DNA of 20,701 nt from Nitrospirota bacterium (GTDB lineage: Bacteria; Nitrospirota; UBA9217). The stretch is taken from positions 1 through 20,701 of the forward strand of contig JAOUEV010000056.1 in the NCBI GenBank assembly GCA_029858565.1, written 5' to 3'. A model generated the notes under the pieces. That model made no database searches, was not told the DNA's origin, and was given only the letters and a program-made list of their open reading frames with translations. The position numbers were made by a program, and so were the translations under genes. This document shows positions 1-20,701 of this stretch, piece by piece. Each line of letters begins with the position of its first letter. The stretch's first letter is position 1.

Positions 1-76
1 TGAACCGCCCGGTGCGGACCCGCATGCCGGGTGGTGTGGCAGGGGCGCGGCCTTTATGGCCGCCCCCTATGCCGAT
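1..76 (+). mobile_element. Group II intron, class IIC-like, 3' end only (domains V and VI); rest of the intron lies upstream of the window
   Basis: DV at 4-35: ACCGC-CCGG-TGCG-GACC-CGCA-TG-CCGG-GTGGT, a short DV with CGC triad and 2-nt bulge, typical of class C. DVI at 38-73 pairs GGCAGGGG..GCGGCC-TTTAT-GGCCGC..CCCT(A)TGCC with bulged branch A at 69. Ends in canonical ...GAT (AY) at 76. Confidence 0.93.
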
Positions 77-223
77 CATAGTACATCTTGCTTACTATTG
101 TCCTTTTGTACTATACCCCGCCTTTTTCCAGCGCCACCTTTTTCGTGACCTTGTGCCAGGTGATGCCCATTCCCTGTAGCTCAATAGCATGTACATCAGC
201 TTGATATCGACAATGAATTTGTA
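77..223. repeat. Diverged direct repeat of 7471-~7617 (3' end and downstream flank of the multiheme cytochrome gene)
   Basis: 77-168 aligns to 7471-7561 with about 8 substitutions and 1 indel by eye. GCATGTACATCAGCT is shared at 187-201 and 7581-7595. Similarity fades near 212-223. Confidence 0.93.
111..223 (-). pseudogene. C-terminal remnant of the ExtKL-type cytochrome gene, with a frameshift
   Basis: Encodes YKFIVDIKLMYMLLSYRE / GITWHKVTKKVALEKGGV* versus intact YDMTVEIELMYMPFGDKESGITWHKVTKKVTLEKGGV*. There is a 1-nt deletion near 169. Confidence 0.85.
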
Positions 224-276
224 TCGGCAGTGCTTTCCTTAGCTTTGCGCAATCTGTGCATCCGGTCCGGCGGGTT

Positions 277-993
277 TCACTTACCTTGCCGCAATTGGCC
301 TGCAAAGTCCGGCGGCAAGCCTTTCTCGATGATAGCTGTGGCGGTTCCGTTAATGTTGTATGGTACTCGCGGGAACTCCGAAAGAACCCTGTTTTCCGTG
401 ATCTCGATCAACGCAAAGCAGGCACGAGGATCTCCGTCTTTTGGTTTCCCGACGCTGCCGGCATTGATAAAGATACTGCCATCAAGGTCTTTTCTGAAGG
501 GTTTATGCGTATGGCCGAAGATCAGGACGTCGGCTCGGATCTTTTCCGCCATTTCGCGGAAGAACTTGTCCGGACGGTCCTCGTACCAGTAGAGGTTGTG
601 CTTGCGCGGCGATGCGTGGAAGAGCGCAACCACCCGGCCATGACTGGTGAACGTCAGCGTCTTCGGCAGCGAGGCCATGATCTCTCGGGCGCGATTGTCG
701 GCATGCTGCTTTGTCCATACAAATGAACGGTCCGCTAGTCCCGACTGCACAGGGTCCTCGTACTTGCATCCGCAATGTTCGCTGTTCAGCGCGACATTTT
801 CGTCGTAATTTCCCTGGACCCCCTCAATGCCGTGCGTAGCGGGAAATTCTGCGACTTCGTTGACAAAGGGGGCGTATCCGCCGAGGTCCCCAAGGTGGTA
901 TACCCGGTCCACCTTCTGCTTCATAACCGAATCGTATACCGCCGTCAATGCATCAATGTTCCCGTGAATGTCACCGAAAATCGCAAATCGCAT
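277..993 (-). CDS. Calcineurin-like metallophosphoesterase (YfcE/MJ0912-like) with a CGC motif
   Basis: Motifs GDIHGN, GDLGGY, GNYD, HAS, GHTH, NAGSVG. Start set at ATG 993 (MRFAIFGD); 23 nt downstream of the phoB stop. Confidence 0.9.
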   Translation of the reverse strand: MRFAIFGDIHGNIDALTAVYDSVMKQKVDRVYHLGDLGGYAPFVNEVAEFPATHGIEGVQGNYDENVALNSEHCGCKYEDPVQSGLADRSFVWTKQHADNRAREIMASLPKTLTFTSHGRVVALFHASPRKHNLYWYEDRPDKFFREMAEKIRADVLIFGHTHKPFRKDLDGSIFINAGSVGKPKDGDPRACFALIEITENRVLSEFPRVPYNINGTATAIIEKGLPPDFAGQLRQGK

Positions 994-1016
994 GTGAGTC
1001 CCGCCCCTGGAGACGA

Positions 1017-1715
1017 TCAACTTTCATCGCTGAAACTGTAACCCACGCCGCGCACCGTGCGGATGAATTCGACGATCCCCGCTTTTTCCAGTTCGGCCCG
1101 CAAGCGCCTGATATGCACATCCACCGTGCGTTCCTCCACAAAAGCCTCGCCTTTCCATACCGCGTCCAGGATCCGGTCCCGGGTGAAAACCCTGCCTTTC
1201 CGTTCCATCAGGAACCTGAGCAGGCGGAACTCGATCGGAGAAAGATCGATGGTTATCCCTCCCGATTGCACCAGGTGGCGTTCCAAATCCACAGCGAGAG
1301 TCCCTGCGCGGAGTACTTTTTCCGCGGTGACGCCGCCTTCCGTCCTGCGCAGCACGCTTTTGACCCGGGCCATGAGTTCGCGCACGCTGAAGGGCTTGGT
1401 GACATAATCGTCCGCTCCGGTCTCAAGGCCCATGATCTTGTCCATCTCATCAGCGCGCGCCGTGAGCATGATGACAGGGACGGCGGCTGTTGCGGGGTCT
1501 TTCTTGAAGATCCGGCAAAGTTCCATGCCTGACATCCCCGGCAGCATGAGGTCCAGGAGGATCAGCTGGTACGGCCTCTCGCGGACCATACGAAGAGCAT
1601 CGTCGCCGGTCATGGCCTCGTCTACCAGGTACCCGTCCTTCTTAAGGTTGTACGTGACGAGCTGCAGGATATCCCGCTCGTCGTCAACCACCAATATCCG
1701 CAATTTCGGTTCCAT
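1017..1715 (-). CDS. phoB: OmpR/PhoB-family response regulator, probable phosphate regulon regulator PhoB
   Basis: REC domain (VVDDE, LLDLMLP, MLTA, KPF) plus winged helix ERTVDVHIRRLR...IRTVRGVGY. Context of pstS, psiE and Pho boxes. Start at ATG 1715. Confidence 0.88.
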   Translation of the reverse strand: MEPKLRILVVDDERDILQLVTYNLKKDGYLVDEAMTGDDALRMVRERPYQLILLDLMLPGMSGMELCRIFKKDPATAAVPVIMLTARADEMDKIMGLETGADDYVTKPFSVRELMARVKSVLRRTEGGVTAEKVLRAGTLAVDLERHLVQSGGITIDLSPIEFRLLRFLMERKGRVFTRDRILDAVWKGEAFVEERTVDVHIRRLRAELEKAGIVEFIRTVRGVGYSFSDES

Positions 1716-1721
1716 GCTCCG

Positions 1722-1750
1722 ATAGTACGCAAATTGAAAAACCGGAGCAA
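1722..1750 (-). promoter_or_regulatory. Sigma70-type promoter of phoB, predicted leaderless transcript
   Basis: Minus strand reads TTGCTC-17 nt-TACTAT-6 nt-ATG. Confidence 0.6.
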
Positions 1751-1762
1751 GTGAAAAAACGA

Positions 1763-1829
1763 TCGTCAGACGGGATTCACGCACTTGTAACGGCATCGTA
1801 ACACAATTGTCACATGCCGCAGGTAGGAT
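1763..1829 (+). promoter_or_regulatory. Pho-box array and -10 element of psiE
   Basis: Heptamers at exact 11-bp period: TCGTCAG 1763, GATTCAC 1774, TTGTAAC 1785, TCGTAAC 1796, TTGTCAC 1807; then 10 nt and TAGGAT at 1824. Confidence 0.85.
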
Positions 1830-1885
1830 TGCCCAAAGCGAGGCTGCGGGACCGCATCCCGCCTCGAAAAGCAGGAAAGGAACGC

Positions 1886-2284
1886 ATGAACACCTTTAAC
1901 AAATTCATCGATATTTTGCTCAAGTTCATGGTTCCGCTGGTGATCATCGCGCTTATTTTGGGCATCGCACGGGTCATTGTGGACCTCAGGATGGTCTTCG
2001 GCAGCCCCACCATTACCGAGGGCTTCGACCGGATGATCACGAACATATTGTCGCTGTTCGTGGTGATCGAGTTGCTCAAGAGCCTTCTGGAGTATTTTGA
2101 CCATCATCGCATCAAGCTCACATTCATCACGGACGCGGCACTCGTTTTCGTACTGCGGGAGATCATGATCGGCATGTTCCAGCATTCCATGGCCGCGAAG
2201 GAGATTCTGGCGCTGTCGGCGCTCATTCTCGTGATTGGCGGCGTGCGCACCCTGGCGGTCGTGTTCTCGCCGGACAAACCGTGA
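1886..2284 (+). CDS. psiE: Phosphate-starvation-inducible PsiE-family membrane protein
   Basis: Four hydrophobic helices; ILSLFVVIELLKSLLEYF..HRIKLTFITDAALVFVLREI pattern. AAAGGAA RBS before ATG 1886; Pho boxes upstream. Confidence 0.85.
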   Translation: MNTFNKFIDILLKFMVPLVIIALILGIARVIVDLRMVFGSPTITEGFDRMITNILSLFVVIELLKSLLEYFDHHRIKLTFITDAALVFVLREIMIGMFQHSMAAKEILALSALILVIGGVRTLAVVFSPDKP

Positions 2285-2397
2285 AGATCCTGACGGAACA
2301 GAGTATGTCCCAAAAAATCATCGATTGGGTGGAATCGATCGCCCTGGTCATAAGCCTGATCGGCGGAGTACTGCTGGTCCTGTACCACTGGCATTGA
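2281..2397 (+). CDS. Small single-pass membrane protein (38 aa from GTG 2281, or 30 aa from ATG 2305); not in the ORF track
   Basis: (MKILTEQS)MSQKIIDWVESIALVISLIGGVLLVLYHWH*. GTGA overlap with the psiE stop; one clear hydrophobic segment. Confidence 0.5.
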   Translation: MKILTEQSMSQKIIDWVESIALVISLIGGVLLVLYHWH

Positions 2398-2470
2398 GAT
2401 TTGCGGTCTCCATGACCATACCTGACAGCGTGAGATCCCCGCGCATGTTTTACTCTCCCAGCCAGTCTGA

Positions 2471-2526
2471 CCGTAACAGAATCTTCATGGAGACGTAACG
2501 CTCCTGCAATGTCCCGCCGGTACTAT
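2471..2526 (+). promoter_or_regulatory. Pho-box array and -10 element of the signalling/porin operon
   Basis: CCGTAAC 2471, TCTTCAT 2482, ACGTAAC 2493, CTGCAAT 2504 (11-bp period); then 10 nt and TACTAT at 2521. Confidence 0.78.
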
Positions 2527-2720
2527 CTGTGTAATGATTCTCTTCGATCTTCGCATCCAGCGTATCTATATTGCGAGCAGTGACTTCCATAAACAGCGCC
2601 ATCTGTATTCCAGGAAGACGCTTCCGAACTGCACGAAGAATATCCTCGCGGTGAAAAAGCATCCGGCACAACAAGGGTGTAGCGATCACTCTGATCCGGA
2701 ACTGACAAGGAGACGATCCG

Positions 2721-3341
2721 ATGAACGAACTGGTCCTGATCGTGGAAGACGAAAGGTCTCTCACGGAATTGCTTGGCTACAACCTGCAAAAAGCGGGATA
2801 CAGGACTGCAGTGGCGGAGAACGGCGCGCAGGCGATCCGGAACGTGCGCTCGGAAGTCCCGGATATTGTGCTGCTGGACATTCTGCTGCCGGAAATGGAC
2901 GGATGGGAGGTTTGCAGGATGCTCAGGAACAGCAAGCAAGGTTCCACCCTTCCCATCATCATGGTGACGGCCCTCGCATCGGAGGACATCCGCATACGAG
3001 GACTGCGCGAGGGCGCCGACGACGTGATCGCGAAACCCTTTGTCGTCGGCGAGCTGTTGTTCAAGGTCCGGAAGCTTCTGGACAAGAATATGGTGATCAG
3101 CGCTTTCCGGAACAGGACCGAAGGGCAGGATGCTTCGATGCGCCATCTGATCCACGAGCTCAGGAATTCCCTTTCCGTCATCGGGGGATATGCAAACCTC
3201 GCGGCCTCGCGGGAGAACAGCGAACCGTGGGTAAAGCACGTGGTGTCCGCCGCGGACCGCATGGAACAGTTGCTGAGCAATGCGGCGACTGCGAAGTTTC
3301 CGGAAAAGGAAGCCGGAGAGGTGGGGGGACCGGGGGCATGA
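2721..3341 (+). CDS. Receiver domain plus HisKA (DHp) domain protein lacking an ATPase domain
   Basis: PhoB-like REC (IVEDE, LLDILLP, MVTA, KPF) followed by the H-box LIHELRNSLSVIGGYANL and a second helix, then stop. AAGGAG RBS. Confidence 0.85.
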   Translation: MNELVLIVEDERSLTELLGYNLQKAGYRTAVAENGAQAIRNVRSEVPDIVLLDILLPEMDGWEVCRMLRNSKQGSTLPIIMVTALASEDIRIRGLREGADDVIAKPFVVGELLFKVRKLLDKNMVISAFRNRTEGQDASMRHLIHELRNSLSVIGGYANLAASRENSEPWVKHVVSAADRMEQLLSNAATAKFPEKEAGEVGGPGA

Positions 3342-4537
3342 TGAGGACCTTGACGGAAAACGCGCTGACCTCGGCGGTCGGCAGCCTGATCGACTCCGCG
3401 GACTCCGTATCGTCGCAATCGACCGTCAACAGCGTTGCCGAGCGATTTTTCGGGAACACGGAACTCGAAGCGCTGGCGGTCGTGGACAGCGATGAGCCCG
3501 TCGGCCTGGTGACCAGGACCAAGCTGATGTTCAGTCTGTTCCGCAGGTACGGATTCGAACTTTACGGAAAGCGGCCCATTACCGCGGTTGCCGATGCCCG
3601 GCCCCTGATTGTCCCGGAGTCCGAACGGCTTGATGTGGTTATCGAGCGCGCCCTGGAGCGGCGGCCCCAGGATATCTACGACGAGATTATCGTGATCGAT
3701 GACGGCGGCCGGTACCGGGGGCTCCTGTCGGTGAAGCACCTGGTGGTCCAGCAGAGCAACGCGCTGGCCCAGACCATGCTGCAGAGGGAGATGGCGAGCG
3801 AACGGGCCCGGGAACTCGAACGCGAGAACGCCATGCGCTCGCAGTTCATGGCCCATGTGACCCACGAACTCCGGTCCCCGGTGAATGTCATCATCGGACT
3901 CTCGGAACTCATGCACATCGCGCTGGACAAGGGATCGATCGACCAGGTCCGGGACAGGCTGGGATCGATCATCTCGAACGCGACCAATCTCCGGACGATC
4001 GTCACGAACGTTCTCGATCTGTCCAAGCTCGAAGCGAATAAGATGCCCGTCTCCCTGCGCAGCTTCGATCTTGCCGATACGGTCCGGGAGGTTGCCGAAG
4101 CCGCGCGGGTACTTGTTCGCGCAAAACCGGTCGTGGTCGAGGTCTCGATCCCGGCGACAACGGTCCCCATCGAATCCGACCCGGTCAAGGTCCGGCAGAT
4201 CCTGATGAACCTTGCCGGCAACGCGGCCAAATTCACGGAACGGGGCTCCATCATGCTGGCCCTGTCCCTGAGCGGACACAGCGTCACCGTATCGGTCATC
4301 GACACCGGCATCGGCATCCGAACGGAACACCTGGATCGGCTGTTCCTTGCCTTCAGTCAGATCGAGGATGCGAAGACCAAACGGCATGAAGGCACGGGGC
4401 TGGGTCTCATGATCGCCCGGAGCATGGCGCGCCTGTTGGGAGGCGACCTGGACGTGGCAAGCGAGGCCGGTCAGGGAAGCACGTTCACCATTACCCTGCC
4501 GCGCAGGGCGGCACAGGAGGAAGCGAAAAATGCATAA
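3338..4537 (+). CDS. Soluble sensor histidine kinase with an N-terminal CBS pair
   Basis: ATGA overlap with the upstream gene. CBS pair (LAVVDSDEPVGLVTR...IIVIDDGGRYRGLLSV), H-box THELRSP, N-box NLAGNAAKFT, G1 DTGIGI, G2 GTGLGL. No TM helix. Confidence 0.9.
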   Translation: MMRTLTENALTSAVGSLIDSADSVSSQSTVNSVAERFFGNTELEALAVVDSDEPVGLVTRTKLMFSLFRRYGFELYGKRPITAVADARPLIVPESERLDVVIERALERRPQDIYDEIIVIDDGGRYRGLLSVKHLVVQQSNALAQTMLQREMASERARELERENAMRSQFMAHVTHELRSPVNVIIGLSELMHIALDKGSIDQVRDRLGSIISNATNLRTIVTNVLDLSKLEANKMPVSLRSFDLADTVREVAEAARVLVRAKPVVVEVSIPATTVPIESDPVKVRQILMNLAGNAAKFTERGSIMLALSLSGHSVTVSVIDTGIGIRTEHLDRLFLAFSQIEDAKTKRHEGTGLGLMIARSMARLLGGDLDVASEAGQGSTFTITLPRRAAQEEAKNA

Positions 4538-4949
4538 TCGGAAGAAGATCATGATCATCGACGACAACGAGGAAGTGCTCCGGGTCACGCGGGCCATTCT
4601 GGAACATGAAGGCTATGACGTCGTCACCCACCACAACGGGTTCGGCGCTACAAACGCCATCCGGGCGAACCGGCCGGACCTGGTGTTGCTGGACATCAAC
4701 ATGCCGGCGCTTTCAGGCGAGAATCTGGCGCCGATCATCCGTGAGAACGCTCATACGAACCGGGTGCCTGTCCTTTTCTACTCGTCAAATGACGAGGACA
4801 GCCTGCTCGAGAGCGTGACGCGCTTCGGCGTCGCGGGCTACATCTGCAAGGGCGACAGCGCGGATCTCCGGCGGAAAGCCGCCTATTTCCTCGGCAGCCA
4901 TCTGGCCGACGGGCAGGCTTTTGGCAGGCTTCTCTACGCGGTCGAATAG
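4530..4949 (+). CDS. Single-domain response regulator (CheY-like)
   Basis: IIDDN, LLDINMP, FYSS, ICKG. Overlaps the kinase stop; AGGAGG RBS. Confidence 0.88.
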   Translation: MHNRKKIMIIDDNEEVLRVTRAILEHEGYDVVTHHNGFGATNAIRANRPDLVLLDINMPALSGENLAPIIRENAHTNRVPVLFYSSNDEDSLLESVTRFGVAGYICKGDSADLRRKAAYFLGSHLADGQAFGRLLYAVE

Positions 4950-5022
4950 CCTGGGGGAGTGCCCCGGAAACGAAATTCACCAACCGATCATCGATCGGAT
5001 ATACCCTCAAGGAGGATGTGCA

Positions 5023-6168
5023 ATGAAAAAGCGGTTTGCAGCACTCGCGGTTATCGCGGTCAGTTGCTTGGCGGCGCCGGTATTCGGGGCCGAAGGCGAC
5101 GCGCCACTGGTAAAAGGGAACATCGAGGTCTACGGCGCGGCCAAGATGTCCGTTGATGTGATCGATACCGGCGCCAAGGCGGCGACGGCGGATACCACCA
5201 TGAACAAGGTCTCTTCGAACTCGTCCCGTCTGGGTTTCAAGGGATCCGAGGACCTGGGCGACGGCCTGAAGGCGGTGTTCCAGGTGGAGCTGGGGATCAA
5301 TATGGACGGCACCACCTCGACCGTCGCAACAGGCGTCAGCAACACGGCCACCGGCGCCGTCAGCACGACGAGCGTCAACACCATCAGCCTGCGGAACACT
5401 TTCGTCGGACTCGGGTCGGACGGTCTCGGGACCCTGATATTCGGCACCCATGATACGCCATACAAGGTCGCGACCGGCCAGTTCGACGCTTTCAGCGATA
5501 CCATGGGCGATTACAACGCAATTATGGGCAACGTAAACGGGGATGCGAACTTCGAGTTGCGGCCCAGGGATGTGATCGCGTATACGTCGCCGATCCTGGC
5601 CGGATTCCAGATCTCGGCGGCCACGGTCCTGTCGGAAACGACCAATACGGCCATTTCCGATGCAAGCGCCCATTCCTTCTCGGCGGCTTATAAAGCGGGC
5701 CCCCTGGCGCTCGCCGTCGCCCATGAGATCCACAAGAGCGGCATCGCGACGTGGGACGCGGCAACGACGATCACCGGCACCAGGGTCGGAGCGGGTTATG
5801 CGGTCGGCGGCACAAAGATCGGTCTTGTTTACGAGACCCTTTCCGACGACAAGGCGAATTCGAAATACAGCCGCAATGCCCTGCATGCAGCCGTCAGCCA
5901 GAAGTTCGGCAAGGAAACCGTAAAACTGGCATACGCCAAGGCGGACGACGGCGAGGATCCGACGACCAAGACCGGAGCGACGATGATCGTCGCAGGCATC
6001 GACCACAGTTTCTCCAAACGCACCGCAGTCTACGCCCTTTATGCGGCGACCAAGAACGACAAGGACGCCACCTACGGCCTCGGTCAGGGCGGCGCAGGCG
6101 GGGCATTCAAGCCGGGCAAGGATGAGGACCCCTCGGTCATATCCTTCGGCATCAATCACAGCTTCTGA
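5023..6168 (+). CDS. Outer-membrane trimeric-type porin (Gram-negative porin family)
   Basis: Signal peptide MKKRFAALAVIAVSCLAAPVFG; SRLGFKGSEDLGDGLKAVFQVE signature; HSFSKRTAVYA; C-terminal Phe. AAGGAGG RBS. Confidence 0.92.
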   Translation: MKKRFAALAVIAVSCLAAPVFGAEGDAPLVKGNIEVYGAAKMSVDVIDTGAKAATADTTMNKVSSNSSRLGFKGSEDLGDGLKAVFQVELGINMDGTTSTVATGVSNTATGAVSTTSVNTISLRNTFVGLGSDGLGTLIFGTHDTPYKVATGQFDAFSDTMGDYNAIMGNVNGDANFELRPRDVIAYTSPILAGFQISAATVLSETTNTAISDASAHSFSAAYKAGPLALAVAHEIHKSGIATWDAATTITGTRVGAGYAVGGTKIGLVYETLSDDKANSKYSRNALHAAVSQKFGKETVKLAYAKADDGEDPTTKTGATMIVAGIDHSFSKRTAVYALYAATKNDKDATYGLGQGGAGGAFKPGKDEDPSVISFGINHSF

Positions 6169-6178
6169 TCCGCTCCAG

Positions 6179-6234
6179 ACGTCATCGGGATGTAATGCAA
6201 CCGTAATTGAAATGTAACAACCGAATGGTATAAA
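6179..6234 (+). promoter_or_regulatory. Pho-box array and extended -10 element of pstS
   Basis: ACGTCAT 6179, ATGTAAT 6190, CCGTAAT 6201, ATGTAAC 6212 (11-bp period); then 10 nt and TG-G-TATAAA (hexamer at 6229). Confidence 0.85.
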
Positions 6235-6265
6235 CCGGCAGTCAAACATAAGGAGGTGTGTATCT

Positions 6266-7279
6266 ATGAAGAAATTGATTTATGTTGTAGCAGTTCTGTT
6301 CGTTGTTTTCGGAAGCATCGCTGCCGGTCACGCGGCGGAAACCCTGAACGGCGCGGGCGCGACCTTTCCCTATCCGGTCTACTCGGCCTGGGCTTTCGAG
6401 TACAGCAAGGTGGCGGGCACGCAGCTCAACTACCAGTCCATCGGCTCAGGCGGCGGTATCAAACAGATCATCGAGCGTACCGTGCACTTCGGCGCTTCGG
6501 ACAAACCGTTGAAACCCGAAGAACTCGCCAAGGACAAGCTCCTGCAGTTCCCTGCGGTGGTTGGGGGCGTGGTATTCGTCGTGAATATCGAAGGAGTCAA
6601 GGAAGGCACGATGAAACTTGACGGCGATACCGCCTGCGGTATTTTCCTCGGGGATATCAAAAAATGGAATGACCCGCGGATCGCGGGAATGAACAAGGAG
6701 CTGAAGCTGCCTGACGCCGACATCACGGTCGTGCATCGCTCCGATGGTTCCGGGACCACGGCGATCTTCACCGACTATCTGAACGGCGTATGCCCGGCAT
6801 GGAAGGATAGGGTCGGAAGCGGAACGTCGGTGAACTGGCCTGCCGGGATCGGCGGCAAGGGGAATGAGGGCGTTTCGAATTACGTGATACGGACCGCCAA
6901 TACCATCGGCTACGTGGAGTTCGCCTATGCCAGGCAGAACAAGATGGTGCACACCAAACTGAAGAACAAAGCCGGCGCCTTTGTGGAGCCGAGCTTCGAG
7001 AGCTTCGAGGATGCGGCCGAGACCGGAACCTTCGATCCGAAGCAGGATTTCTTCATCTGGCTTACCAACGCACCGGGCAAGAACGCATGGCCGGTCGCGG
7101 GAGCCACGTTCATCCTGCTTGCAAAAGAAAAGAAAGATGACAACCTCAAGGTCGTGAATTTCTTCGACTGGGCATTCCGGAACGGCGACACCAAGGCAAA
7201 GGAACTGATCTATGTGCCGCTTCCGAAATCCCTCAAGGACAAGATACGCGACTACTGGAAAGCCAACGGTATCTTGTAA
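6266..7279 (+). CDS. pstS: Phosphate ABC transporter periplasmic binding protein PstS
   Basis: GAGATFPYPVY, NYQSIGSGGG, FGASD, HRSDGSGTT, GGKGNEGV motifs; signal peptide; AAGGAGG RBS. Confidence 0.97.
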   Translation: MKKLIYVVAVLFVVFGSIAAGHAAETLNGAGATFPYPVYSAWAFEYSKVAGTQLNYQSIGSGGGIKQIIERTVHFGASDKPLKPEELAKDKLLQFPAVVGGVVFVVNIEGVKEGTMKLDGDTACGIFLGDIKKWNDPRIAGMNKELKLPDADITVVHRSDGSGTTAIFTDYLNGVCPAWKDRVGSGTSVNWPAGIGGKGNEGVSNYVIRTANTIGYVEFAYARQNKMVHTKLKNKAGAFVEPSFESFEDAAETGTFDPKQDFFIWLTNAPGKNAWPVAGATFILLAKEKKDDNLKVVNFFDWAFRNGDTKAKELIYVPLPKSLKDKIRDYWKANGIL

Positions 7280-7427
7280 ATCTCCAGTGGAACGCAGCTG
7301 TGCCAAACGGGTCAGGCATGGATAGGGAGTCTGCCCCTTTTTCCTTCGCAGGTGAGAAGCCTTCCTGGATAAGGAAGAGCAGGGACGAGGTAGATTATAA
7401 GATGCAGTGTTTCATGTTTGGCATCGG

Positions 7428-7463
7428 ATAAAATAAACGCCGGCAGGAAAACCCGCCGGCGTT
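7428..7463 (-). terminator. Intrinsic terminator of the cytochrome gene, possibly bidirectional with pstS
   Basis: Minus strand: AACGCCGGCGGG-TTTT-CCTGCCGGCGTT followed by TATTTTAT. Confidence 0.8.
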
Positions 7464-7503
7464 ATATTATCATAGTATATCTTGCTTACTCTTGTCTTTT
7501 GTA

Positions 7504-8805
7504 CTATACCCCGCCCTTTTCCAGGGTAACCTTCTTCGTCACCTTGTGCCAGGTGATGCCCGATTCCTTGTCCCCGAAAGGCATGTACATCAGCTCGATC
7601 TCCACGGTCATATCGTAATCGAGAATGTTTGTCTTGCCATCCTTGAACTCTGCGGGGAAGGGGATCTCGAACTGCTCATGCACGGGCTTGTGGGGCGGCA
7701 GTCCGTTGTCGCGGATGATGCCGCTCTTTTCATAGGGTCCGCGGCCCATCTTGTCGCCGCGGCCGAGCTGCTGGGGTATGGGCATGTAGATACGGGTGTG
7801 CTTTGCGATCTCTTTACCTTTTGAATCTTTCGCGGTCACTTCCAGGACCAGCCGGTTGGGGGTTGGTCAGCCATCGGGGATCGAGTGGCCCGCGCGGTTG
7901 GTCATGTCGACCTTGACCAGCGTCTGGGGTATCATCTTGGACTTGTCGCGCCAGATGTAGCCCAGCGTTTCGACCTGGAAGTCCACGGCGGACTTGCCGA
8001 AGTTGATGTCGCTGTAGCTCTGCATGTTGTGGCCCATCTTGCTCTTCTTCATGTGGCATTCCTGGCAGCTTTCCTGTCCGCCTTCCGCCCGGTAGGCCCA
8101 GAGATAACTGCCGTAGAGCGTGCCGCACTGCGAAGGGTTCTCGAGCTCGAAGTTCGGCCCCAGGCCGTGGCACTGGCCGCAGAGGATCGACTCGCTCATG
8201 ATCGGGCTCTTCTTCATGACAGCGTGGTTCGAATCTGCGTGCGTTCCATCCTTGGACCCGTAGACCTCGTTCTTCTGCGGGAAACCGTCCACCCACTTAT
8301 GAACGATCGCGTTCCGCTGATGACAGATGAGGCAATTGATGTTGATCGAAGAAAGTTTCTGCTCGATCTTGTCCTTTTCCTCTGACGAGGTAGCCTTGTC
8401 GCCGTATCTGATCGAGAGCTTCACGATCTCCCTGGCAACGTCGTCCGTGGCCTCCGCCATCTGCGGAAGATGGCACTTGAAGCAGACCATCAAATGCTTG
8501 ACCTTCACGTCCTCGGGTTTCTTCACCCCCGAATACTGCCAGCCCATGAGACCGACCTTGACGGTCGTCGCCACGGTCAGTGCTGTTCTGCCGGTGCCGA
8601 AGATGGACCGTGCATGGAGCGACTGGTTCCAGTCGTTGTAGATCCCCTCATGGCACTGTTTGCAGCCGCTTGAGTCGTACATCTTCGCCAGTTCATCGAT
8701 GCTCTTCGCCTTTTTTTCCTCGGCTGCCGTTGCCATGCCGGGAACACCGGCAAGGAGCGGCAGCGCGAGCACTGCGGTTACTGCGATAGATCTTAAAAAC
8801 TTCAT
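7504..8805 (-). CDS. extKL: Selenocysteine-containing pentaheme cytochrome c (ExtKL/MccSep type), about 433 aa, Sec at TGA 7869-7867
   Basis: Signal peptide; five CxxCH motifs (CKQCH, CFKCH, CLICH, CGQCH, CQECH). ...AGHSIPDG-TGA-PTPNRLVLEVTAKD... continues in frame to TAG at 7504. SECIS-like hairpin after the TGA; AGGAGG RBS before ATG 8805. Confidence 0.9.
7832..7852 (-). promoter_or_regulatory. Putative bacterial SECIS element
   Basis: mRNA +15..+35 after UGA folds as GC[U]GGUC-C-UGGAA-G[U]GACC-GC: bulged U and G-containing apical loop at the usual distance. Confidence 0.7.
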
Positions 8806-8873
8806 GCGCACGCCTCCTTTCAGGGATTACTGCGGAGATCGGAGAAACAGCTCGATCTGCAGCATTGTAATAC

Positions 8874-8902
8874 TGTATAGATGCTGTGGAAAATGATGTC
8901 AA
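8874..8902 (-). promoter_or_regulatory. Sigma70 promoter of the cytochrome gene
   Basis: Minus strand reads TTGACA-17 nt-TATACA. Confidence 0.65.
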
Positions 8903-8951
8903 GGAGAATACGTTGTTCTACGGTTAATTGTTCAGAAGAGTGCAGGAAATG

Positions 8952-10187
8952 TCAGTATGTTCGCAGAACAAGAGCGGCATTTAAGCCGCCGAAACCGAAA
9001 GAATTGGAAAGGGCTGCGCGGAGCGGGATTTTCCGAACAGCGTTTGGCACGTAGTCCAGGTCGCATTCCGGATCAGGATGATCGTAGTTGATCGTTGGCG
9101 GGATCATGTTTTCGCGAAGCGCGAGCGCGGTAACTGCTGCTTCGACAGCACCGGCTGCGCCGAGCATATGGCCGAGCATGGATTTGATGGAACTGACGGA
9201 GAGCCTGTTCGCGTGGCCGCCGAAGACCTTCCTGATGGCGCGGGTCTCAACGCGGTCATTGGGGACCGTTGACGTGCCGTGGGCGTTGATATAGTCGATC
9301 ATATCGTGACCCATGTCCGCGTCGGAGAGAGCAAGCTCCATTGCACGTGCAGCTCCGTTCCCGTCGGGGTCCGGCATGGTGTAGTGAAAGGCGTCTGCAG
9401 AGAGACCATACCCGGCAAGTTCGGCGTAGACCCTCGCGCCGCGTTTTTCCGCATGGCCCAGTTCCTCGAGCACCAGCACCGCTGCTCCTTCGGAAAGTAC
9501 GAATCCATCGCGGTCCCGTTCAAAGGGACGGCTTGCCCGGTCCGGAGCGTCGTTGCGCCGCGTCAGAGCCCGTGCCTGGCTGAAGCCCGCAAGCACGAGC
9601 GGAGTGAGCGCGGCTTCGGACCCGCCGGTGATCATGATGTCGGCATCACCGCGCTGGATGATCTTCATGGCCTCGCCGATGGCATGCGTGCCGGTTGCGC
9701 AGGCGGTGGATACGTCGAGGCAGGGGCCCCGGGCGCCCAAGCGCATGGCGATGAAGCCTGAGGCCATGTTTGCCAGGGTCATGGGCGTGTAGAAAGGGGA
9801 AACGGCCCGGTGTCCTGAAGCGAGGAAGGCGATCAGATTTTTCTCGTTCGTCGTAACGCCGCCCCTGCCGGAACCCACCAGCACCCCCGTGAGACGTGAG
9901 GCGTGAGGCGTTAAAGACAACTTCGCATCCTCAGCGGCCATGAGGGCCGAAGCGAGTGCATACTGGATAAAGGGATCGGTCTTGTGACAGTCCTTGGCGC
10001 TCATGAACGCCAAAGGATCAAACCCCCGCACCTCTCCGCCGATCCTGACCGGAAGCGCGGATGCGTCGAACCTCGTGATCGTGGAAATGCCGGAACGACC
10101 ATCGACGAGGTTCTTCCACAGGGTGCGGATATCATTGCCCAGGGGGGTGACTGCTCCCATTCCTGTTATAACGACCCTTCGTTTCAT
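8952..10187 (-). CDS. fabF: 3-oxoacyl-ACP synthase II
   Basis: MKRRVVITGMGAVTPLG start; catalytic TACATG, NAHGTST, KSMLGHMLGAAG; SNSFGFGG. Confidence 0.95.
   Translation of the reverse strand: MKRRVVITGMGAVTPLGNDIRTLWKNLVDGRSGISTITRFDASALPVRIGGEVRGFDPLAFMSAKDCHKTDPFIQYALASALMAAEDAKLSLTPHASRLTGVLVGSGRGGVTTNEKNLIAFLASGHRAVSPFYTPMTLANMASGFIAMRLGARGPCLDVSTACATGTHAIGEAMKIIQRGDADIMITGGSEAALTPLVLAGFSQARALTRRNDAPDRASRPFERDRDGFVLSEGAAVLVLEELGHAEKRGARVYAELAGYGLSADAFHYTMPDPDGNGAARAMELALSDADMGHDMIDYINAHGTSTVPNDRVETRAIRKVFGGHANRLSVSSIKSMLGHMLGAAGAVEAAVTALALRENMIPPTINYDHPDPECDLDYVPNAVRKIPLRAALSNSFGFGGLNAALVLRTY
9888..9915 (+). repeat. Heptamer tandem repeat (CGTGAGR) inside fabF
   Basis: CGTGAGA CGTGAGG CGTGAGG CGTTAAA; encodes LTPHASRLT on the minus strand. 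Confidence 0.6.
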
Positions 10188-10193
10188 AGGGCT

Positions 10194-10222
10194 ATCATAA
10201 GGTTTTTTCAACAGTTTGTCAA
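10194..10222 (-). promoter_or_regulatory. Near-consensus sigma70 promoter of fabF, predicted leaderless
   Basis: Minus strand reads TTGACA-17 nt-TATGAT-6 nt-ATG; no SD sequence. Confidence 0.75.
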
Positions 10223-10246
10223 AAGAGCCGGAAACTTCCGCTTTGT

Positions 10247-10275
10247 TTGAACGCCACGGTATTTTGTGCTATAGT
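10247..10275 (+). promoter_or_regulatory. Sigma70 promoter of the DUF4912 gene (divergent from fabF)
   Basis: TTGAAC-17 nt-TATAGT with extended TG. Confidence 0.6.
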
Positions 10276-10307
10276 TACCGAATAAGCTGGAGGAAAGGGG
10301 AGTCGAG

Positions 10308-11306
10308 ATGAAAAAGGCGGACCTTGAAGGCAAGACCGTTGCGGAACTCAAAGCTCTTGCGAAGAAAAAGGGCATAACGCTCAAGGCCGGTTCGACCAAG
10401 GCCGGATTCATCAGCGCACTTGCCGGATCGCGGGGCGTTGCCCAAAAAACGGCAAAACCCGGGGCCGCAGCAAAGACCAAAGCCAAAGCAAAGCCAAAAA
10501 CAGCTGCAGGCAAAATTGCCGCGAAAAGAACGACAGCTCCGAAGAAGACCGCTGCCAGGAGCGTGGTTGCCCGGAAGGCGGCGACAAAGGCAAGAACGGC
10601 CGCAACACGCACAATAGCGGCGAAACAGCCTGCTCCGAGGGGCGAATGGCAGCTTCCTCCCGGACAGCAGGAGCGGATCGAGGATTCCAAGTACTATACC
10701 GGCATCCGGGAAAGCCGCGGCGCCTCCTCGGGCGGACAACTGCCCCCTGAGTACGGTGAAGAAAGGATCACCGTGCTGTCCCGCGATCCCTATACGCTCT
10801 TCGGTTACTGGGAAGTCCGCCAGGAGCGGCTCGACGCGGAGCGCAGGGCGGCAGGCGGGGACGGCAAGCTCTGCATCCGCGTCTATGACGTGACCGGGAT
10901 CACCTTTGACGGCAGGAACGCAACTTCCACCTTTGATCAGGAAGTGCATGATCGCGTCGGCAGCTGGTATTTCAATTTTGCCCGCCCCAGCCACTGTTTC
11001 TGCGCCGACATCGGCATCCTGTCAAAGGACGGACGGTTCCGAACCATCACGCGGTCCAACATGGTCTCCATGCCCCGCGACGCGGTCTCGGACATCGTGG
11101 ACCAGTCCTGGACCCTGGCGGACGAGGAATTCATGAAACTCTACGGATATCCCGGCGGTGTGCCCTCGGGCATGTCCTCGGCTCAGATCCGGGAGTTTTT
11201 TGCCCAGCGGACGAAGCGGGAAGTCTCGTTACACGGCATCTCCTCGCACGGCATTTCCTCCCACGGCCTCTTCTCGCCCCAGGGGCAGCTGCAGAAGAGA
11301 AAGTGA
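10308..11306 (+). CDS. DUF4912-domain protein with Rho-N-like N-terminus and Lys/Ala-rich linker
   Basis: KTVAELKALAKKKGI N-terminus; LPPEYGEERITVLSRDPYTLFGYWEV...RVYDVT...GSWY...RSN pattern; usual neighbour of GH57 genes. Confidence 0.85.
   Translation: MKKADLEGKTVAELKALAKKKGITLKAGSTKAGFISALAGSRGVAQKTAKPGAAAKTKAKAKPKTAAGKIAAKRTTAPKKTAARSVVARKAATKARTAATRTIAAKQPAPRGEWQLPPGQQERIEDSKYYTGIRESRGASSGGQLPPEYGEERITVLSRDPYTLFGYWEVRQERLDAERRAAGGDGKLCIRVYDVTGITFDGRNATSTFDQEVHDRVGSWYFNFARPSHCFCADIGILSKDGRFRTITRSNMVSMPRDAVSDIVDQSWTLADEEFMKLYGYPGGVPSGMSSAQIREFFAQRTKREVSLHGISSHGISSHGLFSPQGQLQKRK
11232..11276 (+). repeat. 3 x 15-bp coding tandem repeat (HGISS HGISS HGLFS)
   Basis: CACGGCATCTCCTCG CACGGCATTTCCTCC CACGGCCTCTTCTCG. 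Confidence 0.75.
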
Positions 11307-11333
11307 TGAGAATATCAGGATTCATGGTATAAC

Positions 11334-11368
11334 AAGAAAGTCCATCCAGCCGGATGGGCTTTTCTTTT
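11334..11368 (+). terminator. Intrinsic terminator after the DUF4912 gene
   Basis: AAGTCCATCC-AGCC-GGATGGGCTT followed by TTCTTTT. Confidence 0.75.
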
Positions 11369-11420
11369 GAGCAGCGGTTTCAGTATCCTGCCGTCTCAAT
11401 ACGGCAAGGATAAATTCATG

Positions 11421-11524
11421 TCTCACACGAAGACACAAAGATCACGAAGAACGGCGATGTCAATGCCGGTTAGTACAGGTTCATGGACTATTTTTTCTTC
11501 GTGCCTTCGTGTCTTCGTGTGAAA
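11421..11524. repeat. ~104-bp palindromic element whose arms are 9-mer tandem repeats (CACGAAGRC-type)
   Basis: Left arm TCTCACACGAAGACACAAAGATCACGAAGAA; reverse complement of right arm TTTCACACGAAGACACGAAGGCACGAAGAA. Confidence 0.8.
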
Positions 11525-11564
11525 TATAGATTTTACAATGTTTGTGAAGCTTCCCGGAGGTTGA

Positions 11565-13137
<1,573 letters not shown>

Positions 13138-13145
<8 letters not shown>

Positions 13146-14535
13146 TCCTTCAATCCTGAAAGAACTGAGAACGATCGTCGGCTCCGATCATCTGTTCACC
13201 TCACCCGAAGAGCTGGCAGTCTATTCCTATGATGCCACGCGCGTTTCCAGCCTTCCCTGGGCCGTGGCGCGGCCTGCGACAGCGCTCGAGGTCTCCCGGA
13301 TCGTTCAATTGGCCAACAAACATCGCTTTCCCGTTATCCCGCGGGGAGCAGGCACGGGTATGTCCGGCGGATCCGTTCCGGCAAAAGGCGGCGTGGTCCT
13401 GTCATTCGAGCGCATGGACCTGATACTGGATATCGATGTCCTGAACAGGATCGCGATCGTGCAGCCGGGCGTTATTACCGGGGATCTCCACGCGGCGGTC
13501 GAGGCAAAAGGCCTGTTCTATCCTCCCGATCCCGCAAGCTCGGGTTTCTGCACCATCGGAGGGAACGTTGCCGAATGCGCCGGAGGTCTTCGCGCGGTCA
13601 AGTATGGGGTTACCAGGGACTATGTGCTGGGGCTCGAGGTGGTCCTTCCCACGGGAGAGATCATCAGGACCGGCTCGCGCACGCACAAAAGCGTTGCGGG
13701 ATACGACCTGACCAGGCTGATCGTGGGTTCCGAGGGCACGCTGGGTATCGCGACCGAGATCGTTCTCCGGCTGATTCCGGCGCCTGAAAGCATCAGGACC
13801 CTTGCCGCGTTCTTTCTCGACGCAGGCGGGGCGCTTGCCGTGCTGCCGATGATCACCACGGCGGGGATCCTTCCCCGGGCGCTGGAATTCGTAGATCAGG
13901 GGGCGCTCCGGGCCGCGGAACAGCATCTTGGCTGGGAGCTGTCCGACGGCACAGCTGCCATGCTCCTGATAGAGACCGACGGGAGCATGACATCGGCCCG
14001 CGCAGAGATCACCAGGACCGAGGAGTTCTGCGCAGCAGCCGGTGCGGTGAAGGTGGTCCGGGCTGACGAACCCGGTGAGCGAGACCGGCTCTGGAAACTG
14101 CGGCGCTCCATCTCTCCCGCGCTCTACGCGCTCAAGCCCGGGAAACTGAACGAGGACATCGTTGTCCCGCTCTCCCGGATCGCTGATATCCTTGGCGAGA
14201 TAAACAGCATCGCAAAGAAGCACGATCTGCTGATCGTGAACTTCGGCCATGCCGGCGACGGGAACATCCACGTGAACGTCATGTACGACGATGGCGAACG
14301 GACGCGGGCCGAGTCCGCGGTGAGCGCGATCCTCACCGCCGTGGTGCGCATGCAGGGGAGCATATCAGGCGAGCACGGGATCGGGCTTTCCAAGGCGCAG
14401 TATTTGCCCCTTGAGACCGGCGACGAGGCGATCACGGTCATGAAGAAGATCAAGCAGGCTCTGGACCCCAACAATATCATGAACCCGGGAAAGATCTTTT
14501 TGAGTGCGGAACGCGGAGTGCGAAGTGCGGAGTGA
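13138..14535 (+). CDS. glcD: FAD-linked oxidase, GlcD / D-lactate dehydrogenase family
   Basis: PRGAGTGMSGG, YPPDPAS, TIGGNVAECAGG, GSEGTLG, FGHAGDGNIH, GEHGIG, DPNNIMNPGK. Exact substrate not determinable; no glcE/F adjacent. Confidence 0.85.
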
Positions 14536-14536
14536 A
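14502..14536 (+). repeat. Heptamer tandem repeat (GAGTGCG) x5 forming the last codons of glcD
   Basis: GAGTGCG GAACGCG GAGTGCG AAGTGCG GAGTGAA. Confidence 0.7.
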
Positions 14537-14647
14537 ATAGCAGGGAACCTGTTCACTGCCGGGACGCGAAGGACCAGAGGAAATCCGTTTCCCGGGGCAG
14601 CTGGGTCTTGCTGTCCCCGCGACCATTGCGCCTTCGCGGTTCAATTG

Positions 14648-15313
14648 ATGGGATTTCGTTATATTCTGCCTGGCTTTCTAACGGTGCTATTCTTGTTCTC
14701 TGTGACCGTGAGCGTTGTTTCTGCAGCTGCATCCGGAGACAACGCCAGGCAGGTTGAAAAAGATGTCCCGGGCGGCGCCCGTAATGAGGACATCGGCGCG
14801 CTTGAACAAGAGATAGCCGAGTACGAGTTGCAGAACCAGGGGATCAGGAAGCTGGTCCATGATCTGGAGGACGACGACCCCTACATTGTCGTGGATACGG
14901 AGAACAACCGGCTGACGCTGCGCCAGGGAGAGAAGGTCCTGCTGACAGCGGTCGTTGGTACAGGCAGCAGACAGTCAGTAGAAGAAGAGACGGGCAGGAA
15001 CTGGTATTTCGAAAGCCCGCAGGGCTCACTTGCCGTGCTCGGGAAGGAACGGAATCCCGTCTGGATACGGCCGGACTGGTCCTATGTTGAGGAGAACATG
15101 CCTATCCCTCCGCTGAGCGATCCTGACAGGATCGTACGCGAGGTCCTGGGAAAATACGCTCTCATATTAGGGAACGGGTACAAGATACACGGCACAAAAT
15201 ATACAGAACTTCTAGGAACACATTTCACCCACGGGTGTATTTCAGTGGGTGATAAAGACCTTGAATTCCTCTATGGGAACGTAAAAGTGGGTACTAAGGT
15301 CTATATTTATTAG
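14648..15313 (+). CDS. L,D-transpeptidase (YkuD family), exported
   Basis: Hydrophobic N-terminus, coiled coil, YIVVDTENNRLTL, NPVWIRPDW, catalytic IHGT...THGCISV. Start at ATG 14648 is uncertain. Confidence 0.88.
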   Translation: MGFRYILPGFLTVLFLFSVTVSVVSAAASGDNARQVEKDVPGGARNEDIGALEQEIAEYELQNQGIRKLVHDLEDDDPYIVVDTENNRLTLRQGEKVLLTAVVGTGSRQSVEEETGRNWYFESPQGSLAVLGKERNPVWIRPDWSYVEENMPIPPLSDPDRIVREVLGKYALILGNGYKIHGTKYTELLGTHFTHGCISVGDKDLEFLYGNVKVGTKVYIY

Positions 15314-15341
15314 GATTTTAACTTTTTCCGTGTAATTTAAT

Positions 15342-15839
15342 ATGGTTAGACACATACTGGTCATTTTTATCTCCCTGGCGGCCCATCTTGCTGTCATTCA
15401 GTGCCATTCCTTCGCGGAGAGCATTGCTGATACCGAACAGGATCAGCAGAAACTTGCGAAGAAACTGGAGGCGCTCAAGGCAGAGCAGGAGTACCTGCTT
15501 TTCCGCAAGACCTTTTATGAGTCTGATTCAAAATATCTTGTACTTGAACTCTCGTCAGCCAGGGGTTATCTGATGTATCGCAACAGGATCTTGCGGTCAT
15601 TCCGTATTGAGCGGTCTGGCCGTAGCATATCAGCGCCTTTGCATGGCATTATCACCATGACCGGTAAAACCGACAGCACTTCAAAGAACAGGACGCTCTT
15701 GTTCGGGAATATCCTCTTGATCCAGGCAAAGAAGAACAAAGCCGGAGGAAACAAGTTACCCGTCTATGTTGTCGGGAAAAAGGATCTTGCGGCCTTATAC
15801 TATGCACTGGAAGCCGGAGCAATGGCCTATATTAAGTAA
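15342..15839 (+). CDS. Exported protein, probable degenerate YkuD-fold paralogue lacking catalytic His/Cys
   Basis: Signal peptide, coiled coil, KYLVLELSSARGYLMYRNRILRSF, and C-terminal VVGKKDLAALYYALEAGAMAYIK parallel to the upstream gene. Confidence 0.7.
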   Translation: MVRHILVIFISLAAHLAVIQCHSFAESIADTEQDQQKLAKKLEALKAEQEYLLFRKTFYESDSKYLVLELSSARGYLMYRNRILRSFRIERSGRSISAPLHGIITMTGKTDSTSKNRTLLFGNILLIQAKKNKAGGNKLPVYVVGKKDLAALYYALEAGAMAYIK

Positions 15840-16244
15840 CTTTGCAGCTAATTGTAATTATAAGTACTTATAAAACGACATATTATCGTGATACTTGATG
15901 TATCATTGTATGGTAACACTGCATAACTATCGGTAACATTCTGTGAGCCCAATGATCTCACTTTCCACTGCCTGGAAATATCGTTGGTGCTTATTTTCAC
16001 TATTCTTTTACTAGTTGTCCATGTCGTGGTTCCTGCAATAACAACTATCTTGCATCCCTGCGTTTTCCCGATGAAACAATATAATGACAATAAAATTAAT
16101 TGCTTGTAGTTGCACTTAATAACGGCACCACAACATTTTCAAATCCAGTCTAGTTCCCTTAACGTCCTTTGGCGGTTCAGGAACACTAAGTCACACCATA
16201 TTTCCATCCCTTGAAGTTCTATCCCGAGCCGATATCCTCTGGGA

Positions 16245-16260
16245 TGGCACTGTATTTGCT
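16245..16260 (+). promoter_or_regulatory. Sigma54 (-24/-12) promoter
   Basis: TGGCAC-TGTAT-TTGCT, an exact match to TGGCAC-N5-TTGCW, 56 nt before ATG 16317. Confidence 0.85.
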
Positions 16261-16316
16261 ATTAATTTCATGACGATAATCCCTTTTTTGCGGTCACCAG
16301 GGGAAATGTACTTAAG

Positions 16317-18227
16317 ATGGTAATTGATGATGTCATAAAATTCTTCCAGGAGATACCTCCCTTCCAGTTCCTCGAAGCAAGGGAACTGAGGTCCATTGCT
16401 GAGAAGGTCTCCATGGAGTTCTACCCCAAGGGTACGGTCATTCTTCGCCAGGATGATCCGGCAAGTGATGCTCTCCGCGTCATCAAGAAGGGCGGGGTGA
16501 AGGTGTCGGTCCGGTCTGAGGACGGGCAGGAGGTCATCATCGACCACCGTGGTGAAGGTGACACCTTCGGGCTTATGTCCCTCATCGGCAAGGATGAAAA
16601 GCAGAAGACCACGGTCATCGCCATCGAGGACACGATCTGCTATCTGATGAAGAAGAGCCAGGTGCTGCCGGTGATCGAGACCAATCCCGCGTTCACCGAA
16701 TATTTTCTCCAGTTCCATTTCTCGAAGTACGTTGACAAGACCTCGCGGGACATGCACGCAAAGAGCCTGTTCTACGGGAGCAGCGATCATCTTCTTTTCA
16801 CGACGCCGGTGGGAGACATCGCCACCAAGGACGTCGTGACGGTCACCCAGGACGCGTCGATCCAGGAAGCTGCCCAGGAAATGTCCCGGAACCGCATCAG
16901 TTCGCTGATCATTGTTGACGATAACGGTCTGCCGGTCGGCATTGTCACGGACCGGGACCTGCGGGAAAAGGTCGTGTCGCGCGGCAGGGACGTGACCGAT
17001 ATGGTGAAGGACATCATGACCCTTCCCATGATCCGCGTGGATGTGAAGGATTACTGCTTTGAGGCCGTGCTGAAGATGATCAAGCACAACATCCATCACA
17101 TCCTGGTGATCAAGGACGGCAGGCTCAAGGGCGTGCTCACGAACCACGATCTCATGATGCTCCAGGGAACGTCGCCGCTCTCCTTTGCCAAGGACCTGGA
17201 GAGCCAGCAGAGCGTCGAGGGCCTTGTTCCGGTCTCCACGAAGATCAACCGCGTGGTAGGCCTGCTCCTGAAGGAAGGCGCGAAAGCGAGCAATATCACC
17301 AAGATCATCGCGGAGCTGAACGACCGGCTGGTCAGGAAGGTGCTCGAGATCGCCGAGGCGAAGTTCGGAAAGCCGCCGGTGCCCTACTGCTGGATCTCTT
17401 TTGGAAGCGAAGGCCGGAAAGAACAGACATTCAAGACGGACCAGGACAATGCCATCATTCACGGCGACACGGACTCGCCTGCGCTGGCAGATCAGGCCAA
17501 GCGCTACTTCGCCGCTTTTTCCCTTTTTGTGCGCGACGGCCTGGTGCGGTGCGGCTTTCCCCATTGCCCGGCAGATTACATGGCGAGCAATCCCCGGTGG
17601 TGTCAGCCGCTCTCGGTCTGGAAGCAGTATTTCACGTCCTGGGTGCATACGCCGAATCCCGAGGCGGTCCTGCGGTCCCTCATATTCTTCGATTTCCGGA
17701 TGCTCCATGGAGATGAGCGGCTGGCCGCCGAGCTCCGCAGCCATCTTGGTTCCATCCTGAAGGGCCAGAACATCTTCCTGGCCCAGATGGCCGGCGTGGT
17801 GATCAAGAACCGGCCGCCGCTGGGGTTCTTCAAGAAGTTCATCGTTGAAAAGGACGGCGAGCACAAGAACGAGCTGAATCTCAAGTTCCGGGGCATCGGC
17901 CCGCTGGTGGACATTGTGCGGCTCTTCGCGCTGGAGAGCGGCGTTTCCGAGACCTCGACCCTGGAGCGGATCGAGGCCATGAAGGGGAAGCACCCTTCGA
18001 TCGATTCCTCCGGTGATGAACTGGCCCAGGCATTCGAGTTCATTACCCTGCTCAGGATCCATCATCAGGTGGAGCAGATCGAGAAGGGCGAAGAGCCGGA
18101 CAATTTCATCAATCCGACCCGCCTGAGCAACCTGGAAAAGCGGATACTGAAAGAATCCTTCCAGGTGATCTCCCTGCTGCAGGACGGACTGTCCGACCAG
18201 TATGGCCCGGGCATGGTGGGAGGATGA
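16317..18227 (+). CDS. cNMP-binding / CBS-pair / DUF294 nucleotidyltransferase-domain protein
   Basis: cNMP domain (YPKGTVILRQDD...GDTFG), CBS pair (PVGIVTDRDLR), Pol-beta-type motif FGSEGRKEQTFKTDQDNAII, DUF294_C (NLKFRGIGPLVDIVR). Confidence 0.93.
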   Translation: MVIDDVIKFFQEIPPFQFLEARELRSIAEKVSMEFYPKGTVILRQDDPASDALRVIKKGGVKVSVRSEDGQEVIIDHRGEGDTFGLMSLIGKDEKQKTTVIAIEDTICYLMKKSQVLPVIETNPAFTEYFLQFHFSKYVDKTSRDMHAKSLFYGSSDHLLFTTPVGDIATKDVVTVTQDASIQEAAQEMSRNRISSLIIVDDNGLPVGIVTDRDLREKVVSRGRDVTDMVKDIMTLPMIRVDVKDYCFEAVLKMIKHNIHHILVIKDGRLKGVLTNHDLMMLQGTSPLSFAKDLESQQSVEGLVPVSTKINRVVGLLLKEGAKASNITKIIAELNDRLVRKVLEIAEAKFGKPPVPYCWISFGSEGRKEQTFKTDQDNAIIHGDTDSPALADQAKRYFAAFSLFVRDGLVRCGFPHCPADYMASNPRWCQPLSVWKQYFTSWVHTPNPEAVLRSLIFFDFRMLHGDERLAAELRSHLGSILKGQNIFLAQMAGVVIKNRPPLGFFKKFIVEKDGEHKNELNLKFRGIGPLVDIVRLFALESGVSETSTLERIEAMKGKHPSIDSSGDELAQAFEFITLLRIHHQVEQIEKGEEPDNFINPTRLSNLEKRILKESFQVISLLQDGLSDQYGPGMVGG

Positions 18228-18898
18228 GTGATATGTTCGGACTTTTGACCCGAAATAGCGCTGACCTGAACGCCTGCGGGATAGATGACAGGACACTGGT
18301 CAGCGAGTGCAGGTACGTGGTCCTGGACACGGAACTGACGGGGCTCGAGGTCAAGAAGGATTCGATCGTGTCCATCGGCGCGGTCGCCATGACCGGCGGT
18401 TCGATCCATATCGGCGAGACCTTCTACCGGCTCGTGAGCCCGGAAACGGAAATGCGGGGCTCCAGTGTCGTGGTGCACGGGATCACGCCGTCCGAGGTAG
18501 CGGACAAACCGTCCATCGCCCAGACCATGGATGAACTGCTGAAGTTCTGCGAGGGTTCGGTCGTGGTAGGCCACTTTCTTTCGCTGGACCTCAAGTTCCT
18601 GAACAAGGAGATGAAACGGCTGTCAGGCCGCGAGTTCCCCGGTCCGGCTGTGGACACCTTCCGCATCCATGAGTGGATCCGGGAGCATGACGGTTCGTTC
18701 AGCACGCATTACAACGGCATGGTGCGGGACACGGACCTCTTCACCATGGCCAAGAGATACCATATCCAGGTATCCGCGGCGCACAACGCGCTCATGGACG
18801 CTTTTGTCACGGCACAGCTCTTTCAGCGGTTCCTGAGCTTCCTGCCGTCCCTGGGCGTCCCAACCGTGAAGGACCTGCTGCGGATCGGAAAACCATAA
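18224..18898 (+). CDS. DEDDh 3'-5' exonuclease-family (DnaQ-like) protein
   Basis: VVLDTELTGL (ExoI), GHFLSLD (ExoII), HNALMDA (ExoIII). ATGA overlap with the DUF294 gene. Confidence 0.9.
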   Translation: MSDMFGLLTRNSADLNACGIDDRTLVSECRYVVLDTELTGLEVKKDSIVSIGAVAMTGGSIHIGETFYRLVSPETEMRGSSVVVHGITPSEVADKPSIAQTMDELLKFCEGSVVVGHFLSLDLKFLNKEMKRLSGREFPGPAVDTFRIHEWIREHDGSFSTHYNGMVRDTDLFTMAKRYHIQVSAAHNALMDAFVTAQLFQRFLSFLPSLGVPTVKDLLRIGKP

Positions 18899-18978
18899 AG
18901 GGGGAGGAGGTGACTGAGGCATAAATTCAAAGTGCAGCGTTCAAAGATCAAATTAACTTGATAGAAGGAGGTAGGCAA

Positions 18979-19257
18979 ATGGCTAAAGAGTTGCAGGGAT
19001 TAGACAGAGAAAAGCTGAAGAAGTATTGGAGCGAAAACGTAAAGCTTACGAGCATTGTTCTGTTCATCTGGTTCGTGGTCACCTATGTGGCCATCTTCTT
19101 TGTGAACGAACTGAACAGCATCGTGATCTTCGGGTTCCCCTTCGGGTACTACATGGGGGCGCAGGGTTCGCTCATTGTGTTTGTGGTGCTGATCTTCGTG
19201 TACGCCTTCAAGATGAACGCGAAGGACAAAGAATACGGCGTAGAGGAGGAAGAATAA
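18979..19257 (+). CDS. DUF4212 small membrane subunit of a solute:sodium symporter
   Basis: YWSEN...WFVV...GFPFGYYMGAQGSLIVFV pattern, two TM helices; AAGGAGGT RBS. Confidence 0.9.
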   Translation: MAKELQGLDREKLKKYWSENVKLTSIVLFIWFVVTYVAIFFVNELNSIVIFGFPFGYYMGAQGSLIVFVVLIFVYAFKMNAKDKEYGVEEEE

Positions 19258-20701
19258 ATGAGCGCAAAAGGCGTTGGAAGTGCATCATTCCTGGACAACC
19301 TGGGCAAGATCTACGCCATGTACACCATCGGGTTCATCGGCTTCGTGATCTTCCTGGGCATCGGTGAAAAATGGTTTAATATGTCTCCCCAGATGATCGG
19401 CTACGTCTATATGGGCGTGACGATCGGCCTCTACGCGGTCATCGGCATCTCATCGCGTACCGCGAAGATCTCGGAGTATTACGTTGCCGGACGTTCGGTT
19501 CCGGCGCTGTTCAACGGCATGGCAACGGGCTCGGACTGGATGTCCGCTGCTTCGTTCATCGGCATGGCCGGCAGCATCTTCGGACTGGGCTATGACGGCC
19601 TTGCGTACGTCATGGGCTGGACCGGCGGCTACGTGCTGCTCGCCGTGTTCCTTGGCCCCTACCTCCGCAAGTTCGGCCAGTACACGATCCCCGACTTCCT
19701 GGGCGCACGGTACGGCGGCAACGCGGCCCGGTCCATCGGCATCCTGGCGGCCATCACCGCGTCGTTCACCTACCTGATCGCGCAGGTCACCGGCGTGGGC
19801 ATCATCATGAGCCGGTTCCTGAACCTCGACTTCACGGTAGGCGTGTTCGTGGGTCTCGCGGGCATCCTGGTCTGCTCCATGCTCGGCGGCATGAAGGCCG
19901 TCACCTGGACCCAGGTGGCCCAGTACATCATCCTGATCATCGCGTACCTCGTGCCGGTGACGGTGATGTCTTACAAGACAACGGGTGTGCCGATCCCGCA
20001 GCTCATGTACGGCCAGATCCTGCAGAAGAACGACGCCAAGGACCTCGACATTCAGAGCAATCCGGTGAACGTGGCGACACGCGATCTGTGGAAGAAAGAA
20101 GCTGACCAGCTTGATGCGGACATCAAGGGGCTGCCGGCAAGCCTGGATGCGAAAAAGGCTGATCTGAATGCCAAGATCGCGGCTGCAAAGGACCCGGCGG
20201 AAAAAGAGAAGCTCGACAAGGCCCTGAAGGCGCTTCCTGCTACGCCTGAGATCGCGAAAGAGAAGTGGGATGCGGCGAAGAAGACCGCTGCAGGCAAGTC
20301 CAAGGCTCCGAAGCCTTACCTCGAGCCGTTCGCGCGGCTGGACAAGAAGAACATGATGGCGCTGGTCTTCTGCCTCATGGTCGGCACCGCGGGCCTGCCC
20401 CACATCCTGATGCGCTACTACACCGTTCCGTCGGTGAAGGAAGCGCGCATTTCCGTGGGCTGGTCCCTGTTCTTCATCTTCCTGCTCTACTTCACGGCCC
20501 CGGCCTATGCGGCTTTCGCGAGATACGAAGTGCTGCATAATGTGGTCGGCATGGAGATCGCGAAACTGCCCGGCTGGGTCGCCAACTGGGGCAAGGTCGG
20601 TCTCGTCTCGATCAAGGACATCAATCTGGACGGCATCCTGCAGTTCTCGGAGCTGACGATCGGTGCTGACGCCATCGTGCTCGCAACCCCCGAGATCGCC
20701 G
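19258..20701 (+). CDS. Sodium:solute symporter (ActP-related, VC_2705-like subfamily), truncated by the window end; missing from the ORF track
   Basis: ATG directly after the DUF4212 stop; EYYVAGRSVPALFNGMATGSDWMSAASFIGMAG, LRKFGQYTIPDFLGARYG, LGGMKAVTWTQVAQY, MVGTAGLPHILMRYYT. Open to the end. Confidence 0.93.
   Translation, partial: MSAKGVGSASFLDNLGKIYAMYTIGFIGFVIFLGIGEKWFNMSPQMIGYVYMGVTIGLYAVIGISSRTAKISEYYVAGRSVPALFNGMATGSDWMSAASFIGMAGSIFGLGYDGLAYVMGWTGGYVLLAVFLGPYLRKFGQYTIPDFLGARYGGNAARSIGILAAITASFTYLIAQVTGVGIIMSRFLNLDFTVGVFVGLAGILVCSMLGGMKAVTWTQVAQYIILIIAYLVPVTVMSYKTTGVPIPQLMYGQILQKNDAKDLDIQSNPVNVATRDLWKKEADQLDADIKGLPASLDAKKADLNAKIAAAKDPAEKEKLDKALKALPATPEIAKEKWDAAKKTAAGKSKAPKPYLEPFARLDKKNMMALVFCLMVGTAGLPHILMRYYTVPSVKEARISVGWSLFFIFLLYFTAPAYAAFARYEVLHNVVGMEIAKLPGWVANWGKVGLVSIKDINLDGILQFSELTIGADAIVLATPEIA

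Follow-up and report, generated by a model that had tools for sequence, protein, structure and literature searches.

What would a phosphate-starvation operon do with a receiver that is joined to a histidine-bearing hairpin and has no ATPase domain? The question is raised by a stretch of 20,701 nucleotides from a Nitrospirota bacterium (contig JAOUEV010000056.1 of assembly GCA_029858565.1; this whole stretch is called the window below), in which three overlapping genes had been read, in a preliminary description, as a candidate PhoR-independent phosphorelay that reads adenylate or phosphate status and feeds PhoB. The features of the region on which our analysis draws are these:

1017 to 1712, minus strand: orphan PhoB-type response regulator, PhoB2 (TIGR02154 PhoB, 289.7 bits against a cut-off of 296.2; Pfam Response_reg and Trans_reg_C)
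1814 to 2284, plus strand: psiE-family gene (Pfam PsiE, 50.5 bits)
2428 to 2444, plus strand: terminator-like hairpin that would close the psiE unit (a consensus match only; such sites occur in the region in a chance number)
2470 to 2514, plus strand: array of four Pho boxes phased at ~11 bp (matrix scan; homologous arrays lie upstream of orthologous genes)
2567 to 2702, plus strand: remnant of a gene for a PHP-domain phosphoesterase, its last ~46 codons, frameshifted (tblastn)
2721 to 3341, plus strand: gene 1, the REC-DHp protein P0001, 206 aa (Pfam, NCBIfam, alignment, AlphaFold2)
3338 to 4537, plus strand: gene 2, the soluble CBS-pair histidine kinase P0002, 399 aa (Pfam, NCBIfam, AlphaFold2)
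4530 to 4949, plus strand: gene 3, the single-domain receiver P0003 (REC3), 139 aa (Pfam Response_reg, 76 bits)
5023 to 6168, plus strand: outer-membrane porin with a signal peptide (Pfam Porin_4, 146 bits)
6178 to 6222, plus strand: a further Pho-box array of lower score, ahead of pstS (10.2 bits, 18th among the 19 genome hits above 10 bits)
6266 to 7279, plus strand: second PstS phosphate-binding protein (NF008171, 385 bits, and TIGR00975, 366 bits, both above their cut-offs)

Our check of the open reading frames confirmed the three genes at 2721-3341, 3338-4537 and 4530-4949, with an overlap of 4 nt between the first two (ATGA, 3338-3341), which places the start of P0002 inside the stop codon of P0001, and an overlap of 8 nt (4530-4537) between the second and the third. 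With the array at 2470-2514, this bears out three overlapping genes behind a Pho-box promoter, and the domain layouts proposed for the three proteins likewise agree with Pfam, as does the setting, with both the porin and pstS located downstream of the triplet (Pfam/NCBIfam). None of the three proteins contains a membrane-like segment, with maximum 19-residue Kyte-Doolittle means of 1.17, 1.47 and 1.05 for P0001, P0002 and P0003, respectively. The porin is probably co-transcribed with the triplet, given that a consensus scan of the plus strand found no terminator-like site at 4949-6168; the porin of the same-genus genome G001 (58% identity) also follows the receivers. The open reading frame of PhoB2 reaches to 1796, with the M of MEPKLRILVVDD as its likely start, and Pfam and NCBIfam profiles found no kinase gene adjacent to it in the window. 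The PHP remnant is present as a pair of HSPs, in frames +2 and +3, with 68-81% identity to the intact proteins of G012 and G002 (tblastn), the genes of which carry Pfam PHP; in the window's genus the PHP gene has been lost by two different deletions.

The four boxes (GTAAC at 2473-2477, TTCAT at 2484-2488, GTAAC at 2495-2499 and TGCAAT at 2505-2510) are followed on their 3′ side by a -10-like TACTAT at 2521-2526, read from the sequence, and the array sits ~210-250 bp upstream of gene 1. Using a Pho-box matrix trained on 12 arrays from other genomes only, we observe that this array has the top score in the whole 3.9-Mb genome, at 16.4 bits, a value that falls far short of the 46-60 bits reached by the training sites and to that extent weighs against it; the hit ranked third in the genome lies just before the canonical pstS. 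Outside the training set, 31 of 52 Nitrospirota-labelled loci carry a same-strand array that scores above 20 bits in the 1.6 kb upstream, and across all 80 loci surveyed the hits number 137 on the plus strand versus 14 on the minus strand. The pattern YGTNAC-N4-YGTNAC, described as the PhoB box of D. vulgaris (PMC3333781), was dropped: with 1 mismatch, 2 matches were obtained versus 3.0 expected, none near the operon, and the host is not a Desulfovibrio. Judged by its promoter array, the operon at 2721-4949 appears to be a member of the Pho regulon, with putative binding of PhoB, and it seems to be controlled by the Pho system rather than to replace it. Among sequencing runs, a search listed no RNA run that contains this DNA, and one DNA run that contains it in full and may be its own source.

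As to the claim of PhoR independence, elsewhere in the genome, on contig C126, a phoB-like gene (283.6 bits) is paired with a gene for a membrane PhoR-like kinase, and pstSCAB-phoU is present on the same contig. The statement that the nearby phoB has neither phoR nor phoU thus holds at the locus and fails for the genome, and the label "PhoR-independent" has to be given up. Nor did we find support for the idea that the module feeds the neighbouring phoB, since PhoB2-type genes and the REC-kinase gene fail to co-occur across relatives: the PhoB2 type (66% identity or more) occurs in G003, G007, G009 and G023, all of which lack the module, while eight module-bearing genomes contain only a type with 51-58% identity.

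P0001 itself consists of a receiver (Pfam Response_reg, 99.1 bits) and a HisKA region over aa 141-187, which at 26.0 bits is just under the cut-off of 26.9 and in the G001 copy scores 33.0. The receiver carries D10, D53, T83 and K105, and after a long helix the H-box H145-E-L-R-N149 follows and aligns column for column with that of the full orthologues, as expected of a DHp hairpin. The AlphaFold2 model (mean pLDDT 84.7) places helices at 109-162 and 169-192, and the two-copy complex prediction reached 0.37 versus a mark of 0.42. Pfam gave no match to HATPase_c before the protein ends at aa 206, and P0001 cannot autophosphorylate because it lacks this domain; no Spo0B or ChpT family was among its Pfam matches at E up to 0.1. 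PhoB is the best NCBIfam model for the receiver (118.8 bits for aa 1-123, far under the cut-off of 296.2), and its helix alpha-1 (YNLQKAGY) is like that of both PhoB paralogues and unlike that of the lone receiver, which suggests that its input comes from PhoR and not from the CBS kinase.

The preliminary description had taken this architecture as part of a possibly undescribed relay, with the reservation that homologues which normally run on into an HATPase domain would make gene 1 a truncation; comparison with relatives finds just that. A REC+DHp match is present in 11 of 24 other genomes of the same family, and in 10 of these 11 the protein measures 360-374 aa from the first residue of the receiver, with the N, G1, F and G2 boxes visible in the alignment of all ten; only the same-genus G001 copy is short. 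Pfam recognized HATPase_c in all six long orthologues tested (core HisKA + HATPase_c), and in public loci 17 of 18 upstream REC-kinase genes encode 359-399 aa. Homologues of 2721-3341 therefore run on into an ATPase domain in the 10 sister genera and in all but one of the 18 public loci, and on these alignments the short form of gene 1 is a deletion derivative, not a separate class. For the kinase cores of three long orthologues, the PnpS and PhoR models of NCBIfam rank first in all three cases, which would fit output to a PhoB-type regulator. When two of these cores were compared with this genome by tblastn, its PhoR-like kinase came only 4th-5th, at 26-30% identity; the "PhoR-like core" is a weak lead, with no special closeness to the genome's own PhoR-like kinase.

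Six short forms of 205-220 aa, with 54-78% mutual identity, share D10, D53, K105, H145-E-L-R-N-S-L and G155-G156 without exception, with tails that vary past L185, so that the intact H-box described earlier extends to all of them. The short form appears to be maintained and not decaying, because six divergent copies share this invariant H-box. In three of them (the window copy, WIN, with G001 and P0004) identity is 64-80% in the DHp and 62-72% in the receiver, while long forms with similar receiver identity average 55.8% in the DHp. The tree allows a single loss event (AU p 0.317). The P0001 remnant appears to have been kept under purifying selection since the loss of the ATPase domain. Each short form shows its own degeneration at the end of helix alpha-2, and in G002 the receiver alone is retained, with the hairpin and the CBS kinase lost.

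Gene 2 encodes a kinase in which Pfam identifies CBS in two stretches (33.9 bits, cut-off 24), HisKA (52.3 bits) and HATPase_c (95.5 bits), laid out as a CBS pair at about aa 15-150, a helical linker, HisKA with H176, and HATPase_c. AlphaFold2 predicts a beta-alpha-beta-beta-alpha unit twice in aa 24-151, with pLDDT 54-84 there. Together with the hydropathy profile, this upholds a membrane-free kinase with a CBS pair as its sole input. The core is closest to NCBIfam models of hybrid-type kinases (TorS, HrmK, LuxQ and BarA), and against the PhoR model P0002 scores 155.7 bits, with a cut-off of 334.2. The strand motifs of the CBS pair are GLVTRTK and GLLSVK(Q/H), which are missing the acidic residue that we take to contact the ribose in CBS pairs. 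A PDB sequence search with P0002 matched kinase cores only and nothing for the CBS part, and the best Protein Atlas scores for aa 1-150 were 0.89, below the level at which a match counts. The likeness to EAL-CBS-GGDEF proteins proposed in the preliminary description found no backing, as none of 578 candidate proteins of 700-2000 aa scored as a relative of the CBS part, which is weak evidence.

In 75 of the 80 loci, which come from several phyla, the CBS kinase gene is followed directly by a lone receiver, and in three of the five loci without one, less than 250 bp of contig is left; two tandem lone receivers occur in 9 of the 80. One record of the kinase-receiver pair belongs to an isolate, of Geomesophilobacter. 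Full-length identity of the CBS kinase is about 50-75% across Nitrospirota, Desulfuromonadales/Geobacteraceae and Acidobacteriota-type bins. The lone receiver, thought earlier to be a possible sink, is thus the conserved downstream partner of the kinase, and by this conservation the two would form an ordinary cognate pair and the conserved core of the operon. No description of a soluble CBS kinase with its own small receiver turned up in the literature searched. In the window, P0003 resembles a mosaic built from two tandem copies.

The reading that we prefer, and to which we give about half of our confidence, is a phosphate-starvation-induced accessory two-component operon in which the ATPase-less REC-DHp acts as a receiver-gated DHp module. 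The soluble CBS-pair kinase would respond to a ligand of its CBS pair and phosphorylate P0003, the single-domain receiver encoded right after it, which would then carry an output of its own. The ancestor of gene 1 was a second, receiver-regulated kinase (REC-HisKA-HATPase), which stands upstream of this pair in one Nitrospirota clade, and deletion of its ATPase domain in the window's genus has left a PhoB-like receiver, one continuous helix and the His hairpin. Either the CBS kinase or PhoR would set the state of Asp53, which may in turn control phosphatase activity or reverse phosphotransfer by the hairpin, with the lone receiver as its most likely partner and a PhoB as a less likely one. A more far-reaching version, in which a PhoB-controlled CBS sensor of cytoplasmic phosphate or energy and a REC-DHp phosphotransferase/phosphatase, only recently converted from a kinase, would join the signal of external phosphate, given by PhoR to the PhoB-like receiver, and the internal signal of the CBS kinase on one small receiver, we regard as doubtful.

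Among known proteins, Spo0B and ChpT retain a degenerate ATPase-like domain and lack a fused receiver. Like them, P0001 is a helical hairpin that derives from a kinase, with a phosphorylatable histidine but without kinase activity; unlike them it has a fused receiver and nothing past the hairpin, and full-length kinase orthologues of it survive in sister genera. The PhoR-PhoB/PstSCAB-PhoU system offers a likeness in the Pho-box array upstream, pstS downstream and the PhoB-like receiver, but P0001, P0002 and P0003 all fall under the PhoR and PhoB model cut-offs, P0002 lacks both a membrane segment and a PAS domain, and a DNA-binding domain is missing from P0001. The closest analogue appears to be the branched BphP1-ExsG-ExsF/AgR pathway of Rhizobium NT-26 and Agrobacterium, in which BphP1 phosphorylates the ExsG receiver and so inhibits the ExsG kinase, ExsG phosphorylates ExsF, and the ExsG histidine gives no phosphate to its own receiver (PMC3899027). 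Both clusters combine a sensor kinase, a soluble receiver-headed kinase and one or two lone receivers, and in ExsG the second kinase's receiver is a phosphorylation target that regulates the attached transmitter. Here the ExsG-type layout is that of the ancestral form, of which the window copy retains receiver and hairpin only, so that the second kinase in this genus lacks the ATPase domain that ExsG has. The long orthologues are of HisKA type, unlike ExsG with its HWE-type core and hexamers (PMC3899027), and instead of a phytochrome sensor there is a CBS pair, in a cluster behind Pho boxes. For activity of a hairpin by itself, the DHp domains of EnvZ and NtrB are reported to suffice for phosphatase activity (PMC3510030); like these, P0001 is a HisKA hairpin with an E/DxxT/N motif (HELRN) and no ATPase domain, but those are laboratory truncations, while P0001 is natural, lineage-fixed and fused to a receiver upstream. 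Glu146 is invariant in the short forms, which is unexpected for a pure phosphatase and counts against that role, the matching residue of CrdS being described as required for kinase and dispensable for phosphatase activity (PMC3510030).

That the operon is instead a His-Asp-His-Asp relay, from the CBS kinase through Asp53 and His145 to PhoB or the lone receiver as a PhoR-independent Pho route, we consider quite improbable. It would account for the invariance of both Asp53 and His145 in the six short forms, and it could draw on the PhoB-like receiver, the PnpS/PhoR-like cores of all three long orthologues examined, the orphan phoB 1 kb away, and the existence of ATPase-less DHp phosphotransferases such as Spo0B and ChpT. 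However, the ancestor of P0001 was a complete kinase, the genome has its own phoB-phoR-like pair and pstSCAB-phoU, the partner conserved with the CBS kinase is the lone receiver and not PhoB, and PhoB2-type genes are found in four genomes without the module and not in eight with it. In ExsG, the one REC-kinase studied, the receiver is allosteric, and no receiver-to-histidine transfer is reported (PMC3899027).

Erosion of the locus in this genus suggests a humbler role, with the hairpin as a mere dimerization stalk or decaying remnant and the P0001 receiver as a decoy or phosphate sink competing with PhoB or the lone receiver; the two deletions of the PHP gene, the receiver-only state of G002, the mosaic look of P0003 and the degenerate end of alpha-2 are all in keeping with it. 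A stalk has no need of H-E-L-R-N-S-L, which is invariant in six sequences at 54-78% identity, and conservation of the DHp is no lower than that of the receiver, so that we hold this to be unlikely. P0001 and P0002 might also work as a split kinase, with the ATPase domain of P0002 phosphorylating His145 in trans in addition to its own His176, and the CBS pair thereby driving two hairpins that differ in receiver specificity. In a natural chimera, P0061 (391 aa), the receiver and first hairpin are joined to an ATPase domain of the CBS-kinase type, and the invariance of the kinase-specific Glu146 and the 4-nt overlap of the two genes point the same way; but P0061 is a single database representative and possibly a chimeric assembly, and paralogous kinases usually avoid cross-reaction, which makes a split kinase very improbable.

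There is still debate over how bacteria read internal phosphate, as distinct from transported phosphate, and a Pho-induced cytoplasmic CBS-kinase sensor is a concrete candidate for such reading. Neither the CBS kinase-receiver pair nor gene 1 overturns known principles of two-component signalling. Gene 1 is a natural experiment, in which the ATPase domain is gone, the histidine box has outlasted speciation, and comparison can draw on intact orthologues. If the more far-reaching proposals above were true, P0001 would be a snapshot of Spo0B/ChpT-like phosphotransferases arising from kinases, and the integration of internal and external signals would amount to a second, internal sensing branch that tunes the Pho response.

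The genes for P0001 (the REC-DHp protein), P0002 (the soluble CBS-pair histidine kinase) and P0003 (the lone receiver) lie head to tail, the first two overlapping by 4 nt and the last two by 8 nt, and a Shine-Dalgarno-like purine run precedes every one of the three starts. The operon and its neighbors are arranged as follows:

1017-1712, minus strand: PhoB-type regulator, upstream of the operon (TIGR02154, 289.7 bits against a cut-off of 296.2)
Upstream of the operon, minus strand: metallophosphoesterase
1814-2284: psiE, upstream of the operon
2473-2510, plus strand: Pho-box array, GTAAC-N6-TTCAT-N6-GTAAC-N5-TGCAAT, followed by TACTAT at 2521-2526
2567-2702: remnant of a PHP-domain gene (its last ~46 codons, frameshifted), between the array and the P0001 start
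2721-3341, plus strand: P0001, ORF of 206 aa
3338-4537, plus strand: P0002, ORF of 399 aa
4530-4949, plus strand: P0003, ORF of 139 aa
5023-6168: porin, downstream of the operon
6266-7279: PstS, downstream of the operon

The preliminary description of the genes, as a kinase with a CBS pair, a REC-DHp protein and a lone receiver, is borne out by the ORFs, by Pfam and by the lack of membrane-like segments in P0001, P0002 and P0003. In Pfam searches, P0001 matches Response_reg (99.1 bits) and, at aa 141-187, HisKA (26.0 bits; cut-off 26.9), with HATPase_c absent, P0002 matches CBS in two stretches (33.9 bits), HisKA (52.3 bits) and HATPase_c (95.5 bits), and P0003 matches solely Response_reg (76 bits). 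The AlphaFold2 model of P0001 (mean pLDDT 84.7) has the final receiver helix continuing unbroken into the histidine helix (109-162), followed by a turn, a second helix (169-192) and a disordered tail, and that of P0002 (mean pLDDT 65.3) has a beta-alpha-beta-beta-alpha unit occurring twice within aa 24-151.

Our search for P0001 in 40 relatives (24 in the same family as the window's genome and 16 in other families) identified a receiver plus DHp hairpin in 11 of the 24, at 42-58% identity, and no match reaching past query aa 167 in the 16. In ten genera the protein is a long form of 360-374 aa with clear N, G1, F and G2 boxes, and all six long orthologues tested contain HATPase_c; among the 11 matches, the short form occurs solely in the same-genus genome G001 (220 aa). 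The same-genus genome G002 retains a receiver only (133 aa), and no orthologue was found in G003. An exhaustive HMMER search of 1.84 billion representatives returned five single-stretch matches spanning receiver and hairpin (to at least query residue 189), namely one short form (P0004, 210 aa, 70% identity), two long forms (374 and 403 aa), P0061 and P0081. Of 80 public loci containing the CBS kinase, 18 have a REC-kinase gene upstream of it, 17 of these encoding 359-399 aa and one 220 aa (L045, which may repeat a genome already counted). Homologues of 2721-3341 therefore normally run on into an HATPase domain, the outcome specified beforehand as refuting the novel architecture first proposed, and the ATPase-less protein is, as read from these homologues, a lineage-specific truncation. 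In P0061 (391 aa) a CBS-kinase-type ATPase domain follows the receiver and first hairpin, as though the DNA separating the two tandem kinase genes had dropped out, and P0081 (267 aa) has its ATP-binding core deleted internally; both may be chimeric assemblies, and both nest within the long-form clade, so that these events are separate from the short form.

A word-based search with aa 120-206 identified four further short forms (205-210 aa), giving six with G001, which are 54-78% identical. D10, D53, K105, H145-E-L-R-N-S-L151, G155-G156, W170 and A177-A178 are invariant in all six, and the tails diverge past L185. Between the window's copy, G001 and P0004, hairpin identity (64-80%) equals or exceeds receiver identity (62-72%), compared with an average hairpin identity of 55.8% in 49 long-form pairs with similar receiver identity; by these comparisons the short form is maintained. 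Hairpin identity between short and long forms is lower (37-45%), which suggests that the hairpin shifted after the ATPase was lost and then came under constraint. A tree rooted with two PhoB receivers placed the short forms and the long form of G012 apart from the remaining long forms, and remained compatible with monophyly of the short forms plus G002 (AU p 0.317; log-likelihood difference 0.46).

The CBS kinase family is uniform (~400 aa; 168 clusters at E up to 1e-5, with source names pointing to Nitrospirota), and its sensor part is highly conserved, with invariant stretches that include GL.TR.K....F.R.GFELY and Y.G.L.V. Our scan of species-representative genomes identified the 80 loci, 57 of them titled Nitrospirota and Thermodesulfovibrionales and the remaining 23, by record title, Desulfuromonadales, Geobacteraceae, Thermoanaerobaculia/other Acidobacteriota, Aminicenantes, Rokubacteria and Myxococcales bins. 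A lone receiver lies directly 3′ of the kinase in 75 of the 80 (including L099, where the two genes overlap by 4 nt at the kinase stop; one of two counts gave 74), three of the five loci without one have <250 bp of contig remaining, and nine loci contain two tandem receivers. These adjacency statistics make it likely that kinase and receiver are a cognate pair, and the best models for the P0002 kinase core are of hybrid type (TorS, HrmK, LuxQ, BarA), which fits a detached CheY-like receiver. In G008, the CBS kinase gives two adjoining matches (L038 6199-7375) meeting at query residues 212/213, suggesting a frameshift or pseudogene. The lone receivers split into three groups, and G001 carries two in tandem (L033 9914-10732); P0003 is 78-82% identical to the first over aa 1-116, with a tail (FLG.H..D...F.R.LYAVE) typical of the second tandem copy, which suggests that two tandem receiver genes have fused.

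Upstream of orthologous genes, a conserved footprint of four GTAAC / TTAAC / TTCAT / TGTAAC-type boxes, phased at ~11 bp, sits 60-100 bp 5′ of the start codon. A matrix built from 12 such arrays, all from other genomes, was scanned over both strands of the whole 3.9-Mb genome; the operon array is the best match at 16.4 bits, compared with 46-60 bits for the training sites, which were chosen by an expression composed after the window's site was already known. Rank 3 is just upstream of the canonical pstS on contig C126, and rank 18/19 is 5′ of the window's pstS (6178). A published Desulfovibrio Pho-box pattern had no match near the operon and was dropped. The array-to-start distance in the window, 210 bp, is unusual because the PHP gene remnant lies between. 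G012 and G002 carry the complete PHP gene, ahead of the REC-kinase gene; in the window's genus it has been deleted in two differing ways, and in G001 the first ~35 PHP codons remain, continuing directly into the beginning of the REC-DHp gene (L033 7982-8090). A search of the rest of the window's genome with this PHP query gave no intact copy.

Pho-type neighbors (pstS/C/B, phoU, phoB, psiE or the PHP gene) are present in 39 of the 57 Nitrospirota-labelled loci versus 4 of the 23 others. Same-strand arrays of >20 bits within 1.6 kb upstream occur in 31 of the 52 Nitrospirota-labelled loci outside matrix training versus 1 of the 23 others, the matrix being Nitrospirota-derived, so that few matches in other phyla carry little weight. 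Over all 80 loci, 137 matches of >20 bits are on the plus strand versus 14 on the minus strand. Several loci (L060, L064, L069 and others) have, within 13 kb, 9-12 matches of >14 bits that share a strand, and the CBS kinase there seems to sit in a dense “Pho island”; the island of G012 also includes GH1 and GT21 genes, located after psiE and before the PHP gene.

In the window, a 30-codon hydrophobic ORF (2305-2397, plus strand; MSQKIIDW...LYHWH) lies directly 3′ of psiE. A 62%-identical ORF adjoins psiE in G012 (L034 4336-4422), with weaker counterparts after psiE in L068 and L084, and it may encode a conserved small membrane peptide belonging to the psiE unit. The window's second CBS-pair protein, with no relation to the operon, is encoded by a cNMP-binding/CBS-pair/DUF294 nucleotidyltransferase gene (16317-18898, plus strand) whose stop codon overlaps the next gene, an RNase T-type exonuclease. 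At 15001-16000, G+C falls to 0.456 versus 0.54-0.62 elsewhere, and no Pfam family matches the ORF at 15342-15839.

The system had been proposed to be independent of PhoR. However, on contig C126 the gene for a PhoB-like regulator (283.6 bits) stands ahead of one for a 597-aa kinase that has two membrane segments (PnpS 365 bits, phoR_proteo 288 bits, both below cut-offs). Some 20 kb beyond lies pstS-pstC-pstA-pstB-phoU, and each of these five genes exceeds the cut-off of one or more matching NCBIfam models. This makes the phoB of the window a second, orphan paralogue. The window's genome has one such PhoB2-type gene and one 54%-identical copy beside the PhoR-like kinase, and G012 has two PhoB2-type genes (C11 and C7), which share 80% and 79% identity with that of the window.

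The P0001 receiver is PhoB-like, with PhoB its best model and the two PhoBs its nearest paralogues in its own genome (40-42%). Its helix alpha-1 is YNLQKAGY; the corresponding stretches are YNLKKAGY and YNLKKDGY in the PhoBs, and AILEHEGY in P0003. This hints that Asp53 could be a target of PhoR, either in addition to the CBS kinase or in its place. PnpS and PhoR models rank first for the kinase cores of all three long orthologues examined, but BLAST within this genome found no special closeness of these cores to the PhoR-like kinase. As to output, a four-step His-Asp-His-Asp relay through P0001 is one rival reading, and was first described as feeding the neighboring PhoB; PhoB2-type genes (at least 66% identity; G001-G003, G007, G009, G012, G023) and REC-kinase genes (G001, G008, G010, G012, G014, G015, G017, G020-G022, G024) do not co-distribute across the compared relatives, which argues against that feed.

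The ancestral operon layout matches that of BphP1-ExsG-ExsF/AgR, in which the sensor kinase has two targets, a lone receiver and the receiver at the N terminus of ExsG; phosphorylation of the latter inhibits the ExsG kinase, and the ExsG histidine serves a second lone receiver rather than its own (PMC3899027). The truncated P0001 is most closely paralleled by the DHp domains of EnvZ and NtrB, which in isolation are enough for phosphatase activity (PMC3510030). The E/DxxT/N motif is retained in P0001, as HELRN. Spo0B and ChpT are further relevant precedents. Based on the DHp-domain precedents and the retained motif, we favor a role for P0001 as a receiver-gated phosphatase or shuttle over the relay, over a decoy receiver, and over a split kinase formed by P0001 with the CBS kinase.

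These architectures are assembled from standard parts, in a genome where the canonical Pho system is present. The literature searched, mostly without subscription journals, yielded no paper on this operon and none that places a CBS-pair kinase in a Pho regulon. The main value of the locus lies in a widely conserved, unstudied CBS kinase-receiver pair, apparently Pho-controlled, and in a natural conversion of a kinase to a hairpin.

Follow-up and report, generated by a model that had tools for sequence, protein, structure and literature searches.

The window, 20,701 nucleotides from a Nitrospirota bacterium (contig JAOUEV010000056.1, assembly GCA_029858565.1), carries on its reverse strand a gene for a pentaheme cytochrome c that is interrupted by an in-frame TGA. 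A first-pass annotation of the sequence had noticed two open reading frames (ORFs) on this strand, 7867 to 8811 and 7504 to 7839, that share a frame with the TGA alone between them, and had proposed that they encode one selenoprotein. We found these ORFs to be the two halves of a single 433-codon frame at 7504 to 8805, running from an ATG at 8805 to a TAG at 7504 to 7506 on the reverse strand. The only in-frame stop within it is the TGA of codon 313 (7867 to 7869, reverse strand), in the context GHSIPDG-U-PTPNRLVLEV. Inspection of the sequence led us to prefer the ATG at 8803 to 8805 over the GTG at 8811 as the start of the gene, as AAGGAGG lies 7 nt 5' of this ATG. The second ORF, as had been remarked at first pass, has no ribosome-binding site of its own, with no Shine-Dalgarno-like sequence 5' of the GTG at 7839. 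The earlier view that the gene has its own promoter and terminator agrees with a promoter-like site at 8864 to 8892 and a strong terminator-like hairpin at 7436 to 7463 that flank it. A match to the Rfam family L20_leader (27.7 bits, gathering score 58.7) proved to be this terminator hairpin. The features of the locus, all on the reverse strand, are as follows.

8864 to 8892, reverse strand: sigma-70-like promoter match, TTTCCA, 17 nt spacer, TACAAT (consensus match only)
8813 to 8819, reverse strand: Shine-Dalgarno sequence AAGGAGG, 7 nt 5' of the ATG (sequence read directly)
7504 to 8805, reverse strand: mccsep (extKL) coding sequence, 433 codons including the predicted Sec313 (frame, family profile and alignment to PDB chains)
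8725 to 8805, reverse strand: signal-peptide-like N terminus, residues 1 to 27, with MKFLR, a hydrophobic run and ATA-AE (by eye)
8650 to 8664, reverse strand: heme motif 1, CKQCH, residues 48 to 52 (alignment)
8470 to 8484, reverse strand: heme motif 2, CFKCH, residues 108 to 112 (alignment)
8320 to 8334, reverse strand: heme motif 3, CLICH, residues 158 to 162 (alignment)
8167 to 8181, reverse strand: heme motif 4, CGQCH, residues 209 to 213 (alignment)
8125 to 8127, reverse strand: C227, counterpart of C239 of Geobacter MccSep, the distal ligand of heme 2 (alignment)
8053 to 8067, reverse strand: heme motif 5, CQECH, residues 247 to 251 (alignment)
7867 to 7869, reverse strand: UGA codon 313, predicted selenocysteine (Sec) in a D-G-U-P loop, counterpart of Geobacter U325 (alignment)
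7834 to 7857, reverse strand: codons 317 to 324 (NRLVLEVT), invariant at synonymous sites across 30 close orthologues (codon entropy)
7832 to 7851, reverse strand: SECIS-like bulged hairpin, +16 to +35 after the UGA, loop at 7840 to 7844 (pairing, covariation and folding)
7436 to 7463, reverse strand: intrinsic-terminator-like hairpin, 12 pairs (9 G-C), then a T-rich stretch (sequence)

When the read-through product was searched with Cys in place of Sec, it matched the NCBIfam equivalog model NF040886, "multiheme c-type cytochrome (seleno)protein ExtKL," at 581.6 bits against a cut-off of 250. The match spans residues 11 to 428 of the protein and positions 8 to 422 of the 423-position profile (415 of 423 positions), and a six-frame search of the genome with the same model recovered it at 574.3 bits with one TGA inside the match. 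Pfam reported only generic multiheme domains in the product. Among solved structures, the Geobacter sulfurreducens MccSep entries 9wt8, 9wt9 and related ones matched with E values of 1.5e-170 to 2.8e-170, in a near end-to-end alignment of query residues 14 to 430 with chain residues 20 to 447. The closest public relatives come from Nitrospirota metagenome-assembled genomes, with identities of up to 85%, and Geobacteraceae orthologues are 56 to 58% identical to the product. The first-pass identification of an ExtKL (MccSep)-type five-heme, Sec-containing cytochrome is thus borne out by full-length family membership and by E values of about 1e-170 to the solved Geobacter chains. On these comparisons, the predicted product of the 7504 to 8805 gene is an orthologue of MccSep (ExtKL), an already known family.

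The protein contains exactly five CxxCH motifs, beginning at residues 48, 108, 158, 209 and 247, and one further cysteine, C227 in PSQCGTLY, as had been counted at first pass. The N-terminal stretch contains no cysteine, indicating that the protein would not be a lipoprotein. Alignment to the PDB chains, with residues counted by hand, placed U325, C239, H122, R83 and K372 of Geobacter MccSep at U313, C227, H112, R73 and K360 of the window protein; H112, which belongs to heme motif 2, aligns with H122, the proximal ligand of the active-site heme. Across 83 nonidentical homologues, C227 was invariant in every sequence, and H112, R73 and K360 were invariant in 82 of 83, with a gap in the remaining sequence. 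All five heme motifs were also invariant in these 83 homologues except for gaps where contig ends cut the sequences.

We next asked how the TGA itself is maintained, since the first-pass annotation had suggested aligning homologues to see whether U or C follows IPDG. For this analysis we assembled 92 homologous loci, consisting of the window, 11 loci from the genomes of relatives and 80 named public loci, by using search patterns that omitted the Sec site. A TGA was present at the position of codon 313 in all 92 loci, which represent at least two phyla. Because this set includes the same species seen twice, it contains 83 distinct coding sequences and 79 distinct 60-nt segments. In a separate search of 41 related genomes, 23 matches scored over the NF040886 cut-off, and 22 of these contained exactly one TGA; in the remaining match, a contig end truncates the sequence ahead of the Sec site. 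The frame 3' of the TGA was intact and conserved across homologues.

The sequence downstream of the TGA was conserved beyond the level of the protein. When the comparison was confined to 30 orthologues with 68% or more identity to the mccsep product, codon entropy was zero across codons 317 to 324, which ranked as the least variable of the 189 eight-codon windows in the gene (mean, 0.90 bits). The same codons ranked first of 67 windows in all 83 sequences. Third positions varied freely at codons 314 and 315, directly 3' of the UGA. Codons 317 to 324 overlap a bulged hairpin spanning +16 to +35 relative to the UGA, where the first-pass annotation had put it. These frozen synonymous sites provide evidence for a SECIS element from sequence alone.

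Folded in isolation, the 27-nt segment containing this hairpin formed a stem interrupted by two bulged U residues and capped by a GGA or UGGAA loop. Its energy of -7.2 kcal/mol was not significantly better than that of shuffled sequences (z of -0.82), and longer segments of 50 and 86 nt after the UGA were no better than their shuffles (z of 0.14 and 0.43, respectively). With folding energy unremarkable, support for the hairpin is comparative. Across the 79 distinct segments, 82.5% of the cells of the +16 to +35 hairpin were paired, compared with 18 to 58% when the 3' partner was slid by one to three columns. Three of its pairs change on both sides, yielding 13 such cells versus 7.0 ± 1.5 after shuffling (none of 500 shuffles reached 13), a control that overstates significance for related sequences. 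A rival, mutually exclusive hairpin closer to the UGA, which includes the GA of the UGA itself, was likewise paired in 82.5% of cells but showed zero covariation. Since the rival is as often paired, both hairpins are candidates for the SECIS fold. By eye, several clades required a shifted register of the hairpin. An Rfam scan of 7400 to 9000 at an E value of ≤10 identified no SECIS family, and RNAalifold produced no meaningful consensus from the 79 segments. We conclude from these analyses that an RNA element is present downstream of the UGA, with the +16 to +35 hairpin as a candidate fold.

The first-pass annotation had placed the gene in a host with Sec machinery and had named the sel genes as a check. 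In the host genome (3.9 Mb in 144 contigs, 100% complete), we found selA (604 bits) and selB (389 bits) adjoining each other, two selD genes with an in-frame TGA in each, and a tRNA-Sec gene (64 bits; gathering score, 47) that ARAGORN also called as tRNA-SeC(tca). Thus, selA, selB, selD and tRNA-Sec were all found over their family cut-offs. TGA serves as the ordinary stop of five of the nine well-supported genes of the window, and the end of FabF coincides with that of its full-length family profile, so that TGA is not generally reassigned in this host. Four lines of evidence, namely the kept TGA, the constraint on the RNA, the Sec machinery and the use of TGA as a stop elsewhere, together identify UGA codon 313 as a predicted site of recoding as Sec, and homology to the Geobacter enzyme likewise predicts insertion of Sec into the mccsep product.

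We also examined contigs from RNA libraries. Contigs of runs X1, X2, X3 and X5, from two studies, covered parts of mccsep with 90 to 100% likeness, and among the records listed only X5 record 27 bridged the TGA, with 31 letters on each side. Because RNA libraries may contain DNA, this coverage is not proof of transcription or read-through. A T-to-G difference at 7864 that might have been taken for a Cys variant is instead a synonymous change in Pro314.

The orthology allows the function of the window protein to be considered in light of work on the Geobacter enzyme. MccSep is described as a periplasmic homotetramer with five hemes per subunit (Sci Adv 2026, PMC13510729, and its preprint), in which Sec has been shown to be present and in which heme 2 is His/Cys-ligated by H122 and C239. 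According to the same two sources, MccSep is a polysulfide reductase required for S0 respiration in Geobacter; the U325A, U325C and C239H variants lost polysulfide and selenite reductase activity and did not restore S0 reduction in vivo, and R83A and K372A also failed to complement. The catalytic cycle proposed there (PMC13510729 and preprint) consists of attack by the selenolate, formation of an Se-S-S(Cys) intermediate and reduction by heme 2.

All of the residues tested by mutation in Geobacter are conserved in the window protein, which makes the same chemistry the best inference. By this analogy, SelB and tRNA-Sec would recode UGA 313 under the guidance of the mRNA hairpin that starts about 16 nt downstream, and export and heme attachment would then bring Sec313, carried on the D-G-U-P loop within the C-terminal domain, next to heme 2, with Cys227 as the predicted sixth ligand of this heme. 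The selenolate would attack polysulfide (or selenite) to form a Sec-Se-S-S-Cys intermediate, and electrons arriving at heme 2 through the heme chain would cleave this intermediate and release sulfide. The first-pass proposal of a periplasmic polysulfide reductase with a Sec-Cys-heme site is supported by homology in that the Sec position, the ligand cysteine, R73 and K360 are all conserved. Periplasmic location, tetramer formation and polysulfide reductase activity are therefore predicted from homology.

The attachment of c-type hemes takes place outside the cytoplasm, and genes for cytochrome c assembly are present in the host genome. The genome also contains dsrA, immediately downstream of which lies another match, of lower score, to the dsrA model. 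These genes are consistent with an anaerobe living on sulfur compounds, and homology suggests that this dsrAB-bearing Nitrospirota host would use the protein to respire or disproportionate sulfur. Overall, we consider it very probable that the window gene is an MccSep orthologue into which Sec is inserted and which works as the Geobacter enzyme does, with a physiological substrate that could differ.

In the Geobacter ext cluster, extKL is flanked by extHIJ, which encode a rhodanese, a porin and a small protein, and by extMNOPQS, which encode a 12-heme cytochrome, a 10-heme cytochrome, a Rieske protein, a cytochrome b, a membrane protein and a 4-heme cytochrome. We analyzed the surroundings of the window gene. 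The genes around mccsep are unrelated to it and encode PstS, a Porin_4 porin, FabF, a DUF4912 protein, a GH57 branching enzyme and GlcD, along with a histidine kinase and a response regulator. Neither extHIJ upstream nor extMNOPQS downstream of the window mccsep was found, and its neighbors are instead PstS, the porin and FabF, in agreement with the first-pass observation that neighboring ext genes are lacking. That annotation had also suggested searching for ext partners elsewhere. As tblastn queries we used ExtH, I, J, M, N, O, P, Q and S from a Geobacteraceae locus (L075) confirmed as an ext cluster by its rhodanese and Porin_O_P domains. At an E value of ≤1e-3, the host genome gave no match to ExtH, I, J, M, N, Q or S, and the search recovered only two pairs of generic Rieske and cytochrome b genes (contigs C46 and C122).

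In contrast to the suggestion that this solitary setting is unusual, Geobacter-type ext neighbors proved to be the exception, as genes of the ExtN/ExtP type occurred 3' of mccsep in just 5 of the 63 loci with enough flank. Among the 51 loci with 3 kb on both sides, 10 had a further ORF with at least four heme motifs within about 5.5 kb, and the other 41, the window included, had none. A fabF gene lay directly upstream of mccsep on the same strand in 13 of 60 loci, again including the window, and a DUF3373 gene lay upstream in 8 of 60. The scarcity of ext neighbors indicates that the ext cluster is a Geobacterales feature and that the gene order in the window is typical of its lineage; the cluster belongs to the Geobacter locus and not to the MccSep protein family. 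We found no gene-neighborhood analysis in the main text of the MccSep paper (PMC13510729) or in the preprint. What is added here, besides the frozen codons as sequence evidence for the SECIS element, is that the Geobacter ext context is the exception and that mccsep follows fabF in the lineage of the window.

We weighed three other explanations of the locus. If the TGA were a true stop, the gene would be split or decaying and would yield a pentaheme cytochrome of 312 residues, perhaps accompanied by a separate product of 111 residues, as the standard code, which ends the frame here, and the unremarkable free energy of the hairpin would allow. Such a gene would not be expected to keep TGA at the exact codon in 92 of 92 loci from at least two phyla, with a conserved frame and frozen synonymous sites behind it. 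Together with a second ORF devoid of a ribosome-binding site, complete Sec machinery and a Geobacter homologue shown to contain Sec, this pattern makes a true stop extremely unlikely. We assign equally little probability to decoding of the UGA without tRNA-Sec, whether through a standard near-cognate tRNA (for Trp or Cys) or through reassignment of the code. Nothing specific favors this explanation, apart from the fact that read-through and Sec insertion look alike in sequence, and it conflicts with the TGA codons that end five of nine window genes, with the end of FabF at that of its profile and with the presence of selA, selB, selD and tRNA-Sec. In addition, the Geobacter U325C variant severely loses activity and fails to complement.

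A different kind of alternative accepts a Sec-containing MccSep orthologue but gives it a physiological job other than respiratory polysulfide reduction, which might be detoxification or reduction of selenite or tellurite, sulfur disproportionation or sulfide oxidation, with partners unlike those in Geobacter. Several observations are compatible with such a job: selenite is also a substrate of the Geobacter enzyme in vitro, and the earliest role connected with extKL was in selenite reduction; the Ext partners H, I, J, M, N, Q and S went undetected in the host genome; the host has dsrA and so other sulfur pathways; and the MccSep paper (PMC13510729) notes a disproportionating lifestyle in many hosts of the enzyme. 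Nevertheless, the residues needed for polysulfide reduction and for the S0 phenotype in vivo are all conserved, and no feature of the sequence indicates a different substrate. We thus regard a different job as improbable, if less so than a true stop or near-cognate decoding, and favor a Sec-containing polysulfide reductase that works as in Geobacter.

Compared with MccSep/ExtKL of Geobacter sulfurreducens (gsu2937-2936; PDB 9wt8, 9wt9 and 9wta-c; NF040886), the window protein is of equal length and architecture and shares a predicted signal peptide, five CxxCH motifs, the predicted distal Cys of heme 2, the D-G-U-P loop and the conserved R and K, along with a UGA-encoded Sec, as predicted here, followed by a candidate stem-loop. 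It differs in its Nitrospirota host and in its gene, which follows fabF without extHIJ or extMNOPQS; in the residue after the ligand Cys, which is Gly here and Cys in Geobacter MccSep; and in the sequence and register of the candidate SECIS hairpin relative to those of Geobacteraceae loci. TsdA and SoxAX resemble MccSep in conducting sulfur chemistry at a heme with a distal Cys ligand, as pointed out by the MccSep authors (PMC13510729). Unlike MccSep, these are diheme proteins that lack selenocysteine and work in the oxidative direction, and no match of the mccsep product to either was found in Pfam, NCBIfam or PDB searches. NrfA and MccA have a Y-shaped arrangement of five hemes that is superimposable on that of MccSep, according to the MccSep paper (PMC13510729) and preprint. 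Their folds are unrelated to that of MccSep, and they bind substrate at an open heme site, whereas in MccSep a Cys fills this site and Sec does the chemistry. PsrABC catalyzes the same net reaction as MccSep, from polysulfide to sulfide in anaerobic respiration, but is a membrane complex with molybdopterin and iron-sulfur centers, without heme c and without Sec in its described catalytic mechanism.

Geobacter ExtKL had been predicted to be a selenoprotein (cited in PMC5877670) and is included in a 2026 review of selenoproteins from prokaryotes (PMC13188914). MccSep homologues are reported to occur mainly in Desulfobacterota and Nitrospirota, and 394 of 637 MccSep sequences were recovered by UGA read-through (PMC13510729 and preprint). 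The window mccsep is one more orthologue of this known family and reveals nothing new about MccSep itself. The case does demonstrate that a recoded selenoprotein gene, divided in two by ordinary gene callers, can be recovered by a reader of the raw sequence.

In addition to the fabF-linked arrangement, we observed a different gene order in five Dissulfurispiraceae-type loci (L078, L080, L083, L084 and L087), in which a large multiheme cytochrome lies directly upstream of mccsep. The order in these loci is a gene for a DUF3373 outer-membrane protein, a gene for a 108-residue protein ending in Gly-Cys, a gene for a multiheme cytochrome of about 600 residues and then mccsep. Comparison of ExtJ with the 108-residue protein revealed no significant similarity (E value of 1.4). 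The genes of this possible module are scattered in the genome of the window. Its DUF3373 locus adjoins genes for an ArsR regulator and a redoxin and has no link to MccSep, and its homologue of the large cytochrome is found on contig C16 at 3866 to 5767 (32% identical; E value of 4e-96).

That Nitrospirota MccSep dispenses with the Geobacter ext conduit and belongs to another sulfur-reduction module, as yet undescribed, is a speculative idea that we put forward as doubtful. The connection between the C16 cytochrome and MccSep rests on gene adjacency in one lineage. The two families did not co-occur closely in genomes of the same taxonomic family, with the C16 family in 21 of 24 and MccSep in 17 of 24, where C16 was counted from matches at an E value of ≤1e-20 that include distant paralogues, MccSep was counted over its cut-off, and the related genomes are not independent. 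If the idea were true, the organism would have two Sec-containing multiheme cytochromes in one pathway.

The C16 gene itself, which public annotation divides into two, has an in-frame TGA at residue 207 (HGPNN-U-GPSFADT), followed 19 nt later by a perfect 7-pair hairpin with a GGUC loop. Among 12 loci of relatives, 11 kept the TGA, and their stems differed from that of the window's genome by a compensatory change from G-C to U-A. The twelfth had TGT (Cys) at this position and, by eye, no longer formed the perfect stem. All 13 full-length public homologues had Cys at the position of residue 207. For the C16 protein, no NCBIfam model scored over its cut-off, Pfam yielded generic cytochrome domains only, and no solved structure matched. 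Cytochrome-type selenoproteins listed in the 2026 review (PMC13188914) include ExtKL and the families of GSU2204 and octaheme tetrathionate reductase. The C16 cytochrome looks like a member of an undescribed selenoprotein family and is a more promising lead than mccsep itself. Public gene calls represent the Sec forms as truncated pieces of 360 to 430 residues, most of them unnamed and the others called "hypothetical protein" or "cytochrome c3 family protein."

The genome that carries the window encodes a second multiheme cytochrome c interrupted by an in-frame TGA, which lies outside the window on contig C16 (locus L125, same coordinates).

C16 3866-5767, + strand, multiheme cytochrome c of ~633 residues

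The TGA occupies residue 207 (context HGPNN-U-GPSFADT), and 19 nt past it is a hairpin whose 7-pair stem is perfect and whose loop reads GGUC. Of 12 loci from relatives, 11 retain this TGA and show a compensatory change in the stem, and the remaining one has Cys (TGT) instead; the position is an invariant Cys in 13 full-length public homologues. We did not detect a match of the C16 cytochrome to any NCBIfam, PDB, or specific Pfam family, and its Sec forms are split by public gene calls. We consider the C16 cytochrome a candidate for an undescribed selenoprotein family.

The C16 protein occurs in its Cys form, a ~600-residue cytochrome with nine CxxCH motifs, upstream of mccsep in four public loci of the Dissulfurispiraceae type. 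In these loci, genes for a DUF3373 protein, a 108-residue protein, the ~600-residue cytochrome, and then MccSep follow one another in conserved order on the same strand.

L078 5834-11233, same-strand genes, DUF3373 to mccsep
L083 5096-10358, same-strand genes, DUF3373 to mccsep
L084 2914-8266, same-strand genes, DUF3373 to mccsep
L087 4891-10242, same-strand genes, DUF3373 to mccsep

The 108-residue protein ends in Gly-Cys in all four loci, as does ExtJ of a Geobacteraceae ext cluster (L075 9532-9849), and the two proteins share no significant similarity (E 1.4). One might speculate that the C-terminal Cys hints at a sulfur carrier role. A DUF3373 gene lies directly upstream of mccsep in three Nitrospirota loci from close relatives (L044, L059, and L068), whose proteins are 73-76% identical to the window MccSep. 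The sole DUF3373 gene in the window's genome is away from mccsep, adjoining genes for an ArsR-type regulator and an AhpC/TSA-type redoxin.

C62 42769-44010, DUF3373 gene

Some same-family genomes (G007, G008, G009, and G021) encode two or three MccSep paralogues with one TGA each, and the window's genome encodes one copy. Because each of its two selD genes contains one in-frame TGA, the duplicated selenophosphate synthetase is likely itself a selenoprotein.

C3 2376-3290, selD
C14 90529-91446, selD

Two Rieske/cytochrome b pairs in the same genome, with 30-39% identity to ExtO and ExtP, could be the points at which quinol oxidation feeds electrons into periplasmic transfer.

C46 41628-43028, Rieske/cytochrome b pair
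C122 19999-20913, Rieske/cytochrome b pair

Within the window, four consecutive genes convergent with mccsep resemble a phosphate-uptake set.

2534-7279, + strand, histidine kinase, response regulator, Porin_4 porin, and PstS

Since family matches in the long ORF at 2534-4537 begin only at about residue 360, its true start probably lies further downstream.
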